Source of the DNA: Nitrospirota bacterium
Lineage (GTDB): Bacteria > Nitrospirota > Thermodesulfovibrionia > Thermodesulfovibrionales > UBA1546
Direction of reading: 5' to 3'
Length of the DNA stretch: 64,000 nucleotides
NCBI GenBank assembly: GCA_016195565.1
Contig: JACPZK010000032.1
Coordinates: 26,851-90,850, forward strand
Shown here: piece by piece, positions 1 through 64,000 of the stretch
How positions within the stretch are numbered: the stretch's first letter is position 1
Layout: each line of letters opens with the position of its first letter
The notes under the pieces: generated by a model
Databases searched by the model: none
What the model was told of the DNA's origin: nothing
What the model saw: only the letters and a program-made list of their open reading frames with translations
Position numbers and translations under genes: made by a program

Positions 1-172
1 ATTCGGGCCTACTAATCCGCTAAGAACAGGCCCTTACGGTAAATCGCATGTCATAATCAGGAAAGGGCTTGAATGCTCTCCGTGTTACAGAAAGAATTGC
101 AGAGCCGTTCAGTGTATGGAAATGATAAGCGTCAGAGAAGTAGCAGATGCTATCAGGCGGAGCGGATATTAA
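1..172 (+). CDS. glycosyltransferase family 9 (heptosyltransferase-like), C-terminal fragment; 5' end outside window
   Basis: Frame 2 is open from the window edge to TAA 170-172. Translation FGPTNPLRTGPYGKSHVIIRKGLECSPCYRKNCRAVQCMEMISVREV resembles the conserved GT9 C-terminus (GPT.P..GPYG, CxPC...C...CM). Confidence 0.5.
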   Translation, partial: FGPTNPLRTGPYGKSHVIIRKGLECSPCYRKNCRAVQCMEMISVREVADAIRRSGY

Positions 173-261
173 CGCATAGCGAAGTTCTATTGACTTTGCA
201 CTATTCCTTAATTTAATATTACGGAAAATCCGGGTTTATAAACTGGTGATTGGAGGGAAAG

Positions 262-531
262 ATGACAAAAAAAGTCGCAGTACTTGTAAGGAACAGGCAG
301 CACGAGGCGCTGAGAATGTCTGTAGGGCTGACACTTGAGGACAATGCAGTGAGCGTGTTTGTTATGGATAAAAAACTTCCGTCAGATGAGAATACTAACC
401 TTAATGTGGAAACCCTCGGTGATATGGATGCAAAGATATTTTCCAATAACCCGGAGAATAAATTTGAGCAGATGACCACTGAAGAGATTGCACGCGCTCT
501 GACAGAATATGATGTTGTGATTCCGTATTAA
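262..531 (+). CDS. small DsrE/DsrF-fold-like protein (putative sulfur relay family)
   Basis: ATG 262 follows GGAGGG (253-258); 89 aa. The alternating strand pattern (KVAVLV, VSVFVMD, DVVIPY end) resembles DsrE/F-fold proteins, and the ORF lies directly upstream of a clearer DsrE/F-like ORF. It has no conserved Cys, so the call is weak. Confidence 0.35.
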   Translation: MTKKVAVLVRNRQHEALRMSVGLTLEDNAVSVFVMDKKLPSDENTNLNVETLGDMDAKIFSNNPENKFEQMTTEEIARALTEYDVVIPY

Positions 532-593
532 CCGGTGTTGTTTTTAATTTAAGACACAAACATTATAGACAAAAATTCATGTAAGGAGGAGAT

Positions 594-896
594 ATGAAGC
601 TTGGTATACATGTAATAAGCGACAGGCATCTTGATGATGTAGTCGGTATAGCGAAGGCTGCTGCATCGAAAGGACACGAGGTAACCGTATTCACAATGGC
701 TGACGGTGTTAAACTCCTTGAGAATCCTGCGTTTACCAGCCTGTGCAAGACACCTAATGTCAAAATGAGCTTTTGCGACCATAACGCCACAGGGATGGGG
801 ATCTCAAAAGATGGGATCCCGCAAGATGTAATATGCGGCAGCCAGTATAATAATGCAATTATGGTGAACATCTCTGACAGAGTTATAGTGCTTTAA
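594..896 (+). CDS. DsrE/DsrF/TusC-D-like sulfur relay protein
   Basis: AGGAGGAG RBS upstream; 100 aa. KLGIHVISD..., HEVTVFTMADGV, SFCDHNATGMGI and a DRVIVL C-terminus match the layout of DsrE-family subunits. Confidence 0.5.
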   Translation: MKLGIHVISDRHLDDVVGIAKAAASKGHEVTVFTMADGVKLLENPAFTSLCKTPNVKMSFCDHNATGMGISKDGIPQDVICGSQYNNAIMVNISDRVIVL

Positions 897-939
897 GATT
901 ATATTTAAGAAGGTAAAAATTAAAAAAGGGGACGAAACA

Positions 940-1110
940 ATGAAAATATTGCATATTCTTAATGATGGACAGACTAAATTATCAGATGAGATAATCTGCA
1001 TACAGTCAAAAAGTAATGAGGTTAAGGTTATTGACCTTCCAAAGAAGGAAGCGTCTTATGAAAGTATTGTTGCTGATATTTTTTCGTATGATAAAGTGAT
1101 ATCATGGTAA
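940..1110 (+). CDS. 56-aa DsrH/TusB-like mini protein (not in ORF track, below 60 aa)
   Basis: ATG 940 to TAA 1108-1110, with AAGGGGA 8 nt upstream. The N-terminus MKILHILN and the C-terminus SYESIVADIFSYDKVISW resemble the two ends of DsrH (MSILHTVN ... DYAGFVDL..D.VQAW), but the middle is missing. Confidence 0.3.
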   Translation: MKILHILNDGQTKLSDEIICIQSKSNEVKVIDLPKKEASYESIVADIFSYDKVISW

Positions 1111-1123
1111 CGGCAAATTACAC

Positions 1124-1152
1124 TTGACTTGTTAATAATCAAAAGATATACT
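1124..1152 (+). promoter_or_regulatory. sigma70-type promoter candidate for the rhodanese gene
   Basis: TTGACT (1124-1129), a 17-nt spacer, then TATACT (1147-1152). It lies about 145 nt upstream of the ATG at 1297. Confidence 0.5.
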
Positions 1153-1296
1153 GTCCTTTACCGAGGGTTGAGAAGCTTTAATTTAAAGCTAAAGCCTTAA
1201 ATTTTCAGGACGGGGGGGTGAGATTGAATTGTAGAGGTTTTAAGTTCGGGGTTTCGGCTTCTCATTTAGTAAAAAATTTAACAAAAACAGGAGGCA

Positions 1297-2250
1297 ATGA
1301 TGCTTAGAGATGGTAAAGTGTTGAAGTTCATTTTTTTAATGGTCGGTGTTTTTCTATTTTTCACTGCACAGACTTACGCTGCTCAATTTAAACACCCGGA
1401 GTTATTAGTAACCCCGGCAGACATCGAGAAACACAAGGATTGGATTGTACTCGACTGCCGTGATGCAAAAGAGACAGAAGATAAAAAAACTGGCGAAAAG
1501 TTAAAGGGTTATGCTGATGGACATATCCCTGGCGCAATAAACCTCGGCGGCGATTGTTCAAAGGTCTTGAGGACAAAGGAACAATCGGTTGTTTTTAAGG
1601 ATGCGAAGGAGAATACTGATGTGGCAAAATATGAGAAAATCCTCGGTGATGCCGGGATAAGCAGCGACAAGACTGTAGTGGTTTATGCTGATGCAAAAAG
1701 AATTACCCATGCTACTGTCGGTTTCTGGATACTTGAATACTTAGGGCAGAAGGATGTCCGTTTCCTTAACGGCGGCATTGAGGCTTGGGAAACTGCTGGA
1801 AAGAAGCTGGATACAGCAGAGAAAAAACTTCCACCTGCTAAATATATGGCACATCTTATGAAAAACAGAATAGCTACTACAGATGAAGTTTTGAAGGTTG
1901 CCAAAGGCGAGATTAAAAACGTTCAGATTGTGGACTCAAGGACACCTGGAGAATATGCAGGAACAGATATGAGGGCAAAGAGGGGCGGACATATCCCCAA
2001 GACAACGATGAATGTCTCTCATACTGAGACCTATGATAAGAAGACAGGGATGATTAAGTCTGCTGAAGAACTTGAGAAGCTTTTCGGCAAACTGGACAAG
2101 AACAAGAGGACCATACCTCTCTGCCAGACAGGCACCCGTTCCACACTTACATATTTAGAGTTCAAAATGATGGGATTCAAGAATTTAGCCAATTATGATG
2201 ATTCATGGATAATCTGGGGCAACAGAGAAGACACACCTATTGAAAAGTAA
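1297..2250 (+). CDS. secreted tandem-rhodanese sulfurtransferase (thiosulfate/3-mercaptopyruvate sulfurtransferase family)
   Basis: GGAGG RBS and an N-terminal signal-like helix ending in AQTYAA. Two rhodanese modules are present. The second carries the active-site loop CQTGTRS (CxxGxR[ST]), and HIPGAINL / GHIPKT motifs are present. Confidence 0.8.
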   Translation: MMLRDGKVLKFIFLMVGVFLFFTAQTYAAQFKHPELLVTPADIEKHKDWIVLDCRDAKETEDKKTGEKLKGYADGHIPGAINLGGDCSKVLRTKEQSVVFKDAKENTDVAKYEKILGDAGISSDKTVVVYADAKRITHATVGFWILEYLGQKDVRFLNGGIEAWETAGKKLDTAEKKLPPAKYMAHLMKNRIATTDEVLKVAKGEIKNVQIVDSRTPGEYAGTDMRAKRGGHIPKTTMNVSHTETYDKKTGMIKSAEELEKLFGKLDKNKRTIPLCQTGTRSTLTYLEFKMMGFKNLANYDDSWIIWGNREDTPIEK

Positions 2251-2300
2251 TTGCTGACCTGCTAAATTGGTCCTTTAGCTGAAAATTACTTAGAGTCAAA

Positions 2301-2330
2301 ATAGGAGGCGAAATCGCCTCCTATTTTTTT
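2301..2330 (+). terminator. rho-independent terminator after the rhodanese gene
   Basis: ATAGGAGGCG-AAAT-CGCCTCCTAT forms a perfect 10-bp stem followed by TTTTTT. Confidence 0.8.
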
Positions 2331-2362
2331 GCAAAAAGAGAGGTTGTCAGATAAAATAACTC

Positions 2363-4072
2363 ATGTTAGATAAAACAGCTCGAGTGGACCCCCATGCTTC
2401 TAAAAGGATTGAGTTTTTTTTGATTTCCCTTCTGACATTTTTCAGTTTTCTTATTCTTTTTGTTCTCAGAGGAATTGACGATAACAGGCTGACCTCATGG
2501 TTGTGGACATTCAGCAGTTTTAATATCATAGAATTTTCTTTAATCATAATTTCCGGGATTATCTTTGCATATATGCTTACAAGACTTTCTTTCCCAAAGT
2601 TCAGTCCATCTGTATTTCTTTTTTTACTGTCATTTATTTCTGTAATGCCTTTTTGGAAAGCGCCGGAGGTTATTGTGGATGCATCGCGGTATTTCACTCA
2701 GGCAAAACACCTTGATGTCTATGGAATTGGATATTTCTTTAGAGAATGGGGCAGGGATATTAATATATGGACTGACCTGCCCCTCATTCCTTTTCTTTAT
2801 GGACTGATATTTAAGCTTTTCGGAGAGTCCAGGATTTATATCCAGGCATTTACCACGCTTCTATTTTCTCTTACCGTTGTGCTCACGTATAACATAGGAA
2901 AAACATTATGGGATGAGACAGTTGGTTTTTATGGAGGGGTGCTTCTGCTCGGCATCCCATACCTATTTTCTCAGATATCACTCATGCTTGTTGATGTGCC
3001 TGCAATGTTTTTTTTAACGCTTTCAATTTTTACTTTTATAATGGCTTTAAATCGAGGGGGAATATGGCTTCTATTTTCGTCTGTTGCCGTGTTCACGGCA
3101 TTTTTTTCAAAGTATTCAACATGGCCGATGCTTTCTATTTTGGCAGTTATATTTGTGGTTTACAGCGTTCAACGCTCAAAACTAAAGATGCAGGATAATC
3201 ATGCATCATGGAGAAGAGGATTTGTGGTTGTAGTGATTTCCGGCATATTAATAGGAGTAGTTTTCTGGTATAAATCTGATGTCTTCCTGAATCAGATTAA
3301 ACTCTTATTGAATTATCAGCAGCCCGGACTGAAACGCTGGGAAGAGAGTTTTATTTCCACCTTCTTTTTTCAGATTCATCCCTTTATTACTGTTTCTGCG
3401 ATATATTCTATTTATATTGCCTTAAAGAGAAGAGATGTTAAGTATGCGATTATAAGCTGGCTGATAATATTTATACTTTTATTTCAGATAAAAAGGATAC
3501 GATACATCATAATGATATTCCCGCTGCTGACATTAATGGCATCCTATGGCCTGCGGGAGATAAAAGACAGGCGCATTATAAGGTTTATTGCTTCATATAC
3601 GGTTATCTTTTCGCTTCTTATTGCAGTTCTTGCATACCTTCCTTTTCTCCAGAAAATGAGTGTGGTAAACATAAAAAACGCAGGCAGTTTTTTGAATTCG
3701 CTTGATGCCTCTGAGATTGAGGTGTTTACTCTTCAGTCAAAGAATCCCGATGTCAACCCTGCGATCTCTGTGCCTATTCTTGATTTGTTTACAAAGAAAA
3801 AAATTATCTATCATTATGACAAGGATTTTTTTCCTCCACCAAAGGATTTTGAGAAGTCGTCATTGAGGTTCACATGGGAATATAAAAATCCAGAATACTA
3901 TACCGCTAACAGTGAAGATTCAAAAAGGACTGTGTTGGTAATATCAAGTAACATGGAGGCATTTCCTGATTATATTGAACAGAGGATAAAAGAGTACACC
4001 AGATCTAAGGTATTTGAGATATCGGAGGGAGTGTTTCGTTTTAGGACAGTGGTTGCAGTTTACTATAATTGA
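2363..4072 (+). CDS. polytopic membrane glycosyltransferase, GT39/ArnT-PMT-like
   Basis: 569 aa with about 12 hydrophobic helices in the N-terminal two thirds and a soluble C-terminal domain. This is the architecture of ArnT/PMT-type lipid-linked sugar transferases. The family call is by architecture only. Confidence 0.45.
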   Translation: MLDKTARVDPHASKRIEFFLISLLTFFSFLILFVLRGIDDNRLTSWLWTFSSFNIIEFSLIIISGIIFAYMLTRLSFPKFSPSVFLFLLSFISVMPFWKAPEVIVDASRYFTQAKHLDVYGIGYFFREWGRDINIWTDLPLIPFLYGLIFKLFGESRIYIQAFTTLLFSLTVVLTYNIGKTLWDETVGFYGGVLLLGIPYLFSQISLMLVDVPAMFFLTLSIFTFIMALNRGGIWLLFSSVAVFTAFFSKYSTWPMLSILAVIFVVYSVQRSKLKMQDNHASWRRGFVVVVISGILIGVVFWYKSDVFLNQIKLLLNYQQPGLKRWEESFISTFFFQIHPFITVSAIYSIYIALKRRDVKYAIISWLIIFILLFQIKRIRYIIMIFPLLTLMASYGLREIKDRRIIRFIASYTVIFSLLIAVLAYLPFLQKMSVVNIKNAGSFLNSLDASEIEVFTLQSKNPDVNPAISVPILDLFTKKKIIYHYDKDFFPPPKDFEKSSLRFTWEYKNPEYYTANSEDSKRTVLVISSNMEAFPDYIEQRIKEYTRSKVFEISEGVFRFRTVVAVYYN

Positions 4073-4161
4073 GAAAAAATCTGTGGTTATGCTAATATAA
4101 TTCGCTCTGCTAAAAAATAGGTTTATGTTAAATCCTCAACCTCAAAAGAGATACATGGTTG

Positions 4162-4398
4162 ATGGATGAAACAAAGGGAATAAATGCCTCTCACAGACTG
4201 AAAGAGATTCTGAGAGATTTCCCTGAACTCACAGATTATTTTCTTGAGATGGGCATCTGCGGTTGCGGCGACGAAGGCCTTAACTGGACTATTGCGAGGA
4301 TGGCTGAGGAGAGAGGTATAGACCTGAACAAGTTTCTTGAAGAGGTGAATAAAAGGATAAAAAAAGATAAGGGGGGAGGTAACTGGAAAAAATTCTAA
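4162..4398 (+). CDS. DUF1858 domain protein (hybrid-cluster-protein-associated redox disulfide domain)
   Basis: The pattern ..ILRDFPELTDYFLEMGICGCGDEGLNWTIARMAEERGIDLNKFLEEVN matches DUF1858 (P....F...G..C.gC....tl...a...gid...l..eln). Confidence 0.55.
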   Translation: MDETKGINASHRLKEILRDFPELTDYFLEMGICGCGDEGLNWTIARMAEERGIDLNKFLEEVNKRIKKDKGGGNWKKF

Positions 4399-4447
4399 AA
4401 TAGGTAACTCGCGATTAAGAAATAGTTAATAAGGAGGGAAAAAGTCT

Positions 4448-5887
4448 GTGGAAACAACAACGGTAGATACGAGTCAAAGAAAAAATCAGATATGGGCTTT
4501 TGTAATCACAGGTATCATGATCCTTATAAGCCTTATCTACTATAAGGTAAATGTATATTACATGTACCTTATAGCTTACATCTGGTTTGGATTTGCCTAC
4601 GGGATGATGCTTCAGTACGGAAGATTCTGTTTTGCCTCGGCTTCAAGAGACCTTTTCGCTGCAGGTGTCCCGAGAATGGCTGTCGGTATTCTGGTAGCGC
4701 TTGTATTTTTTAGCCTTATACAAGCAACTCTTGCATCAACCAACATGAGTACCTTTCATCCAGCTCCATTTGGGATACATACATTGATATCAGGTCTCAT
4801 ATTCGGTGTGGGAATGGTTCTTGCCGGAGGTTGTGCCTCTGGTTCTCTGTATAAGATCGGTGAAGGGAATGGCACGTCTTTCCTGGCAGCATTTTTCGGA
4901 CTTTGTATAGGACAGGCGATATTCGTTGATGTCAAATGGTTCAATTTCCTAATCCCTCAGAGCTGGGTAGTTTCAGCGGCAGCAAAAGGGCTGCCTCCCG
5001 ATAAAATGACCTCATCATTTGACACATATCTTGCAGGCTATGTCTGGAACCAGCCGACCCTTCAGTTGTCTCATACAAAGGCTATATCAGAAGCCTTACC
5101 TGGTGCGCTAAAGTATTTTGTCGGCGACTCCCTTTTGAACGCGTTAATTCCTGCAGTAATTCTTCTTCTCGTTATCTATACTGTCTGGAGCAGAAAAGGC
5201 TTTATGAAGAAAAGGGCCAAAGCAAAAGGCGGAGTAACCGGTTTCAGTGATGAGATTGCAGGCATCTGGAATATGATAACTGCATCCAAGAGGACAACCA
5301 TTATGGGTGTGATAATCGGCATCGTGGCAGGACTCCATATTTTTGTGATGAAGGGAATGCAGATTAAATTTGGTATTGCAAATTTCGGGGAGCTGTTAAC
5401 AAGGATGGGACATGCTGCCGATACCAGCATAAAGGGTACTGTTTTTGATCCTGGATACTGGTATATAACCAGTCAGGAAGGCCAGCTTGGCGGATGGATT
5501 CTCGATAAATTAGGCTGGAATATGCGCGATAATATATTCTTTGGTATCAATAACGGTCTTCCAGACCCATGGCGTAACCCTGCTCTCTGGATGTCTTTGG
5601 GTATCGTCTTTGGAGCTATGGTAATGGCACGGCTGAACAATGAATTCAAGTTTAAATTGCCGAAGGGCGAACTGATTGTATGGGGTCTTCTCGGCGGAAT
5701 ACTCATGGGTGTTGGCTCAAGGCCTGCATTGGGATGCAATATAGGGGCCTTTTTTATCAGAGTTGCCGGTGGAGATCCCAGTGGCTGGCTGTATGGCGCT
5801 GGCATGGTGGCAGGCGCCTTTGTCGGAGTTAAGTTCTTTAACTGGTGGTCAGAAAGAAAAATGGCCAAAGAAATGGAAGCATTTTGA
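4448..5887 (+). CDS. YeeE/YedE family sulfur-compound (thiosulfate) transporter
   Basis: GTG start 9 nt after GGAGGG; a polytopic membrane protein. Two hallmark Cys loops are present: AGGCASGSLYKIGEG and ALGCNIGAFF. A TusA-like gene lies immediately downstream, which is the canonical pairing. Confidence 0.75.
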   Translation: METTTVDTSQRKNQIWAFVITGIMILISLIYYKVNVYYMYLIAYIWFGFAYGMMLQYGRFCFASASRDLFAAGVPRMAVGILVALVFFSLIQATLASTNMSTFHPAPFGIHTLISGLIFGVGMVLAGGCASGSLYKIGEGNGTSFLAAFFGLCIGQAIFVDVKWFNFLIPQSWVVSAAAKGLPPDKMTSSFDTYLAGYVWNQPTLQLSHTKAISEALPGALKYFVGDSLLNALIPAVILLLVIYTVWSRKGFMKKRAKAKGGVTGFSDEIAGIWNMITASKRTTIMGVIIGIVAGLHIFVMKGMQIKFGIANFGELLTRMGHAADTSIKGTVFDPGYWYITSQEGQLGGWILDKLGWNMRDNIFFGINNGLPDPWRNPALWMSLGIVFGAMVMARLNNEFKFKLPKGELIVWGLLGGILMGVGSRPALGCNIGAFFIRVAGGDPSGWLYGAGMVAGAFVGVKFFNWWSERKMAKEMEAF

Positions 5888-5920
5888 AAATTCAAAATTC
5901 AAAATTTAAAACTCAAAATT
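5886..5920. repeat. tandem heptanucleotide repeat (AAAATTC-type), intergenic
   Basis: GAAAATTCAAAATTCAAAATTTAAAACTCAAAATT: about 5 units of a 7-nt repeat between yeeE-like and tusA-like. Confidence 0.8.
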
Positions 5921-5936
5921 AAGGAGGAAGTTTGTT

Positions 5937-6188
5937 ATGGCTATGAAATTTGAGAAAAAAGGTGACGGAACATATATGCTGGATGTTTGCGGTTACGTCT
6001 GCCCGCATCCCCAGATATATGCCAAAAAGTCTCTCGAAAAAATGAATGAGGGTGATGTAGTAGAGATTATACTTGATAATCCTTCGTCTGTTGAAACTAT
6101 ATCCCAGATGTGCGACCAGGTAGGGCATGATGTGCTGGATAAAAAAACAGAAGGCGGCAAAATATATTTGAAGATCAAAAAGGGATAA
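5937..6188 (+). CDS. TusA/SirA-family sulfurtransferase
   Basis: AAGGAGG RBS; 83 aa. It carries the CGYVCPHPQIYAKKSLEKM motif (the Cys-Pro-x-Pro signature of TusA). Confidence 0.75.
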   Translation: MAMKFEKKGDGTYMLDVCGYVCPHPQIYAKKSLEKMNEGDVVEIILDNPSSVETISQMCDQVGHDVLDKKTEGGKIYLKIKKG

Positions 6189-6221
6189 GATTTTTCCCTT
6201 TAATAAATTGAGGAGGGCTAA

Positions 6222-6434
6222 ATGAAAACACCTCTGGTGATTATTGTTGTGATTGTTGTTGCTATACTTGGTTTTTTAACCGTTTATAGCCAGCAACATG
6301 ATATGACAGCACAGACTCAGGGACAAGGAGCAGCAGGCGGGTATGGCTCAGCACCGGCAGCAGGCGGGTATGGCTCAGCACCGGCAGCAGGCGGGTATGG
6401 CTCAGCACCGGCAGCAGGCGGGTATGGCAAATAA
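6222..6434 (+). CDS. small membrane-anchored Gly/Tyr-rich repeat protein
   Basis: GAGGAGGG RBS; an N-terminal TM helix (LVIIVVIVVAILGFLTV) followed by (AAGGYGSAP)x3.6. Confidence 0.5.
   Translation: MKTPLVIIVVIVVAILGFLTVYSQQHDMTAQTQGQGAAGGYGSAPAAGGYGSAPAAGGYGSAPAAGGYGK
6331..6428 (+). repeat. perfect 27-nt tandem repeat, 3.6 copies
   Basis: CAGCAGGCGGGTATGGCTCAGCACCGG repeats at 6331, 6358 and 6385, with a partial copy from 6412. No mismatches were seen. Confidence 0.9.
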
Positions 6435-6470
6435 AACTCAGCGTATTAACTAAAAATAGCAGGTGAGAAA

Positions 6471-6932
6471 ATGAAAAAAGTATTGATTGCAGTTGACGAT
6501 ACGAAGGGTACCAAGAATGCTTTTTCTGTGTGCAGTAATGTATGTTCTTGCATTCAGCCGGAAAAAACAGTGCTGGTTTTCGTCGAGAAATTCGAGGGCA
6601 GGTCCTTAATTAATGAAATGCTTGGCGACGCTGAAATGTTCACCCTTGAAGAAGTGCTGAAAGGAACGGAATATCAGGAAGCTCTGGACGAAAAGGCACA
6701 AAAGATTTTGAATTATTACAAGAAGGCTCTTGAGAATAAAGGAGTAACCGGAATAAAGACTGTAATCAGGAAAGGTCATCCTGCTGAAGAAATTCTCAAG
6801 ACCGCTAAAAAAGAAAACGTGGACATGATAATTGTCGGGTCGAGAGGCAAAAGGATTTCGCACAGATTTATGGGAAGCGTCAGCCGGGAAGTGGCTAATA
6901 ATGCGGAGGTTCCAGTATTGATTGTGAAGTAA
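6471..6932 (+). CDS. universal stress protein (UspA family)
   Basis: KKVLIAVDDT..., and DMIIVGSRGKRISHRFMGSVSREVANNAEVPVLIVK is the typical Usp ATP-binding C-terminus. Confidence 0.8.
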   Translation: MKKVLIAVDDTKGTKNAFSVCSNVCSCIQPEKTVLVFVEKFEGRSLINEMLGDAEMFTLEEVLKGTEYQEALDEKAQKILNYYKKALENKGVTGIKTVIRKGHPAEEILKTAKKENVDMIIVGSRGKRISHRFMGSVSREVANNAEVPVLIVK

Positions 6933-6958
6933 TTTTTATTGTGTAGGTTGCAATTAAA

Positions 6959-6995
6959 AAATACCTTGCGATTCAAACTGCAGGGTATTTTTTTA
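6959..6995 (+). terminator. rho-independent terminator after the usp gene
   Basis: AATACCTTGC pairs with GCAGGGTATT (10 bp, one G-U), with a 10-nt loop, followed by a T-run. Confidence 0.65.
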
Positions 6996-7044
6996 TCGAA
7001 TTAAGCCATAATGAGATTCAAAAATAAAAACATTATGCTGTTAA

Positions 7045-8454
7045 ATGCTGTTTCAGGAAAACTTGGATAATACAAAAGACAAAATCATAATATTAGGGGG
7101 AGGTCTTACCGGGCTTTCTGCGGGATATGTCTTAACCAAGGCAGGTCTCAGCGTTAAGGTATTTGAAAGTGATTCTACTGTTGGCGGGCTTTCAAAAACA
7201 ATAATTCACAACGGGTTCAGGTTTGACCTCGGCGGGCACAGGTTTTTCACAAAGGACAGAGAACTAAATAATTTTGTAAAAGAACTAATGAGGGAAGAGC
7301 TGATCTCTGTTCAGCGCAAAAGCAAAATCTACATGCGGAATAAATACTTTGATTATCCGCTAAAGCCTTTGAATGCAATATTCGGCCTTGGCATATCCAC
7401 TACAATAGAGATATTGCTTGATTATGCTGCTGAGAAAATAAAAAACCTTGTAAGGAAATCTCAGAACATTTCCCTTGAGGACTGGGTGGTCGGCAACTTC
7501 GGGCGGAAGATGTTTAATATCTACTTCAAGGAATACAGTGAAAAGGTATGGGGTATTGACTGCAGCAGGATAAGCGCAGAATGGGTTGCGCAGCGCATCA
7601 GGGGATTGTCGCTGGCAAGCGCAGTTAAAAACGCATTTTTCAAACTTAACGGAAGAGATGTGCCTTCTCTTGTTGATGTTTTTCTGTACCCTCAGTTGGG
7701 CATTGGCCGTATTTCTGACAGGCTCAAAGAGGATATAGAGGCAGGGAACAACAGTGTCCTCACAGATTCACGCATAGAGCGAATAAACCATTCAGATTTT
7801 AAAGTGGAGAGTATCGTAATAAATAACCGTAAGCAGTTTGTTGAAGAAAACGGAATTGAATTTATATCAAGCATACCGATAACAAAACTGGTAAACATGC
7901 TGCGCCCTGCTCCTCCTGAAAATATCTTGACCGCCGCCTCAAAACTCAGATTCCGGGACCTTGTGATAGTTGCTGTGATGATAAACAGGAAAAGGGTTAC
8001 AGACCAGACATGGATATATATTCCTGAGCAGAAGATACCTTTTGGCAGACTGCACGAGCCTACGAACTGGAGCGAAAAAATGGCGCCGGAGGGCAAGACT
8101 ATTCTTGTGGCAGAGTTTTTCAGCTTCAAAGGCGAGGGGATATGGAACAAAAGCGATGAGGAGCTTACCGCAATCACCGTTGAAAATCTGGAGAACATGG
8201 GGTTTGTCAAAAAGCATGAGATAATAGGCAGCGTTGTGGTAAAAGTACTGAATGCTTATCCGTTGTTTGAGGTAGGATACAAGGAAAGATGTGATGAAAT
8301 ATATGATTATCTTGGCAGGTTCAAAAATCTCCATATCACAGGCAGGAGCGGGATGTTCAGATATTACAACATGGACCATGCCATAGAATCAGGAATAAAA
8401 ACAGCGGAAAAGATTATAAAAGCTGTCAGCTGTCAGCTGTCAGCTATCAGCTAA
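7045..8454 (+). CDS. NAD(P)/FAD-dependent oxidoreductase (amine oxidase / UDP-galactopyranose mutase-like fold)
   Basis: An N-terminal dinucleotide fold (IIILGGGLTGLSAGYVL...KVFESDSTVGG) followed by FRFDLGGHRFF. The last 10 codons are a heptamer repeat. Confidence 0.7.
   Translation: MLFQENLDNTKDKIIILGGGLTGLSAGYVLTKAGLSVKVFESDSTVGGLSKTIIHNGFRFDLGGHRFFTKDRELNNFVKELMREELISVQRKSKIYMRNKYFDYPLKPLNAIFGLGISTTIEILLDYAAEKIKNLVRKSQNISLEDWVVGNFGRKMFNIYFKEYSEKVWGIDCSRISAEWVAQRIRGLSLASAVKNAFFKLNGRDVPSLVDVFLYPQLGIGRISDRLKEDIEAGNNSVLTDSRIERINHSDFKVESIVINNRKQFVEENGIEFISSIPITKLVNMLRPAPPENILTAASKLRFRDLVIVAVMINRKRVTDQTWIYIPEQKIPFGRLHEPTNWSEKMAPEGKTILVAEFFSFKGEGIWNKSDEELTAITVENLENMGFVKKHEIIGSVVVKVLNAYPLFEVGYKERCDEIYDYLGRFKNLHITGRSGMFRYYNMDHAIESGIKTAEKIIKAVSCQLSAIS
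8421..8452 (+). repeat. tandem heptanucleotide repeat (AGCTGTC)n forming the 3' end of the CDS
   Basis: AGCTGTC x3, then AGCTATC, then AGCT; translated as AVSCQLSAIS. Confidence 0.8.
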
Positions 8455-8456
8455 AA

Positions 8457-9959
8457 ATGAAATGCGCATTGATTATTCCGGCATGGGTTCCTGAAGATAT
8501 CTTTTCTTCAAAAACAGCAAGCTCGCAGATTAACTACTGGCAGCCGTTGGGAACGCTTTACGTTGCCGCTGTTCTTCAGAAAAAAAGTCATGAAGTAAAG
8601 TTTTTTAACGGAGCATTCATGACACATGAAGAAATACTCGGCGGGGTAAGGAAGTTTATGCCTGAATTCATAGGGATTTATTCAACCACTTTTGGCTGGG
8701 AAAAGGCAAAAAAAACGGCTTCGGATATTAGGCGGATAACCCCACCCATTCTCCCCTTAAATAAGGAGAGGAGTAAGGAGGGGTTACCCCGCCCCTACAT
8801 TGTCGCCGGAGGGCCGTATCCCATTGCTTTGCAGGAGCGCTGCCTTGAGGATGCAGGAGAATCTATTGATGCAATAGTCACAGGAGAGGGCGAGTTTACG
8901 AGTCTTGAAATAATTGAAAGGCTTCAGGCAGACAGGAGTCTTGAAGGCGTTCTCGGAGTTGTTTACAGAGGTGGTGAAAAGATTATAAAAAACCCTCCGC
9001 GGCCGTTAATTGAAGACCTTGATTCGCTGCCGTTTCCTGCAAGGGAGCTCTTAGGGGATATAAACCTGTATATTCCTCCGCCTGCCACATACAGAAGAAA
9101 GCCTGTTGCTGTTCTGATAACCTCAAGAGGGTGTAACAGAAGGTGCATTTATTGTTTCCAGATAGACAAGGAGCGCAAGACAGGCGTCAGATACAGAAGC
9201 GTTGGAAATGTTATGAAAGAGATTGAACACTGCATTAAGCAGGGGTTCAGGGAGATAAAGTTTATAGATGACACTCTGGCTGCTGACTACGAAAGGGCTA
9301 TGAAGCTGGCTGAAGAGATAAAACGCAGCGGACTTGATTTCACATGGTTTGCATCCGCATGCGTTAATCAGGTGGATAAGCCTCTGCTTAAGGCATTCAA
9401 GGAAGCTGGCTGCTGGGCCATACTCTTTGGCGCAGAAAGCGGCGTCCAGAAGAATCTTAATACAATCAGAAAAGGAATAACGCTGGAGCAGACACGGAAT
9501 GCCGTAAAATGGGCAAAAGAAGCAGGGATTAAGGTCAGCGCTCCTTTTATGTTCGGCATTCCCGGAGAGACTTTTGAGGAGGGGCTCCAGACTATTGAAT
9601 TTGCGATAGAGCTTAATCCTGACATAGCTAATTTCCATGCAATAACTCCGTTTCCGGGCACATACCTTTATGACAACCTTGAAAAATACGGGACAATGTC
9701 TGATGAGCTTTCAGATTTCACATATCAGGGAGCAGCATTTATCCCCCATACAATGACAAGGGAGGAGATTCTAAAACTCAGGCAGACAGCATTCAGGAGA
9801 TTTTATTCCAGGCCCTTCTTTATTCTAAAGAAACTTTTTGAATTAAGGAATCTGAACGATCTTCTCGCTGCGCTGAGAAGCCTAAAAAGCTTGTTCTATC
9901 TATGGACAAAAATCGGCTTGTTCAGCAGGGCAAAAGATAAGAGAGGCTGGTCTGAGTAG
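8457..9959 (+). CDS. B12-binding-domain radical SAM protein (class B)
   Basis: The start lies 2 nt after the upstream stop. It has an N-terminal cobalamin-binding-like domain and the cluster motif SRGCNRRCIYC (CX3CX2C). Size is 500 aa. Confidence 0.8.
   Translation: MKCALIIPAWVPEDIFSSKTASSQINYWQPLGTLYVAAVLQKKSHEVKFFNGAFMTHEEILGGVRKFMPEFIGIYSTTFGWEKAKKTASDIRRITPPILPLNKERSKEGLPRPYIVAGGPYPIALQERCLEDAGESIDAIVTGEGEFTSLEIIERLQADRSLEGVLGVVYRGGEKIIKNPPRPLIEDLDSLPFPARELLGDINLYIPPPATYRRKPVAVLITSRGCNRRCIYCFQIDKERKTGVRYRSVGNVMKEIEHCIKQGFREIKFIDDTLAADYERAMKLAEEIKRSGLDFTWFASACVNQVDKPLLKAFKEAGCWAILFGAESGVQKNLNTIRKGITLEQTRNAVKWAKEAGIKVSAPFMFGIPGETFEEGLQTIEFAIELNPDIANFHAITPFPGTYLYDNLEKYGTMSDELSDFTYQGAAFIPHTMTREEILKLRQTAFRRFYSRPFFILKKLFELRNLNDLLAALRSLKSLFYLWTKIGLFSRAKDKRGWSE
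8737..8786. repeat. imperfect palindromic insertion inside the radical SAM CDS
   Basis: TAACCCC...CTCCCCTTA-AA-TAAGGAGAG...GGGGTTA. It encodes ITPPILPLNKERSKEGLP in frame. Confidence 0.5.
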
Positions 9960-9996
9960 TGGTTTTAGGTTTAGTAATTCACGGCGCAAAAGTGAG

Positions 9997-10078
9997 TAGA
10001 TTGCTTCAGAATAAGGCTCTTCGCAATGACAAATTACGAAAGCTTATTTTGTCATTGCGAGCGGAGCGAAGCAATCTC
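9997..10078. repeat. MITE-like nested palindrome (GTCATTGCGAG family)
   Basis: AGATTGCTTC...CTCTTCGCAATGACA-loop-TGTCATTGCGAGCGGAGCGAAGCAATCT. Both arm pairs are reverse complements. Confidence 0.7.
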
Positions 10079-10110
10079 AAGGGTTTTCAATTTCGAATTG
10101 CTGTTTCAAG

Positions 10111-10139
10111 TTGACAGACACAGAGTGAAATGGTAATAT
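10111..10139 (+). promoter_or_regulatory. sigma70-type promoter candidate
   Basis: TTGACA (10111-10116), a 17-nt spacer, then TAATAT (10134-10139). The ATG at 10149 follows only 10 nt after the -10 box, so the 5' UTR would be very short or absent. Confidence 0.45.
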
Positions 10140-10148
10140 TTGGTCAGG

Positions 10149-10877
10149 ATGATAATTCTGAAGACATTGGCGATTTTATTCTTAATCTGCGGTGTTGCAG
10201 AAGCCGGCATATACAAGTATGTCGGAGAAGACGGAGTTGTTCTTTACACAGATGTCCCGCAGGGTAAAAAGCCAGCGAAGGTTATAAAAACAAAAGAGAA
10301 GAACAATAAGGCGGTTTCATCTAATAGTAAACCTGTCAATGTTGCATATGCCTCAACTACACATAACGAGAGTTACCACCCCATAATTAACCAAAAAGCA
10401 AAAGAGAATGAGGTAGACCCTTTTCTTGTCAGCGCTGTTATAAAAGCGGAATCAAACGGCAATCCTAATGCTGTTTCAAGAAAGGGAGCAATGGGGCTTA
10501 TGCAGTTGATGCCGGGAACCGCAAATGACCTTCAGGTGAAAAATCCGTTTGACCCGGAAGAAAACATAGACGGAGGAACAAGATACCTCAGATACCTCAT
10601 CGAAAGATTTAACGGCAACTTAACCCTTGCGCTTGCAGCGTATAATGCAGGGCCAAAGACTGTTGAAAAGCACGGCTCTGTTCCTCCCATTGCAGAGACA
10701 AAACAGTATGTAAGAAAAGTGCTTGCCCTGTATAAGGGAAAAACTGACATCTCTTTTTCAGGTTCGAATAAGATGAAAAAGTCGGAGCCTATCTATAAGA
10801 TAATAATGGACGATGGAACAGTCCTCTTCACAAATTTCCCTCTTTACAATAACAAAGCCAATTCAGTCAGGTTTTAG
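10149..10877 (+). CDS. lytic transglycosylase (SLT domain) with N-terminal DUF4124-like region
   Basis: A signal peptide ([10 protein letters not shown]), [17 protein letters not shown], and the SLT catalytic region [26 protein letters not shown] ... AAYNAGP. Confidence 0.8.
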
Positions 10878-11864
10878 ATGTCTGTAGAAAATCTCGCTCT
10901 TCAAGAAGAAATTCTGAAGCTGAAAGAACAGAGGCGCGCATTAATCCTCTCTCACAACTATCAGAGGGATGAAGTGCAGGACATAGCTGATTTCGTGGGA
11001 GATTCGCTCGAATTGTCGAGGACTGCCTCCACAATTAAATGCGATGTAATAGTCTTTGCCGGAGTTAATTTCATGGCTGAGAGCGCCTCAATCCTTTCGC
11101 CTGAAAAGACGGTTCTGCTTACAGAGCTTGATGCATGCTGCCCGATGGCAGATATGATAAGAGTTGATTCTGCGAGGCCTGTGAGAAGAAGCTTCCCCGG
11201 ATTTGATAATCCGTCGCCTTATGTTTATCCTCCTGAATTCACCCTCCGTGATATCAAAGCGCAGAATCCCGGTGTTCCTGTTGTTGCGTATGTGAATACA
11301 ACCGCGGACGTGAAGGCAGAAAGCGATATATGCTGCACATCTGCAAATGTCGTGAAGGTGATAGAATCCCTTCCATCAGATAAGGTGATATGCATACCTG
11401 ACAAAAATCTCTCCATGTGGGCAGCGAGGAATACAAAAAAGCAGGTGATTGCATGGGATGGTTTCTGTCATGTTCATGAGAGGGTAACGCCGGAAGATGT
11501 TAAGAAGGCGAGGACAGAGCATCCCAATGCTGTTTTAATGGCGCATCCTGAATGCAGGATTGAGGTGCTTGATAGGGCTGACCATGTTACAAGCACATCA
11601 GGAATGCTCAGATTTGCAGCGTCATCTTCTGCAAAGGAATTTATTGCAGGGACAGAGATCGGCCTTCTGTATCGGCTGAGAAAGGAAAATCCCGATAAGG
11701 TGTTTTACCCTTTAAGAAAAGACATGATATGTCCGAACATGAAAAAGACAACGCTTAAGAGCGTTCTCAGGGCATTAAAGGAGAACAACTACATAATCAA
11801 AGTTCCGGACCATATCAGGATACCTGCGAAAAGGGCTCTTGACAGGATGCTGGCAATCAAATAG
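10878..11864 (+). CDS. nadA: quinolinate synthase
   Basis: ATG abuts the upstream TAG. Motifs ILSHNYQRDEVQDIADFVGDSLELS, AYVNTTADVKA and MAHPEC are NadA-typical. A loop insertion of about 25 aa is present relative to short NadA proteins. Confidence 0.85.
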   Translation: MSVENLALQEEILKLKEQRRALILSHNYQRDEVQDIADFVGDSLELSRTASTIKCDVIVFAGVNFMAESASILSPEKTVLLTELDACCPMADMIRVDSARPVRRSFPGFDNPSPYVYPPEFTLRDIKAQNPGVPVVAYVNTTADVKAESDICCTSANVVKVIESLPSDKVICIPDKNLSMWAARNTKKQVIAWDGFCHVHERVTPEDVKKARTEHPNAVLMAHPECRIEVLDRADHVTSTSGMLRFAASSSAKEFIAGTEIGLLYRLRKENPDKVFYPLRKDMICPNMKKTTLKSVLRALKENNYIIKVPDHIRIPAKRALDRMLAIK

Positions 11865-12083
11865 GGCTATTCCTTTATCTCAACAATCATTCCGAAGATA
11901 CAGTTTCTGCTCTGAAATTTTTACGACAATGGAATATTCATGGGCAAGAGAGGGGGAGGGGAAATTTGCAAATGCAAGCAAAAATACAGAGAAGAACAAT
12001 AATCTTTCTGACAGTCTTTTCATGATTTTAGAAAGTGTATTTTTCAGACTTGGCCAAAATTATTTTTGCTTTTTTTAGTTCAA

Positions 12084-12398
12084 TCAATTTTTTCTCTGTT
12101 CCTTTTCCCATAAACTTTTCAAATTTCTCCTGCCATGGATAAGTCCCAATACAACAATTCTTGATTTCTCAATAGTGTATATGAGGCGATATTCTTTAAT
12201 AAGAAGCTCGCGGATATTGGGATTGGATAATTCTGGGACAATCCGTCCCCGTTCAGCAAACATATAAAGAGAACGGCTTGCAGTTAAGATTTCTTCGACG
12301 AATGAGGCAGCATAAAAGGTTGAATCCCTTGCAATATATTCAGCAACGGCATTAAGGTCAGCAGCAGCTTCAAAAGACCAGATTACTTTGTAAGCCAT
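12084..12398 (-). CDS. type II toxin, RelE/ParE family
   Basis: 104 aa. Motifs KVIWSFEAAADLNAVAEYIARDS ... YRLIYTIEKSRIVVLGLIHGRR are ParE-typical. It overlaps the upstream small ORF by 16 nt. Confidence 0.8.
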   Translation of the reverse strand: MAYKVIWSFEAAADLNAVAEYIARDSTFYAASFVEEILTASRSLYMFAERGRIVPELSNPNIRELLIKEYRLIYTIEKSRIVVLGLIHGRRNLKSLWEKEQRKN

Positions 12399-12571
12399 TT
12401 TGACATCATCTTTTCAACTTCTTCCTGCGAATAAACCCGTCCTTCAGCAGAGTCCTTTAACCCGCGCTCAATTTTCTGAAGCACATATAGATGATACTGA
12501 ATATCTTCAAAGGAACAATCATCCGGCAGACGATTGAGAAGGCTGTTAACTTCTTGTTTTACTGACGGCAT
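12383..12571 (-). CDS. putative antitoxin partner of the ParE-like toxin
   Basis: 62 aa, with GGAGG-like GGGAGGTAAGG upstream. The call rests on position and overlap with the toxin gene. Confidence 0.55.
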   Translation of the reverse strand: MPSVKQEVNSLLNRLPDDCSFEDIQYHLYVLQKIERGLKDSAEGRVYSQEEVEKMMSKWLTK

Positions 12572-12630
12572 CCTTACCTCCCTGTTGTTTTATTTAATTC
12601 AATTATACACAATTTGCCGTAATCCAGCCT

Positions 12631-12676
12631 AACAGAAAAACAGAGAGGCAAGGCTCTTAAAAACCTTGCCTCTCTG
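12631..12676 (-). terminator. rho-independent terminator (minus strand) after the SIMPL-like gene
   Basis: A 13-bp perfect stem (CAGAGAGGCAAGG / CCTTGCCTCTCTG) followed on the minus strand by TTTTTCTGTT. Confidence 0.7.
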
Positions 12677-12706
12677 ACCTTGTCATCTGCCGTCGCGGAT
12701 TCCGTT

Positions 12707-13403
12707 TTAACTGGGCATTAACTCAAAAGCGACTCTATATTTCAGATAAACTATCCTTTCATTACCTTTCAACTCAATATTAATGTCATCATCCGAGGCA
12801 ACTCTCGAAGGAGCATAACATGTAAACCCAGAAATAGTTTCCCAATCTCTATCTCCATAGTTACCAGAGCCCCTGGATTCTTTTGCAAATTCCTGAATCT
12901 CCAATGGCTCCCCGACTTTCATACCCAGACTGGCGGCTAAATTCTTTGCTTTTTCAAGCGCATTTTTGCAAGCTGACTCTCTTGCTTTCAGAACATCCTT
13001 ATCTTTTACTTTAAAAATTGGTTTTCTCTCGTCAATCTGGATTGATATTCTCTTGTCCTTCTTGTTTAACCACTCTGCTCTTTCTAAAGCCTTATATGCT
13101 ATCTGTCCTGATGGTTACCTTATGAGAAACATTAATCCCCTTTTTATTCTTTCTGCTCCTTTCCCACCATGGAGTATAAGCGCCTGTGCCAGCGTAAAAC
13201 AGTTGTTTTTCAGGTATGCCTTCAGCAATAAGGAATTTAATTAGCTTATTCTTGTAATCGCCTGATTTAGCTAATACGGCATCGTCTTTTTTGGCAGCCT
13301 GAATATTGAGTATAATGTCAATAAACCATGTTTCAGGATACTCAAAATAATACGACTCCCCGACAACTTCAACGTAATTCTTAGGCACGTTCATTCCCTC
13401 CAT
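12707..13403 (-). pseudogene. SIMPL (DUF541) domain protein interrupted by a 1-nt frameshift near 13092-13117
   Basis: ORF 13403..13092 ends at ...HKVTIRTDSI*. The adjacent frame is open from 13114 and reads ...IAYKALERAEWLNKKDKRISIQIDERKPIFKVKDKDVLKARESACKNALEKAKNLAASLGMKVGEPLEIQEF.... Joined, the two give a SIMPL-like protein of about 235 aa. Confidence 0.55.
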
Positions 13404-13509
13404 GTGTTTTTAAATCAATCCGCAAATGCGGAATACATACACCAATCTCATTATAATTCTGCTCGATTCCCAAACATTTTTAGTTTTTGAACCTATGTGC
13501 ATATTCATT

Positions 13510-14001
13510 TTAAACTCTCCTTTCACTATCTGAGCCTGATTCTGGAAACTTTTCTAGTTTTTTGATTAATTCCTTAATTTCCTCTTTTGTTTTTCCCTTT
13601 AACAATAGAAGAATTTCTTCTTCTTGTTGTTTCTTAGACAGCGATTCCCATCTTGCATTTTCCTTAAGCTTTAAAACAGTCACCTGCCAAGACTTCATTT
13701 CGATATTATCATCCAGGTCGGAATCTACATACTCATTTAAGATATTACTCCAATAATCTATAATGTCATATGGGCAATCAATTGGACTTGCCATTATTTT
13801 ATTTATTTCTAAAGCGATGCGTTTCTTTAGAGTCAAAAGGCAGTTCGTTACTATTCTCTTATTTTGTTCATCATAATTGCCATTTTTAATATCATCTATA
13901 TGCGAAAGAAACTCAGTAAGATAACTTAACCCATTTAGAGTGATGCTACGCTCCTCAAACTTGCCTAACAAATAGTGTATCCGATCTATCTCGGTTGGCA
14001 T
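13510..14001 (-). CDS. hypothetical protein (163 aa), last gene of a three-gene module
   Basis: An ORF with a GGAG-type RBS (AGGAGAATGAAATG), 9 nt downstream of the preceding gene. I recognised no motif. Confidence 0.4.
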   Translation of the reverse strand: MPTEIDRIHYLLGKFEERSITLNGLSYLTEFLSHIDDIKNGNYDEQNKRIVTNCLLTLKKRIALEINKIMASPIDCPYDIIDYWSNILNEYVDSDLDDNIEMKSWQVTVLKLKENARWESLSKKQQEEEILLLLKGKTKEEIKELIKKLEKFPESGSDSERRV

Positions 14002-14010
14002 TTCATTCTC

Positions 14011-14271
14011 CTATCGTGTTTTATGATAAGTTGTTATTATTTCGTTATCTTCTTCGTCTATAATTATTGCTTTCCCCGCAAGCCTATCAAGACTTTGAAT
14101 GCATTTTTTCAAAGTTTCAACCGCTTTTTGTTTATCCTTTCTCGATATGAAATATTCGCAAACACCTCCTGGCCGAATAACTTTAGTGCCTAACGACTTT
14201 ATTATCTCAATGCTTACCTCTTTTATTCCTCTCTGCCTACAGCGTACCAAGCAATGATGGGTTAGATTCAC
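14011..14271 (-). CDS. DUF4258-like small protein (putative toxin)
   Basis: I prefer the GTG start at 14271, which has AAGGAGGG upstream, over the overlapping ATG at 14325. LTHHCLVRCRQRGI ... EIITTYHKT resembles the DUF4258 H..R..eRgI ... viTvY pattern. Confidence 0.4.
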   Translation of the reverse strand: MNLTHHCLVRCRQRGIKEVSIEIIKSLGTKVIRPGGVCEYFISRKDKQKAVETLKKCIQSLDRLAGKAIIIDEEDNEIITTYHKTR

Positions 14272-14287
14272 TTGCCCTCCTTTTTTC

Positions 14288-14869
14288 TTATGGGTTAATC
14301 GGCGTTCCTTCAGATAAAAATTCATTTATATCCTCTGAAATTTCCATAATGTGATGTGTAATTACATAAAATCTGGACACGACTGGATCATTGCGTCCTA
14401 ATTTCTCGATAAGCTTTTTCTCTACTTCGTCTGCATGCTCAGCTAATGGATTGATAAGTTCATTCAGAGCTTCGAGATACTTTTCTTTTTTTCTTGTAGT
14501 TTCGCTATCCGCAATAAGTAAAAGAAGTCGGACAATTGTGTCTATGAACTGGTCTCGTGGAATTCTATTCTTCTTTGCAAGTTCGGTTATTTTTGACAGT
14601 GTATTCTTTCTAATAATATATGTCTTGCGCATTGTCTCGCCTTCCTTTGGAAAGCTTTCTATCTTTTCTTCTATCATTTCATAAGCTTTAATAGTCATAT
14701 CAAAAATATCAGCTATTTTCTCGCCCTGCAATTTAGATAACTTTTTAATTGCCTCGTGTCCCCTTCTGCTAAGCCTAAGTGTTGTACGCGATAATTGTTG
14801 TTTTTCCGGAAACTTAAACTCTTTAAATTTTTCTACTGTCTTGCCTATTAATTCTTCGTCTGTTTTCAT
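14288..14869 (-). CDS. hypothetical protein with two ribbon-helix-helix-like segments (putative antitoxin/regulator)
   Basis: GGAGG RBS. The segments TTLRLSRRGHEAIKKLSKLQGEKIADIF and KTYIIRKNTLSKITELAKKNRIPRDQFIDTIV look like CopG/RHH beta-strand plus helix units. Confidence 0.4.
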   Translation of the reverse strand: MKTDEELIGKTVEKFKEFKFPEKQQLSRTTLRLSRRGHEAIKKLSKLQGEKIADIFDMTIKAYEMIEEKIESFPKEGETMRKTYIIRKNTLSKITELAKKNRIPRDQFIDTIVRLLLLIADSETTRKKEKYLEALNELINPLAEHADEVEKKLIEKLGRNDPVVSRFYVITHHIMEISEDINEFLSEGTPINP

Positions 14870-15224
14870 AAATCCTCCAATTTTTGATGATTATACAGTA
14901 CCATATAATTAATAGTATGTCAAGCAATTTTTATAACCTGATGATAAATTATCTTCTTATTAAATATAATCATCTTTACGAATAAAAGCTATTGATTTTA
15001 AAAGATATTGAAGACATGTCGATTACCTGTAGGAAGAAAATGGCAGAGGGAGAAAAAATAGAATCAAGGCAAAATTAGGCAGAAAAATTGTAGACGCAAT
15101 GCGGATATTCCGATTCTGGCTGACTGTCATCATTAAACAAAAAAGGGCACAGACTTTTTCGTCCATACCCCTTTGAATTCATTTGAATCCTTATCCTCCT
15201 TTAAAGGACAGGAAATATTTAACT

Positions 15225-17894
15225 TTAAACCGTTGATTTGCTCAGGTCTTTGCCGCCCATTTTCTCCTTCAATGCTGCCTGTGCTCCTGCGAGCCTTGCA
15301 ATAGGAACCCTGTATGGCGAGCAGCTTACGTAATTTAAGCCGATCTTGTGACAGAACTCAACAGACCTTGGGTCGCCGCCGTGTTCACCGCAGATTCCCA
15401 TCTTAAGGTCTTTTTTTACCTTCCTGCCTTTTTCTATGGCTATCTTCATCATGAGCCCTGTTCCGCCCTCGTCAAGGGTGATGAACGGGTCATCTTCAAG
15501 TATTCCCTTTTCAACGTAAAAGGGCAGGAATCTTCCTGCATCATCCCTTGAAAGGCCGAATGTCGTCTGCGTGAGGTCATTTGTGCCGAATGAGAAGAAG
15601 TCTGCCTGCGTTGCAATCTCATCCGCTGTTATTGCAGCCCTTGGAAGCTCTATCATTGTCCCTACGGTGTAATTAACCTTTATCTTATATTTTTTCTGAA
15701 CCTCATCTGCTGTTTTGATGACGAGTTCTCTCATCATCTTAAGCTCATTCACGTGGCCCACCAATGGTATCATTATCTCAGGAATTACCTTAATCTTCTG
15801 CTTTGCAAGCTCACATGCAGCCTCCATTATCGCCTGTGCCTGCATTGCGTATATCTCAGGGTAGGTTATGCCGAGCCTGCATCCTCTGTGCCCGAGCATC
15901 GGATTGAACTCATGCAATACCTTGTTTCTGGATTTAAGCTTGTCAACAGGGACTTCCATCTGGTGCGCAAGTGTTTTGAGTTCTTCATCAGTATGCGGAA
16001 GGAATTCATGCAGGGGAGGGTCAAGAAGCCTTATTGTGACAGGGAGCCCTTTCATTGCCTTGAATATGCCTTTGAAGTCTCCTTTCTGCATCGGAAGGAG
16101 TTTGGCAAGCGCTGCCTGTCTTCCCTCTGTGTCATCCGCAAGTATCATCTCCCTGACTGCGATTATCCTTTCAGGCTCAAAGAACATGTGCTCTGTCCTG
16201 CAAAGCCCGATTCCCTGCGCTCCGAAATCTCTTGCGACTGCTGCATCGTGAGGGGTGTCTGCATTTGTCCGAACCCCGATCTTTCTGAATCCATCCGCCC
16301 ATTTCATGAATATGCCGAAATCGCCTGTGAGCTCCGGCGTTATAAGCGGAGCCTCGCCAAGAATAACCTCGCCTGTTGTGCCGTTAAGTGTGAGATAGTC
16401 TCCCTCTTTAATGTTGACTGTGTTAACAGTGAAATATCTCTGGCTCTCGTTTATGTTTATCGCGCCGCAGCCTGCAACGCAGCATTTGCCCATTCCCCTT
16501 GCCACAACAGCGGCATGTGATGTCATTCCGCCCCTTGCCGTTAGAATGCCCTGCGCAGCATGCATTCCGCCGATATCCTCAGGAGACGTCTCCTGCCTTA
16601 CAAGGATTACTTTTTCGCCTCGTTCAGCGGCTTTCTCTGCTTCGTCTGCTGTAAAGACTACCTTGCCGACCGCAGCGCCGGGTGAAGCTGGAAGCCCTTT
16701 TGCTATTACGCTGATTTTTGCTTTCGGATCTATCATCGGATGGAGAAGCTGGTCAATCTGCTGTGGGTCTATTCTTAATATCGCTGTCTTTTTGTCTATC
16801 AGCCCCTCTTTTACCATATCAATGGCTATTTTTAAGGCTGATGCGGCTGTCCTTTTTCCGACCCTTGTCTGAAGCATATAGAGTTTTCCTTCCTGAACAG
16901 TAAACTCTATATCAAGCATGTCTTTATAGTGCTTTTCCAGTTTCTTATAAATCCTGTCGAGTTCATTGTATGCCTTTGGAAGCTTTTTCTTCAGCTCGTT
17001 AATGTGGAGCGGGGTTCTGATTCCTGCAACAACATCTTCGCCCTGCGCATTGATAAGGCATTCAGCAAAGAACCTTTTCTGTCCTGTGGAGGGGTCTCTT
17101 GTAAAACCAACGCCTGTGCCTGAGTTTTCTCCCATATTCCCGAAGACCATTGCCTGCACATTGCACGCGGTGCCTAAGTTTTCAGGTATGTTGTTAAGTT
17201 TTCTGTATTTCACAGCCCTGTCTCCGAACCATGAGCTGAACACCGCATTTATAGCCTTTTTAAGTTGCTCGTGAGGGTCGGAAGGGAAGTTTTCTCCGGT
17301 GCTGCGCTTATATATAACCTTGAATTCATCCACAACGCCTTTAAGGTCCGCGGCAGTAAGGTCAGTATCAAGATGTACGCCCTTTCTTTCTTTTATCTCT
17401 TCAAGGGCTCTTTCAAATTTCTGCCTGTCAACGCCCATAACAATGCTTCCGAACATTGTTATAAACCTTCTGTACGCATCATAGGCGAATCTGTCATTCT
17501 TTGTCTTTTTTATAATCGCCTTGATGGTTGTCTCATTAAGCCCAAGGTTCAATACAGTGTCCATCATGCCGGGCATTGAGAATTTAGCTCCTGAACGAAC
17601 TGAAACGAGCAGGGGGTTGGTATGGTCGCCAAATTTCATGCCCATCACCTTTTCTATTTTTTTCAGATTTGCAAGAACCTGCTCCCACATTCCTAATGGG
17701 TGTTTTTTCTTGCTTTTAAAGTATTCGTTGCATGCTTCTGTGGTAATCGTAAACCCGGCAGGAACAGGCACTCTGAGGTTAGTCATCTCGGCAAGCCCTG
17801 CGCCTTTGCCTCCGAGAAGATCCTTCATATCGCCTCTTCCATCCGCTTTTCCATTACCGAAAAAGTAAACGTATTTTTTAGCTGTCTTTGACAT
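15225..17894 (-). CDS. ppdK: pyruvate, phosphate dikinase
   Basis: 889 aa. Motifs KYVYFFGNGKADG, GGKGAGLAEM, the phosphohistidine region GGMTSHAAVVARGMG and the C-terminal GICGEHGGDP are all diagnostic. Confidence 0.95.
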   Translation of the reverse strand: MSKTAKKYVYFFGNGKADGRGDMKDLLGGKGAGLAEMTNLRVPVPAGFTITTEACNEYFKSKKKHPLGMWEQVLANLKKIEKVMGMKFGDHTNPLLVSVRSGAKFSMPGMMDTVLNLGLNETTIKAIIKKTKNDRFAYDAYRRFITMFGSIVMGVDRQKFERALEEIKERKGVHLDTDLTAADLKGVVDEFKVIYKRSTGENFPSDPHEQLKKAINAVFSSWFGDRAVKYRKLNNIPENLGTACNVQAMVFGNMGENSGTGVGFTRDPSTGQKRFFAECLINAQGEDVVAGIRTPLHINELKKKLPKAYNELDRIYKKLEKHYKDMLDIEFTVQEGKLYMLQTRVGKRTAASALKIAIDMVKEGLIDKKTAILRIDPQQIDQLLHPMIDPKAKISVIAKGLPASPGAAVGKVVFTADEAEKAAERGEKVILVRQETSPEDIGGMHAAQGILTARGGMTSHAAVVARGMGKCCVAGCGAININESQRYFTVNTVNIKEGDYLTLNGTTGEVILGEAPLITPELTGDFGIFMKWADGFRKIGVRTNADTPHDAAVARDFGAQGIGLCRTEHMFFEPERIIAVREMILADDTEGRQAALAKLLPMQKGDFKGIFKAMKGLPVTIRLLDPPLHEFLPHTDEELKTLAHQMEVPVDKLKSRNKVLHEFNPMLGHRGCRLGITYPEIYAMQAQAIMEAACELAKQKIKVIPEIMIPLVGHVNELKMMRELVIKTADEVQKKYKIKVNYTVGTMIELPRAAITADEIATQADFFSFGTNDLTQTTFGLSRDDAGRFLPFYVEKGILEDDPFITLDEGGTGLMMKIAIEKGRKVKKDLKMGICGEHGGDPRSVEFCHKIGLNYVSCSPYRVPIARLAGAQAALKEKMGGKDLSKSTV

Positions 17895-18194
17895 TCAAAT
17901 ATCCTCCAAGCATTAAGGATTTAGTTTTGGACTAATAAAATACCTTACAAAGACATAAAATTTCAATAGATTTCTGAGTTTTTTGATAAAAAAGCAGGCA
18001 AAGCCGGTAAAGCCCGGGCTTTTTAATACGCATAAACGATAGAAAATGTGCGGTAAATATTTAAAGTAAAACTTAATATTTATGTTGGTAACTATTTTAT
18101 TAATAAAGATAATATTTAATTGCCAAGGATGCCGGAAGGTTTTGTATCTTCATTAATAAAAAGGCGATGAAGATTGATATGTTATAATACGCAA

Positions 18195-18806
18195 ATGCTG
18201 TACGAATTTTTCAACTGGCTTGTTGTTGTTATCGGCGACATGGGATATGCAGGTATAATGTTTCTCATGTTTATCGAGAGCACTTTTATTCCTTTGCCTT
18301 CAGAGCTTGTAATTCCTCCGGCAGGTTATCTTATATCTCAGAAGCAGATGCATTGGGGAGGCGTCCTAGCATCAGGCACGGCAGGCAGTCTTCTCGGCGC
18401 GCTCTTTAATTATGCAATTGCTGTTTATCTGGGGAGGCCTTTTATACTCAAATACGGTAAATACTTCGGAGTCTCTGAGAGTCATTTAAAAAAGGGTGAG
18501 CAGTTTTTTCAGTCGCATGGAAGCATCAGCACTTTTATAGGCAGGCTCATACTTGGCATAAGGCATTACATTTCATTTCCCGCAGGCCTTGCGAGGATGA
18601 ACCTCAAAAAATTCTGTTTCTATACATCCGCCGGCGCTGCGGTATGGGTATGGATACTTGCGTACATAGGCTTTTTTGTAGGGAATAACAAAGAGAAGGT
18701 CTTTGCCGTGAGCAAGCAGTGGAGTGTGTACGTCATAGCAGGCTGTTCACTTCTTGTATTAGCCTATATTTTTTGGCATAAGAAGAAGACCCCAAACAAA
18801 AGGTGA
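18195..18806 (+). CDS. DedA family membrane protein
   Basis: GYAGIMFLMFIESTFIPLPSELVIPPAGYL plus GRLILGIRHYISFPAGL is the DedA signature. I prefer the ATG at 18195 to the TTG at 18174. Confidence 0.8.
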   Translation: MLYEFFNWLVVVIGDMGYAGIMFLMFIESTFIPLPSELVIPPAGYLISQKQMHWGGVLASGTAGSLLGALFNYAIAVYLGRPFILKYGKYFGVSESHLKKGEQFFQSHGSISTFIGRLILGIRHYISFPAGLARMNLKKFCFYTSAGAAVWVWILAYIGFFVGNNKEKVFAVSKQWSVYVIAGCSLLVLAYIFWHKKKTPNKR

Positions 18807-18826
18807 AGCGTTCTTCTAAGAACTGT

Positions 18827-19144
18827 TTATTCTTCTATGTTCTCGTCTGCTGATTTGTTTTTTAAAGCTGCAAGCCTTGCTTCCATGTGCCTTGGATTAA
18901 CAGCCACGATTGTGTCTTCCAGTCCTGTGTCAGGATAGACCATATAACGGTAAGAAGCGGCCTGTCCGTATTTTTCCCACAGATATTTTTTGCCTTTTAC
19001 ATAAAGGGAGCAGTCATCATTAAAACAGACATACAGAAAGTCTGTGCACCATCCGAGACCATCCGCAAAATGAAACGACGGGGTGTCATATTTATCCAAC
19101 TCCTTCCCGCAATGAGGGCAGTTTGGAGCTTTCTCTAACTTCAT
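18827..19144 (-). CDS. hypothetical zinc-ribbon-like protein
   Basis: 105 aa with CPHCGKE...CTDFLYVCFNDDC Cys pairs and a GGAGG RBS. Confidence 0.5.
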   Translation of the reverse strand: MKLEKAPNCPHCGKELDKYDTPSFHFADGLGWCTDFLYVCFNDDCSLYVKGKKYLWEKYGQAASYRYMVYPDTGLEDTIVAVNPRHMEARLAALKNKSADENIEE

Positions 19145-19263
19145 TTTTTGCCTCCTTGTTGAACAAGCTTATTCTGAAAATCCCAGCGTGCCCAACTTGT
19201 TAAGTATAACTTAAAGCATGGATTTTGTCTCTGGGTTACGATGGGGGATATTACATCAGGCAT

Positions 19264-20868
19264 TCAACTGATTGATTCGGAAAGAGCTTTCCGGTATTCA
19301 TCCCACAACCGCTCTTTTGATATGCCTGAATCAATAAAATCCCACGGCAGTTTTTCTGGGAAGTCTTTATTCCTCATGACATAAAAATCAGGATCTATTC
19401 CTGACCCAATACATGCCTTTTTCCAGTCATGCATTCTGAGCATCGCCTCCAGAGGTTTTGAAATACGCCTATCGCCCATCGAGAAAAAGCACTGCATGTA
19501 GGCATATCTTGGAACATCATGGAATACTTTTATTCCCCTTATCGGCAGCAGAGAACTTTTTATTGCCTTAAGCCTCTTTTTTACAATCTCAATCTTTTCC
19601 ATGCCGTGCCATTGAAACGGCGTAAACGGTTTTGGCACGAATGTGCTTAAAGTCAAGACTATGTTTCCTTTTTTTGATATGTCTCGTATCTTTTTTACAA
19701 GGCTTACAATGCCTTTAATGTCATCGTCATTCTCTGTGGGAAGGCCGACCATAAAATAAAGCCTGAGCTTTTCCATGCCCTCTGAAAAGATAAGCCTTGA
19801 TGTCTCAATGATGTCATCCTCTGTTATCTTCTTGTTAATGACCCTTCTCAGCCTCTCTGTCCCTGCTTCAGGAGCGATTGAGACACTTTTGTGTTTTTTC
19901 AACAGACCAACAAGTTCTGCGCTTTTTTTGCTTGCCCTCAATGATGTGATGGAAAAATCCACACCTTCTGTTTTAAGAACCTCGCTGATATAGGGATAAT
20001 CTATGAGGGAAGGGCCGATAAGCCCGACCCTTTCTGTTATGTTCAGCGCATTATCAATCTCTTTTTTTCTTGCGGGCAGTTCCTTTTTTCTTGCAGGGCT
20101 GTAGATATGTCCTGCAACACAGAATCTGCATTTCCATGGACACCCGCGCATCGCCTCAATGAGATACATATCAGAAAATTCTGTTTCAGGTGTAACTATT
20201 GACTGCCTGAATCTGTGAGCAGATATATCTTCGATGAAACGTTTCTTTATTTTTTCAGGGGCTCCATCTATTTTCTCTCTACTGTGTATTCCGTTGTTAT
20301 ATCTGATGTTGTAAAATCCCGGCACATAGACGCCTTCTATTGCGGCTGCTTTTCCGTAAAGCTCCTGTCTTGTCTCTGATTTTTTGTATGTATCAATGAA
20401 TTCACTAAGCATCTCTTCTGCTTCTCCGACAAAGCACACATCAAAGAAATCAGCCAATGGTTCCGGGTTAAAAAAAGCGCATACTCCTCCGATTATAAGA
20501 AGCGGATGTGTATTATTCCTGTCAGAGGCCCTGAGAGGTATATTGGCAAGCTCAAGTATTTTTAAGATATTAGGATAATCGTTTTCAAATGAAACCGAAA
20601 AAGCCAGAATATCAAAATTATTCAGAGGCCTTTTTGATTCAAGAGCAAAGGGCTTTGTATCTGTCCTGACATACTCATCAATATCATCCTCATCAGGCAG
20701 AAATGCCCTTTCGCATAATGTGTCGTTCCTGTCGTTAAGAAGCGTGTATATCCCCTGAAATCCGAGATTTGACATTCCGACATGATAAGTATTCGGATAA
20801 ATAAGGCAGACATTAATCCTGCCGCCGGGCTCTTTAAATACAGCGCCTCTTTCCTTTGATAGAAGCAT
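19264..20868 (-). CDS. B12-binding-like radical SAM protein (TIGR03960-like architecture)
   Basis: VCLIYPNTYHVGMSNLGFQGIYTLLN N-terminal domain and MRGCPWKCRFCVAG cluster motif. I prefer the ATG at 20868, which avoids overlap with the upstream gene. Confidence 0.7.
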   Translation of the reverse strand: MLLSKERGAVFKEPGGRINVCLIYPNTYHVGMSNLGFQGIYTLLNDRNDTLCERAFLPDEDDIDEYVRTDTKPFALESKRPLNNFDILAFSVSFENDYPNILKILELANIPLRASDRNNTHPLLIIGGVCAFFNPEPLADFFDVCFVGEAEEMLSEFIDTYKKSETRQELYGKAAAIEGVYVPGFYNIRYNNGIHSREKIDGAPEKIKKRFIEDISAHRFRQSIVTPETEFSDMYLIEAMRGCPWKCRFCVAGHIYSPARKKELPARKKEIDNALNITERVGLIGPSLIDYPYISEVLKTEGVDFSITSLRASKKSAELVGLLKKHKSVSIAPEAGTERLRRVINKKITEDDIIETSRLIFSEGMEKLRLYFMVGLPTENDDDIKGIVSLVKKIRDISKKGNIVLTLSTFVPKPFTPFQWHGMEKIEIVKKRLKAIKSSLLPIRGIKVFHDVPRYAYMQCFFSMGDRRISKPLEAMLRMHDWKKACIGSGIDPDFYVMRNKDFPEKLPWDFIDSGISKERLWDEYRKALSESIS

Positions 20869-20894
20869 ATCTGTTTTTTCTGTAAGTTTGCGGT

Positions 20895-21491
20895 TCACAG
20901 CATCACCAGCACAGACATCATTGCGATTGACCATATAACATCAAGCGGCAGGCGCTGCTCGCATGTTGAATCAAAGAGCAGGTCTGCCCTAGGAGGGAAC
21001 TCATCATCAGAGAGCCAGAGGATTAAAGTTACAGGGATTCGGGGCAGGGGCAGGAGTTCAACAGATGCATCGCCGTAATTCATGATATTCCCATTGAGGT
21101 TTTTGCTTTTTTCAATAAAACCTGCCTTATCATTGCCGTACCTTTCAGCTATCTTATCCAGCGGAAGCACGTGGCTGCCCCTGAAAAAAATCTCTCCGCC
21201 TTTAAGTCCTGCAGGCTTGACAAGTTTTCCTGAGAGTGGAATGTCTTTTGCATTGATGAGGTAGCATAAAGCAGACAGATTGAAGAAATAGCTGTATTTC
21301 TTGAGAATTATTTTTCCTTCAGGCTGAATGTTTTTAATCTCTCTCTTGCCGGGATGAACTGAGAAATCCATCCCCAGCGACTTCAGTACGTAGCTGTTTT
21401 CTCCGTCGTAGAAAACCCGCGCTTTTCTGCATACATCAGAAGGATTGAGGTTATTTAAGTCTTCCCATGCCTTTTCTTCGCCTGTGCTCAT
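20895..21491 (-). CDS. DUF3786-like protein
   Basis: 198 aa. The N-terminus AWEDLNNLNPSDVCRKARVFYDGENSYVLKSLGMDFSV resembles DUF3786 family openings as I remember them. Confidence 0.45.
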   Translation of the reverse strand: MSTGEEKAWEDLNNLNPSDVCRKARVFYDGENSYVLKSLGMDFSVHPGKREIKNIQPEGKIILKKYSYFFNLSALCYLINAKDIPLSGKLVKPAGLKGGEIFFRGSHVLPLDKIAERYGNDKAGFIEKSKNLNGNIMNYGDASVELLPLPRIPVTLILWLSDDEFPPRADLLFDSTCEQRLPLDVIWSIAMMSVLVML

Positions 21492-21762
21492 TGCTATATT
21501 CTACAACAACAACCGGTATATATTTAAAATGCATAGAATACCATTTCAGGAGGCTGTTTTATATTTGATACCCAGCGGTCTCTGCCTCAGGGTTCTTCAT
21601 TTCTCATTTTGTGAAATATGTTAAAATTAGCCAGTCATGAATTTGGTGTATTCTGTAAACGGTATATGGCAACAAAATTGCCGGCATCACAATTTTGAAT
21701 GCAAGTTCAAGGTAAGATTTCAGCTTTAATTAGCTGTCAACTAATAGCTACTAACTAAAACA

Positions 21763-22311
21763 ATGGTTAAAAACGACAGATGGATAATAGAAATGGCTGA
21801 GAAGGGGATGATAACTCCCTTTGACAGGAATCAGGTGAGAAAAGGGGTTATTTCTTACGGCGTGAGTTCTTACGGCTATGACATGAGATTATTCGATGAG
21901 TTTAAGGTTTTTGATGCTAAGGAAAATGCTGTAATAGACCCCAAGAATTTTGCCGAGACGCATTTTGCTGATTTCAAGGGCGATGTCTGCACAATACCGC
22001 CGAATTCGTATGTCCTCGGGCGCTCTCTGGAATATTTCAAGATTCCGAGAGACATGCTCGTTATATGCCTTGGAAAATCAACATATGCGCGCTCAGGAAT
22101 TATTGTGAATGTAACACCTCTGGAGCCTGAGTGGGAAGGATACATAACCATTTCCATTTCAAACACAGCGCCTGTCCCCGCAAAGCTGTATTCAAATGAG
22201 GGGCTGGCCCAGCTTATATTCCTTGGAGCATCGGAGATGTGCGAGACTTCTTATGCTGATAAAGCAGGGAAGTATCAGGCGCAGAAGGAGATAACTCTTT
22301 CAAAAACGTGA
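21763..22311 (+). CDS. dcd: dCTP deaminase
   Basis: Near-colinear with short Dcd proteins: [79 protein letters not shown]. Confidence 0.9.
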
Positions 22312-22321
22312 GGATGAGATA

Positions 22322-23041
22322 ATGCCCTGGAGAGAAAAATTAATAATAGCGCTTGATGTCCCTGATTCCGAATATGCTCTTGAACTTGTTGATAAATTTG
22401 GAGAGCAGGTAGAGATATACAAGGTCGGGCTGGAGCTTTTTACGTCAGCGGGGCCAAAGATAATAGAGAAATTACATAAAAGGAAGAAAAAGGTTTTCCT
22501 TGACCTTAAGCTGCATGATATTCCTGCCACAGTTATAAGGGCGGCGGTCGCTGCAACAAGGCTTGGCGTTTATATGTTCAATGTCCATGCATCAGGCGGG
22601 CTTGATATGATGAAGCAGTGCAGGGACTCTGTTGTTGAATTGTGCCTTAAAGAGAATATCGAGAAACCGAGAATACTCGGTGTTACCGTTCTTACAAGCA
22701 TGTCACAGGATGTCCTGAAGGCAGAGCTTGGTATTCAGCACAGCCTTAACACGCATGTCAGACATCTTTCTGCGCTTGCGCTCAAGGCAGGTCTGGATGG
22801 CGTTGTCGCGTCAGGGCATGAGGTTGCTAAAATTAAAAGTCACTGCGGAAACAAATTTCTTATTGTTACGCCGGGCATAAGGCCGTCATGGCATCCTCCT
22901 GATGACCAGCACAGGACCATGACGCCGAAGCAGGCGTTGAGAGAAGGCGCTGACTATATAGTCATGGGAAGGTCAATTTTAAATTACAGCGATCCTCTCA
23001 GGGCAGTAGAGTTAATATCGCTGGAGATGCTCACAGCTTAA
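22322..23041 (+). CDS. pyrF: orotidine 5'-phosphate decarboxylase
   Basis: LIIALDV, YKVGLELF, FLDLKLHDIPATV and VTPGIRP motifs. Confidence 0.9.
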   Translation: MPWREKLIIALDVPDSEYALELVDKFGEQVEIYKVGLELFTSAGPKIIEKLHKRKKKVFLDLKLHDIPATVIRAAVAATRLGVYMFNVHASGGLDMMKQCRDSVVELCLKENIEKPRILGVTVLTSMSQDVLKAELGIQHSLNTHVRHLSALALKAGLDGVVASGHEVAKIKSHCGNKFLIVTPGIRPSWHPPDDQHRTMTPKQALREGADYIVMGRSILNYSDPLRAVELISLEMLTA

Positions 23042-23064
23042 CAGAGTTGTCCAATGACCTTCTA

Positions 23065-23126
23065 CTGTCATTCCTGCTTGTCCGGAATCTTTTTTCTGAA
23101 GGACTCCCAACAGGCGGGAGTGACAG
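23065..23126. repeat. MITE-like palindrome (TGTCATTCC...GGAGTGACA variant)
   Basis: CTGTCATTCCTGC...GCGGGAGTGACAG terminal inverted repeat in the pyrF-trpE/pabB spacer. Confidence 0.55.
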
Positions 23127-23144
23127 AAACAAAAGGGTTTTGCA

Positions 23145-24683
23145 ATGACCACTTCTTCTAAAAAAAACTTCCTTAAATTTATAAAATACGGAGAAATACC
23201 TCCAGCTTATAAGGAGATTCCTTATTCTCCTCCGCATTTGGTTTATGAATCGCTGATGTCTCCAAACAGTTTTCTTCTTGAGAGCGTAAAGGGACCGGAG
23301 AATATTGCCCGCTATTCTTTCATAGGCTTTGACCCATACTTAACATTCAAGGTAAAGGATGGCGCTGTCGAGATAAACACTAAAGACAAAAGGGCTGTAT
23401 CTTCCGCTAATCCGCTTGCCAGACTTAAATCACTTGTTGATGCGTACAGGCAGACTCCCCTGGAATCTCTTCCTCCTTTTCAGGGCGGTGCTGTCGGATT
23501 GCTGAGTTATGACTTTGTACGGTATATTGAGAAGCTTCCAAAAACAACAAAAGACGATCTTAAAATTCCTGATGTGCATTTTCTTATGATTGATAAGCTG
23601 ATTGCATTTGATCATCCGGCTAAGAAAGCGTGGATTGTTGTATGCCCCGGCGCTCGGGATACGGAATTGGGTTATGGAGATGTGGATATTGACCCCGTTA
23701 GAAAGAAATCCCAACCAGAGCTTTCTAACGGGGTTGACTGGGCTGAAAAATATGATGAAGCGGAAGAAACGATAAAGAATATTAGATACAGGATACAGGA
23801 TACAGGATGCAGGGCAGAAGAAGAGAAGAATCATGCATCATGCAGCGCACATCATGCATCGTCAATCCGTCATGAAATGTCCAAAGAACAATATATGGAT
23901 ATTGTAAAAAGGGCAAAAGAGTATATCGCTGCCGGAGATATTTTTCAGGCAAACATTTCGCTCAGGGTATCAGCCGATATCGGGGATATTAAAACATGGA
24001 GTCTTTACAAGATACTCCGTTCAATCAATCCGTCTCCGTTTGCGGGTTATATTGATTTCGGAGATTATCAGCTTGTCAGTTCTTCTCCTGAGAGGTTGTT
24101 GAAGGTCAAAGGCGGTGTTATTGAGACAAGGCCGATAGCAGGCACGAGGCCGAGAGGCAGGGATATGAAAGAAGATGAACTCATGCGGACGGAGCTTCTT
24201 CTGAATGAGAAGGAGAGGGCGGAACACATAATGCTCATTGACCTTGAAAGGAATGATATCGGAAGGGTTTCTGATTACGGAAGTGTTCATGTGGATGAGC
24301 TTATGATAACAGAGGACTATTCCCACGTAATACATATTGTCTCCAATGTAAAGGGCAATCTCGCTTCAGGGAAAAATTGCTTTGATGCGATAAAAGCGGC
24401 ATTCCCCGGAGGGACGATAACAGGCGTTCCTAAAGTTCGATGCATGGAGATAATTGATGAGCTTGAACCTGTCTCAAGAGGCCCGTACACAGGCTCTTTT
24501 GGTTATATAGGGTTCTCAGGCAGTATGGACCTGAATATAGTCATCAGGACGTTTGTCATAAAGGATGGATTTGCGTATGTTCAGGCAGGCGCAGGCATTG
24601 TTGCAGACTCTGACCCTGAGAAGGAATATTATGAAAGCCTGAAAAAAGCAGAGGCATTGATACGGACACTGGAGAGGCTGTGA
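23145..24683 (+). CDS. anthranilate / aminodeoxychorismate synthase component I (TrpE/PabB family)
   Basis: The C-terminal chorismate-binding domain is intact: [53 protein letters not shown]. No glutamine amidotransferase gene is adjacent, so TrpE versus PabB is undecided. Confidence 0.85.
23784..23867 (+). repeat. composite heptamer repeat block inside the TrpE/PabB CDS
   Basis: AGATACA GGATACA GGATACA GGATGCA GGG (23784-23815), then AATCATGCATCATGCAGCGCACATCATGCATCGTCAATC (23829-23867). Translated as [28 protein letters not shown]. Confidence 0.75.
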
Positions 24684-24685
24684 AT

Positions 24686-25732
24686 TTATTTTGTGAACCA
24701 GCCTTTTTTCTCTTTTTCTTTCATTTTTTCTATTGTCTCATTTATTTTTATTCCTCTGAGTATAGCCAGAATCTCTTTCTGCTCTTCACTTGATTTTTTA
24801 AGTTCATCAAGGAGTTCATTAATTGCTGATTTTATGCCGGCAAGTATATGGGTGTTTTCTCTGAGGCTTTCTGTTATCCCGTCAAGCTGTTCTGATGAAT
24901 ATGTCAGCGGCTCCTCGGTTTTTGGTTTTTCGTATTCTTCTCTATATTTTTCCGGGAATACCTGTTCCTGTTGAAGTTGGTAAAATTGTGCAGGTTCCTC
25001 TGCGGCAGCAGCTTCTGACGGTTTCTGAGAGGGTAAAGATAACGGCATTTCCTCTAATGGGACAGAAGACAGCGGCTGTTCCATTATTTCATCTGAAACT
25101 GTAGGGGATGGCTCTTCAGGAGGCGATGGAGGCAAGATTTCAAATTTGTGCCTTATGGAAAGGTCTTTAATAAGCAGTTTTGTAACAGTCTGAAAAGTTT
25201 CCTTTACGCCTTTACCGTTAATTGCCTCTGCCTCAAGATATATATAGCCGATGCCGTTCAGGCTTTTATTCAACTCGTCAACTGGAAGTATATTCGGCAG
25301 GTCTCTTTTGTTATACTGAAGGACAAGAACAATGCTATCAGGATCTATATTATTTGAAAGGAGATTTTCCTTCATATTGGCGAAACTTTCCATATTTGCC
25401 TCCCTTACTTCTCTCTGTGAGTCGGCAACAAACACAACGGCGTCAGCGCCTTTAAGCACTGCCTTTCTTGTCAGATTGTATTTGATCTGGCCGGGCACTG
25501 TGTACAACTGAAATCTGACAGAGAAATCTTTTATTTTGCCGAGTTCAACCGGAAGAAAATCAAAAAACAGAGTCCTGTCGGTTTCTGTTGCTAATGAAAT
25601 CAGCCTGCCTGTTTTTTCCGGGTCGAGCGCTGAATGAAGATGCTGAAGATTGGTTGTCTTTCCGCTTAAGCCGGGACCGTAATAAACTATTTTAAGCGTA
25701 ACTTCTTTTGCAGCGTAATTAAAGAGAGCCAT
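24686..25732 (-). CDS. MglA-family Ras-like GTPase with ~150-aa Pro/Glu-rich and coiled-coil C-terminal extension
   Basis: The first ~195 aa are colinear with MglA: KIVYYGPGLSGKTTNL, TETDRTLFFDFLP, LYTVPGQ, VFVADSQ, QYNKRDL. An extra tail PPSPPEEPSP...EKMKEKEKKGWFTK follows. Confidence 0.8.
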   Translation of the reverse strand: MALFNYAAKEVTLKIVYYGPGLSGKTTNLQHLHSALDPEKTGRLISLATETDRTLFFDFLPVELGKIKDFSVRFQLYTVPGQIKYNLTRKAVLKGADAVVFVADSQREVREANMESFANMKENLLSNNIDPDSIVLVLQYNKRDLPNILPVDELNKSLNGIGYIYLEAEAINGKGVKETFQTVTKLLIKDLSIRHKFEILPPSPPEEPSPTVSDEIMEQPLSSVPLEEMPLSLPSQKPSEAAAAEEPAQFYQLQQEQVFPEKYREEYEKPKTEEPLTYSSEQLDGITESLRENTHILAGIKSAINELLDELKKSSEEQKEILAILRGIKINETIEKMKEKEKKGWFTK

Positions 25733-25838
25733 CAGGTTTACCCCGTAATTGCATTAGCAAAAAAATTGCCTGTAAATTTTCCATCTCTTTCAAATCTATT
25801 CCATAATTACATTAAACATTAAGATTGCAATAGCAGGG

Positions 25839-27224
25839 CTATACTATAGCATAAACCCCGTTTCTGGTAGTATTTTTCACCCTGTACATTGCTTCATCTG
25901 CGAGGCGAATAAGGTCTTCTTTGGTCTTTGCGCTTTCAGGATACGAGGCAACGCCAAAGCTTGCAGTCATCTTAAGAGCATAACCTTCTTTTTTAAGGAA
26001 TGTGTTGTGCTCGACTGATTTTCTTATTCTTTCGGCAATCTGTACTGCTGCTTTAGGAGACGTCTGGGGAAGCACTACTACAAATTCATCTCCGCCATAT
26101 CGTGCAACTATATCAATGCTGCGCAGTCCTCTTATGATTAACTGCCCCAGTTCAACAAGGATTTTACTTCCTATAAGGTGTCCGTACTGGTCGTTTATGT
26201 TTTTAAAATAGTCAATATCTATGAATATCAATGATATGGATGTCTTATATCTGTTTGAACGCTGTATCTCTGTTTCAATGGTCCTGTTCAGGTATCTCGT
26301 ATTGAATAGTTTTGTGAGGTCGTCTGTTACTGCAAGCTCTGCCATTTTCTGGTATAGCGTTGTGCGCTCTATAGCAAGCGCTGCCTGATCAACAAGTCTC
26401 ATAAGCAGGTTTAGGTCTTCTTTTGTGAAGGGTTCTCCTGTTACTTTGTTTACAACCTCGAGCACTCCAATGACACGCCCCTGGCTTTTTATAGGCACGC
26501 ACATCAACGATCTTGTTTTGAAGCGCGTCTGTTGGTCCATTCTTGAACAGAATCTTTTGTCAAGCGAAACGTCGGGCACGATTACCGGAATTCCCTCCTG
26601 AGCAACCCAGCCTGCGATGCCCTCGCCCGGTTTCAGTCTGTATTTTTCCACCTTTTTAGTGTCTGCTCTTTCAAAGACAAGGTCCCCGGTTGTTTCGTCA
26701 ACGACAAGTACAGACCAGGCCTCTGCTCCTATAATTTCCTTTGTCTTTCTCATCACAGCAACCAGTATTTCGTTAAGCTCAAGAGAGGATGTAAGGGTTT
26801 TTCCGACATCTTCAAAAAATTCAATCTCCTTCCTGGCAGTATCAAGTTTCTGCCCGAGCGTCTTATTTTCATCTCTTGTGTTTTTTTCTTTCAGGATTAG
26901 TCTGATAAAATACAACAGCTCCTTTTCAGAGGGATTGTAGACAGGGCGGGTTAATGACTCCTTCAACCATACGGCAAAGCCGCGGAAAGAATAATCAGGC
27001 GATACTATAAGCTTTGGTATTTCGGCGGATGCCTTTAGGAATTTTTTAAATGATTTATTTTTGTATTGTTCTTTTTCAATTATCAGGACGTCTGCTTTTT
27101 CGCTAAGCCGTGAGAGGGCCGTTTCAATAGAGCTGAATTTTGAGACCTCAAATCTGTTGCGGGACAGGATATCCTCAAAAGTACTTTTGTTAAGGTCTGG
27201 ACCTATTAAAAATATATTAGGCAT
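25839..27224 (-). CDS. receiver-like + GAF + GGDEF diguanylate cyclase
   Basis: A degenerate N-terminal receiver-like domain, a central GAF ([10 protein letters not shown]...[10 protein letters not shown]), and C-terminal [11 protein letters not shown] with an upstream RxxD-type region. Confidence 0.85.
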
Positions 27225-29838
27225 TTACACCACAGCATTTCTTATATTTTTTCCCGCTGCCGCATGTGCACGGGTCATTCCTTCCGGTTTTTTTTCCTTT
27301 TTGAACCGGCTGCTGCATTTCACCTGTCTCACTCTTATTGTAAATCAATTGCTGTCTTCTGTGAATCTCTTTTATGTCTTCCTCTTTTTTAACCTGAATT
27401 TTGAAAACCCTGTTAAGCACCTCGATAGATATCCTGTCTGTCATTTCAGCAAAGACGTCAAAAGCCTCTTTCTTATATTCGGTAAGCGGGTCTCTCTGCC
27501 CATAGCCTCTGAGCCCGATGCCTTCTTTCAGATGGTCCATCGCCAGGAGGTGGTCCTTCCATTGAGTATCAACCACCTGAAGCATGATAGTTTTTTCTAT
27601 GTATCTCATCATCTCGCTTCCAATTTCTGCTTCTTTCTTTTCATAAGCCTCTTTTATGGCAGACATGAGAGATGCCCTTATCTCTTCAAAGGATTTTGAG
27701 GCTGGAGAATATGTTAAAGAGAAGGCGCCGAATACAGCGTCATGCAGCCCTTTCAGTTCCCATTCTTCCGGGTGCTTTTCTCCCGGACAGTATATAGACA
27801 GAAGTTCATCAAGAGTATCTTCAGCCATAGAATATATTCTTTCCTTTAACCCTTCTTCCTGCAGGATCTCACGCCTGAATGAATATATCTCTGTCCTTTG
27901 CTTGTTCATGATATCATCATATTCAAGGAGATGTTTCCTTATGTCAAAGTTATGCGCTTCAACTCTCTTCTGTGCGTTTTCTATGGCCCTGGACACAAGT
28001 TTATTTTCTATCGGCATATCTTCCTCCATGCCGAGCCTGTTCATCAATCCTGAAATCCTGTCAGAGCCGAATATCCGCATCAGGTCGTCTTCCAATGATA
28101 AGTAGAATCGTGAAGAGCCAGGGTCTCCCTGCCTGCCGGAACGCCCTCTTAGCTGGTTATCTATCCTTCTTGCTTCATGTCTTTCTGTGCCGAGGATGTG
28201 CAGTCCTCCAAGGCTGACCACCTTTTCCCTGTCTTTTATGCAAATCTCGGCTGCTTTTGACAAGGCCTGTTTGTAGTCTTCATCAGCATCAGTATGACCT
28301 TTTTTATCCCTTAAAAATTCCTTTGCAAGCCCTTCGGGGTTGCCTCCCAGGACTATGTCGGTGCCTCTTCCTGCCATATTTGTTGCAATCGTGACAGCTC
28401 CGCTTCTTCCCGCCTGTTCTATTATCTCTGCCTCTTTTTCATGGTATTTCGCATTCAGGACAGAATGAGGTATGCCTTTCTTTTTGAGCATATGGCTAAG
28501 GACTTCTGATTTCTCTATTGATATCGTTCCGACCAGGACAGGCTGTCCTTTCTTATGCAGTTCCTCTATCTCTTTTAGCGCAGCGTTAAATTTGCCTTTC
28601 TCAGTTTTGTATATTGAATCCGGGGAATCTTCCCTTATCATAGTCTTGTTCGTAGGGATTACAACAACGTCAAGGTTGTATATTTTCCCAAATTCTTCGG
28701 CTTCCGTGTCAGCGGTTCCTGTCATGCCGGCGAGTTTGTTGTACATTCTGAAATAATTCTGAAATGTAATTGTGGCGAGCGTCTGGTTTTCGCTCTCTAT
28801 CTTTACTCCTTCTTTTGCTTCTATTGCCTGATGCAGTCCGTCGCTCCAGCGCCTTCCAGGCATTAATCTGCCTGTGAACTCGTCAACTATAAGTACCTCT
28901 CCGTCTTTGAGAATATAATCAACATCTTTTTTGAAAAGGGCATGGGCCTTGAGTCCCTGAAGCACATGGTGGACAAATTCTATATTTGAAGGGTCATAAA
29001 GATTGCCTGTGCCGAGGAGCTTTTCAATTTTTATGCTTCCTTCTTCCGTAAGTATTACGGTTTTTGCCTTTTCGTCAATCGTATAGTCAGTATCTCTCTG
29101 GAGTTTCGGGATAATCCTGTCTATCTTGTAATATTTGTCAGTTGATTCTTCAGACGGCCCGGAAATTATGAGAGGGGTCCTGGCCTCGTCAATAAGAATG
29201 CTGTCCACCTCGTCAACTATTGCATAGTTAAGTTCCCGCTGGACATACTGTGAAATATCGTATTTCATGTTGTCCCTGAGATAGTCAAAGCCGAACTCAT
29301 TGTTCGTACCAAAGGTTATGTCAGAGTTGTAGGCGGCTTGTCTCTGTTCGTCGGTAAGGCCGTGTACAATGACGCCCACGCTCATGCCGAGAAAATTGTA
29401 AATAGGCCCCATCCACCTGGCGTCCCTTCTTGCGAGGTAGTCGTTGACCGTAACGATATACACACCCCTGCCTTCAATGGCATTCAGATAAACAGGGAGG
29501 GTGGCAACAAGCGTCTTCCCTTCACCTGTTTTCATCTCTGCAATCTTGCCTTCATGAAGCGTTATGCCGCCGAGAAGCTGGACGTCGAAATGCCTCATCT
29601 TAAGAGTTCTTTTTGAGACTTCCCTTACAACAGCAAATGCCTCCGGCAGTATATCATCAAGCGTTTCGCCAAGTTCAAGCCGTTTTTTGAATTCAGGGGT
29701 TTTATCCTTTAGCCGGCTGTCGCTGAGGCTGCTTATTTTCGGTTCGAGAGAGTTTATATGCTCAACAAGCGGCAGGAGACGTTTAATCTCTCTCTCGTTT
29801 TTTGTGCCAAATAGTTTTTTAAGTAATCCGCCAACCAT
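27217..29838 (-). CDS. secA: preprotein translocase ATPase SecA
   Basis: 873 aa. Motifs [28 protein letters not shown] and [10 protein letters not shown], plus the C-terminal zinc finger [14 protein letters not shown]. Confidence 0.95.
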
Positions 29839-29927
29839 AATTTATAGTTTATAATAAAATTAAATGCTGTCGAATTTCAAGGAAGCAGGCTACGATGAGC
29901 TTTTATCCATGAACTGAAGAATTGTTT

Positions 29928-31013
29928 CTACGATCTGGAAAGCACCCTTAGAAACGCCTCAACTACCCGTGGATCAAAGCGTGTGCTGCTGCATCCTTTC
30001 AGTTCTGATATGGCATATTCTCTGCCGGGGGAGGGGCGGTACGGCCTGTCCGCTGTCATTGAGTCAAAGGAATCCGCTGCATGGAGAATTCGTGCGCAGA
30101 GCGGGATTTTTCCACCTTTAATCCCTTCAGGATATCCCTTGCCGTCAACCCTTTCATGATGATACATGATTAGAGGGATTATATTTTTTAACTGTTTTAT
30201 CTCTTTAAGTATTGCTGCCCCTTGAGCAGGATGTTTTTTTACAATGTCAAATTCTTCTTCTGTGAGTTTTGAAGGTTTATCCAGGAGATAGTCATAAGTT
30301 CCTATCTTACCGATGTCGTGCAACAGGCCTGAGAGACGGATATCTTTTATCTCGTCCTCTTCGATCCCCATCTCTTTTGCTATTTGTTCAGCGTAGCTTG
30401 CAACCCTTTCTGAGTGACCCTTTGTCCACGGGCTTTTTGCGTCAAGGGCGCTGACCATTGCGCGTATGAATTTCATGAAAAGGTCTTCGAGATCTTTATA
30501 GGACTCATTGATATCCTCAAGCATATTAAGAAAGGCATCCCTGCTTTTCTGGAGAGACTGTTCCTTATCTTTAGCTTCATTCAAGGAGATGTCTAATGCC
30601 TTTTTAAGCTCCCTGCATGATCTTTCGGTTTCTTTTATTGCAGCTGTGTCCGCAATATAATGAATTACCCCTATCAGATTGTTTTCATGGGTAATGGGTG
30701 ATGCATAGACAGTCATATGTTTTTTAAATGCAGGCTCGTAAATTTCGGATGTTTCCTTTTTGCCGCTTTTCAGCGTTTTTACTATGGGACAATCTTTAAC
30801 AGGCTCATCTGCACCGTGGATTATACAGCAACCTTTAATATCTTTTTCATCTGTTTTGCCGTAGTTATCGGTGAATGCGCTGTTTGCCAGTACTATATTG
30901 AACTCAGTGTCATGGATAGATATCGGGCATGGCAATGCGTCAATAAGCACGCCCCAGTTCTTAATATGCTCATCAAGCATTTTGCGTAATGTCTCTTTAT
31001 CCTGCATCGCCAT
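29928..31013 (-). CDS. PAS + HD-GYP domain phosphodiesterase
   Basis: HSERVA...LLHDIGKI...HHERVDGKGYP motifs. The start is uncertain (ATG at 31040, 31013 or 31007); all candidates overlap the upstream PAS gene. Confidence 0.85.
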   Translation of the reverse strand: MAMQDKETLRKMLDEHIKNWGVLIDALPCPISIHDTEFNIVLANSAFTDNYGKTDEKDIKGCCIIHGADEPVKDCPIVKTLKSGKKETSEIYEPAFKKHMTVYASPITHENNLIGVIHYIADTAAIKETERSCRELKKALDISLNEAKDKEQSLQKSRDAFLNMLEDINESYKDLEDLFMKFIRAMVSALDAKSPWTKGHSERVASYAEQIAKEMGIEEDEIKDIRLSGLLHDIGKIGTYDYLLDKPSKLTEEEFDIVKKHPAQGAAILKEIKQLKNIIPLIMYHHERVDGKGYPEGIKGGKIPLCARILHAADSFDSMTADRPYRPSPGREYAISELKGCSSTRFDPRVVEAFLRVLSRS

Positions 31014-32511
31014 GTTGCTTGTACTTTGAAAGTTCAGCATTCAATTGTGCTGTTTCTTTTTTTAATTCTTTCATTTTGAGTTCTCTGCCGACAGCCATAG
31101 CATAAAATTTCTCAAGATCTTCTACTCTTTTTTTAAGTTCTTTCTCTGATTCCGTGAGCATCCGCTGGGCATTCTTTAAGGCTGTAATATCTGCTGCTAT
31201 AACGATTGAGTGCAGGAATTCGCCTTTTTCATCAACAATCGGACAGTGGCTTACGTAAAACCAATCTCCTGTGTTTGTTTTTACCTCGGTCCACTCTTTT
31301 AACTCTCCACTGTGTATTTTACCAACGCAATGTCCTGTCTGTTCAGGATTGCAGGTAAAGAACTCGTAACACTTACGACCTAACAGCTCTTCAACAGGCA
31401 ATCCCACGAACTCTGCAAATCTTTTATTGCATCTTGTAATATCAAAGTTTTTGTCAATGAGTATTATAATCTCCATAGCATTATTAAAAGTCATTTCCCA
31501 TTCAACCTTTGCTTTAGTTACGGCATTAAGAAGAGCGGTAAGTTTTTCTTCCGCTTTTTTGCGTTCGGTGATATCTCTTACAACATGGATTAATCCCACA
31601 AGATTTTTATCCTCATCAAGCCTCGGAATGGCTCTTATCTCAATGAATATGTTTAAATGAGGCTCAAACAGTTCGAATGCAGCAGGCTGTTTTGTTATGA
31701 GACACTGGCAGCTTGGGTATTCTTCCGGAGGACGGTTGTCTCCATGATAGTATTCGTCACACTTTGACTTAGGAACGTTCAGTAAAGGCAGTCCGAGTAT
31801 TTTTTCTGCAGATTTATTTGCATTGATGATATTGAAATCCTTGTCGTGAATAGTAATCATATCAGTGATGGTATTAAAGGTGTCTTCCCAATCCTGCTTT
31901 GCCTGAAGAATCTGGCTTTCCATCTTTTTACGCTCTGTGATGTTGTGAAATATCCCCTGTGTGGCAAGTACTTTTCCACCTATAAAACGCATGTTTACAT
32001 TACCCTCAACCTCTATTTTGTGCCTATCCTTTGAAATGAATGTTGCTTCTACATTGTCTGCGGCCTCACCAGACATTACTCTCTGAAAAGCAGCTGCGCA
32101 GTGCTCCCTACAGTCAGGGTGGATGATGTCAAACATGGTTATTGTTTTGAGGTCATCCTGAGTATACCCCATAGTCTTTAACCATGCAGGATTTACAAAT
32201 ATAAATCTGCCGTCAGTGCCAACACTCTGAATCATGTCGTGGGCATTTTCGAACAGGGTGTGATAACGTTCCTCGCTTTCTACCATAGCCTGCTCTGTTT
32301 TACGGCGTTCGGCAATGGTACCCCTGGCATGAACCAGCAATAAGATAATGCTCCAGAATAAGAACCGCATCCAGATTTCATGAGGGTCAGGGGCAAAGAG
32401 TTGGGATGTAACAGTGCCTTCACGGAATATAAGGGCGTTTATAACGGAGTTAGCGATCCAGTTAGCTGCTCCAATTCCCATGCTGAACAGGATATATTTC
32501 AACTTCTTCAT
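30997..32511 (-). CDS. membrane-anchored multi-PAS sensor protein without a recognisable output domain
   Basis: Two N-terminal TM helices and about three PAS units (ERYHTLFENAHDMI..., WEDTFNTITDMITIHD..., WEMTFNNAMEIIILID...), with a C-terminal coiled coil. Confidence 0.7.
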   Translation of the reverse strand: MKKLKYILFSMGIGAANWIANSVINALIFREGTVTSQLFAPDPHEIWMRFLFWSIILLLVHARGTIAERRKTEQAMVESEERYHTLFENAHDMIQSVGTDGRFIFVNPAWLKTMGYTQDDLKTITMFDIIHPDCREHCAAAFQRVMSGEAADNVEATFISKDRHKIEVEGNVNMRFIGGKVLATQGIFHNITERKKMESQILQAKQDWEDTFNTITDMITIHDKDFNIINANKSAEKILGLPLLNVPKSKCDEYYHGDNRPPEEYPSCQCLITKQPAAFELFEPHLNIFIEIRAIPRLDEDKNLVGLIHVVRDITERKKAEEKLTALLNAVTKAKVEWEMTFNNAMEIIILIDKNFDITRCNKRFAEFVGLPVEELLGRKCYEFFTCNPEQTGHCVGKIHSGELKEWTEVKTNTGDWFYVSHCPIVDEKGEFLHSIVIAADITALKNAQRMLTESEKELKKRVEDLEKFYAMAVGRELKMKELKKETAQLNAELSKYKQHGDAG

Positions 32512-32635
32512 AATTTAATTCTACCATAAAACACGGCTGGCCGAGATGTTGGATGGCTTGCAGGGATTTGCACGGCAATCTCTTGAATAAAAAACGAATA
32601 TCCTTTATGATTAGAGACAATAACGGAGGGGATTT

Positions 32636-32860
32636 ATGGTATCAAAGGAACAGATTGAAGTTGTTCTTGAAAAGGTAAGGGCAGGGCTCAGGTCTGAGGG
32701 CGGAGATATGGAGTTTGTGGATATAAAAGATAATGTCATGTATGTAAAGCTGACGGGCGCATGCGGAACCTGTCAGATGTCCACACTTACGATGAAGAAC
32801 TGGGTGGAGGCAAATATCAAGCGCGAAATCCCTGAGATTACCGCTGTTCAGGCAGTATGA
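32636..32860 (+). CDS. NifU-like (C-terminal domain) Fe-S cluster protein
   Basis: 74 aa; GGDMEFVDI...V.LTGACGTCQMS is the CxxC motif typical of the NifU C-terminal domain. Confidence 0.8.
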   Translation: MVSKEQIEVVLEKVRAGLRSEGGDMEFVDIKDNVMYVKLTGACGTCQMSTLTMKNWVEANIKREIPEITAVQAV

Positions 32861-32882
32861 CCTTGCCGGGAGGGACAGGTAG

Positions 32883-34067
32883 ATGACAAGGCGCAATTTT
32901 ATTTTTTCCCTTCTGTCTCTTAAGGTATTTCTTTCCTCATTTTTCTCCTCTAAAAATGCCCACGCCTCTGACCCTGTTGATGTCAAAGATATAAGGCAGT
33001 GGTCGTCAAAAGGATACACAAGGGTGGCTGTTGACCTTTCTGCTCCTGTTGAGTTCTCAAGCAAACGAATCTCAAATCCTGACAGGCTTTATTTTGACCT
33101 GAAAAACACTAAAATCTCAAAAGAGATAAATACCACGCTTCCTGTCGGAGACGGCATATTAAAGACAGTAAGGGCAGGGCAGTTCAATCAAGATACTGTG
33201 AGAGTAGTGCTGGACTTGGAGGAGATAAAAGACTTTAAGGCATTTATCCTTGAAGAACCTGCAAAGCTTATTATTGATGTCTATGGCAATAAGCCAATAA
33301 AACCCCATGATGATGTTTTGAACCTAAAGACAATAGTTATTGACGCCGGGCATGGGGGACATGATCCCGGAGCAGTGGGTCCCACCGGTCTTTATGAAAA
33401 GGATGTAGTTTTGGATATTGCGTTGAAGCTAAAAGACATTCTTTCAAAAAATAGTAATTTAAAAGTTTTTCTTACAAGGGAAAAGGATGTATTTATTCCG
33501 TTAGTGGAAAGGACGGCTTTTGCAAACAGCAAACATGCAGACCTTTTTATATCAATACATACAAATGCAAGCCCGAACAGGAATGCAAGAGGCATCGAAA
33601 CATATCTCCTTAACTGGACCAACGATGATGAAGCCATAAGGGTCGCGGCAAGAGAGAATCAGATATCATTAAAGAAGATGAAAGAGCAGATGAATAAATA
33701 TAAAAAGAATGATGTTGATGTAATGCTTAGCAGCCTTGAAAGGGACTATAAAAGAGACAAATCATTAAACCTTGCCGGTTATATTCAAAAGTCAGTTATA
33801 TCTGTCTTGAGCAAAAAATACGACAATATCCATGATCGCCGTATCAAGAACGCACTTTTTTACGTCCTAATGGGAGCGCAGATGCCTTCTGTTCTTGCGG
33901 AGGTTTCATTCATAAGCAATCCTGTTGAGGAGAATTTGCTTTCAAAAGATACTTATAGAGATTATATTGCAAATGCAATGGCTGACGGCGTTAATACCTA
34001 TGCGGCTGCAATGCCCCCGGATCAGAAAACGGCAAAAAGTCAGAGATTAGTTTTGGCAGGGAAATAA
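32883..34067 (+). CDS. N-acetylmuramoyl-L-alanine amidase (AMIN + Amidase_3)
   Basis: An AMIN-like N-terminal domain (TRVAVDLS...RLYFDL...VRVVLDL) and a catalytic domain (IVIDAGHGGHDPGA...SIHTNA...E.SFISNP). Confidence 0.85.
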   Translation: MTRRNFIFSLLSLKVFLSSFFSSKNAHASDPVDVKDIRQWSSKGYTRVAVDLSAPVEFSSKRISNPDRLYFDLKNTKISKEINTTLPVGDGILKTVRAGQFNQDTVRVVLDLEEIKDFKAFILEEPAKLIIDVYGNKPIKPHDDVLNLKTIVIDAGHGGHDPGAVGPTGLYEKDVVLDIALKLKDILSKNSNLKVFLTREKDVFIPLVERTAFANSKHADLFISIHTNASPNRNARGIETYLLNWTNDDEAIRVAARENQISLKKMKEQMNKYKKNDVDVMLSSLERDYKRDKSLNLAGYIQKSVISVLSKKYDNIHDRRIKNALFYVLMGAQMPSVLAEVSFISNPVEENLLSKDTYRDYIANAMADGVNTYAAAMPPDQKTAKSQRLVLAGK

Positions 34068-34069
34068 CT

Positions 34070-34690
34070 TTGCCGCCTGAATTCAAGATTATCATATATC
34101 TTTCTTTTGTTATTGCTATTTATATAGTTCAGAGCCTGTCAGCCTATATCATTATGCTGGCAGTTATTTCAGTATTTCTTCTTAGAATCCCCTTTAGGTC
34201 TCTAAAAAGCGGGTGGCTGCCAATAAGTTTTTTCCTTGCATTTACTTTTCTGAGCAATGTATTTTTTAGCCATGGAAAGATTTTATACAGCATCGGTTCT
34301 ATGCTAATCACAGAGGAAGGGCTTCGTCTTTCCGCAGTAAGGACACTGCGTATATTTTTTATGGTCGTGGGAGCGAAGATACTTACGGCGACAACGCCAC
34401 TTGATGTTATGGTGGAAGCTCTCAGGAAGACCCTCAGTCCCCTTGAAAAGATAGGCATGCCTGTGGGCGATTTTTTTTCTGTAATGGGGTTAACCCTTAA
34501 GTGTTTTCCAAGGCTTAAGGACTATCTGGCAGAGAATTACAGGAATCATAAGAACAATACTGAATCACAGGGGTTTTGGGGAAGGGTAAATATCGTATCG
34601 TCTTTTCTTTTGCCTATGTTTATACAGAGCATACAGTCACCGGAGATGTTCTTTCAGGAGCGGGAAGAGAACCCTGATTTGACAGCATGA
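34070..34690 (+). CDS. CbiQ/EcfT-like transporter transmembrane protein
   Basis: 206 aa, 5-6 TM helices. ITEEGLRLSAVRTLRIFFMVVGAKILTATTPLDVMVEAL resembles the CbiQ family core. TTG start. Confidence 0.45.
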   Translation: MPPEFKIIIYLSFVIAIYIVQSLSAYIIMLAVISVFLLRIPFRSLKSGWLPISFFLAFTFLSNVFFSHGKILYSIGSMLITEEGLRLSAVRTLRIFFMVVGAKILTATTPLDVMVEALRKTLSPLEKIGMPVGDFFSVMGLTLKCFPRLKDYLAENYRNHKNNTESQGFWGRVNIVSSFLLPMFIQSIQSPEMFFQEREENPDLTA

Positions 34691-34771
34691 ATTATGCCAC
34701 AAATTCGTACTTGATTTTATCATAATTAAGTTTTATCATAAACCATAAAATCGTTTAGTTAAGGAGCGGCC

Positions 34772-35077
34772 ATGCCAGTAATAAAGTCCATTTCAAGCCT
34801 GCGCAACCGGACGAGAGATATAGCTTCCCTGTGCCATGAACAGGACGAACCAGTTTATCTCACTACAAACGGCGAGGGCGACCTTGTTGTCATGAGCATT
34901 GAGCATTATGAAAGACTCAAGGCAAGAGTAGAACTTTTTGAAAAACTTTCTGATGCTCAAGCCCAGTCTGCCGCGGGAAGCAAGGGATTTACTCATGCTC
35001 AAGTCATGAATAAACTTTGTCAACGGTCAAAAAAATCATCCCTTATTCGGCAGAATACCAAGAGACGAAAAACTTAA
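34772..35077 (+). CDS. Phd/YefM-family antitoxin (C-terminus runs into a toxin remnant)
   Basis: PVIKSISSLRNRTRDIASLCHEQDEPVYLTTNGEGDLVVMSIEHYERL is the Phd/YefM pattern. AAGGAGCGG RBS. Confidence 0.65.
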   Translation: MPVIKSISSLRNRTRDIASLCHEQDEPVYLTTNGEGDLVVMSIEHYERLKARVELFEKLSDAQAQSAAGSKGFTHAQVMNKLCQRSKKSSLIRQNTKRRKT

Positions 35078-35198
35078 AGATTTCGGTTATCGTGTAATTA
35101 TTATCGAGTCTTACCTTGTATTCTACATTGTGCGTGATAAGACTGTTGAGATTCATCAGGTTATTCACGGTTCACGGAATTTGAGCGATATCATATAA
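35010..35198 (+). pseudogene. N-terminally truncated ParE/RelE-family toxin remnant
   Basis: The frame is open only from 35010 and has no start codon. It reads ...HPLFGRIPRDEKLKDFGYRVIIIESYLVFYIVRDKTVEIHQVIHGSRNL, i.e. the C-terminal ~55 aa of a ParE-type toxin; the first ~40 aa are missing. Confidence 0.55.
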
Positions 35199-35303
35199 TT
35201 TAATTCAATGCCTAATGGATAAAAAATGTTATCTACCGCTGCGGGTATTTTTTATTTTAAAGAGGCAATCAGGGCACCTTCATTCAAAAAAATACGTGAA
35301 GTG

Positions 35304-35435
35304 GAGCCTGCCTAAAAACTCATAACACAGCGCATTATGTCATGCTGAACTTGTTTCAGCATCTAATGAAATCAATGAGTTATGAGACCCTGAAATAAAT
35401 TCAGGGTGACAAATTAATAGTTTTTAGACAGGCTC
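35304..35435. repeat. nested palindromic MITE-like element
   Basis: Outer IR: GAGCCTGCCTAAAAACT (35304-35320) / AGTTTTTAGACAGGCTC (35419-35435), 16/17 matches. Inner unit: TGTCATGCTGAACTTGTTTCAGCATC...ACCCTGAAATAAATTCAGGGTGACA (35338-35411), which has two internal hairpins. Confidence 0.65.
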
Positions 35436-35577
35436 AGTGTCCCTCACCGCCTTTCCACACATAACGGCTGAGCGCAAACGAAACCGATAGGTTTTGTAGT
35501 TAGCCGTTTGTGCTCTGTTAGGTGCAGTTGAGGCATCATTTTATTCAGAAAAAAACTGAAAGTTCGTTGAATTTGTT

Positions 35578-36936
35578 TTACCGCTTAATTTCTTCCATGG
35601 CATCAACGTACAATCTTATGATGTCTTCCAAGTTTTCTTTCCAGTAAACGCAACCGTCACTGCTGTAGAAGCTGTTACCGTCGAATTTAGTCTTTGGGCA
35701 GTAGCCCATGCAAAATGGAAGGTAACGGCATTCCAGGCATTGCTTGTCATCAAGAGGATTATACTCATCCCACTTTTTGCATTGCCCCATCTTTATCGCA
35801 TTGCTCGCATGGCCGCACTCCTTACCGTGTTCGCCTATCTCCAATCCGCATTTAAAATAATACCCTCTTGGGTCAAAGGCATAGGTATTTTTTCTCAGTG
35901 CACCGCACGCCGCATTTACCGGATATGGGAAATCAAGCAATGGTTTGAGCTGCTTTCGGCCTAATAATTTGAAGGCCATTTTCTGAAACTCAAGACTATG
36001 CTTGTAGAATGTGCTTGTACTGACGGTCATGCACCTAAGGTGCCTGTTCGGATTTATCGGACCGACCATAGCCATGTAAGGGGAAAAAACAGTATCACTT
36101 TTTCCGAAGAACCCTTCTTCTTTAAAGATTTCAAGAAGCGAAAATGCATAAGGGATATTGTCCATATCGATATTAATACGAACGGAAAGGTCACTCTTAC
36201 CGATAATCCGTCTCATGTTCTTTAGTATCCTATCAAAGCTGGAACCCTTGTTATTTTTGTAACCACGCCTTTTGTCGTGTATTTCCTTTGGACCGTCAAT
36301 CGTTACTTGGCATGACTTCACTTTATTTTCCATGAGAAGCTTAACAGCACTGTCATTCAAAAGTGTCCCGTTTGTCGCTATTGTCGCCTCATATTCGCAG
36401 TTAAATCGTTTTGCCAGTTTCAAGAAATGGCCGGACAGGTAGGAAATAATTTTCGGCGACAATAGGGGCTCCCCGCCATACCAGTCCACCCTAAGGGATG
36501 AGATAGCGCCCTTTTTTAGTTCTTGGCCAACAAACCCAATAATTTGGTTGCACACCTTTTCGGTCATGCTGCCGAAGGACCGAAATTGATAGCAGTACTT
36601 GCAAGCAAGATTGCATTCTAGAGTAGGTGCAATAATGAGATGTAATGGTCCGCTTTCCCTGATCCTCCGGAGACGCTTTTTTATGATACTCACTTCATCG
36701 AGATCGGCGTTGACCATAAAGCCTCCCTCTTTAAGCGTGGCGAATAAAGGTCGGATCTCAGAAGTTATGGCGGCAAGATTTAGGCGGCCCAGTGAAAGGA
36801 TATTCTGAGCTATGGGATGTATCCCACTCGGCATCCGAATCAAAGACGAGCGCAGGCCGTTAAACAAAAGCAGATCGCCACACCCAGATTCAGGAATGAA
36901 GAAGTTATAACGTGACGGTTTGTAGTATTTTCCCAT
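35578..36936 (-). CDS. radical SAM/SPASM-domain peptide-modifying enzyme (maturase-like)
   Basis: A ~95-aa N-terminal extension, then APTLECNLACKYCYQ (CX3CX2C), GGEPLL, and a C-terminal Cys cluster CGALRKN...FKCGLEIG...CLECRYLPFCMGYCP typical of SPASM/twitch domains. Confidence 0.85.
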   Translation of the reverse strand: MGKYYKPSRYNFFIPESGCGDLLLFNGLRSSLIRMPSGIHPIAQNILSLGRLNLAAITSEIRPLFATLKEGGFMVNADLDEVSIIKKRLRRIRESGPLHLIIAPTLECNLACKYCYQFRSFGSMTEKVCNQIIGFVGQELKKGAISSLRVDWYGGEPLLSPKIISYLSGHFLKLAKRFNCEYEATIATNGTLLNDSAVKLLMENKVKSCQVTIDGPKEIHDKRRGYKNNKGSSFDRILKNMRRIIGKSDLSVRINIDMDNIPYAFSLLEIFKEEGFFGKSDTVFSPYMAMVGPINPNRHLRCMTVSTSTFYKHSLEFQKMAFKLLGRKQLKPLLDFPYPVNAACGALRKNTYAFDPRGYYFKCGLEIGEHGKECGHASNAIKMGQCKKWDEYNPLDDKQCLECRYLPFCMGYCPKTKFDGNSFYSSDGCVYWKENLEDIIRLYVDAMEEIKR

Positions 36937-36966
36937 AGCCCAGTATCTCTTGCGCCTAATCTTGCA

Positions 36967-37167
36967 TCATACTAGGCAGACATTACGGCATCCACAGTAG
37001 CGTGCGCGTGCTTTAAGTTTTTTGGCCATCTCAGGGTCAGGCTTCATTATCCAGAGGTCATCAAGGTTTATCTTTGCAAGCTCTGCCTTCGACAACTCAC
37101 TTAATTTGACCAGTTTAATGCCTTCTTTGGCTAATTCTTTTTTTATCGACTTCTTTCCCTGTTCCAT
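36967..37167 (-). CDS. 66-aa candidate precursor peptide with C-terminal Cys triad
   Basis: GAGGAGG RBS 7 nt before the ATG. Sequence: MEQGKKSIKKELAKEGIKLVKLSELSKAELAKINLDDLWIMKPDPEMAKKLKARARYCGCRNVCLV. It ends 30 nt upstream of the radical SAM gene on the same strand. Confidence 0.55.
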   Translation of the reverse strand: MEQGKKSIKKELAKEGIKLVKLSELSKAELAKINLDDLWIMKPDPEMAKKLKARARYCGCRNVCLV

Positions 37168-37348
37168 AAAAAACCTCCTCTGTCTCTAAATATTGATTGT
37201 TTGAACTTATAAAATCAAGGAAAAACTTACTCACCTTTTATATTACATTTTCACAGCCTCCTTTCTCTTGCCGAAATGAGCACCTGACTCGTTCACAGAC
37301 GACAATGTTGCCTTTTGTTCAGTTTTGGATGGATAGGCGACAGATGGA

Positions 37349-37546
37349 CTACCCGCCTCCTTTCCCCTCTAAAATCTGGTCTAATGGGTTTCGTATCTTC
37401 ATAAGAGCCTTATTACTTACCTGGCTATAAATCTCTGTTGTTTTACTGTGATTTGGAATGGTTTTTATTTTTTGCACAAGGGTAGGGTTGTAAGAGAATG
37501 CAATTGTTATTCTTCTGTCTGAACTGTCTTTGCTGAGAGTTACCAC
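37349..37546 (-). pseudogene. internally deleted tyrosine recombinase/integrase remnant
   Basis: The 65-aa ORF joins an N-terminal-type segment (RRITIAFSYNPTLVQKIKTIPN) directly to a C-terminal-type segment (HSKTTEIYSQVSNKALMKIRNPLDQI, cf. GH...T.iYtHv....l.ki.sPLD). The ~250-aa catalytic core is absent. Confidence 0.5.
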
Positions 37547-37683
37547 ATTGTTGTCCCCCTCTCGCTATTGAGAAGTATTATATTAAGCAGTCTTAAATCA
37601 GTCAATCATATTCTTATCAGGGGAAAAGGGGCGGCAAAGGGTTCTAAGGAATGCCGATGTGATAGAATAACCTGTTGGAGGTT

Positions 37684-39315
37684 CGGGTGAAAAAAATTGA
37701 TTTATTGATAAAGAACGGCACTATTTTTGACGGCACAGGCGCAGAGCTTTTTGAGGCGGATATCGGGATTGCCAGAGATAAGATAGCGTTTATAGATAAG
37801 AATTCAAAATTCAAAATTCAAAATTCAAAAAAGTTTATAGACGCTAAAGGTCTTGCAGTTGCTCCGGGCTTTATTGATACGCATGCGCATTCTGAGTTTA
37901 CCCTTCTTGCAGACCCTCGCGCAGAAGGAAAACTGCTTCAGGGCATAACCACAGAGATAAACGGAAACTGCGGGCTTTCTGCGGCCCCGCTTTACGGAGA
38001 GGCATTTGAACACCGCGAAAAAGACCTCGCTGAACTCGGAATAAAAGAGCGGTGGTCAACCTTTGAGGAATATTTCAGGATTCTTGAAGGCAGGGGGATT
38101 GCTTTAAACTTTGTCACGCTTGCAGGACACGGAAATATCAGAGCATCCGTTATCGGCTATAAAGATACGAAACCAACCGCTTCTGAATTAAAGAAGATGC
38201 AGGCTCTATCGCAGAAGGCAATTGACGCCGGAGCAATAGGACTTTCAACAGGCCTGATTTATCCGCCGGGAATCTATTCTGATACTGAAGAGCTGATTGA
38301 ATTATGCAAATACTTAAACGGGAATTCAAAATTCAAAAATCAAAATTCAAAATTCATTTACACCTCTCACATGAGGAGCGAAGGCAAGGGGCTTATAGAA
38401 TCAATAAAGGAAATAATCCGCATCGGAAAAGAGGCAAATATCAAAGTTCACATATCGCATATTAAAACAAGCGGGAAAGAAAACTGGCATAAGATAGATG
38501 AGGCAATATCTCTGATAAACAGCGCCAGAAAAAGAGGCCTTAAAGTTACGTGCGACAGGTATCCTTACACAGCATCAAGCACAGACCTTGATACGATACT
38601 GCCGTCATGGACTTATGAAGGCGGCGCAGAAGAGGAATTAAGACGTTTAAAGAGTCCGTCAGTTCTGGAAAAGATAAAAAAAGAGATACTGCATGGGCAT
38701 CCGGATAATGATTATTGGAAAAAAGTCAGCATGTCTTCTGTAGCATCACAAAAAAATAAATGGATGGAAGGCAAAACCCTGTCTTATATTTCAAGAAAAA
38801 TTAATAAAAGTCCGGTTGATGCGCTCTTTAAAATTCTAATTGAGGAAAGGCTGAGGGCCGGCGCAATATTTTCATCTATGAACGAGGACAATCTTAAGAG
38901 ATTCCTTTCTTTGCCTTATGCAATGATTGGCTCTGACAGTTCTGCAAGAAGCAGGACAGGATTAACCTGTAAAGGCAAGCCGCATCCAAGAGGTTTTGGA
39001 AGTTTTCCGAGATTCCTCGGCAGATACGTGAGGGATAATAAGCTAATGAGTATGACAAGCGCTGTTCATAAGATAACAATGCTTCCTGCCAAGACGTTTG
39101 GAATAAATGGGAGGGGAGTTCTGAAAAAAGGCGCATTTGCGGATATCGTTGTCTTTGATCCTGAGAGGATAATTGACAGGGCTACTTTTGATAAACCGTT
39201 TCTGAAGCCCGGAGGAATTTACTATGTGATTGTGAATGGTTTGACCGAGGTGGCGAAAGGCGAAATTACCGGCGCCACAGCGGGGAAAATCTTGAGGAGT
39301 CAGAGCTTTCGCTGA
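37684..39315 (+). CDS. N-acyl-D-amino-acid deacylase (D-aminoacylase), amidohydrolase superfamily
   Basis: GTG start 5 nt after GGAGG. Motifs IKNGTIFDGTG, APGFIDTHAHSEF, TTEINGNCG, GLSTGLIYPPG, HISHIK and VVFDP. Two heptamer-repeat insertions are present. Confidence 0.8.
   Translation, partial: RVKKIDLLIKNGTIFDGTGAELFEADIGIARDKIAFIDKNSKFKIQNSKKFIDAKGLAVAPGFIDTHAHSEFTLLADPRAEGKLLQGITTEINGNCGLSAAPLYGEAFEHREKDLAELGIKERWSTFEEYFRILEGRGIALNFVTLAGHGNIRASVIGYKDTKPTASELKKMQALSQKAIDAGAIGLSTGLIYPPGIYSDTEELIELCKYLNGNSKFKNQNSKFIYTSHMRSEGKGLIESIKEIIRIGKEANIKVHISHIKTSGKENWHKIDEAISLINSARKRGLKVTCDRYPYTASSTDLDTILPSWTYEGGAEEELRRLKSPSVLEKIKKEILHGHPDNDYWKKVSMSSVASQKNKWMEGKTLSYISRKINKSPVDALFKILIEERLRAGAIFSSMNEDNLKRFLSLPYAMIGSDSSARSRTGLTCKGKPHPRGFGSFPRFLGRYVRDNKLMSMTSAVHKITMLPAKTFGINGRGVLKKGAFADIVVFDPERIIDRATFDKPFLKPGGIYYVIVNGLTEVAKGEITGATAGKILRSQSFR
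37801..37830 (+). repeat. tandem heptanucleotide repeat (AATTCAA)x4.3 in frame in the D-aminoacylase CDS
   Basis: AATTCAAAATTCAAAATTCAAAATTCAAAA; translated as NSKFKIQNSK. Confidence 0.9.
38323..38356 (+). repeat. second (AATTCAA)-type heptamer repeat in the D-aminoacylase CDS
   Basis: AATTCAAAATTCAAAAATCAAAATTCAAAATTCA; translated as NSKFKNQNSKF. Confidence 0.9.
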
Positions 39316-39328
39316 AAAAGTTGTATCG

Positions 39329-39358
39329 TTGACAAAGATTGCAGCTAAACAATATACT
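39329..39358 (+). promoter_or_regulatory. sigma70-type promoter candidate for trxA
   Basis: TTGACA (39329-39334), an 18-nt spacer, then TATACT (39353-39358), 35 nt upstream of the ATG. GGGAGG RBS in between. Confidence 0.5.
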
Positions 39359-39392
39359 TAATAAATTATTGAGAGTTTAAGGGAGGCTTATA

Positions 39393-39725
39393 ATGGGTGA
39401 AGGCATAGTTGAACTCACGACTTCTACATGGGATAAAGAGGTGCTTCAGAGCCATGAAGTGGTTATGGTTGATTTCTGGGCAGTATGGTGCGGGCCTTGC
39501 AAAATGATTGCGCCCACAGTTGAAGAGCTGGCTAAGGAGTACGCCGGAAAGGTAAAAGTCGCAAAGCTGAATACAGATGAAAACCCTGATATTGCAAGCA
39601 GGTATAAAATAATGGGAATTCCGACAATCATGTTCTTTAAGAACGGCGAGAGAGTAGACCATGTTGTAGGGGCAGTGCCTAAAACACAGCTTAAATCCAA
39701 GATAGATTCTTTGCTCAGCGCTTAG
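39393..39725 (+). CDS. trxA: thioredoxin
   Basis: 110 aa; VMVDFWAVWCGPCKMIAP and GIPTIMFFKNGE. Confidence 0.9.
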   Translation: MGEGIVELTTSTWDKEVLQSHEVVMVDFWAVWCGPCKMIAPTVEELAKEYAGKVKVAKLNTDENPDIASRYKIMGIPTIMFFKNGERVDHVVGAVPKTQLKSKIDSLLSA

Positions 39726-39775
39726 TCCCGAGCTGCGCGGGACGGAAAAATCTGATTCATAGAGGAACAAATCAA

Positions 39776-40288
39776 GTGAAAAGCATTTTTGCGGTTATTG
39801 TTATTGCATTTCTGGTGTTTTCTCCGGCAGCATGCAAGAAAAAAGAAGCCGGGGTTGAGGCAATGCCTCCGTCCATAGGGGATATAGCGCCTGACTTTAC
39901 ATCAAAGGATGTGAATGGAAATACGGTAAAGCTCTCTGATTATAAGGACAGGGTTATTCTGATTGAATTCTGGGCTACATGGTGTGCCCCATGCAGAGAA
40001 CTTACTCCTGTGCTTAATAAGATTTATGAAAAGTATAAGGATAAGGGATTTGTAGTGCTTGCGCTAACACCTGAAGAAAATACAGATACAGTAAAATCCT
40101 ATGCGAAGGGATATGGGATAACATATCCCGTGCTTATTACTGATATGAAAACAACAAGACGCTATGGCGTAATCAGTATTCCTGCGAGTTTTTTGATAAA
40201 CAGAGAAGGCGGGGTTGCAGAAAAGCATTTGGGCGTAACCCGGGATATTGCGCAAGAGCTTTCATCCGGGATAGAAAAACTTCTTTAA
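39776..40288 (+). CDS. TlpA/ResA-like thiol:disulfide oxidoreductase lipoprotein
   Basis: A lipobox-like FSPAAC, then VILIEFWATWCAPC (redoxin CxxC). Confidence 0.8.
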   Translation: MKSIFAVIVIAFLVFSPAACKKKEAGVEAMPPSIGDIAPDFTSKDVNGNTVKLSDYKDRVILIEFWATWCAPCRELTPVLNKIYEKYKDKGFVVLALTPEENTDTVKSYAKGYGITYPVLITDMKTTRRYGVISIPASFLINREGGVAEKHLGVTRDIAQELSSGIEKLL

Positions 40289-40292
40289 AGCC

Positions 40293-41612
40293 ATGTTTGA
40301 CTCACTTACCGAAAAACTCGAATCAATATTCAGGAAACTCAAGGGCAGGGGGCTTCTTAAAGAGGAAGATGTTGACGCCGCATTAAAAGAAGTCCGTCTC
40401 GCGCTTCTTGAGGCTGATGTAAATTTCAAGGTTGTAAAAGATTTTATTCTTAAAGTTAAAGAGAAGGCAGTCGGCAAAGAAGTTCTTGAAAGTCTTACTC
40501 CCGGGCAGCAGGTCATAAAAATTGTGAATGAGGAACTCTGCGCTCTTTTGGGAGGGACTAACACCCGAATACAGCTTTCTCCAAATCCGCCTACAGTTAT
40601 TATGATGGTGGGACTTCATGGTTCGGGAAAGACTACAACTTCGGCAAAACTTGCAAGTTTTTTTAAAAAAGAGGGCAGAAGGCCGATGCTTGTTGCCGCT
40701 GACCTTCAGCGTCCGGCAGCAATAGACCAGCTTATAACGCTTGGTTCCCAATTAGAAACACCTGTCTTCCACTCAAGGGATATAAAAGACCCTGCGGCGC
40801 TCTGCAAAGAATCGTTAAATAAAGCTCTGCTTGAGGCAAGGGACGTATTAATACTTGACACAGCCGGCAGGCTCCACATTGATGACAGCCTCATGGCAGA
40901 ACTCAGGCGCATAAGAGATGCTGTTTTACCGAAAGAGACTATATTTGTTGCTGATGCAATGACAGGACAAGATGCCGTAAATATAGCAAAGAATTTCAAT
41001 GAGCAGATTGGCGTTGATGGGATAATACTCACAAAGATGGATGGTGATGCGAGGGGCGGCGCCGCAATCTCTATAAGGGCCATAACAGGTAAGCCGATCA
41101 AGTTTATAGGAAGCGGCGAAAAGATTGATATGCTCGAGCCGTTTTATCCTGACAGGATTGCTTCAAGAATCCTCGGGATGGGCGATGTCCTCACTTTCAT
41201 AGAGCAGGCGCAGAAGACATTTGAACAGAAAGAGGCTGCAAAACTTCAGGAGAAGATTGCATCCGAATCGTTCACCTTTGATGACCTGAAGGAACAGTTA
41301 AAGAAAATCCGCAGCATGGGCCCTCTTGAAAATATTCTGAATATGATACCCGGCGCTAATAAGATGAAGGGGCTTGCGGTAGATGACAGGGAACTTGTAA
41401 AGGTAGAGGCAGTGATAAACTCCATGACATTAGCTGAAAGAAGAAACCATAACCTTTTGAACGGCAGCAGGAGGAAAAGGATTGCGCTCGGCAGCGGAAC
41501 CACGGCAGCCGATGTCAATAAGGTAGTTAAGCAATATGTTGAGTTGAAAAAGATGATGAAGATGTTTAAAGGGGGAAAGGGATTTAAGCTGCCTAAGTTT
41601 TTGCCTTTCTGA
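40293..41612 (+). CDS. ffh: signal recognition particle protein
   Basis: MFDSLTEKL..., GLHGSGKTTT, DTAGR, TKMDGDARGG and the Met-rich M domain. Confidence 0.95.
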   Translation: MFDSLTEKLESIFRKLKGRGLLKEEDVDAALKEVRLALLEADVNFKVVKDFILKVKEKAVGKEVLESLTPGQQVIKIVNEELCALLGGTNTRIQLSPNPPTVIMMVGLHGSGKTTTSAKLASFFKKEGRRPMLVAADLQRPAAIDQLITLGSQLETPVFHSRDIKDPAALCKESLNKALLEARDVLILDTAGRLHIDDSLMAELRRIRDAVLPKETIFVADAMTGQDAVNIAKNFNEQIGVDGIILTKMDGDARGGAAISIRAITGKPIKFIGSGEKIDMLEPFYPDRIASRILGMGDVLTFIEQAQKTFEQKEAAKLQEKIASESFTFDDLKEQLKKIRSMGPLENILNMIPGANKMKGLAVDDRELVKVEAVINSMTLAERRNHNLLNGSRRKRIALGSGTTAADVNKVVKQYVELKKMMKMFKGGKGFKLPKFLPF

Positions 41613-41683
41613 TGTTGACAGTTTACACTCTTTCTGATAAGCTTAAAATCCAGTAGAGTTAATTAAAAAGGGGAGGTGAAGTT

Positions 41684-41920
41684 TTGGTAAAAATCAGGTT
41701 AAGAAGATTAGGAGCCCATAAAAAACCCTTCTACAGGGTGGTTGTAGCTGATTCGCGGACAAAAAGAGATGGGCCTTTCATAGAAATTCTTGGAACGTAT
41801 GATCCGCTCAAAGAGCCTTCTGAAATAAAGATTAATGTGGAGAAGGCAAGGCATTGGTTGCAGCGTGGAGCGCAAACTACCGATGTTACTAAAAAGCTTC
41901 TGCAAAGGGCTGGACTGTAA
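41684..41920 (+). CDS. rpsP: 30S ribosomal protein S16
   Basis: (M)[29 protein letters not shown]; TTG start after GGGGAGGTGA. Confidence 0.9.
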
Positions 41921-41966
41921 TTCTACGAGTCGTGAACAGTCCTAAATTCCTATGGAGGTAGCGAGG

Positions 41967-42197
41967 ATGAAAGAATTGGTTGAGAGAATGGCTAAGGCTC
42001 TGGTTGACAAGCCGGAGGATGTTGTAGTTTCAGAGGTTGCGGGCGAGAAAACCACTGTTTTTGAACTTAGAGTTGCACAGACCGACCTCGGTAAGGTCAT
42101 AGGAAAACAGGGGAAGACAGCGCGTGCAATGAGAACAATACTCAGCGCATCAGGCACTAAAATAGGCAAGCGATGCGTTCTTGAAATATTAGAGTAA
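41967..42197 (+). CDS. KH-domain RNA-binding protein (YlqC/UPF0109 family)
   Basis: [23 protein letters not shown]...[16 protein letters not shown]. It sits in the conserved position after rpsP. Confidence 0.8.
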
Positions 42198-42237
42198 GCT
42201 ATAAAAAAGAAATCTACAGGCTGTGAAAAATGACACA

Positions 42238-42272
42238 AAGAGAGGGGATATGCCCTCTCTTTTTATTTTTTT
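42238..42272 (+). terminator. rho-independent terminator after the rpsP-KH operon
   Basis: AAAGAGAGGG-GATATG-CCCTCTCTTT stem-loop followed by TTATTTTTTT. Confidence 0.8.
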
Positions 42273-42324
42273 CAGCTGAAAAACTTTATGGTAAAACGTC
42301 GAAAAGAATACAGCCCGACAGCTC

Positions 42325-44511
42325 ATGGTAAATAAACAAACTCTCCTTTCATTTTTCAGAGAAAAAACAAAAAAGCCTCTTAGTTTTAAGGATATGGTTA
42401 ATCTCATGGGATTAAGCCGTTCCGAAGCCCACGCATTAAAAAAGGTGCTCAGACGAATGCTTCAGGACGGCGATATCGTGCTCACGAGAAAAGGCCTTTA
42501 TGTCCCTGTAAGTGATGTTGATCTGACGACAGGTTATTTTGAGGCGCACAAGGAGGGTTACGGTTTTGTAATTACGGAAAAGCCGGGAGAACGTGATATA
42601 TTCATACCTGCGCGAGCAACCTCCGGAGCAATGGACAATGACAGGGTTGTTGCGAGGATTGAGAACCGGCAAAAGCGGGACGGAACAATAATAAGGATAC
42701 TTGAAAGGGCTCACGTCAAAGTAGCAGGCAGGCTTGAAATCGAAAATGCCGTATCTTATGTGAGGCCCAAAAACAAATCCATTGCATTTGACCTTTATGT
42801 CTCGCCTAATGACAGGGGCAGCGCAAGGAATGGCGATACTGTTGTTGCTGAGATTCTTACGTATCCTGCAGACAGAAAGCCTCCTTCGGGAAGAATTGTA
42901 AAAGTAATAGAAAAGCCAGAAGACCCTGCATCCGAGGTTGAGGCTATCATAGATGAATTCAGTATACCGAGGAGATTTCCGAGGGATGTTGCCGAAGAGG
43001 CAAAGAGAATTTGGCGTATCTCTACTGTCATTCCGAGCGAAGCGAAGGAATCTCGTTTGAGATTGCTTCGCCCCGACTTTATCGGGACTCGCAATGACAA
43101 TGTGCAGATGCCTTACGACATCGCTGAAGAGAAAAGAAAAGATTTAAGAGAGCTTCCTACGGTAACAATTGACGGTGAACGCGCAAAGGATTTTGATGAC
43201 GCAGTTTCCATTAAACTTACAGAACACGGTTATAAGCTCTGGGTGCATATAGCTGATGTCGGATATTATGTTCCATGGGATTCGGATATTGACCTTGAGG
43301 CCAGGAAGAGAGGCACAAGCACATATTTCCCGGACAGGGTGATTCCAATGCTACCGAATGAACTGTCCGAGGATCTGTGCAGCCTGAGGCCTGAGGTGGA
43401 AAGGCTTGCATTCACGGCAGAGATGGACTTTGGCAGGCATGGCGAAAAACTCAATGCAAAATTTTATCCGAGCCTGATAAAGAGCAACGAGAGGATGACC
43501 TATACATCTGTAAGAAAGATTCTTATTGATAATGACAAACACGAGCGCAAAAGATATGACTACCTTTTAAGTGATTTTGAACTTATGGCTGAACTCTGCG
43601 GCGTCCTGAGAAAAAAACGGCTTGACAGGGGAAGCCTTGATTTCGACCTTCCGGAGCCTGAAGTCCTGCTTGATATGCAGGGCCGGCCGGAGGCAATAGT
43701 AAAGGCTGAGAGAAATTTTGCGCATATAATTATTGAAGAGTTTATGGTTGCGGCAAATGAGGCTGTTGCGGAATATCTTACGGAACTCGAAACTCCGACC
43801 CTTTACAGGATACACGAAGAGCCGGACACGCAAAAGATGGAAGGGATTCTAAGATATGTAAAACCTTTGCGCGGCAAGGTACATGGCGCTCGTTACGAGC
43901 CGAAAAACTTCTCTGCGCTGCTCAGAGAAGTAAAAGGCCGGCCGGAGGAAGAAATGGTGAATTATATGGTGTTGAGAAGCCTTAAGCAGGCAAGGTATTC
44001 TCCCTTGAACGCCGGGCATTTCGGCCTTGCGTCAGGACATTATACACATTTCACATCTCCGATAAGGCGCTATCCGGACCTCGTGGTACACAGGATATTA
44101 CGAGAAGTTTTGCATAAGAAGCGCATATCAGAAAGAAGAAAGCAGGAACTGGAGACAATGCTGCCTGATATTGCATTCAACTCTTCAAGGACGGAGCGCC
44201 TTTCCGGCGAGGCTGAGAATGCGGTTCTTAATGCTATGAGAGTGTGGTTTATGAAAGATAAGGTAGGAGATGAGTTTGAAGGAAGGGTTGTCAATGTCAC
44301 GCCTTACGGACTGAAGATTAGGCTAAAGGATTTTTATGTTGAAGGTTTTCTCCATGTCTCATATATGACGGATGATTTTTACGAATTCAACGAGCGCACT
44401 ATGACCCTGTTTGGCAAAAATAAGAAACGCTCCTTCACGATAGGAAAGGAATTAAAAGTGAAGGTTGACAGGGTAGATATGGAAGAGAGGGCGATAATCT
44501 TCGGGGTATAG
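42325..44511 (+). CDS. rnr: ribonuclease R
   Basis: 728 aa. N-terminal HTH/CSD region, RNB domain (TIDGERAKDFDDA, YFPDRVIPMLP, HFGLA...YTHFTSPIRRYPDL) and a C-terminal S1 domain. Confidence 0.9.
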   Translation: MVNKQTLLSFFREKTKKPLSFKDMVNLMGLSRSEAHALKKVLRRMLQDGDIVLTRKGLYVPVSDVDLTTGYFEAHKEGYGFVITEKPGERDIFIPARATSGAMDNDRVVARIENRQKRDGTIIRILERAHVKVAGRLEIENAVSYVRPKNKSIAFDLYVSPNDRGSARNGDTVVAEILTYPADRKPPSGRIVKVIEKPEDPASEVEAIIDEFSIPRRFPRDVAEEAKRIWRISTVIPSEAKESRLRLLRPDFIGTRNDNVQMPYDIAEEKRKDLRELPTVTIDGERAKDFDDAVSIKLTEHGYKLWVHIADVGYYVPWDSDIDLEARKRGTSTYFPDRVIPMLPNELSEDLCSLRPEVERLAFTAEMDFGRHGEKLNAKFYPSLIKSNERMTYTSVRKILIDNDKHERKRYDYLLSDFELMAELCGVLRKKRLDRGSLDFDLPEPEVLLDMQGRPEAIVKAERNFAHIIIEEFMVAANEAVAEYLTELETPTLYRIHEEPDTQKMEGILRYVKPLRGKVHGARYEPKNFSALLREVKGRPEEEMVNYMVLRSLKQARYSPLNAGHFGLASGHYTHFTSPIRRYPDLVVHRILREVLHKKRISERRKQELETMLPDIAFNSSRTERLSGEAENAVLNAMRVWFMKDKVGDEFEGRVVNVTPYGLKIRLKDFYVEGFLHVSYMTDDFYEFNERTMTLFGKNKKRSFTIGKELKVKVDRVDMEERAIIFGV
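43026..43099. repeat. MITE-like palindrome (GTCATT...AATGACA family) inserted in frame in rnr
   Basis: TGTCATTCCGAGCGAAGCGAAGGAATCTC-GTT-TGAGATTGCTTCGCCCCGACTTTATCGGGACTCGCAATGACA. Translated as TVIPSEAKESRLRLLRPDFIGTRNDN, just upstream of the RNB domain. Confidence 0.75.
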
Positions 44512-44590
44512 ATTATATGAAAGAGTTTATTTTCACACTTGATAAACATTTTGAGCAGATACCGGAAGTGAAGATTTACCGTTGAGAGGG

Positions 44591-44983
44591 TCACAGTATC
44601 TTCCGATGAATGAGCATACCAATAGCAAGAGCGATATCTGTTCCCACTAAGATGACTACTATAAGAAAGATAGCAAATCTTCCACGGAGAGCTGGCCATT
44701 TCGGAGGAGGAATCAATGGAAAAGAGTTCCCGATTTGTTCCGCGATTTCGTCACGCACTTGTTGATCACGCTTCATAACAAAGAAAATCAGCACTGTGAG
44801 CATGACGCCGAGCGCCAGAATTCCACACCAGACAAAGTAATCATACTTCCTTAGGCTATAGGTGGCACCCAGAACTGCGCCCTGCACAGCTACAATTGTC
44901 TGAACCCGACTCCACATCAAGCGATCTTGATGTAAGTAAAATGCTATCAGACTGCTATAAATTTGCTCTTTTCCGATTGACAT
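44591..44983 (-). CDS. hypothetical 3-TM membrane protein
   Basis: 130 aa with three hydrophobic helices. Its start lies 2 nt after the stop of the upstream gene. Confidence 0.45.
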   Translation of the reverse strand: MSIGKEQIYSSLIAFYLHQDRLMWSRVQTIVAVQGAVLGATYSLRKYDYFVWCGILALGVMLTVLIFFVMKRDQQVRDEIAEQIGNSFPLIPPPKWPALRGRFAIFLIVVILVGTDIALAIGMLIHRKIL

Positions 44984-44985
44984 AG

Positions 44986-45582
44986 TTATTTTATAATTTT
45001 TATAGAAAATCCAAGAAACGCCTCGTATGCCCTAAATGCTCCCCAAATGAAACACCCATAGGAGGCTATGTTCAATAGAATTGTCAGAATGTTAAACGCG
45101 TGTCCAGCTATTCTCTTCCACGGCTGTGAATGGGCATAGAACCACTGACATAGATAAGTAGCCCCTGATGCAATAGTGCTGGCCAGCACGCCCGCGACGA
45201 AGATTACCATGGTCGATGCAAAGATAGCAATTTTGTCCTGATGCTGATCCGAGAGTTTGCCGAGGAAGGCGAGTAGAGCGACAGTGGCTCCGCCGTTCAT
45301 CAAAAACGCTGTCTTAAGTGCATTCTGCCCAGTGAGGATCACTGACCGGAACATCTCTATATTCTGAGCTTGAACGGCTTCATTCTGTTTTACCCAAATT
45401 TGAAGCTCTGCCTTGTACTTTTCCATTTGTGCCGGGGCGATTTCTTCCTCAGTCGAGTTTATGACTTGATCGAGGTAGGCGATGAGATTATTGCACTTTA
45501 TCTCAGAAATGCCTTGCTCATCTCTGATAGAACGGATAGTATCTCTCATCTCAGTGGCAAATCTCTTAGTAGTCATGGTCAT
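44986..45582 (-). CDS. hypothetical protein: ~85-aa helical N-domain + 3 TM helices
   Basis: 198 aa. Soluble N-terminal helical region, then LMNGGATVALLAFLG, IFASTMVIFVAGVLASTIASG and AFNILTILLNIASYGCFIWGAF. Confidence 0.45.
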   Translation of the reverse strand: MTMTTKRFATEMRDTIRSIRDEQGISEIKCNNLIAYLDQVINSTEEEIAPAQMEKYKAELQIWVKQNEAVQAQNIEMFRSVILTGQNALKTAFLMNGGATVALLAFLGKLSDQHQDKIAIFASTMVIFVAGVLASTIASGATYLCQWFYAHSQPWKRIAGHAFNILTILLNIASYGCFIWGAFRAYEAFLGFSIKIIK

Positions 45583-45614
45583 CGCTCACACATAACATAT
45601 AATATACAAACTAG

Positions 45615-46871
45615 TTATCTATACAACCCTTCAAATTCGGAAATTGCCGCAATACCTATCTCTCCCTGTGAGCTGTCTTTTAAATTTTTCCACTTAATCA
45701 TGCCTGATTTTAATTCATCATCGCCGATTATAAAGACATAGCTTGCACCGAGTTTGTCTGCCCTTCTTAACTGGCTTTTCAAAGATGCGTTGTCATAACC
45801 AAGTTCAGCCTGAATGCCTTTAGAGCGCAGCTTTTCTGCAATCAATAATCCTTGGTCACTCGCATCCTTGCCGATAGTGGCGATAAACACCTTTGGCGCA
45901 GAGATGCAAAAATCAGAATTCAGCGCCTTAAGTATTTCAACAAGCCTTTCCATGCCGATTGCAAAGCCTATCGCAGGCGTAGCAGGCCCTCCGAACTCCT
46001 CAACAAGCCTGTCATATCTTCCTCCTGCCGCAACTGTTTTCTGGGCGCCGAGATGTCCGCTTGTTATTTCAAATGTTGTCCTTGTGTAATAATCAAGCCC
46101 CCTGACCATGTCGGAATTGATAATGTAAGAAATATTAAGGCTGTTCAGGAGAGATAGGAATTCCTCAAAATGTGATTTGCATTCTCCGCACAGATAATCC
46201 GTTATTTTCGGCGAGCCTTTTCTCAGTTCAGCGCAGGCGCTGTTTTTGCAGTCAAGGATACGCAGAGGGTTATTGCTGTACCTTCTGTTGCAGTCCGGGC
46301 AGAGGCCTGCAACCTTGCCGGAGAAAAAGCTTACGAGAGCTTTTTTATAATCAGGCCTGCATTTTTCACAGCCTATGGAATTAACCTCAAACTTAAGCTC
46401 TCTCAGCTGAAGCCTTTCAAGAAAGAGCTTTAGCATGGATATAATCTCCGCATCAAGTTTTGGCTCGGCTGCTCCGAAGGCCTCAACGCCAATCTGATAG
46501 AACTGCCTGAATCTCCCTTTCTGCGGCCTTTCATATCTGAACATAGGGCCTGAATAAAAGAACTTCTGTGGAGAGGGCAGGTTATAGAGATGGTTTTCTA
46601 TGTAACTCCTCACAACAGGCGCTGTGCCCTCAGGCCTCAGCGTGATGCTCCTGTCAGCCCTGTCAGGAAACGTATACATCTCTTTTTCAACAATGTCTGT
46701 GGTCTCTCCGATGCTTCTTACAAATATATCCGTTGACTCTATTATCGGGACGCGGATCTCCTGAAATCCGTACGCTGAAAATATTTCCTTTGCTGTTGAT
46801 TCAGCCTTCTGCCAGATATATATGTCAGGCGGGAGTATGTCATGGACGCCCTTCAGGGCGCTGTATTTCAT
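45615..46871 (-). CDS. hisS: histidine--tRNA ligase
   Basis: GVHDILP, RPEGTAPVVR, FRYERPQKGRFRQFYQ and GGRYD motifs. Confidence 0.95.
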   Translation of the reverse strand: MKYSALKGVHDILPPDIYIWQKAESTAKEIFSAYGFQEIRVPIIESTDIFVRSIGETTDIVEKEMYTFPDRADRSITLRPEGTAPVVRSYIENHLYNLPSPQKFFYSGPMFRYERPQKGRFRQFYQIGVEAFGAAEPKLDAEIISMLKLFLERLQLRELKFEVNSIGCEKCRPDYKKALVSFFSGKVAGLCPDCNRRYSNNPLRILDCKNSACAELRKGSPKITDYLCGECKSHFEEFLSLLNSLNISYIINSDMVRGLDYYTRTTFEITSGHLGAQKTVAAGGRYDRLVEEFGGPATPAIGFAIGMERLVEILKALNSDFCISAPKVFIATIGKDASDQGLLIAEKLRSKGIQAELGYDNASLKSQLRRADKLGASYVFIIGDDELKSGMIKWKNLKDSSQGEIGIAAISEFEGLYR

Positions 46872-46904
46872 TTTCTTTTCCTCATTGCGCTGCTTTTATG
46901 CTTC

Positions 46905-47381
46905 CTACTGGGATGTTTCTCCTTCTCTTTCCTTGTCAAATTCAAGCATCTTCAGGTGGCCATCTATCAGTCTCTTTAATTCCTCTTTAAAGTGGCGTCT
47001 TATCCCTTTAAGGTCAACTATATCTTCGTGTATTTTAATAACTTTTTCCTGAGCCTCCTTAAACATAGTCTCTGTGCGTATTTCTGCCTCTCTTACCAGC
47101 AGTTCCGCCTCTTTCCTTGCGTTTGTCTTGTAGTCTTCAACCATGTTCTGTGCTGTCATGAGCGTTTCTCTAAGTGTGGACTCCATGTCCTTAAAATCTT
47201 TTATCTGGCTCTCAGCCCTTTGTACGGCCTCCTTAAGAGAGGCGTTTTCCCTGAGAATATCCTCCATCTCCTCTCTGACGACTTCAAGAAATGCATAGAC
47301 CTCTTCAACGTCAAATCCCCTGAACTTCATCGGGAACTGTTTTTGCTGGATGTCAAGCGGTGTAATTCTCATATCAGCCAC
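46905..47381 (-). CDS. DivIVA domain protein
   Basis: RITPLDIQQKQFPMKFRGFDVEEVYAFLE is the DivIVA N-terminal signature, followed by a coiled coil. Confidence 0.8.
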   Translation of the reverse strand: MADMRITPLDIQQKQFPMKFRGFDVEEVYAFLEVVREEMEDILRENASLKEAVQRAESQIKDFKDMESTLRETLMTAQNMVEDYKTNARKEAELLVREAEIRTETMFKEAQEKVIKIHEDIVDLKGIRRHFKEELKRLIDGHLKMLEFDKEREGETSQ

Positions 47382-47679
47382 CTCCTAATTTATAGCCAAG
47401 TTTTATTAAAGACTTTATCAGAAATAACTGCGTAAATATAATAACAAGAATTACTATCAAAGGTGAAATATCTATGGGGCCAAGCCGGTAACCGATAATG
47501 CTCCTTATGAGCCTGAACGCAGGTTCTGTAACCGCATGGAGAAGCCTTACAATCGGATTGTAGGGGTCAGGATTCACCCAGCTTATCAACGCTGCAATTA
47601 TTACAACCCATTTATAAACCTCAAGGACAATATCAAGTATTTTTGCAACTGCAATAATTAAATCACCGATGATAAACAT
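47374..47679 (-). CDS. YggT family membrane protein
   Basis: 101 aa; ISWVNPDPYNPIVRLLHAVTEPAFRLIR...IDISPLIVI. Confidence 0.8.
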   Translation of the reverse strand: MFIIGDLIIAVAKILDIVLEVYKWVVIIAALISWVNPDPYNPIVRLLHAVTEPAFRLIRSIIGYRLGPIDISPLIVILVIIFTQLFLIKSLIKLGYKLGGG

Positions 47680-48497
47680 TATTCCTTTCTCCTCGCAGAG
47701 TCGAGTCTCAGACCGAGCTCCTCTGCTCTTTTTGCCGCGGCATCTATAGCGCTTAAAACAATATTCTTAAATCCCTTTTCCTCAAACACTTTCAATCCTG
47801 CTGCTGTTGTGCCTCCGGGAGATGTCACCATTTCCCTGAGTTTTTCAGGCGGCAGGCCTGTTTCAAGAAGCCTTACCGTGCCGAGCAGCGTCTGTATTGC
47901 AAGTTCAGATGCATTCTCTTTGCTCAACCCGGATTTTATTCCGCCTTCAACCATTGCCTCAATGAAAAAAGCTATGAATGCAGGCCCGCTTCCTGAGAGC
48001 GCTGTTACCGCGTTCATATACTTTTCAGGCAGTGTGAGCACCTTCCCTATTGACATGAATATTTCCCTTACAGGATTGATGTCTTTTTCCGAGAAACATT
48101 CGCATAGAGACATGACAGACATAGCCTCCTGCACAAGGGCAGGGGTGTTTGGCATCACTCTGATTAATTTTTTTGTATTCAGCTTTGATTGAAGATATGA
48201 AAGTGTTATGCCGGCTGCAATGGAGACAACTGTTTTATCATTCGTTACAGCGCTATTTATATCCTCAAGAATCTGCCCCATAATTTGAGGCTTTACCGCA
48301 AGGATTATCATATTGCATGAGGAGGCAACTTCTTTATTGGAATTAGTTGTTTTCACGCCATAAGTCTGCTCAAGGTATTTTCTTCTTTCTTCCCCCGGTT
48401 CTGATACAAATATATCTTGAATCTTGAATCTTGAATCTTGAATCATTCCTTTAATTAGTGCTTCTGCCATGTTGCCGCCGCCGATAAACCCCGTCAT
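47679..48497 (-). CDS. proC: pyrroline-5-carboxylate reductase
   Basis: FIGGGNMAEAL, ILAVKPQ, RVMPNTPA and SPGGTTAAGL. It contains the heptamer-encoded DSRFKIQD insert near the N-terminus. Confidence 0.9.
   Translation of the reverse strand: MTGFIGGGNMAEALIKGMIQDSRFKIQDIFVSEPGEERRKYLEQTYGVKTTNSNKEVASSCNMIILAVKPQIMGQILEDINSAVTNDKTVVSIAAGITLSYLQSKLNTKKLIRVMPNTPALVQEAMSVMSLCECFSEKDINPVREIFMSIGKVLTLPEKYMNAVTALSGSGPAFIAFFIEAMVEGGIKSGLSKENASELAIQTLLGTVRLLETGLPPEKLREMVTSPGGTTAAGLKVFEEKGFKNIVLSAIDAAAKRAEELGLRLDSARRKE
48414..48444 (-). repeat. tandem heptanucleotide repeat (coding-strand GATTCAA type) in proC
   Basis: Plus strand: ATCTTGA x4.4. Coding strand: GATTCAAGATTCAAGATTCAAGATTCAAGAT, translated as DSRFKIQD. 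Confidence 0.9.
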
Positions 48498-49216
48498 TGT
48501 GCCTCCTTGTGACAGTACTTTCTTTCCCCAAAAATCGCTGTCCCTATCCTTACCATTGTAGCCCCTTCCTCTATTGCGACCTCAAAATCATTTGTCATGC
48601 CCATGGACAGCTCCGGAAGATTAAATCCCATAATCTCTGCCTTATCCCTCAGCGCTCTCAGCTCGCTAAAATACGGCCTTGCATTTTCAGGGTTTTCAAA
48701 GAAAGGCGGGATTGTCATGAGCCCCTCAATCCTCAGATTTTTCATTTCGCTGATTTCCCTGACTAATTCAAATAAATTATCATTTAGTATCCCATATTTA
48801 CTTATCTCATCTGAAAGCTTTACTTGAAGCAATATTTTCTGTATTTTTCCTGCTTTTTCAGCATGTTTGTCTGTGGCCTCAGCGAGTTCAAGCGAGTCAA
48901 CAGAATGAATCATTTCAAAGAGTTCAACCGCTGTCTTTGCCTTATTCTTTTGAAGATGGCCTATTAAATGCCATCGAATGTCTGCATCTTGAATCTTGAA
49001 TCTTGAATTTTGAATCTTCTCTCTTGCTTCCTGCACTTTGCTTTCTCCAAATATCCTTAACCCTGCATCTATCGCTTCTTTTATCTGTTGTATGCTTATC
49101 GTTTTTGTTACGGCAATAAGCCTTATATCTTCAGGCCTTCTTCCGGCTCTAATCGCCGCATGAGAAATTCGCCCGCATATAATTCTTATATTTTCAAAAA
49201 TTTGAGCGCCAGTCAT
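48494..49216 (-). CDS. yggS: YggS-family pyridoxal phosphate homeostasis protein
   Basis: I prefer the ATG at 49216 (MTGAQIFENI...). Motifs IRLIAVTKT, HLIGHLQKNK and ELSMGMTNDFEVAIEEGATMVRIGTAIFG. It contains the heptamer insert NSRFKIQD. Confidence 0.85.
   Translation of the reverse strand: MTGAQIFENIRIICGRISHAAIRAGRRPEDIRLIAVTKTISIQQIKEAIDAGLRIFGESKVQEAREKIQNSRFKIQDADIRWHLIGHLQKNKAKTAVELFEMIHSVDSLELAEATDKHAEKAGKIQKILLQVKLSDEISKYGILNDNLFELVREISEMKNLRIEGLMTIPPFFENPENARPYFSELRALRDKAEIMGFNLPELSMGMTNDFEVAIEEGATMVRIGTAIFGERKYCHKEAQ
48986..49018 (-). repeat. tandem heptanucleotide repeat in yggS (same family as in proC)
   Basis: Plus strand: ATCTTGAATCTTGAATCTTGAATTTTGAATCTT. Confidence 0.9.
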
Positions 49217-49253
49217 ATTGACATTGATGTTTACAAGTGTATTATATTTGATA

Positions 49254-49958
49254 ATGTCAAAGCAAGAGATTGAAGAGCTGGGAAGCAGTATCGGGTATTG
49301 TTTTACTGACAAGGGGCTTCTTTTAGAGGCTGTCACCCATAAGTCATTTCATCACGAAAATCCTGACTCGGCGTCCTCTTATAATGAGAGGCTTGAATTC
49401 CTGGGAGACTCGGTTCTGGGGCTTGTGGTTGTGGAATATTTGTTTAAGCTTGAAAAGTATTATTCCGAGGCAATAATGTCAAAAATAAAATCATATATTG
49501 TGAAAGAGGCAGTTCTGTCCGACGCTGCAGAGAGCATATCGCTTGGGGCATACCTCAGACTGGGGAGGGGTGAGAAGGAAACCGGAGGCAGAGAGAAGAA
49601 ATCCATACTTGCAGACGCCATGGAGGCAGTATTTGGCGCTGTGTATATTGACGGAGGCTATGAGCGCGCGAGGAATGCGGTATTAAGGCTTTTGCAGCAT
49701 AAGATTGATACAGCAGTATCATCAGAGCAGTTTTTTGATTATAAAACAGACCTTCAGGAAGAAAGTCAGGTAAGGTTCGGGATTCTGCCGCGCTATATGA
49801 CAGTGAAACAGGAAGGCGAAGAGCACAAGAAAATTTTTACAGTTGAAGTTTATATCAAGGGAGACAGGTTTGGCAGAGGCAGCGGCAGGAGTAAAAAAGA
49901 GGCTGAGACCCTTGCTGCAAAAGAGGCATTATTAAAGATAAAGTCATCAGGGCAATAA
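49254..49958 (+). CDS. rnc: ribonuclease III
   Basis: I prefer the ATG at 49254 (MSKQEIEEL...). NERLEFLGDSVL signature and a C-terminal dsRBD (GRGSGRSKKEAETLAAKEAL). Confidence 0.9.
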   Translation: MSKQEIEELGSSIGYCFTDKGLLLEAVTHKSFHHENPDSASSYNERLEFLGDSVLGLVVVEYLFKLEKYYSEAIMSKIKSYIVKEAVLSDAAESISLGAYLRLGRGEKETGGREKKSILADAMEAVFGAVYIDGGYERARNAVLRLLQHKIDTAVSSEQFFDYKTDLQEESQVRFGILPRYMTVKQEGEEHKKIFTVEVYIKGDRFGRGSGRSKKEAETLAAKEALLKIKSSGQ

Positions 49959-49975
49959 AATCTGAACAAGTAGCT

Positions 49976-50068
49976 TGTCATTGCGAGGGACAAAGTCCCG
50001 AAGCAATCTTAAGACAGATTCGGAACAGGCTCTCATAGACAGATTGCCGCGCTGCGCTCGCAATGACA
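49976..50068. repeat. MITE-like nested palindrome (GTCATTGCGAG family)
   Basis: TGTCATTGCGAGGGACAAAGTCCCGAAGCAATCT...AGATTGCCGCGCTGCGCTCGCAATGACA. Confidence 0.75.
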
Positions 50069-50089
50069 CAATAGGAAAAAGGAGAAATT

Positions 50090-50752
50090 ATGGAAGCCAT
50101 TGAATGCATCAAAACAAGAATGAGTATCAGGAAGTTCAAGCCAGAGCCTGTGCCGAGGAATATACTGACCGAGATAATTAATACTGCGCAATGGAGCCCT
50201 TCATATAAAAACAGCCAGCCGTGGGAGGTTGTGATTGTATCAGGGAAAAAGAAGGAAAAATTATCCGCTCTTCTCGTCAGGCTTCTTGAAGAAGGTAAGG
50301 CACCTCAGCCTGACATTCCAGAGGCAGTATCGTGGCCTTCAGACATAGCGGAGAGAATCAACGAGACCATGAAAGAAAGGGGCGCTTTGCTTGGCATAGA
50401 TTTAAACAGCCCTGATATAAAGAAAAAATCCAAGGCTGCTAATTTTCGTTTTTACGGCGCGCCGCATGGAATCTTCCTTTTCCAAGATTCATCTCTCAAT
50501 GCATGGTCTATATTTGATGCATGGCTTTTTGCCCAGAGCCTCATGCTTGCAGCCCGCTCACACGGCATTGGCACAGTGCCTCAGGCGTTTCTTACTGACT
50601 ATTCGTCCGAAATAAAGCAATTTCTCGGAATCCCTAACACAAAGAGGCTTGTCCTCGGCGTCTCAATCGGCTATCCTGATATGGAGAATCCGATTAACAC
50701 TTACAGAACTACGAGAGTGGATACAGGCAAGATACTCAGGTGGGTTGAGTGA
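50090..50752 (+). CDS. nitroreductase family protein
   Basis: IKTRMSIRKFKPEPVP...AQWSPSYKNSQPW. The length and pattern fit NADH/flavin nitroreductases. Confidence 0.8.
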   Translation: MEAIECIKTRMSIRKFKPEPVPRNILTEIINTAQWSPSYKNSQPWEVVIVSGKKKEKLSALLVRLLEEGKAPQPDIPEAVSWPSDIAERINETMKERGALLGIDLNSPDIKKKSKAANFRFYGAPHGIFLFQDSSLNAWSIFDAWLFAQSLMLAARSHGIGTVPQAFLTDYSSEIKQFLGIPNTKRLVLGVSIGYPDMENPINTYRTTRVDTGKILRWVE

Positions 50753-50825
50753 TTAGGTTAATATTAATTTACAAACCGATAAAAATCATATATATTAAAA
50801 CTATTCGGGACGGTCGGAGGAAGAC

Positions 50826-52943
50826 ATGAAAAAAATTGTAATTCTCTTGGTTCTTTTGTTTTCTTTTGTAGAGGCGGATGCTCAGGAAAAAAGGATTGCT
50901 GTTTTGCCTTTTAAAAACCTGATGCAGAAACAGGATCTTAACTGGCTGTCTGAAGCGATTCCCGAAACAATTACAGCAAAATTAGGCAGCATCAGGGGAG
51001 TATCGCTTATTGAGCGGTCTCAATTGGATGCGGCTTTCAAGGAAATGGGATTGCAGAAAGCAGGGGTAGTGGATGAGAAAACTGCTGTTAAGGCAGGTAA
51101 AATAGCTGGCGTTGATATAGTTGTCATAGGAGCATTTCAGGTTGTGGGAGACGAGGTTCGCATCACTGCCCGTTTTGTAGAGGTGCAGACAGGAAAAGTA
51201 CTAAGCACTGCTGATGAAAGGAAGTCATTTCGCGAAATGTATGCACTGCAGGATGCAGTAGCCTTTTCACTCGCAGAGTCTCTGCAAAAAGCGCTTAAGA
51301 TTGTTGCTACCGGCGCAGAGTCGGAAGATGTTAAAAAGGAGAAACCTGCGGTCGCAAGTTTGCCGCCCGGCAAAGCCTCTGATTATTATTCAAAAGGCTA
51401 TGATTACAAGTGGAACAAGAAAGACACGGATAAGGCAATAGAATATTATCTTAAGGCTATAAGCATTGACCCGAACCACGAAAATGCTTTGTTTGAATTG
51501 GGTTATGTTTATAACGAGAAGGGAGAGTATCGCAAGGCCATTGATTACTACAGCAAAGTTGTGGCTTTAAATCCCAGCGCAAAGGACGCTCTTAACAACA
51601 TCGGGCTGGCATATTCACGGCTGAATGACCATCAGAATGCAGAGAAGTGGTATGAAAAGTCGCTTGATATTGATCCAAACTATACCCTGGCCCTCAACGG
51701 CATGGGACTTGTCATGTGGAAGGCTAAAAAATATAAAGAGGCAGAGGTGTGGTATAAAAAAGCCATTCAGAGCGACCCGAAATATCACATGGCTTACTAC
51801 AATATGGGAATACTCTACGAAGATATGAAGCAGTATGCAGAAAGCAAGGATTATTACAGAAAGACCATAGAGATCAATCCCGGCTATGTAAATGCAATGA
51901 TTAATCTCGGCATTATTCTTGAGACTAAAGACAAGAATTTTTCAGATGCGGAGTACTGGTATAAAAAAGCGAGCGAAGCGAGTCCCGACAACTATCTGGT
52001 TTATTACAATATGGGATTTCTTTACAGCAATAAAGAGTTCGGCAAGTACGATATAGATCAGGCTATAGGTTATTATCAGAAAGTTACCACAGTAAAACCT
52101 GACCACGACCTTTCGTATTTCTATATAGGAAACCTTTACTATGATAAGAAAGAGTATCCCAAGGCGATAACTGCCTATGAAAAGGCAATTCAGCTTTACG
52201 GGAAGGATCCTGCTTATCATAATAATCTTGGGCTGGTATATGAAGCCCAGAAGGAATATGCGAAGGCTGAGGGGTATTACAGGGAATCAATCAAAGTTGA
52301 CCCTTCATACGGAATAGCGTGGGAAAGCCTTGGCTATGCCTTGTATTACCAGGTCAAAGACAATGAAGCCAAAGAAGCATGGAAAAAGGCGGTTTCTCTT
52401 GGAAGGATAGGGGCAAAAGACGCCCTTAAAAAATATTACAATATCACGGATGTCCCTGAGAGCGCTGCCCCTCTTCCAACGAACCTGAGCGCTTCCGAAT
52501 ACTACTCAAAGGGCTACGATTACAAGTGGAACAAGAAAGACACGGATAAGGCAATAGAATATTATCTGAAGGCTGTAAGCATTGACCCGAACCACACAAA
52601 TGCCCTGTTTGAGCTTGGCTATGTTTATAATGAAAAAGGAGAATACAGCAAAGCCATTGAATATTACAACAGGGTTCTGGCGATAGATCCCCGGGCAAAA
52701 GACGCCCTTAATAACATCGGACTGTCATACGAAAACCAAAAAGATTACGTGAAGGCTGAAAGTTATTACCGGAAATCGATAGCAGTTGACCCCTCATACG
52801 GCCTTGCGTGGGAAAGCCTTGGCTATGCATTGTATTTCCAGCAGAAAGACAACGAAGCCAAAGATGCATGGAAAAAGGCTTCTTCCCTTGGAAGAACCGG
52901 GGCAAAAGACGCGCTTAAAAAATATTTCAATATTACTGATTGA
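50826..52943 (+). CDS. secreted TPR-repeat protein with N-terminal CsgG/FlgO-like domain
   Basis: Signal peptide, then RIAVLPFKNL...SLIERSQLD...DIVVIGAF...ITARFVEVQTGKV, then >12 TPR units and an internal duplication. Confidence 0.75.
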   Translation: MKKIVILLVLLFSFVEADAQEKRIAVLPFKNLMQKQDLNWLSEAIPETITAKLGSIRGVSLIERSQLDAAFKEMGLQKAGVVDEKTAVKAGKIAGVDIVVIGAFQVVGDEVRITARFVEVQTGKVLSTADERKSFREMYALQDAVAFSLAESLQKALKIVATGAESEDVKKEKPAVASLPPGKASDYYSKGYDYKWNKKDTDKAIEYYLKAISIDPNHENALFELGYVYNEKGEYRKAIDYYSKVVALNPSAKDALNNIGLAYSRLNDHQNAEKWYEKSLDIDPNYTLALNGMGLVMWKAKKYKEAEVWYKKAIQSDPKYHMAYYNMGILYEDMKQYAESKDYYRKTIEINPGYVNAMINLGIILETKDKNFSDAEYWYKKASEASPDNYLVYYNMGFLYSNKEFGKYDIDQAIGYYQKVTTVKPDHDLSYFYIGNLYYDKKEYPKAITAYEKAIQLYGKDPAYHNNLGLVYEAQKEYAKAEGYYRESIKVDPSYGIAWESLGYALYYQVKDNEAKEAWKKAVSLGRIGAKDALKKYYNITDVPESAAPLPTNLSASEYYSKGYDYKWNKKDTDKAIEYYLKAVSIDPNHTNALFELGYVYNEKGEYSKAIEYYNRVLAIDPRAKDALNNIGLSYENQKDYVKAESYYRKSIAVDPSYGLAWESLGYALYFQQKDNEAKDAWKKASSLGRTGAKDALKKYFNITD

Positions 52944-52958
52944 AGACTGCTTCATGCC

Positions 52959-53027
52959 GTCATTGCGAGGGACGAAGTCCCGAAGTAATCTCAAAGGAAA
53001 GATTGCCGCGCTTCGCTCGCAATGACA
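52959..53027. repeat. MITE-like nested palindrome (GTCATTGCGAG family)
   Basis: GTCATTGCGAGGGACGAAGTCCCGAAGTAATCTC...AGATTGCCGCGCTTCGCTCGCAATGACA. Confidence 0.75.
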
Positions 53028-53091
53028 AGAAGGACACCCTGTAGCAAGACAACAGGGAATTATCAGGCAAAACTGAACGGAGAATTTGCGC

Positions 53092-54282
53092 ATGCTTTCT
53101 GAAAGGGCAAAAAATATAAAACCATCACCGACACTTGCGATTGATGCAAAGGCAAAGGCAATGAAGGCAGCGGGGGCTGACGTCATTAATTTCGGGGTAG
53201 GCGAGCCTGATTTTGACACTCCTGAAAATATTAAAGAGGCGGCCATAAAGGCGATAAGGGATGGCTTTACAAAATACACGCCTGTCGGAGGGATTGACCC
53301 TCTTAAAGACGCAATCATAGAAAAGTTCAGGAAAGACAACGGCCTTGAATACTCACGCGAAGATGTGATTGTCTCATGCGGCGCAAAGCACAGCCTCTAC
53401 AATATTGCGCAGGCGCTTTACGGGAATGGCGATGAGGTTATAATCCCCGCTCCTTACTGGGTTTCCTATCCCGATCAGGTGATTTTAAATGACGCCGCGC
53501 CTGTTTTTGTTAAGACATACGAGAAAGATAAATTTGTACTTAAAGCAGACGCCCTTAAATCTCATATAACAAAAAAGACAAAGGCAATAATACTTAATTC
53601 TCCTTCAAATCCTACAGGGCTTACCTATGACAGAAAGACACTTGAGGACATAGCATCCATTGCACTGGAGCATAACCTCTATGTGATTTCCGATGAGATA
53701 TATGAGAAGCTTATCTATGACGGATTTGTGCATACAAGCATCGCATCGCTCGGAAACGAGATAAAGAACAGAACCCTTGTTGTGAACGGGCTTTCAAAGG
53801 CATATGCGATGACAGGATGGAGGATTGGTTATACAGCAGGGCCTAAAGATATAATTAAGGCGATGACAAATATACAGAGCCAGTCAACGTCAAACCCCAC
53901 ATCAATTGCGCAGAAGGCGGCTGTTGAGGCATTAACGGGTCCGCAGGATTTTATAAAGACAATGCTTGTGGAATTTGATAAGAGAAGAAAATATCTTGTG
54001 TCTGAACTTAATGCAATCCCGGGCATAAGCTGTCTTACTCCTACAGGCGCTTTTTACGCATTTCCTAACACATCAAAATTGTACGGCAGACAGGCTGACG
54101 GGAAAAAAATCTCTTCGTCATCCGGCCTTGCGCTCCATCTGCTTGAAAAGGCGAATGTTGCGCTTGTGCCGGGCGATGCATTCGGCGATGACAATCACAT
54201 AAGGCTTTCTTATGCGACTTCTATGGAGAATCTTGAGAAAGGCGTAAAGAGAATAAGAGAGGCTGTAAGCGGATTAAAATAA
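53092..54282 (+). CDS. class I pyridoxal-phosphate-dependent (aspartate-type) aminotransferase
   Basis: I prefer the ATG at 53092. Motifs INFGVGEPDFDTP, NSPSNPTG, VNGLSKAYAMTGWRIGY (PLP lysine) and IRLSYA. Confidence 0.85.
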   Translation: MLSERAKNIKPSPTLAIDAKAKAMKAAGADVINFGVGEPDFDTPENIKEAAIKAIRDGFTKYTPVGGIDPLKDAIIEKFRKDNGLEYSREDVIVSCGAKHSLYNIAQALYGNGDEVIIPAPYWVSYPDQVILNDAAPVFVKTYEKDKFVLKADALKSHITKKTKAIILNSPSNPTGLTYDRKTLEDIASIALEHNLYVISDEIYEKLIYDGFVHTSIASLGNEIKNRTLVVNGLSKAYAMTGWRIGYTAGPKDIIKAMTNIQSQSTSNPTSIAQKAAVEALTGPQDFIKTMLVEFDKRRKYLVSELNAIPGISCLTPTGAFYAFPNTSKLYGRQADGKKISSSSGLALHLLEKANVALVPGDAFGDDNHIRLSYATSMENLEKGVKRIREAVSGLK

Positions 54283-54396
54283 ATACTTTATCCTGCCTCT
54301 GCATAATATAAAAGTTTCAATTCCTGTTGAACAATCCCGCGTGATAATGTTATCTTAAAACAACTTTTTGACGTAAGGACGTAAGGTTTAATAATT

Positions 54397-54849
54397 ATGC
54401 TTGTCCGTATGACAGTTGAAGGTTTGTTGTTTGACCCGCGAAGCAGTATGTATATCCTGCTTCTGAAGGACGCTGAAGGTACAGCCACCCTGCCTATATG
54501 GATTGGAAAACCGGAGGCAGATTCCATTGCGCTTGCGCTCGGAAAGATTGTAACGCCAAGGCCTTTGACCCACGACCTGATTAAGAATATGGCGCATAAT
54601 CTTAAGATGAAAATAACAAGGGTTGCAGTTACCGAGATACTTGACAATACATTTTATGCCCTCATCTATCTCAATGACGGCAAGGACGAGATATCAATAG
54701 ATTCAAGGCCCAGCGATGCAATCGCAGTTGCCCTGAGAGTTAACGCGCCCATCTTTGTTGAAGAAAGCATCATTGAAAAGAGAACCAAGGATGAGCTGGA
54801 TGAATGGCTTAAAAATCTGAAGCCAGAGGATTTTGGGAATGTGATGTGA
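54397..54849 (+). CDS. bifunctional nuclease family protein (DUF151)
   Basis: LLLKDAEGTATLPIWIGKPEADSIALAL...RPLTHDL...SIDSRPSDAIAVALR. The start could be either Met 1 or Met 5. Confidence 0.75.
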   Translation: MLVRMTVEGLLFDPRSSMYILLLKDAEGTATLPIWIGKPEADSIALALGKIVTPRPLTHDLIKNMAHNLKMKITRVAVTEILDNTFYALIYLNDGKDEISIDSRPSDAIAVALRVNAPIFVEESIIEKRTKDELDEWLKNLKPEDFGNVM

Positions 54850-54850
54850 G

Positions 54851-54924
54851 AGAAAAGTTAAGAGTTATAAGTTATAAGTTAAGAGTTTCGGATTTTAATT
54901 TTCAACTTTTAACTTTCAACTTCT
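54851..54924. repeat. two inverted blocks of heptamer repeats (AAGTTRW / its complement), intergenic
   Basis: AAGTTAA GAGTTAT AAGTTAT AAGTTAA GAGTT ... AATTTTC AACTTTT AACTTTC AACTTC. Block 2 is the reverse complement of the same heptamer family. Confidence 0.75.
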
Positions 54925-55659
54925 ATGTTACGCAGAACTGAAGGCATTGTCTTAAAAACCATCCCTTTCGGAGAAGCAGACCTCATAGTAACATTTTTAA
55001 CTTATGATTTCGGCCTTATAAAGGCATTCGCCAAAAGCCCGCGAAAGATAAAGAGCAGGTTCGGAAGCAGCCTTGAACCTCTTACATACTCAAAGATATC
55101 ATTCTGGGGAAAGGAAGATGCTAATCTCCCCCGCCTGACGCAGTCAGATATAATCCTGCCGTTTAAATCCATGAGAGAGAGGCTGGATTGTTTTTTGAAA
55201 GCCTCAGAGATAATCGAGCTTACCGTCAATATGCTTCCGGAGCATGAAGCAAATAAAAAAATATTCACGCTTCTTCTGGATATACTGAAGACAATGGAAA
55301 AAGACTGCGCTGCGCTGCACACAGTAATCATGTATAAGGTGAAGTTCCTTGACCTTGCGGGTTATGCCCCGAGGCTTGACGGCTGCGCAAGATGCGGAAA
55401 ATCAGGATTCAGTTTTTATGTCTCGCACGGTTCCATCCTCTGTGAGAATTGCGCTACAGGTGTGGATTCGCATGTGAAGCTCTCACAGGGGTCTATAAGG
55501 CTTTATGAGAGCCTGAGAAAGTGGGACAATTCACTGGCAGGAAGGATAAAACCGTCAGGGAATCTCTTTGCAGAACTTTCGGGAATGATAAACGACCACA
55601 TAAGACACACCCTCTCAAAGCCGCTGAAATCAGAGGCCTTCTATAATCTCACAAAATAA
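54925..55659 (+). CDS. recO: DNA repair protein RecO
   Basis: TEGIVLKTIPFGEADLIVTFLT... (OB fold) and the zinc motif CARCGK...CENC. Confidence 0.85.
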   Translation: MLRRTEGIVLKTIPFGEADLIVTFLTYDFGLIKAFAKSPRKIKSRFGSSLEPLTYSKISFWGKEDANLPRLTQSDIILPFKSMRERLDCFLKASEIIELTVNMLPEHEANKKIFTLLLDILKTMEKDCAALHTVIMYKVKFLDLAGYAPRLDGCARCGKSGFSFYVSHGSILCENCATGVDSHVKLSQGSIRLYESLRKWDNSLAGRIKPSGNLFAELSGMINDHIRHTLSKPLKSEAFYNLTK

Positions 55660-55703
55660 TATCAAAAAGAGTATTTTTAATCCTATGAAGGCAGATGAAA
55701 TAT

Positions 55704-55732
55704 TTGCTTTTTTACATGAAAGTTATTAATAT
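55704..55732 (+). promoter_or_regulatory. sigma70-type promoter candidate for the small-ORF / TM effector / cyclase operon
   Basis: TTGCTT (55704-55709), a 17-nt spacer, then TAATAT (55727-55732), followed by the GAGGAGG RBS at 55747-55753. Confidence 0.45.
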
Positions 55733-55757
55733 TTCACAAGTTTCTGAGGAGGTGGTT

Positions 55758-55928
55758 TTGGCGAAGAAGGCTCCAAAGAAGAATAATAATGTCGTAGACT
55801 TGACTCTGCGAGATGTAGCGGCAGCACTTCCCTCTGTATTTTTCAAATCATGCAAAGAAAAACGCATCGCCGTCAAAGTCATCGACCACGGGGGGAATGA
55901 GGTGATGGTGGTGAGGGAGATATTTTGA
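55758..55928 (+). CDS. small hypothetical protein (56 aa), first gene of the Pycsar-like operon
   Basis: I prefer the TTG at 55758 (GTG at 55752 is also possible) because the ATGs at 55695 and 55716 lie upstream of or inside the predicted promoter. The stop is 1 nt before the next ATG. The C-terminus KRIAVKVIDHGGNEVMVVREIF vaguely recalls C-termini of some DNA methyltransferases (from memory only). Confidence 0.35.
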   Translation: MAKKAPKKNNNVVDLTLRDVAAALPSVFFKSCKEKRIAVKVIDHGGNEVMVVREIF

Positions 55929-55929
55929 A

Positions 55930-56478
55930 ATGGATGACAAAACCAGAATAGAAAATGTTTTAAAGAAAATATCAAGATTTGATTTCTATATAAATTCCAC
56001 AAACACTAAGAGTTCTATTATCATAGCTTGGAATGGTACTGTCATTGGGACAATATTTCTAAAATATCATCAGGTTACCAGTTTATATGTTATTCATTTG
56101 TGGTCTTGCTATCTTTCAAACGTCTTGCTTGTGTTAATAGGAATAGCGAGTATATTTTCCATAGCTTATGTCTTTGATGTTATTTATCCCTTCTTAAAAG
56201 AAAAAGATAACATCAAGAAAGATGAAGATAATGGTAATGGCTCTGAATCGCTTTTTTTCTTCGGTTCTATAGCAAAACTATCCTGCAAAAAATACATTGA
56301 AAAAGAAAAAAAGACAGAGGAAAAAGATGTATTGGAAGATGTTTTAGAGCAATCTCATATATTGGCAAAAGGACTATTTGACAAAATGAATAACTTAAGA
56401 TTAAGCATCAATGCTATTAAGTTTCAGCTTTTCTTAATTTGTCTTCTAATAATCCTAAAAGGAGTAATTTTCTACTAA
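55930..56478 (+). CDS. Pycsar effector-like transmembrane protein (PycTM-like)
   Basis: 182 aa with helices at ~25-45, ~55-85 and ~160-180. ESLFFFGSIAKLSCKKYI...DVLEQSHILAKGLFDKMNNLRLSINAIKFQLF resembles the Pycsar-effector (DUF5706-type) pattern as I recall it. It lies adjacent to a class III cyclase. Confidence 0.5.
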   Translation: MDDKTRIENVLKKISRFDFYINSTNTKSSIIIAWNGTVIGTIFLKYHQVTSLYVIHLWSCYLSNVLLVLIGIASIFSIAYVFDVIYPFLKEKDNIKKDEDNGNGSESLFFFGSIAKLSCKKYIEKEKKTEEKDVLEDVLEQSHILAKGLFDKMNNLRLSINAIKFQLFLICLLIILKGVIFY

Positions 56479-56481
56479 CAA

Positions 56482-57276
56482 ATGAACAATAGAAAACCAT
56501 TCTCACTAAAATGGGTGCCAGGTTTTTACAAGACCATTACCAATAGATTAAAAATGCAAAAAGTCTTATTACGCGTTCGGATAAGAAATATTACAGATGG
56601 TCTTACTATGCCTGAGATTACAAATGTACCTATTGGAAGTGGGAAACGAATGGAGGCTGCGATTTTATTTTTTGACCTTAAAGACTTTACATCAATTACA
56701 TCTAAGCTCAAAAATGAACAGGTTCTTTATATGCTCAATACCATAATTCCACAGATGATGCACGTCGTAAAACGCTGGAGAGGTGAGATTGAAAAAAACA
56801 CTGGCGATGGAATTATGGCAATTATTGGCACCGAAACGAGAGACAGCTTTTTAATTGCAAGAGATGCGATAGAAACAGCTATGGCAATGCGATATATAAT
56901 GTTGAATGCTATTCAAGCCAACTTCATTGAGAAAGGTATTCCTTTTCTTAATTTTCGGATCGGCATAGATATGGGTGAAGTGTTAATTTCAAGGATAGGC
57001 ATTGACGGTACTAATCACCTTGTTGTTATCGGTGATGCAGCTAATCGAGCTTCTAAACTACAGGGATTTGCGTCATCAAATGGTATTGTGCTTGGAGAAA
57101 ATATGTACAGCAATCTTCATTCCTTGCTTCAAGGATATTGCAATGAAGAAAAACACGAAGACTGGAAATGGTCATACACTCAGCCAGAAAAGCCTTATAG
57201 GTTTTTCTCGTTCAATCTGGATTTTGCGGAGCCTTCTGAGTGGGTCAAAATAATAGCCCGATTGAAATACTTATAG
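56482..57276 (+). CDS. class III nucleotidyl cyclase (PycC-like)
   Basis: AILFFDLKDFTSIT (metal Asp), NTGDGIMAIIG (second Asp) and RIGIDMGEVLISRIGIDGTNHLVVIGDAANRASKLQ are the core motifs of adenylate/guanylate-cyclase-fold enzymes. It is a stand-alone 264-aa protein with no sensor domain. Confidence 0.75.
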   Translation: MNNRKPFSLKWVPGFYKTITNRLKMQKVLLRVRIRNITDGLTMPEITNVPIGSGKRMEAAILFFDLKDFTSITSKLKNEQVLYMLNTIIPQMMHVVKRWRGEIEKNTGDGIMAIIGTETRDSFLIARDAIETAMAMRYIMLNAIQANFIEKGIPFLNFRIGIDMGEVLISRIGIDGTNHLVVIGDAANRASKLQGFASSNGIVLGENMYSNLHSLLQGYCNEEKHEDWKWSYTQPEKPYRFFSFNLDFAEPSEWVKIIARLKYL

Positions 57277-57293
57277 GAAAAAACAGAATATGT

Positions 57294-57312
57294 CCCTTGC
57301 TGTTGATGAACC
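57294..57312 (+). repeat. left copy of the direct repeat bracketing mntA-hepT
   Basis: CCCTTGCTGTTGATGAACC; the core CTTGCNGTTGATGAAC recurs at 58073-58091. Confidence 0.7.
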
Positions 57313-57381
57313 TATCCTGAAATCTCGGCTCGGATATTGGTAAGATATAGACAGAGAATTTGAAGGAGGCGAAGGCGGAAA

Positions 57382-57723
57382 ATGAAAAAACAATCCAAAA
57401 GAACAACTGTGCTGACGCGTGAGCAAGTAATTTCAATCCTGAAAAAAGAACTGCCCTATCTGAAAGACAAATACGGCGTTGAAAGAATTGTCCTGTACGG
57501 CTCGTTCGCAAAAGACAGTCAGAAGAAAAAGAGCGATATAGATATCCTTGTAGACCTCCATAAAACTCTGGGATTGGAGTTCGTTGCACTCGCCGACACG
57601 CTTGAAGAAAAATTGGGGAGAAAAGTTGACGTTGCAACGTTTGAGCATTTCAAGAGGAGTTTTCATAATCCAAGGTATAGACATATTGCAGAAGATATTA
57701 AAAAGAGCATGATTTATGTCTAA
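57382..57723 (+). CDS. mntA: nucleotidyltransferase-domain antitoxin (MntA-type)
   Basis: ERIVLYGSFAKDSQKKKSDIDILVDL is the GS-x(n)-DxD minimal nucleotidyltransferase motif. It overlaps the HEPN gene by 8 nt. Confidence 0.8.
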   Translation: MKKQSKRTTVLTREQVISILKKELPYLKDKYGVERIVLYGSFAKDSQKKKSDIDILVDLHKTLGLEFVALADTLEEKLGRKVDVATFEHFKRSFHNPRYRHIAEDIKKSMIYV

Positions 57724-58066
57724 GAAACGAAGAGACAAGGATTTTCTCGGAGATATTAATGAGGCGATAAATCTGATCAGTCTCTACACGAAAGGGCTGA
57801 CCTATCGGAAGTTTCTTGAGGACAGGAAGGCGCAGGATGCTGTAGTTCGCAATCTTGAGGTAATTGGAGAGGCATCGAAAAACATAGCAGCAGCGTTCAA
57901 GGCTAAATATCCTGATGTCCCATGGAAGAAGGTCGCCGGATTAAGGGATAAACTCATTCATTTCTATTTTGGCATCGATTATAAGATTATCTGGAGCATC
58001 GTAAAAAAAGAACTCCCAAAGTTGCGTAAGCAGGTAAAAGAGATTTTAAAGCAGGAAGCCGATTAG
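57716..58066 (+). CDS. hepT: HEPN-domain (DUF86) toxin, HepT-type
   Basis: AVVRNLEVIGEASKNI and RDKLIHFYFGIDYKIIW (the R-x4-H HEPN motif). Confidence 0.8.
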   Translation: MSKKRRDKDFLGDINEAINLISLYTKGLTYRKFLEDRKAQDAVVRNLEVIGEASKNIAAAFKAKYPDVPWKKVAGLRDKLIHFYFGIDYKIIWSIVKKELPKLRKQVKEILKQEAD

Positions 58067-58072
58067 CCATAC

Positions 58073-58091
58073 CGCTTGCAGTTGATGAACG
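58073..58091 (+). repeat. right copy of the direct repeat bracketing mntA-hepT
   Basis: CGCTTGCAGTTGATGAACG; 15/16 identical to the core of the left copy. Confidence 0.7.
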
Positions 58092-58135
58092 CTCATAAAC
58101 GATTATTTGTTTGTATCTGAAGCTGCTAAAAATAT

Positions 58136-61018
58136 TTACATCTCCACCAGCAGCCCCCTGTGTGTGAAAAGCAGATAGGCTTTTGATTTCAGCGAAAGGA
58201 TTTTGCCTGCCGCTTCCTTGTAGATATCCATCTGAAACCTGTATTTTTCTGAGAGTAAAGGCATATCTTCATCTTTTACTGGAAATGTCTTGTAGTCATA
58301 AATTACGGCAGTATTGTTTTCAATGATTATCCTGTCAATTCTTCCCCTGAAAACAGCACTGCCTTTCTGAAGGATAAACGGCAGTTCCGCAAATGAATTT
58401 CCACGGGGCAGAATTATATTATTTAGGTGTCCGTTTACTTTCAGCGACTGAAAATCAGTAAGCACAATACCGCTGAGTTTCTGAATATCCTCGTCAGAAA
58501 GGAATTCATTTTTCAGCAGTGAGAGAGTTCTTTCATTTAAGCCTTCCGGCGTCAGAATTCCCTTTGAAAGCTCTTCAAACAGCCTGTGAAAAATCCTGCC
58601 GAGAATAACCCATTCTTCGCCGTGAGTTATCCGTATGTCCAAGTCCTCTGTAACGTCTCTCCATTTTACATCTGTCGTAAAAGTCAGCGGTTCTGTGAAT
58701 ACATGCTCCTGTGCAGTAAATCTTGGAGCATGAAGATCAGCACGAGAGGGAAGGGAAGCAGAATAAAGTTTCTCTATCTCCGCCTCGGTAAGTATTTCAA
58801 AGAAATCAGTTTTGCTGTTTATTTTTCTATTCTTTAGTACGTCAAAATTTTCTGTGAGATACGCAAGCCTTCCTGCAGGAGATTTCTCTTTGTTCAGAAC
58901 TCCGAGCATGCACAGAAAATCCCTGGCCCTTGTAACAGCCACGTAAAAAAGGCGTTTCCCTTCCTCAAGTTCTTTTTCCTTTCTTCGTGCGAACCCTGCG
59001 ATATTTTTCCTCTTTGCAGAATCTTCTTCATAAGCAATTGAGATACTGCTGCCTTCCTCGTCAATGACAATTGAACTGCTCCTCGGGGTATCCGGCTCGT
59101 CAAGAGACGGGAGGAATACCATAGGGAACTGAAGCCCTTTTGCGGCATGTATTGTCATTATTTTTACTGCGTTCATGCCCTCGGTGTTTATATTTGCCTT
59201 TGGCTCATCCCCATCCCTTGCCTTGATGAGTTTCTCCCGTATCTCAAGCACTGAAAACCCTGCTGATTCGTAGGACTCAATGAGCTTTATAAATTTCTTT
59301 ATGTTAGCCTGCCTCTGTTTTTCCCTGTAGTGTTTCCAGCCTTCTGTCTCTGTGAGCGCCTCTTCAAGTATTATTGCAAGCGGCGTGCTTCTTGATTTCT
59401 CTATCCAGCTATGAAGCATCCTGAATATCCCTGAGAATTCCAGTTCAGCCTGAAGTTTATTTATGAGAGGCTGGTTGTTTTCTCTACGAGTCGGTAGGCC
59501 AGCAATCAGATTTAAGAGGGTTTCATAATCAATTTCGAACAGCGGGCTTCTCAGCACGCAGAAAAGGCTGTAGTCATCATGAGGGTCAATAATTAAAGAA
59601 AGGAGTTCCCGCAGCAAAGCAACCTCCGGTTCGTCATAGAACCCGATGCCTTTCACCACAATAAAAGGTATATGCTCTTTTCTCAGTGCGCTCTCAAATA
59701 ATGTGAGGTGAGTCCTCTTTCTTAAAAGCACTGCCATGTCTCCGAAGGCGCAGGGCCTTTTCTTGTCTCCGTCGGATATTTCATATATGCCTGCAAGGGA
59801 TTTGATTCTTTTTGCCAAGGCAGACGCTTCTTTTGTGCGGCTTTTCTTGGTGTTGTCTCCTGCTTCTGCAAGCGCAAGCTCGACCCTTCCTTCTCCTTTC
59901 CTTGTTGCCTCAAAATGCGCGTATCTGGTCTGCCATGTCTCATGAAGGGCAGGAGGCATGAGTTTCTCAAAGAGGGCGTTTGCAAAGTTTATGATTGCAG
60001 GCAGGCTCCTGAAATTTTCTTTTGCTTCTTCAAAGTGATATTCATTGCCGAGCCATTCGGAAAGCCTGCTTTTTGCTTCTTCAAACACGCCTGCGTTTGC
60101 TCCCCTGAAGAGATAGATTGACTGCTTATCGTCTCCGACAAGGAATATCGTAGGAGTTTTCCCTCTGCTTCTCTTTGATCCAAGGCCCGAGCGCCATTCT
60201 TCTGTGAGTTTGTCTATAATCTGCCACTGGATTGAATTTGTATCCTGAAACTCATCAACGAGTATATGGTCTGTATGCTCGTCAAACGAATAGAGGATGT
60301 TTTGCCATTCAGGGTGGCTGGCAAGCGCCTCGTATGTCATGATCTCAAGGTCGTCAAAATCAAGGAGATGGCGTTCAAGTTTTTTGTTTTTATATTGTTC
60401 AAGGCATTGTGAGTAGAGTTTAAGAATTCTTTTTTCTTCTGAAAATCCCCCCTCGCCCCCCTTTGACAAAGGGGGGATGGGGGGATTTTTCTCATTTTCT
60501 GTGGACCTCAGCAGCAGTTCCGACACGGGTCTTTTTGCATACAGCGTATTGAGGATTGAAAATACCTTATCCCAGCCCTTAATCCCCCTGTCTTTCATCA
60601 TGTCAAAGAACAGCGCAGGCTTGTCTTTTTCTTCCATCACGCATTCATAAACGGCCTCTGACCAGAGGAGCGACGCCTCAAACTCATCCATGACATCAAG
60701 CGAAGGGTCTACTCCGAGTTCTATCGAAAAACGCTTTAGCAGTTTAAGGCAGAATGCGTGGATTGTTGATATTCTCATCAGCGGCATCTTTTCTTTAATC
60801 ATGAGGAACAGGCCGGGATTTTCCCTTTCAAGGATGTTAAAGATTCTTTCCTTCATCTCCGCCGCTGCCTTTTCCGTGAAGGTGATGCAGAGGATTTTTT
60901 CTATCTCAGAGCCGTCAAGGAGAAGGCTTATATACCGCCTTGCCAGCTTTTCTGTTTTGCCGGAGCCTGCAGGCGAGGAGATGATTACGCTTTTTTGGGT
61001 GTCAAGATAGCTGTTCAT
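58136..61018 (-). CDS. UvrD/AddA-family helicase with C-terminal PD-(D/E)XK nuclease domain
   Basis: I prefer the ATG at 61018 (MNSYLDTQKSVIISSPAGSGKT, Walker A). Motifs ILVDEFQDTN, IMTIHAAKGLQFP, YVAVTRAR and the C-terminal GRIDRIIIENNTAVIYDYKT. No addB-like partner gene is adjacent. Confidence 0.8.
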   Translation of the reverse strand: MNSYLDTQKSVIISSPAGSGKTEKLARRYISLLLDGSEIEKILCITFTEKAAAEMKERIFNILERENPGLFLMIKEKMPLMRISTIHAFCLKLLKRFSIELGVDPSLDVMDEFEASLLWSEAVYECVMEEKDKPALFFDMMKDRGIKGWDKVFSILNTLYAKRPVSELLLRSTENEKNPPIPPLSKGGEGGFSEEKRILKLYSQCLEQYKNKKLERHLLDFDDLEIMTYEALASHPEWQNILYSFDEHTDHILVDEFQDTNSIQWQIIDKLTEEWRSGLGSKRSRGKTPTIFLVGDDKQSIYLFRGANAGVFEEAKSRLSEWLGNEYHFEEAKENFRSLPAIINFANALFEKLMPPALHETWQTRYAHFEATRKGEGRVELALAEAGDNTKKSRTKEASALAKRIKSLAGIYEISDGDKKRPCAFGDMAVLLRKRTHLTLFESALRKEHIPFIVVKGIGFYDEPEVALLRELLSLIIDPHDDYSLFCVLRSPLFEIDYETLLNLIAGLPTRRENNQPLINKLQAELEFSGIFRMLHSWIEKSRSTPLAIILEEALTETEGWKHYREKQRQANIKKFIKLIESYESAGFSVLEIREKLIKARDGDEPKANINTEGMNAVKIMTIHAAKGLQFPMVFLPSLDEPDTPRSSSIVIDEEGSSISIAYEEDSAKRKNIAGFARRKEKELEEGKRLFYVAVTRARDFLCMLGVLNKEKSPAGRLAYLTENFDVLKNRKINSKTDFFEILTEAEIEKLYSASLPSRADLHAPRFTAQEHVFTEPLTFTTDVKWRDVTEDLDIRITHGEEWVILGRIFHRLFEELSKGILTPEGLNERTLSLLKNEFLSDEDIQKLSGIVLTDFQSLKVNGHLNNIILPRGNSFAELPFILQKGSAVFRGRIDRIIIENNTAVIYDYKTFPVKDEDMPLLSEKYRFQMDIYKEAAGKILSLKSKAYLLFTHRGLLVEM
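60442..60490. repeat. G/C-rich palindromic insertion in frame in the helicase CDS
   Basis: AAAATCCCCCCTCGCCCCCCTTTGACAAAGGGGGGATGGGGGGATTTTT. The coding strand gives NPPIPPLSKGGEGGFS. Confidence 0.75.
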
Positions 61019-61174
61019 GTTTGTCCTCAGAATAACACAGGGAGATTTTTGCTTGCAATGCCATTCATGTAAAAAGGATTTGCACACTTCGGGTTTTGGT
61101 GGTATTCTCAGGTAAGGAGGATGAATGAAACAGGGCTGGAGAAATTCTGAAAGATATAACTGTCGGAGGCTTTT

Positions 61175-62995
61175 TTGATTCCCATTATTCTCTTTCTCCT
61201 GTCAATTGGGCTGCAGTTGGCAGCGGCTGTGTCGGCCCTTCTGCTAATACGGATAACAGGCAGAAAGCTTGCGTGGATTTTCCTTTCTCTGGCTATGGCG
61301 CTTATGACATCACGCCGTATTCTATCCTTTGTTTCTTTTCTAATTGAGGGCCGGACAATAACTTTCGACCTGCCTGAAGTCATTGCCCTGATAATTTCTG
61401 CGCTCATGCTTGCAGGAGTCCTTCGCATCAGAACTTATTTTCATTCTATACGGACGGCGGAGAAAGCGCTGAGAGAAAGTGAAGAACGCTATAGAATCCT
61501 CTACGATAATGTCCCTACCATGAACTTTACTCTGGATACCTCCGGGAATGTGGTCTCACTCAACCAGTTTGCAGTAGGAGAGTTGGGGTATCAGCCTGAG
61601 GAGTTGATAGGCCGGCCGGTGCTTGACATCTTCTATGACGAGGACAAGCCCGCGCTTCTGAAACAGTTCGGAGAGGTTCTGCAAAATCCCGGCAGAGCTT
61701 ATGGATGGGAATTTCGCAAGGTTCATAAAGAGGGTCGTATTGTCTGGGTAAGAGAAATCGCCTGCACCGCAAAGGATCAGAAAGGCGATATAGTTGTACT
61801 TGTTGCATGTCAGGACATCACCGAACGCAGGAAACTCGAAGAACAACTCCGCCATATGCAGAAGATGGATGCAATAGGACAGTTTGCCGGAGGCATTGCG
61901 CATGACTTCAACAATATCCTTACAGCGATAGTTGGCTACGGACATATCGCACTGATGAAGATGGCAGCAGACGACCCGCAGCGTTTGAACATAGAGCATA
62001 TGCTTAAAGCGGCGGACAGGGCGGCTCACCTTACGCAGAACCTTCTCGTTTTAAGCAGAAAGCAGATAATGGATAGGAAGCCTGTGGACCTGAACGGGAT
62101 AATAAGGATGGTTGAAAAGCTTTTATTGAGGATTATAGGAGAGGATATAAAGGTTGAAACGATATTGCATGAAGGGGCCATAGATGTCTTTGCCGATTCC
62201 GGGCAGATAGAGCAGGTATTAATGAACCTTGCCACAAATGCCAGGGATGCCATGCTCCGAGCAGCTCGGAGGACCTTTACCATTGCAACAGAAGTAATAG
62301 AACTTGACAATGAATTCATAAAGATTCACGGGTACGGCAACCCCGGCGCATACGCACTTATAACAGTAACGGATACAGGCACAGGCATGGATGAGGCGAC
62401 AAGAGAAAGAATATTTGAGCCGTTCTTTACGACAAAGGAGGTCGGGAAAGGCACAGGGCTGGGGCTTTCAATAGTGTATGGTATAATCAAACAGCACGAC
62501 GGTTATATTAATTGCTATAGTGAAATAGGCAAGGGCACGGCATTAAAGATATATCTTCCTGTGTTTAAAACAGCAGCAGTTAAGGAAGTAAAGCCGGCAG
62601 AAACTGTTGGTATTCCTTTATCACGCGGAACAGAGACAATTTTGCTTGCAGAGGATGAAGCATCAGTCAGAAGACTCATCAGGGATGTGCTTAAAGAGTC
62701 AGGATATAAAGTCATAGAGGCGGTTGACGGAGAGGAAGCGGTGAGTAAATTTATGGAAAACAAAGATGCGATTGATCTTCTCCTGCTTGATGTTGTAATG
62801 CCTAAGATGAGCGGCAGAGAAGCATACGAGATAATCAAAAAGGTAAAGCCTGATATAAAACTGCTTATGACAAGCGGTTATTCAGCAGATTTCATCAGCA
62901 AAAAGGGAATAATTGAAGAGGGGTTGAACTTTTTAGCAAAGCCCATGTCTCCGGCAAATCTTCTGAAGAAGGTAAGAGAGGCGCTGGATAAATGA
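61175..62995 (+). CDS. hybrid sensor histidine kinase (TM + PAS + HisKA + HATPase + receiver)
   Basis: H-box [14 protein letters not shown]; N/G boxes [16 protein letters not shown] and GKGTGLGLS; receiver ILLAEDE...[13 protein letters not shown]...TSGY. TTG start, uncertain. Confidence 0.85.
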
Positions 62996-64000
62996 GGAAT
63001 AAAGATAGTTACAGGGTTATTGCTCAGGCATGTGCAGTGTCAACAGCAGGCATCGGATTCATTGCGATAATCGGCTGGCTTACAAATCTATGGCTGCTTC
63101 ACAGTATCAGGCCTGATTATATTCCCATGGCGCCCAGCACTGCATTGGCATTTATCATTATGGGCAGTTCATTATTTGCATCCGCACGCTGGGGCGCGCA
63201 TCATCTTGCAATCCTGTTCTCAAAAGTAGCCGCTGTTGTTATTGCTGTTTTTGCGCTGCTGATGCTTATCCAGTTTTCCCTCGGCACAGATTTCGGAATT
63301 GAAAAACTGCTTGCCGGTGAATCAGGGACCTTGCGCGGTTTTCCCACAGGCCGTATGTCACCTGTCACAGCTTCGGCCTTTCTTTTATCAGGATGGTCCC
63401 AGTTGTTTCTGCTTTGTATTCCTCAAGCGCCGAAATCCGGACGGTATCTTGTCGTTGTAATGGCAACCGGGGTTTTGATAATAGGGCTTGCAATCTTGAC
63501 CAGTTATTTGTTTGAAGCGCCTTTGCTTTATGGAGGAGCCGTAATACCGGTAGCCATGCCGACGGCTATTGCATTTGTGCTGTTGGGTTCGGGGCTGTTT
63601 GCCGCTGCAATGCCATATTTGTCCTTGTCTGTCTCAGGGGCTGATGTCTTGATTCGCACCATGCCAATATTCCACGGCCGCTATTTACCTTCGGCAGTTG
63701 TGGGCCTAACAGGGGTTCTAACATCCATTACCACATATGGCATTATCCACAAAAACAGGTCCTTTGAAAGCGCCCTGTTTGTTTTATCTGCGGGTCTGCT
63801 GTTTACAGCGCTGTTGACATTATATCTGCTAACGACGGAAAGATACGCGATAGCGTTGAAAGAATCCCTGGCCGAGCGTGATAAACTCATCTCTGAACTT
63901 CAGGATGCCCTTGCCAGAATAAAAACATTAAGAGGTTTTGTCCCCATTTGTTCTTATTGCAAGAAAATCAGAAATGATAAAAACTACTGGGAACATCTTG
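62992..64000 (+). CDS. polytopic membrane sensor-like protein with C-terminal ICxxCKKIR motif; 3' end outside window
   Basis: The ATG overlaps the upstream stop (ATGA). The frame stays open to the window edge (336 codons). About 8 hydrophobic helices, then ...LISELQDALARIKTLRGFVPICSYCKKIRNDKNYWEHL. Confidence 0.6.
   Translation, partial: MRNKDSYRVIAQACAVSTAGIGFIAIIGWLTNLWLLHSIRPDYIPMAPSTALAFIIMGSSLFASARWGAHHLAILFSKVAAVVIAVFALLMLIQFSLGTDFGIEKLLAGESGTLRGFPTGRMSPVTASAFLLSGWSQLFLLCIPQAPKSGRYLVVVMATGVLIIGLAILTSYLFEAPLLYGGAVIPVAMPTAIAFVLLGSGLFAAAMPYLSLSVSGADVLIRTMPIFHGRYLPSAVVGLTGVLTSITTYGIIHKNRSFESALFVLSAGLLFTALLTLYLLTTERYAIALKESLAERDKLISELQDALARIKTLRGFVPICSYCKKIRNDKNYWEHL

Follow-up and report, generated by a model that had tools for sequence, protein, structure and literature searches.

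Short tandem heptanucleotide arrays in frame in conserved genes and between genes of a Thermodesulfovibrionales bacterium

Results

The D-aminoacylase gene and its two arrays

The window (the whole stretch of 64,000 nucleotides that was analysed) contains a D-aminoacylase gene with two heptanucleotide arrays in its coding sequence.

37687–39315, plus strand: host gene, N-acyl-D-amino-acid deacylase (D-aminoacylase) family amidohydrolase (Pfam Amidohydro_3, Amidohydro_1)
37801–37830, plus strand: array 1, (AATTCAA)4.3, in frame (TRF, 100% matches)
38323–38356, plus strand: array 2, (AATTCAA)4.9 with one variant unit, in frame (TRF, 92% matches)

The product has 542 residues from the GTG at 37687 and is already on record in the database as an exact match; the longest open reading frame (546 residues) begins at a TTG at 37675. 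The solved D-aminoacylase structure 1M7J (PDB) matches the protein with an E value of 6e-85, and the AF2 model has a pLDDT of 87.9 and a pTM of 0.91. Array 1 encodes NSKFKIQNSK (residues 43–52 of the 546-residue frame) and array 2 encodes NSKFKNQNSKF (residues 217–228); both are in frame, with the peptides that the first-pass annotation had read. In the model, array 1 is the hairpin loop between strands E36–41 and E53–56. The block 41–50 has a pLDDT of 67, and 1M7J is three residues shorter there. Array 2 is the loop between helix H204–216 and strand E228–232, directly preceding the metal-binding HMR strand; residues 220–223 have a pLDDT below 50, and 1M7J has an 8-residue gap at this position. 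As modelled, both arrays are low-confidence loops between secondary-structure elements, without a counterpart in the solved 1M7J. The proposal that the repeats are inserted in frame into conserved genes, in loops, is borne out for D-aminoacylase by these alignment gaps and low-pLDDT segments.

Other arrays in the window

TRF on the window recovered every array that the first-pass annotation had listed. The arrays and cassettes outside the D-aminoacylase gene are as follows.

5887–5920, plus strand: intergenic (AAAATTC)4.9 (TRF)
8421–8452, plus strand: (AGCTGTC)4.6 (TRF)
23785–23860, plus strand: composite cassette, (GATACAG)4.1 at 23785–23813, a spacer and (ATCATGC)4.4 at 23830–23860 (TRF)
48414–48444, minus strand: proC array, (GATTCAA)4.4 on the coding strand (TRF, ATCTTGA x4.4)
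48986–49018, minus strand: yggS array, (GATTCAA)4.7 on the coding strand (TRF, ATCTTGA x4.7)
54853–54922, no strand assigned: intergenic hairpin cassette, an AGTTAAR-type array and an inverted AACTTTY-type array (TRF)
60445–60490, minus strand: G/C-rich palindromic cassette AATCCCCCCTCGCCCCCCTTTGACAAAGGGGGGATGGGGGGATT, in frame in the 983-residue open reading frame 58136–61087

The array at 5887–5920 fills the spacer from the TGA stop of the open reading frame 4448–5887 to the Shine–Dalgarno sequence of the gene at 5937. That at 8421–8452 encodes the last 10 residues (AVSCQLSAIS) of the frame 7045–8454, and the next gene follows from 8457. The composite cassette is in frame in a TrpE/PabB-like gene (23145–24683); at this site G001, a genome of the same genus, has a different 67-nt cassette built on (GTGTCAAA)3 octamers. 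The array of proC (47679–48497) encodes IQDSRFKIQ, a loop after GGGNMAEALIKG, and that of yggS (48494–49216) encodes KIQNSRFKIQD. The hairpin cassette is located between the stop of the frame 54397–54849 and the gene at 54925 and consists of AAAAGTT x5 (54853–54887), a 5-nt loop and the inverted partner (54893–54922). In G003 the orthologous spacer consists of 19 nt of unrelated sequence; the hairpin cassette is thus present in one genome and absent from the other. The G/C-rich cassette encodes NPPIPPLSKGGEGGF; cassettes of this type are also found at D-aminoacylase site 2 in relatives.

A genome-wide class of short arrays

The source organism is a groundwater Nitrospirota bacterium of the order Thermodesulfovibrionales. 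TRF (score of at least 40) found 294 period-7 and 62 period-8 arrays in the whole 2.3-Mb genome; for periods 5, 6 and 9 the same scan gave 1, 6 and 16 arrays, respectively. Genomes simulated with a third-order Markov model of this genome (n = 2) held 0–4 period-7 or period-8 arrays (period 7, 1 and 0). Perfect arrays of at least three copies number 90 for period 7 versus 2–3 for periods 5 and 6. The density is about one array per 8 kb over 33 contigs, and the units fall into 69 families. The dispersed STRR-type heptanucleotide class that had been claimed from the window is therefore found genome-wide, and the scan, which recorded orientation, showed both the excess of period 7 and an orientation bias in coding sequence (below). 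The class is of a known kind, the STRR/heptamer-SSR class as in cyanobacteria, Xanthomonas and Beggiatoaceae.

The modal array is about 30–35 nt long, with 4–5 tandem units; perfect-run lengths have a second mode at 27–34 nt for period 7 and at 34–37 nt for period 8. EM alignment of all units gave the consensus YTNAAYT, the commonest units being TTTAACT (65), CTTAACT (32), TTGAATT (29) and TTGAATC (15). The 69 distinct units have an information content of 4.25 bits, compared with 3.50 ± 0.09 for shuffled units. It follows from the consensus that one strand carries TAA or TGA in all three frames from three units on.

Intergenic positions account for 34% of arrays versus 12.6% of random positions, and edge positions for 13% versus 4.5%. 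Most intergenic copies are paired in inverted orientation, as hairpins, and take up the space between a stop codon and the gene that follows, at a median of 7 nt downstream of the stop; the genome has 78 inverted pairs, the cassette at 54853–54922 among them. RNA-level selection on these hairpins was considered and rejected, as the predicted folding energies show no difference between sense and antisense RNA (31 versus 32; Wilcoxon p = 0.75).

In-frame arrays and their orientation

At least 136 of the 356 arrays (about 38%), in 86 open reading frames, are in frame and flanked on either side by coding sequence of that frame; outside the window, genes were called crudely from open reading frames and codon usage. 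Host genes include those for LeuRS, PurL, MurD, CbiD, CbiG, a P-type ATPase, ProC and YggS. The reading frame is unbroken through every coding array. This is not achieved by multiples of three units, as had been suggested: the coding arrays have 4–5 units, and the two in D-aminoacylase are 30 and 34 nt long.

The sense strand carries TCA (TGA in the antisense) in 81 of 109 coding arrays (74%), with 10–14% expected (p ~4e-56), and the antisense strand is closed in 75% of coding arrays versus 16–27% expected. Together, the two excesses indicate that the repeat class by its nature carries stops on one strand. Neither codon usage nor stop avoidance was accepted as the cause of the TCA excess, as the expected share is just 10–14%. 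Inside genes, only the TCA-in-sense orientation survives, and it does so in permissive surface loops alone. In a tally by consensus unit, all AATTCAA and GATTCAA copies in gene calls (19 and 8, respectively) are in the sense orientation. The earlier statement that coding copies are all sense is correct to this extent; however, as an argument for selection it is all but trivial, since any copy in antisense would terminate translation. The encoded peptides are not conserved, and the DNA periodicity is. The coding cassette would appear to be an arbitrary hydrophilic peptide of 9–11 residues (NSKFKIQ and the like) with no function of its own.

Orthologous sites across relatives

Orthologues of D-aminoacylase have GGTGTCA, AGCTATC, GAGGTCA or octamer AAGGGTCA arrays at site 1; the AATTCAA array of this site is identical in Nitrospirae bacterium GWF2_44_13. 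Site 2 is occupied in relatives by CCGCAAT units, by a G/C palindromic cassette or by a decayed array, or is empty; in G001 it resembles a decayed heptamer array. D-aminoacylase, ProC, YggS and PabB all retain an array at the orthologous site across genera, and there one unit gives way to another, in some cases along with the period or type of cassette. Copy number had been expected to vary in steps of three units; instead, lengths shift by 0–4 codons and never by 7, both between orthologues and among 12 near-identical ProC variants (at least 88% identity), which differ by at most one residue at the array. The ProC array is of period 7 in 13 of 16 array-bearing genomes and of period 8 in 2 of 16, with differing units. 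The ProC unit changes in concert along the array, being GATTCAA x4 in this genome (G000), G005 and G007, and GAT[G/A]CAA in G001, G003, G008 and G011. In array-poor relatives the ProC loop is three residues shorter. The YggS array is 33 nt long in G000, G001 and G003, the unit variants being point changes. Array lengths are identical in genomes of the same genus (30, 31 and 33 nt), and most arrays of close relatives are altered by point substitutions alone. Given the identical lengths within the genus and the ProC variants at most one residue apart, simple gain or loss of units is not seen. A loop that once held a cassette is a long-lived slot, in which periodicity is kept on genus-to-order timescales and the unit sequence is homogenised or replaced wholesale at nearly unchanged length.

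These comparisons bear on three other explanations. The genome is a MAG, and the repeats could in principle be an assembly or binning artefact that the real genome lacks. We regard this as hardly credible. Arrays occupy the same codon positions in many independently assembled MAGs, which counts against an assembly artefact, the reading frame is intact through every coding array, and arrays are also found in isolate genomes of other phyla.

Classical contingency genes have repeat units that are not multiples of three inside the coding sequence, and the heptamer tracts share this feature. They could on that ground be phase-variation switches, with a single unit gained or lost throwing the gene out of frame and so turning it off and on, but this is very improbable. 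The hosts are housekeeping or essential enzymes (LeuRS, PurL, MurD, ProC) rather than genes for surface features, restriction–modification or other dispensable adaptive traits, the tracts are short (4–5 units) and lengths are conserved between species. No frameshifted allele was found among about 30 D-aminoacylase orthologues, about 25 ProC orthologues and the 12 near-identical ProC variants.

The persistence of periodicity while unit and peptide change would also be expected of functional nucleic-acid sites, with periodicity itself under selection. In that case they would serve as terminators or as stop modules for all three frames. Alternatively, they would be phased sites, spaced one per 7–8 nt so that an array offers four to five, to which a single-strand or RNA-binding oligomer (OB-fold, cold-shock or SSB-like) binds. 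The position of the intergenic pairs close behind stop codons fits such a role, as does the 4–5-unit preference, which is also seen in unrelated G-rich heptamers of Xanthomonas and Nostoc (PMC4692102). CspB binds heptamer repeats with one protein per unit, according to work cited in PMC4679880. We nevertheless consider this explanation improbable: an Rfam search of the window gave no family at gathering thresholds, whole lineages of the order live without arrays and some arrays decay, as at D-aminoacylase site 2 in G001.

Distribution among lineages and phyla

Most genomes of the same family are array-rich, and 7 complete genomes of the same order have approximately no arrays. The identical (AATTCAA)4 is common in Nostocales (Nostoc, Calothrix, Tolypothrix, Anabaena, Scytonema) and also occurs in Bacteroidota, CPR bacteria, Gammaproteobacteria and Chloroflexia. 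In other phyla it is found in frame in SecA, UvrA, LeuRS, a Mur ligase and CobN. (AACTTAA)4, meant as a negative-control heptamer, itself proved to form a separate repeat family in Shewanella, Competibacteraceae and Vibrio and is evidence of generality rather than a control. A literature search for heptanucleotide repeats in Nitrospirae and for in-frame heptamers in housekeeping genes returned nothing specific.

Discussion

Our data suggest that the arrays, a genome-wide class of cassettes, are probably nearly neutral passengers that turn over by slippage or gene conversion, without a dedicated transposase. Turnover would come about by out-of-register pairing and template switching within arrays, and possibly also between dispersed arrays that share the core, in the course of replication slippage or gene conversion. 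Purifying selection would then remove frameshifting and stop-bearing outcomes. The cassettes would be neither adaptive protein modules nor phase-variation switches. The analysis found no machinery for, or direct evidence of, slippage. Ectopic exchange between arrays is weakly supported. Local spreading between neighbouring arrays was rejected: sharing of a unit family shows a weak excess confined to spacings of 301–1000 bp (6 of 27 pairs versus 8% expected), with none at other distances. Loss of mismatch repair was likewise dismissed as a cause, since MutL is found in practically every relative, whether rich in arrays or free of them.

Plain slippage leaves unexplained the shared core and the constancy of length, about 32 nt irrespective of period, and it offers no explanation for the change from an A/T heptamer array to a G/C palindromic cassette at the same site. 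A rival explanation is a dedicated, sequence-preferring installation system. It would place cassettes some 32 nt long, built on a YTNAAYT or ACT core, at gene borders and in slots already present, or exchange them there. On this view the arrays would amount to a true miniature mobile element, comparable to REP/RAYT, Nostoc SDRs and RPEs, and the system itself would be a candidate nuclease, recombinase, primase–polymerase or reverse transcriptase, possibly spread horizontally. The common core of the units, the length of about 30–35 nt for period 7 and period 8 alike, the swapping of whole cassettes (type included) at one site and the presence or absence of an intergenic cassette with the spacer replaced all point in this direction. 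So do the patchiness within one order, where 7 complete genomes have approximately no arrays, and the occurrence of AATTCAA arrays in Cyanobacteria, Bacteroidota, CPR, Gammaproteobacteria and Chloroflexia. However, no candidate gene was found, the sites compared have no target-site duplications or conserved flanks, and arrays of close relatives mostly change by point substitution. We therefore regard an installation system as possible but unlikely.

A RAYT/Y1 transposase was rejected as the mobiliser, as it does not co-occur with arrays over 41 relatives and shows no proximity to them in G000. PF01797 (Y1/RAYT) is missing from the array-rich G001 and G002 and present in the array-free G022, G023 and G034, and the seven PF01797 matches in G000 are no closer to arrays than random positions.

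A broader form of the same idea is doubtful. A conserved sequence-preferring process in several phyla might write YTNAAYT/ACT arrays of about 32 nt into fixed slots, both at the borders of genes and in loops of essential enzymes, and repeatedly overwrite them, so that unit, period or cassette type changes at almost constant length; the arrays would not be a by-product of slippage. If this were true, the AATTCAA arrays in frame across six phyla, in SecA, UvrA, LeuRS, Mur ligases and D-aminoacylase, would be traces of a single DNA-editing or mobile system.

Bacterial heptanucleotide repeats, known since 1990, are the long-SSR class with the strongest over-representation. The present lineage has enough arrays, and enough sequenced relatives, for their evolution to be traced site by site. 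The comparisons show a common core, colonisation of essential enzymes in one orientation, long persistence at orthologous slots and concerted overwriting rather than expansion and contraction; these four constraints reduce the number of possible mechanisms and make the question testable. The cassettes also make hypervariable loops of 10 residues in otherwise conserved proteins, which can be a source of error in alignment, in clustering at 90% identity and in structure prediction.

Comparison with known repeat systems

The STRR heptamers of heterocystous cyanobacteria were reportedly described by Mazel et al. in 1990. The arrays studied here resemble them in that 7-nt units are repeated in tandem in short runs, which are scattered over the genome in hundreds of copies and come with many variants of the unit; they differ in their host, a member of the Thermodesulfovibrionales (Nitrospirota). 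The likeness to STRR proposed in the first-pass annotation stands for the 7-nt tandem class, and (AATTCAA)4 is common in Nostoc, Calothrix and Tolypothrix, but it does not extend to the canonical STRR1–3 units (CCCCAGT, TTGGTCA, CAACAGT), which have no tandem copies in this genome (G000). An excess of heptamers among prokaryotic long SSRs is attributed to Mrazek et al. (2007) in PMC4679880. Heptamer SSRs are described as mainly intergenic, whereas about 38% of the arrays here are translated in frame in conserved genes.

Rehm et al. (2015) described the heptamer repeats GGGAATC in Xanthomonas and GGGGA(C/T)T in Nostoc (PMC4692102). They share with the present arrays a preference for about four units, inverted pairs, a location within about 50 bp of stop codons and between co-oriented genes, and a conserved position with sequence and length varying between related species (PMC4692102). 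In contrast to these G-rich heptamers, the units here are A/T-rich, lack G4 potential and are often coding.

TAACTGA direct repeats occur in marine Beggiatoaceae, some Cyanobacteria and Bacteroidetes (MacGregor 2015, PMC4679880). They too are heptamer arrays, of 2–6 units and mostly intergenic (PMC4679880), with stops in all frames one way and translatable the other, and are spread over phyla including Cyanobacteria and Bacteroidetes. TTTAACT and CTTAACT, the two most frequent units here, also contain their TAACT core; TAACTGA itself has no tandem copies in this genome. In the Beggiatoaceae genome one unit predominates and the repeats lie mostly upstream of start codons, whereas there are 69 unit families here.

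REP/BIME elements with RAYT transposases, and REPINs, are short hairpin-forming repeats located after stop codons in hundreds of copies. The repeats studied here share these features; they differ in that the arms are tandem heptamers, many copies are coding and there is no Y1/RAYT link.

Rickettsia palindromic elements (RPE) are selfish repeats found in frame in conserved genes, in surface-exposed segments, where they add a peptide while the protein keeps its function; they are about 100–150 bp long, conserved in sequence and palindromic. We know of no description of unit turnover at fixed slots for RPE. The common feature is in-frame insertion at structurally permissive sites of conserved genes, here in 86 host open reading frames. 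Unlike RPE, the coding copies here are single tandem arrays of 30–35 nt and are not palindromic; the closer analogue of RPE is the G/C palindromic cassette of this lineage (NPPxPPFSKGGxGGF).

Two heptamer arrays in a D-aminoacylase gene

The window lies at 26851-90850 of contig C5 in a genome of 2.30 Mb (33 contigs, 43% G+C), and orthologues of the host gene assign it to Thermodesulfovibrionales (Nitrospirota) and the genus of 'Nitrospirae bacterium GWF2_44_13'. Every array listed in the first-pass annotation was recovered by Tandem Repeats Finder (TRF).

Features of the window
37675/37687-39315: host ORF, N-acyl-D-amino-acid deacylase family amidohydrolase
37801-37830: array 1, (AATTCAA)4.3, perfect, begins at a codon boundary, encodes NSKFKIQNSK
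38323-38356: array 2, (AATTCAA)4.9, one unit variant, begins at a codon boundary, encodes NSKFKNQNSKF
54853-54922: inverted hairpin pair of arrays
60445-60490: G/C-rich palindromic cassette AATCCCCCCTCGCCCCCCTTTGACAAAGGGGGGATGGGGGGATT, in frame in the minus-strand ORF 58136-61087, encodes NPPIPPLSKGGEGGF

The host ORF matches Pfam Amidohydro_3/1 and the solved D-aminoacylase homologue 1M7J (PDB; E 6e-85). Across its first 300 residues the alignment to 1M7J has just two gaps, of 3 and 8 residues, and these coincide with the two arrays. In an AlphaFold2 model computed with 24 orthologues as input (pLDDT 87.9, pTM 0.91), array 1 is the turn joining strands 36-41 and 53-56 (block pLDDT 67), and array 2 links helix 204-216 to strand 228-232 (residues 220-223 with pLDDT <50). 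Gaps and modelled loops agree with the earlier proposal that the arrays are loop insertions. The strand bearing the HMR metal-ligand motif comes directly after the array 2 loop; given the general architecture of amidohydrolase barrels, this loop should therefore lie at the N-terminal rim of the barrel, away from the active site.

Array sites in orthologues

The comparison of array sites between orthologues is the most informative result. At site 1 of the D-aminoacylase, relatives carry arrays of other units at identical codons (GGTGTCA, AGCTATC, GAGGTCA, GATATCA/GGTGTCA and the octamers AAGGGTCA and AGGGTTCA), and in remoter relatives the loops are decayed or short. Site 2 holds AATTCAA in the window, CCGCAAT in two relatives, and in many others a G/C-rich palindromic cassette encoding PPLxKGGxGG, the type found at 60445-60490. 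In G001, a genome of the same genus, site 2 is a 28-nt stretch resembling a decayed heptamer array, and six relatives have no insert. The source genome contains 11 G/C palindromic cassettes, 10 of them within ORFs. Being palindromic, the element yields almost the same peptide whichever way it is oriented. In same-genus G008 (L048), the yggS orthologue combines two cassette types in one slot: a heptamer array and, immediately after it and in frame, a G/C palindromic cassette (…KIQDTPPPPPLGKGGTIGGVEWH…).

ProC, YggS and PabB follow the pattern of the D-aminoacylase slots. The best period at the ProC slot is 7 in 13 of the 16 array-bearing genomes and 8 in two, the units being mutually unrelated, and the loop is 3 residues shorter in array-poor lineages. 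The ProC unit changes in concert: it is GATTCAA in each of the four copies in G000 (the source genome), G005 and G007, but GAT[G/A]CAA in G001, G003, G008 and G011. Array length is conserved, at 30, 31 and 33 nt in both G000 and G001, and the YggS array is also 33 nt in G003. Among 12 ProC variants with 88-91% identity to the window protein, the array peptide is the most variable segment, and its length differs by at most one residue. Copy-number variation in steps of three units had been anticipated; the expected 7-codon differences were never seen, either in orthologues or in the 12 variants. The intergenic hairpin at 54853 is missing in G003, with 19 unrelated bases in its place. At its 3' end (47679-47720), the window ProC also has a 7-residue (21-nt) C-terminal insertion (GLRLDSARRKE versus GRKE), absent from every other member of its 90% cluster.

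Abundance and length of the arrays

With a TRF score of at least 40, period 7 is represented by 294 arrays in the whole genome and period 8 by 62; the corresponding numbers are 1 for period 5, 6 for period 6 and 16 for period 9. Two whole genomes simulated with a third-order Markov model gave 1 and 0 arrays of period 7 and 4 and 0 of period 8, and the period-7 excess is thus greater than chance. Counting only perfect arrays with at least three copies, there are 90 of period 7 and 2-3 of periods 5 and 6. The number of perfect runs falls geometrically with length before rising to a second mode, which lies at 27-34 nt when the period is 7 and at 34-37 nt when it is 8; the characteristic total length is therefore about 30-35 nt (4-5 units), independent of period. 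The genome's longest array by far, an outlier from this mode, is a 100-nt (TTCACAG)14 in a 270-aa ORF (C4:721-1533). A repeat of another kind, a perfect 27-nt unit (GCAGCAGGCGGGTATGGCTCAGCACCG) in 3.7 copies, is located at 6330-6428 of the window within a small ORF (6222-6434) with a hydrophobic N-terminus; its translation yields AAGGYGSAP repeats in what is a short peptide, either secreted or in the membrane.

Common core and strand rule

Sorted by unit, the 288 non-overlapping heptamer arrays make up 69 families, led by AAAAGTT (66), AACTCTT (33), AAAATTC (29, the unit of the D-aminoacylase arrays) and AAGATTC (15). When every rotation on either strand was allowed, EM alignment converged on a single consensus, Y-T-N-A-A-Y-T, with TTTAACT (65), CTTAACT (32), TTGAATT (29), TTGAATC (15) and TTCAACT (13) among the aligned units. 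Its information content is 4.25 bits, against 3.50 ± 0.09 in letter-shuffled units (each distinct unit counted once). Position 3 determines whether a unit is translatable. With T at this position, TAA appears on both strands, which restricts such units to non-coding sequence; with G, the consensus strand has TGA and the complement (AATTCAA or GATTCAA) stays open. As first claimed, all coding copies of these two units are in the sense orientation, because their complement carries TGA in all three frames.

Using our own ORF and codon-usage calls, and counting an array as in frame when each side had at least 50 codons whose best coding frame was the one running through it, we found that 86 ORFs hold 136 in-frame arrays, 112 of heptamers and 24 of octamers. 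Hosts in the window are D-aminoacylase, ProC, YggS, a TrpE/PabB-like enzyme and, at its C-terminal tail, an FAD enzyme. Eight multi-array ORFs were assigned by Pfam: leucyl-tRNA synthetase, FGAM synthase (PurL), MurD-type ligase, CbiD, a CbiG fusion, P-type ATPase, nitrogenase-like oxidoreductase and a BadF/BcrA-type activator. The most arrays in one ORF, eight separate in-frame heptamer or octamer arrays, occur in a 1475-aa BadF/BcrA-type activator fusion (C3:36502-40932, L132). Although in-frame copies are common, arrays are enriched outside genes: 34% of the 288 are intergenic and 13% at gene edges, compared with 12.6% and 4.5% for random positions. Inverted neighbouring pairs (n = 78) fold into hairpins, located at a median of 7 nt past the stop codon and 35 nt ahead of the next start.

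Among 109 stop-free coding arrays, 81 have TCA on the sense strand and 82 a closed antisense strand; the expectation for stop-free heptamers is 10% and 16% with genome codon usage, or 14% and 27% unweighted (binomial p about 4e-56). Coding arrays therefore did not arise by slippage on whatever 7-mer happened to be at the site; they form the translatable half of an inherently stop-bearing class.

Distribution

Of 41 related genomes, 26 contain (AATTCAA)3 when up to one mismatch is allowed, and only G032 contains the reversed pattern (two matches). A probe that does not depend on the unit (TCA repeated four times at a spacing of 7 nt) and its ACT mirror gave tens to hundreds of matches across most of the family and several further families of the order, and 0-1 in G012, G021, G022, G023, G026, G034 and G035 (each at least 96% complete). 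Samples of 50-80 kb analysed by TRF give broadly the same picture, except that G020 and G030 showed no array in 80 kb.

Outside the phylum, the exact 28-mer (AATTCAA)4 occurs at at least 120 loci; the matches listed are mostly from Nostocales and other cyanobacteria, Bacteroidota and CPR, with some Gammaproteobacteria and others. Long sense-strand ORFs hold 32 of 135 arrays among the matches listed. All ten host ORFs checked are conserved (SecA, two UvrA, LeuRS, CobN, Mur ligase, MeaB-mutase fusion, penicillin amidase, histidine kinase and glycosyltransferase), and exact sense (AATTCAA)4 encodes NSKFKIQ in frame at L141, L164, L168, L178, L190, L205, L206, L231, L241 and L258. Carriers include a Nealsonbacteria MAG (SecA), Saccharibacteria and Taibaiella (UvrA), a gammaproteobacterial MAG (LeuRS), a cyanobacterium (CobN) and Nostoc (Mur ligase and histidine kinase). 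In a rumen Alistipes MAG (L044:2103-2133), the intergenic leader immediately preceding uvrB also contains an AATTCAA-type array. The intended control heptamer, (AACTTAA)4, is a repeat family in its own right in Shewanella, Candidatus Competibacteraceae and Vibrio. It is abundant in these and other Gammaproteobacteria and in some Bacteroidota and cyanobacteria (L260-L339, contig scan); the favoured heptamer differs between taxa.

Possible mechanism

The results establish a class of arrays with a common core, a strand rule and, in genes, a loop location, whose slots persist while their contents are replaced, in concert or wholesale, at constant length. Plain slippage fails to account for the core, the fixed 32-nt length and the exchange of cassette types, and for this reason a dedicated installing system that writes cassettes is the main rival to our reading. 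We favour homogenisation: out-of-register pairing and template switching would act within arrays and among arrays sharing the core, and selection against stops and frameshifts would then filter the outcomes. RAYT transposases as mobiliser, loss of mismatch repair, RNA-level strand selection and phase variation were each tested and found unsupported.

Comparison with known heptamer repeats

We found no published report of heptamer repeats in Nitrospirota. Among long SSRs, heptamers show the strongest over-representation in many prokaryotes; the proposed cause is slippage of the polymerase over a contact of 7 nt (Mrazek 2007, summarised in PMC4679880). The TAACTGA repeats found in Beggiatoaceae and in some Cyanobacteria and Bacteroidetes can be translated in just one of their two orientations (PMC4679880). 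The class described here is A/T-rich, and its four-unit preference is therefore not due to G-quadruplexes. It has all architectural features and the TAACT core in common with the known heptamer repeats, but lacks their canonical units and is found unusually often in coding sequence.

Follow-up and report, generated by a model that had tools for sequence, protein, structure and literature searches.

Does a short ORF lying directly ahead of a cyclase and its membrane effector make the locus a three-component defence system, or does it have another origin? The question arises in a 64-kb stretch of DNA (hereafter 'the window') whose initial annotation described a Pycsar-like operon with the effector gene first and an extra, coupled small ORF. 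The three ORFs (56, 182 and 264 aa), their spacings and the 3-nt gap between pycTM and pycC (56478 versus 56482) all agreed with that description when the coordinates were checked, and every motif quoted in it (FFDLKDFT, TGDGIMAI, RIGIDMGEV, IGDAANRASKLQ and SLFFFGSIA...) was found. We consider it probable, at roughly 85%, that the locus is a canonical two-gene Pycsar module (pycTM, then pycC) residing in a variable island, and that the small ORF is a relic of a mod gene. The features of the locus are collected in Table 1.

Table 1. Features of the recO-proximal island and its flanks (positions are those of the window)
Feature	Coordinates	Strand	Remarks
recO	54925..55659	+	Conserved left flank, outside the island; Pfam RecO_N 4e-22, RecO_C 4e-24
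Left end of the island, putative former mod leader	55660..55757	+	Promoter-like segment and SD GAGGAGG at 55746-55752
56-aa ORF, putative mod relic ('mini-Mod')	55758..55928	+	Mod start and Mod C-terminal tail, without the ~800-codon catalytic body
pycTM, Pycsar membrane effector, 182 aa	55930..56478	+	PADLOC and Pfam profiles
pycC, stand-alone class III nucleotide cyclase, 264 aa	56482..57276	+	PADLOC and Pfam profiles
Repeated leader element of ~55-80 nt	57289..57369	+	Right boundary of the Pycsar cassette; start of the MntA/HepT cassette
mntA (57382-57723) and hepT (57716-58066)	57382..58066	+	Separate toxin-antitoxin cassette in the island
AddA/UvrD-like helicase-nuclease	58136..61087	-	Conserved right flank, outside the island; Pfam UvrD-helicase 2e-54, UvrD_C, PDDEXK_1

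Profile searches supported the proposal that the 182-aa protein is a Pycsar transmembrane effector: it matched the PADLOC 2TM effector model PDLC00700 at 9e-36 and the PycTM model PDLC02364 at 4e-29, and scored 33.1 bits against Pfam PF18967 (gathering cut-off 27.2). The protein is all-helical, with two to three TM helices and without a canonical CNBD; its hydropathy peaks at residues 52–89 and 156–182, and an AF2 model (pLDDT 80) contains three long helices. Neither a search of the PDB with that model (E ≤ 0.001) nor a phmmer search against the PDB returned a match. Both pycTM and pycC are under purifying selection, the dN/dS of pycTM against its relatives being 0.09–0.19. As regards a phage or plasmid origin, no relative of PycTM was found among IMG/VR viral contigs or PLSDB plasmids.

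The cyclase, which has no sensor domain, was likewise recognized as PycC, by the PADLOC model PDLC02367 (6.7e-32, 108.7 bits) and 12 further PycC models, as against 1.1e-17 and 64.7 bits for the generic Pfam Guanylate_cyc profile. Residues D65 (in FFDLKDFT), D109 (TGDG) and N188 and K192 (AANRASKLQ) are invariant in a nine-sequence alignment of the clade and align to catalytic positions in CyaB and EaPycC; as judged from its sequence, the catalytic core is intact. In comparisons with solved structures, canonical adenylate cyclases reached 1e-19 and Pycsar cyclases 1e-18 to 6e-12 (the cyclase profile against the cytidylate cyclase 8jsf gave 1.3e-18 over residues 62–248). Because the canonical adenylate cyclase structures score equally, the Pycsar assignment of the cyclase leans on the PADLOC profiles and on its linkage to PycTM. 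It is nevertheless extremely improbable that the pair is a housekeeping cAMP or cGMP signalling module, composed of a cyclase and a membrane protein and having no part in defence. The solved structures closest to the cyclase by sequence include CyaB (3r5g) and 2w01, both canonical adenylate cyclases, and the canonical purine-specifying lysine is kept (K105), but the PycC-specific profiles score far above the generic one, the sensorless cyclase occurs in strict linkage with a PF18967 effector, and the module carries a low-GC signature, lies amid TA and defence cassettes and varies in presence between relatives of at least 92% identity.

Among Pycsar structures, the best match is the cytidylate cyclase EaPycC, which has in common with the window cyclase a C-terminal extension and a 'K-[LM]-Q' motif ('ASKLQ' here, closer to the 'ACKMQ' of EaPycC than to the canonical 'ASRxE'); structural work on Pycsar has been published (PMC11224242). 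At the specificity positions, F63 corresponds to EaPycC F100, and K105 and T107 stand in place of R142 and Q144. Going by its family, the class III cyclase would respond to infection by making a 3',5'-cyclic mononucleotide, most likely cUMP or cCMP and possibly cGMP or cAMP; PycTM would bind this signal and compromise the membrane, so that the infection is aborted. The same architecture could carry a different signal if the locus belonged to a purine (cGMP) 'Pucsar'-type branch or to an ATP-using Pycsar-like one, an alternative that we regard as unlikely though far from negligible. Sister clades with the same TM effector family use GTP or, by prediction, ATP (Chakravarti et al. 2026, 10.64898/2026.08.12.744502), and the K/T pair at the specificity positions, together with the lack of the clade D Zn ribbon and of F109, would agree with such a placement; the top PADLOC profiles, on the other hand, are PycC models, and the likeness to EaPycC described above also speaks for Pycsar. 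Pucsar and Pycsar-like-4 systems resemble the locus in their cyclase superfamily and in a 3TM effector of the 'pJV1-spdB3' type. A hexameric pore-like assembly has been described for EcPucTM (Chakravarti et al. 2026, 10.64898/2026.08.12.744502). The described CNBD of EcPucTM, however, would not fit into the 182-aa effector, and in Pycsar-like-4 the genes for cyclase and effector flank an E2-like gene (Chakravarti et al. 2026, bioRxiv 10.64898/2026.08.12.744502). No E2/ubiquitin-conjugating-like gene, the mark of that three-gene system, is present in the window operon, and among the loci examined only the distant L044 and L045 have one.

The pair was then compared with Pycsar at the level of the operon. 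Two-gene systems of PycC and PycTM were reportedly described by Tal et al. in 2021, and the locus is like them in combining a stand-alone, sensorless class III cyclase with an adjacent small PF18967 membrane effector, as a discrete two-gene unit in a defence island for which an abortive-infection logic may be presumed by analogy. It differs from them in the missing Zn ribbon of clade D, in its Nitrospirota-like host (an uncultivated groundwater lineage) and in having the effector gene first. This order, which the initial annotation had singled out, is real, but it is no peculiarity of the locus: when tested on the retrieved loci of the clade (about 8 independent loci from several phyla), it held in every relative recovered. 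The two genes recur with the same lengths and the same 3-nt gap in L047/L048, L049, L056 and L057 behind differing upstream genes (Mod, DUF6804, GIY-YIG and GmrSD, respectively), and the effector also comes first in L050, L041, L042 and L046, where still other genes lie upstream. What the locus contains is a cyclase with a PycC profile and an adjacent PycTM, in a conserved, mobile two-gene unit, as is expected of Pycsar.

The unit is one cassette of a variable 2.5-kb island (55660–58135), which is bounded by recO on the left and by a convergent AddA-like gene on the right. The defence-island setting proposed for it was corroborated by a GC dip (0.30–0.33 versus 0.42–0.47) and by presence/absence variation in close relatives. 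In L011, L019 and L035 the site is empty and the helicase-nuclease adjoins recO, 12–40 bp apart, and recO itself is 92–97% identical in relatives with the site either empty or filled. Some 92%-identical relatives have an empty site and others have different defence or TA cassettes there; among relatives of ~90% identity, the recO/addA site was found empty or with TA-only, Pycsar, RnlA-like, SMC-like or R-M-like fillings. The adjacent mntA and hepT were identified as such by Pfam (NTP_transf_2 4e-14, HepT 2e-31); these nucleotidyltransferase and HEPN/HepT genes overlap by 8 nt and form an MntA/HepT pair (HepT-like 1.6e-31). The other neighbour mentioned with them, a 'nuclease-helicase', is indeed a UvrD-helicase and PD-(D/E)XK protein, but it is a core flank gene and not a member of the island, since relatives whose site is empty retain it too.

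The small ORF had zero matches in Pfam, PADLOC and NCBIfam. Counted from the first ATG, its frame (55695..55928) spans 77 aa; the 56-aa version has a TTG start at 55758, with the SD five nt 5' of it, and a TGA stop at 55926–55928, 1 nt ahead of the pycTM ATG at 55930, just as had been noted from the sequence. Its 3' end contains the pycTM SD (GAGGGAG). Comparison with other loci indicated that the ORF combines the two ends of a type III Mod methyltransferase gene: codons 1 to ~14, along with the RBS and the promoter-like segment, come from the beginning of that gene, and the last ~40 codons from its C-terminal tail. Direct matches were to the end of the L047 Mod and to the start of Mod in L001 and L047. 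The N-terminal part is identical at 30 of 33 positions to L001 P0017, which goes on as a Mod N-terminus, and the C-terminal part at 24 of 37 positions to the end of the 754-aa L047 Mod, a PADLOC MTase_III match at 2e-180 that also finds the window by tblastn (80% identity over 30 aa, E=6e-8). Both Mod ends are visible in an alignment of 45 homologues. Relative to type III Mod proteins (PADLOC MTase_III PDLC03632 family), the ORF retains the start, the last ~40 residues, the leader and the RBS, but lacks the N6_N4_Mtase catalytic and target-recognition body of ~800 residues and a res gene; with its 56 aa of ends only, it has neither the domain nor the partner that define a type III Mod, and no Mod body or Res was found anywhere in the 64-kb window. 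Its sequence identifies the small ORF as the relic of an internally deleted mod gene and not as a third Pycsar subunit.

The suggestion of three components, with the 56-aa protein acting as a regulator, chaperone or antitoxin-like partner of PycTM or PycC, was accordingly not borne out, and we reject it as very improbable. The small ORF is intact, with a strong SD and a stop 1 nt ahead of pycTM, and mini-Mod ORFs have a pN/pS of about 0.3 with mostly synonymous tail changes; yet both of its halves come from a methyltransferase without its catalytic body, and when its conservation was checked in homologous operons it was not kept with Pycsar. Ahead of the same cassette, the Mod tail is full in L047, 42 codons long in the window, 42 codons and frameshifted in L057, ~20 codons in L049 and ~15 codons in L056, where the stop is lost. 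L049 is 98.6% identical over the cassette, yet has no N-terminal part of the small ORF, and the ORF is absent from L050, L041, L042 and L046, the more distant effector-first loci. At 93% identity it stands ahead of unrelated cassettes in other contigs, followed by RnlA-like, RNase HII, TPR and AlbA_2 genes in L004–L007 and by an SMC-like ATPase in L061–L063.

The origin of the relic is indicated by L047 and L048, which have the layout mod-pycTM-pycC-(yhcG)-res, with pycTM starting 2 nt past the mod stop. The Pycsar lineage first inserted directly 3' of mod, in the order still visible in these loci (mod-pycTM-pycC-yhcG-res), and in the window a deletion within mod has joined the promoter-like leader, the RBS and the first ~14 codons in frame to the last ~40. 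Since pycTM has its ribosome-binding site in the final stretch of mod, the Pycsar cassette takes some of that tail along with it. The relic would be at most a cis-acting expression platform: the operon would be driven from the promoter and leader captured from mod, and termination 1 nt ahead of the pycTM ATG may be coupled to the start of pycTM translation. Defence genes nested in R-M operons have a precedent in the anticodon nuclease PrrC, which lies inside the EcoprrI type Ic hsd locus. The Pycsar genes of L047/L048 similarly lie inside an R-M operon, with its modification gene on one side and its restriction gene on the other; unlike EcoprrI, the R-M genes of L047 are decaying (mod is frameshifted, yhcG and res are truncated), and a mere scar is left in the window. 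A literature search on Pycsar nested in type III R-M operons returned nothing relevant.

The mini-Mod ORFs have pN/pS values of 0.28–0.40 and tail changes almost only at third codon positions, so some peptide-level function of the relic is possible. The mini-Mod might then be a maintained small protein or an obligatory translated leader, serving as a general, portable expression or coupling platform for any defence cassette that happens to follow it and not specifically for Pycsar, which we think distinctly unlikely. In-frame fusions of the N- and C-terminal ends occur with at least 5 different junctions in several phyla, in a sample whose ascertainment is biased because an in-frame fusion seeded the search, and each forms the left border of a variable array of cassettes. 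In the window, L047 and L053, the next gene begins 1–2 nt past the stop, and between the tails of L053 and L058, which have junction and flanks in common, 5 synonymous and 0 non-synonymous changes were counted. The pN/pS is 0.33, versus 0.04 for the neighbouring ADH gene, with small substitution counts, and such constraint may be mimicked by gene conversion from full-length Mods or by divergence before the deletion; moreover, the tail is lost or frameshifted in many recO-adjacent variants (P0007, P0013, P0015, P0018, P0031 and P0045). Two linked propositions also seem to us unlikely: that the Pycsar lineage arose within a type III R-M operon, as an accessory module of it, and that the mini-Mod is actively maintained as a portable leader or small protein. 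If the first were true, translation of the Pycsar genes would have been coupled to that of mod, giving restriction and abortive infection from one promoter; if the second were, the ends of mod would be a docking and expression platform for the exchange of defence cassettes in several phyla.

On the preferred reading, a two-gene Pycsar module behind a mod relic, the locus adds little as a defence system, being one more Pycsar pair. It would instead illustrate the assembly of defence islands by a case in which a cassette entered an R-M operon and then outlived it, retaining the operon's promoter, its RBS and the last codons of mod. To a reader or a gene caller, the relic and the Pycsar pair together mimic a three-gene system, and relic ORFs of such kind can swell the number of 'new accessory components' that defence-system surveys report. 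The recO/addA hot spot and its recurrent mini-Mod fusions are material for studies of cassette turnover.

The two hexamers of the promoter proposed upstream of the small ORF were found. TTGCTT (55704–55709) and TAATAT (55727–55732) are present with a 17-nt spacing, but the −35 hexamer matches the consensus at only 3 of 6 positions, for which reason the site is missing from the list of a consensus scan; as a sequence, it has only a weak resemblance to the consensus. Promoter-like sites were not enriched in 55500–58200 (13, versus 8.2 ± 2.9 in shuffles), and no terminator-like site was found in that interval. A search of the region for structured RNA (Rfam, E ≤ 1) gave a chance match only (hveRNA, 26 bits versus a gathering score of 90). 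The leader segment itself (55660..55757) is present in all island-bearing relatives and missing from those with an empty site, and homology to relatives breaks off at a nested series of points just downstream, at 55731, 55736, 55749, 55776, 55792 and 55912.

Integron or attC cassette boundaries were considered for the repeated leader element and rejected: the repeat has no significant hairpin, the region 57277–57381 and one L004 copy folding on neither strand better than shuffled sequences (z from −0.33 to +0.91), and no integrase was seen in the islands examined. The element has an invariant core, CTGAAATCNCGGCTCGGATATT; it is present as a single copy in the window, and several copies lie between cassettes in L004, L005, L006, L038 and L049. 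In L049, two further TA cassettes are inserted ahead of mntA/hepT, and in L004 the cassette is without hepT.

The open reading frame map and the sequence agree on the three ORFs noted earlier (56, 182 and 264 aa; spacings of 1 and 3 nt), and profile matches agree on an MntA/HepT pair and a nuclease-helicase, the latter AddA-like, as their neighbors. The larger two form a two-gene Pycsar unit, an identity that had been proposed and that is supported at the sequence level. The 182-aa membrane effector, PycTM, was matched by the PADLOC PycTM models (4e-29 and 1.5e-23) and by the PADLOC '2TM effector' model PDLC00700 (9.3e-36), and its score for Pfam PF18967 (PycTM) exceeds the gathering score. 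Thirteen PADLOC PycC models matched the 264-aa nucleotide cyclase, PycC (best 6.7e-32, 108.7 bits, versus only 64.7 bits for the generic Pfam Guanylate_cyc profile).

The initial annotation had weighed placement of this cyclase in canonical cAMP-signalling clades. The PycC profiles outscore the generic one, but a profile of the clade matched canonical adenylate cyclases among solved structures at ~1e-19, as compared with 1.3e-18 for EaPycC (8jsf), which gave the longest coverage (62–248, C-terminal extension included); BcPycC (7r65), PaPycC (6yii) and AnPycC (8jsz) were matched at 9e-15, 6e-12 and 7e-4 (structures: PMC11224242). The motif 'ASKLQ' of the window cyclase is closer to 'ACKMQ' of EaPycC than to the canonical 'ASRxE'. 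Its specificity positions are mixed (F63 equals F100 of EaPycC; K105 and T107 stand in place of R142 and Q144), and it lacks the Zn ribbon of clade D Pycsar cyclases. Pucsar is a purine-using sister branch of Pycsar (bioRxiv 2026). The nine clade members that were aligned all share the metal-binding aspartates D65 and D109 as well as N188 and K192, and PycC is under purifying selection (pN 0.23 versus pS ~0.78). Among the related database loci (L numbers), the cyclases of the window and L049 share 61–62% amino acid identity with those of L056, L057 and L047, as compared with 70–82% for the adjacent PycTM; this larger divergence points to accelerated evolution or to a recombinant origin of the cyclase gene.

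The structure prediction for PycTM (pLDDT 80) is all-helical: it contains three long helices and, at 89–105, a disordered loop. Hydropathy of the protein peaks strongly at 52–89 and 156–182. Neither a sequence search nor a search of structures with the predicted model found a solved relative; PycTM has no room for a canonical CNBD. Its dN/dS against relatives (0.09–0.19) indicates purifying selection. By analogy with the family, infection would trigger synthesis of a 3',5'-cNMP by the cyclase, and PycTM would then oligomerise in the membrane or open there, so that the infected cell stops growing or dies (PMC11224242; bioRxiv 2026). A PycTM homolog in an Elusimicrobia MAG (L043 4878–5528; PADLOC 2e-28) is an orphan effector, since a cyclase is undetectable within 5 kb.

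The effector-first order, previously regarded as unusual, is real but not peculiar to this locus: it is a trait of the clade, because the effector gene comes first in every PycTM-clade relative with recovered context. These comprise L047/L048, L049, L056 and L057 (PycTM 70–99% identical, 3-nt pycTM–pycC spacing kept) as well as L050 (Thermodesulfobacteriota), L041 (Geobacter), L042 (Blastocatellia) and L046 (deltaproteobacterium), all of them PycTM plus PycC by PADLOC. The only cyclase-first loci recovered, L044 (3609–5501) and L045 (27% identity), are three-gene operons of PycC, an E2-like protein (PADLOC E2, 7e-15) and PycTM, matching the E2-associated, three-gene Pycsar-like-4 type (bioRxiv 2026).

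The small ORF in front of pycTM had been suggested as a third component. An alignment of ~45 database relatives divides it into N and C parts, and both trace to one protein, the type III restriction-modification (R-M) methyltransferase Mod of L047/L048. The N part (LAKKAPKKNN...) runs on in other contigs as '...DVDAYKHKKETSKNAVPVGLASYD...YDPHLDPQLVW...' and is identical to L001 protein P0017 at 30 of 33 positions; proteins bearing '...FCISQAFFPDSSAWDKLKRALKASIDEDKFELLTST...' finish with the C part (KEKRIAVKVIDHRGNEVMVVRE), which is identical to the Mod end at 24 of 37 (direct comparisons). A frameshift in L047/L048 separates the N-terminal 93 aa of Mod from a 754-aa body (in L047, PADLOC MTase_III PDLC03632 2.1e-180; Pfam N6_N4_Mtase 5e-33), and tblastn of Mod against the window matched the tail alone (55833–55922, 80%, E=6e-8). 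Since the start and tail of Mod both match within one ORF, the 56-aa ORF is a mod gene that lost ~800 internal codons in frame. A 93%-identical ORF lies downstream of recO in L004–L007, followed by RnlA-like, RNase HII, TPR and Schlafen/AlbA_2 genes and without Pycsar, and a related one lies ahead of an SMC_N/AAA_21 ATPase system in L061–L063. Because such ORFs precede non-Pycsar genes, the small ORF is tied to the site and to the cassette's history, not to Pycsar function; beside close copies of the cassette, the state of its tail varies. The third-component proposal was rejected on these grounds.

TTG 55758 is a plausible biological start for this relic. The promoter predicted earlier stood in part: its hexamers are there, but the −35 is weak (3 of 6 matches) and a consensus scan did not list the site. 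In the region scanned (55500–58200), promoter-like sites showed no enrichment relative to shuffled sequence, and nothing resembling a terminator was found. The anatomy suggests that the captured mod leader would serve as transcription start and the mod start would drive translation of the relic, whose termination, 1 nt ahead of the ATG of pycTM, may favor initiation there. An in-frame deletion leaves this arrangement intact, which might be the reason that the relic persists as an ORF.

Coordinates and states of features in the window and related loci
Feature	Locus	Position	Strand	Remarks
recO	window	upstream of small ORF		profile matches
Promoter-like hexamers	window	TTGCTT 55704, 17-nt spacer, TAATAT 55727	+	sequence resemblance
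Small ORF, longest	window	55695..55928	+	77 aa from first ATG
Small ORF, 56 aa	window	TTG 55758 to 55928	+	GAGGAGG at 55746-55752; TGA stop 1 nt ahead of ATG 55930
pycTM	window	55930..56478	+	182 aa
pycC	window	56482..57276	+	264 aa, 3 nt past pycTM
Boundary repeat (~55-80 nt)	window	57289-57369		right edge of Pycsar cassette
MntA/HepT pair	window	downstream of pycC		profile matches
UvrD-helicase/PD-(D/E)XK (AddA-like) gene	window		convergent	983 aa
Boundary repeat	L004	11594-11644, 13148-13198, 13907-13967, 14698-14795
Boundary repeat	L038	2994-3044, 3805-3857
Boundary repeat	L049	3130-3180
Empty site (window 55646-58137)	L011	10728-10745
Empty site (same)	L019	10707-10738
Empty site (same)	L035	10708-10747
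Divergence point	L012, L014-18	55731		TA cassette only
Divergence point	L008	55736
Divergence point	L013	55749
Divergence point	L010	55776
Divergence point	L001-3	55792		mod N-terminus runs on
Divergence point	L004-7	55912
mod 3' end	L047			full length
mod 3' end	window			42 codons joined to mod start
mod 3' end	L057			Mod N-terminal 160 aa, inserted GmrSD gene, frameshifted 42-codon tail
mod 3' end	L049			~20 codons, unrelated surroundings (TPR, DUF6804)
mod 3' end	L056			~15 codons, stop lost
Mini-Mod ORF (also proteins P0021-P0043)	L053	1591-1851
Mini-Mod ORF	L058	369-626
Mini-Mod ORF	L051	6001-6264

The pycTM–pycC unit is a cassette, and every close copy has a mod 3' end, in a variable state, directly upstream of pycTM. 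The last ~45 nt of mod, which hold the GAGGGAG Shine-Dalgarno of pycTM, are the sole invariant piece; effector-first Pycsar loci that are less closely related lack a mod tail. The order in L047/L048 is mod, pycTM (2 nt past the mod stop), pycC and shortened DUF1016/YhcG and ResIII (restriction partner) genes, and this locus matches the window at 70.8% over 55842–57234, last 29 mod codons included. A Pycsar cassette once inserted into a type III R-M operon has, in a hot spot between recO and addA, survived that operon; with Pycsar an already known kind of system, the modest interest lies in this evolutionary setting. The R-M operon of L047 (1808–7536; L048 alike) is itself decaying, with mod frameshifted after ~93 codons, DUF1016/YhcG at 154 aa and ResIII at 416 aa, a structure seen in two sequencing runs. 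In L057 (45–2700), a GmrSD gene (type IV restriction; PADLOC Orf5/HEC-06, 4e-211) takes the place of the mod middle, ahead of the Mod tail, pycTM and pycC.

In-frame fusions of Mod N- and C-termini (mini-Mods), with at least five different junctions, occur in Planctomycetes (L053–L055, L058–L060) and another lineage (L051/L052), each forming the left border of variable cassettes that are followed by toxin-antitoxin (TA) pairs. L053 and L058 have the junction and a flanking ADH gene in common and differ in downstream genes (458 versus 280 aa). Their mini-Mods show a pN/pS of 0.33 (versus 0.04 for ADH) and, in a 21-codon tail, five synonymous and no non-synonymous changes; Mod tail variation across seven lineages is almost confined to third positions. 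These patterns hint at peptide-level constraint but might also stem from gene conversion, from divergence that predates the deletion or from small numbers. In many variants next to recO the tail is gone. A genuine mini-Mod function seems unlikely to us.

Among 33 metagenomic recO loci compared with the window, recO and the AddA-like gene lie 12–40 bp apart in the empty sites of L011 (92% identical), L019 and L035, and on this basis 55660–58135 is delimited as a 2.5-kb insertion hot spot. Its fillings are TA only, RnlA-like/RNase HII/TPR/Schlafen, SMC-like ATPase, R-M-like or Pycsar. All island-bearing relatives keep the ~75 nt after recO, promoter-like hexamers included, and part from the window at nested points, 55731 to 55912 in window coordinates; the mod N-terminus of L001–L003 is then broken by Bro-N, YhcG and another MTase_III/AAA_15/REase_III set. 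In pycTM and the 5' portion of pycC, GC content drops to 0.30–0.33, versus 0.42–0.47 in the flanks. In L008, 257 bp comprising the 3' end of recO and the promoter-like leader are directly duplicated (5387–5643 and 8523–8776); the two copies bracket a 2.9-kb insert (Mod N-fragments, HepT-like, Bro-N-like), and an AlbA_2/Schlafen-like gene follows the second copy. In L004, nearly the whole hepT toxin gene is cleanly deleted (window 57736–58092 versus L004 15143–15144), leaving an orphan antitoxin gene, mntA, 94.6% identical to that of the window.

In the repeat at the right cassette boundary, a −10-like TATAGA/TATAAT and a Shine-Dalgarno sequence come after the invariant core, CTGAAATCNCGGCTCGGATATT. 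Present once in the 64-kb window, it recurs ahead of successive TA and other cassettes in L004–L006, L038 and L049, and in L049 two TA cassettes that the window lacks lie between its copies. The element probably serves as a promoter/operator common to the cassettes and as a stretch of homology through which cassettes are gained and lost. A folding test found no hairpin in it, and identity as an attC site was rejected on that ground. A separate intergenic repeat, palindromic and bounded by GTCATTGCGAG...CTCGCAATGAC, is a REP/MITE-like element; it occurs at 10020–10061, 43027–43098, 49977–50067 and 52959–53026 (8 terminal matches versus 0.94 expected), and also directly past the recO leader in L014, L016 and L018, as one copy in the island of some relatives.
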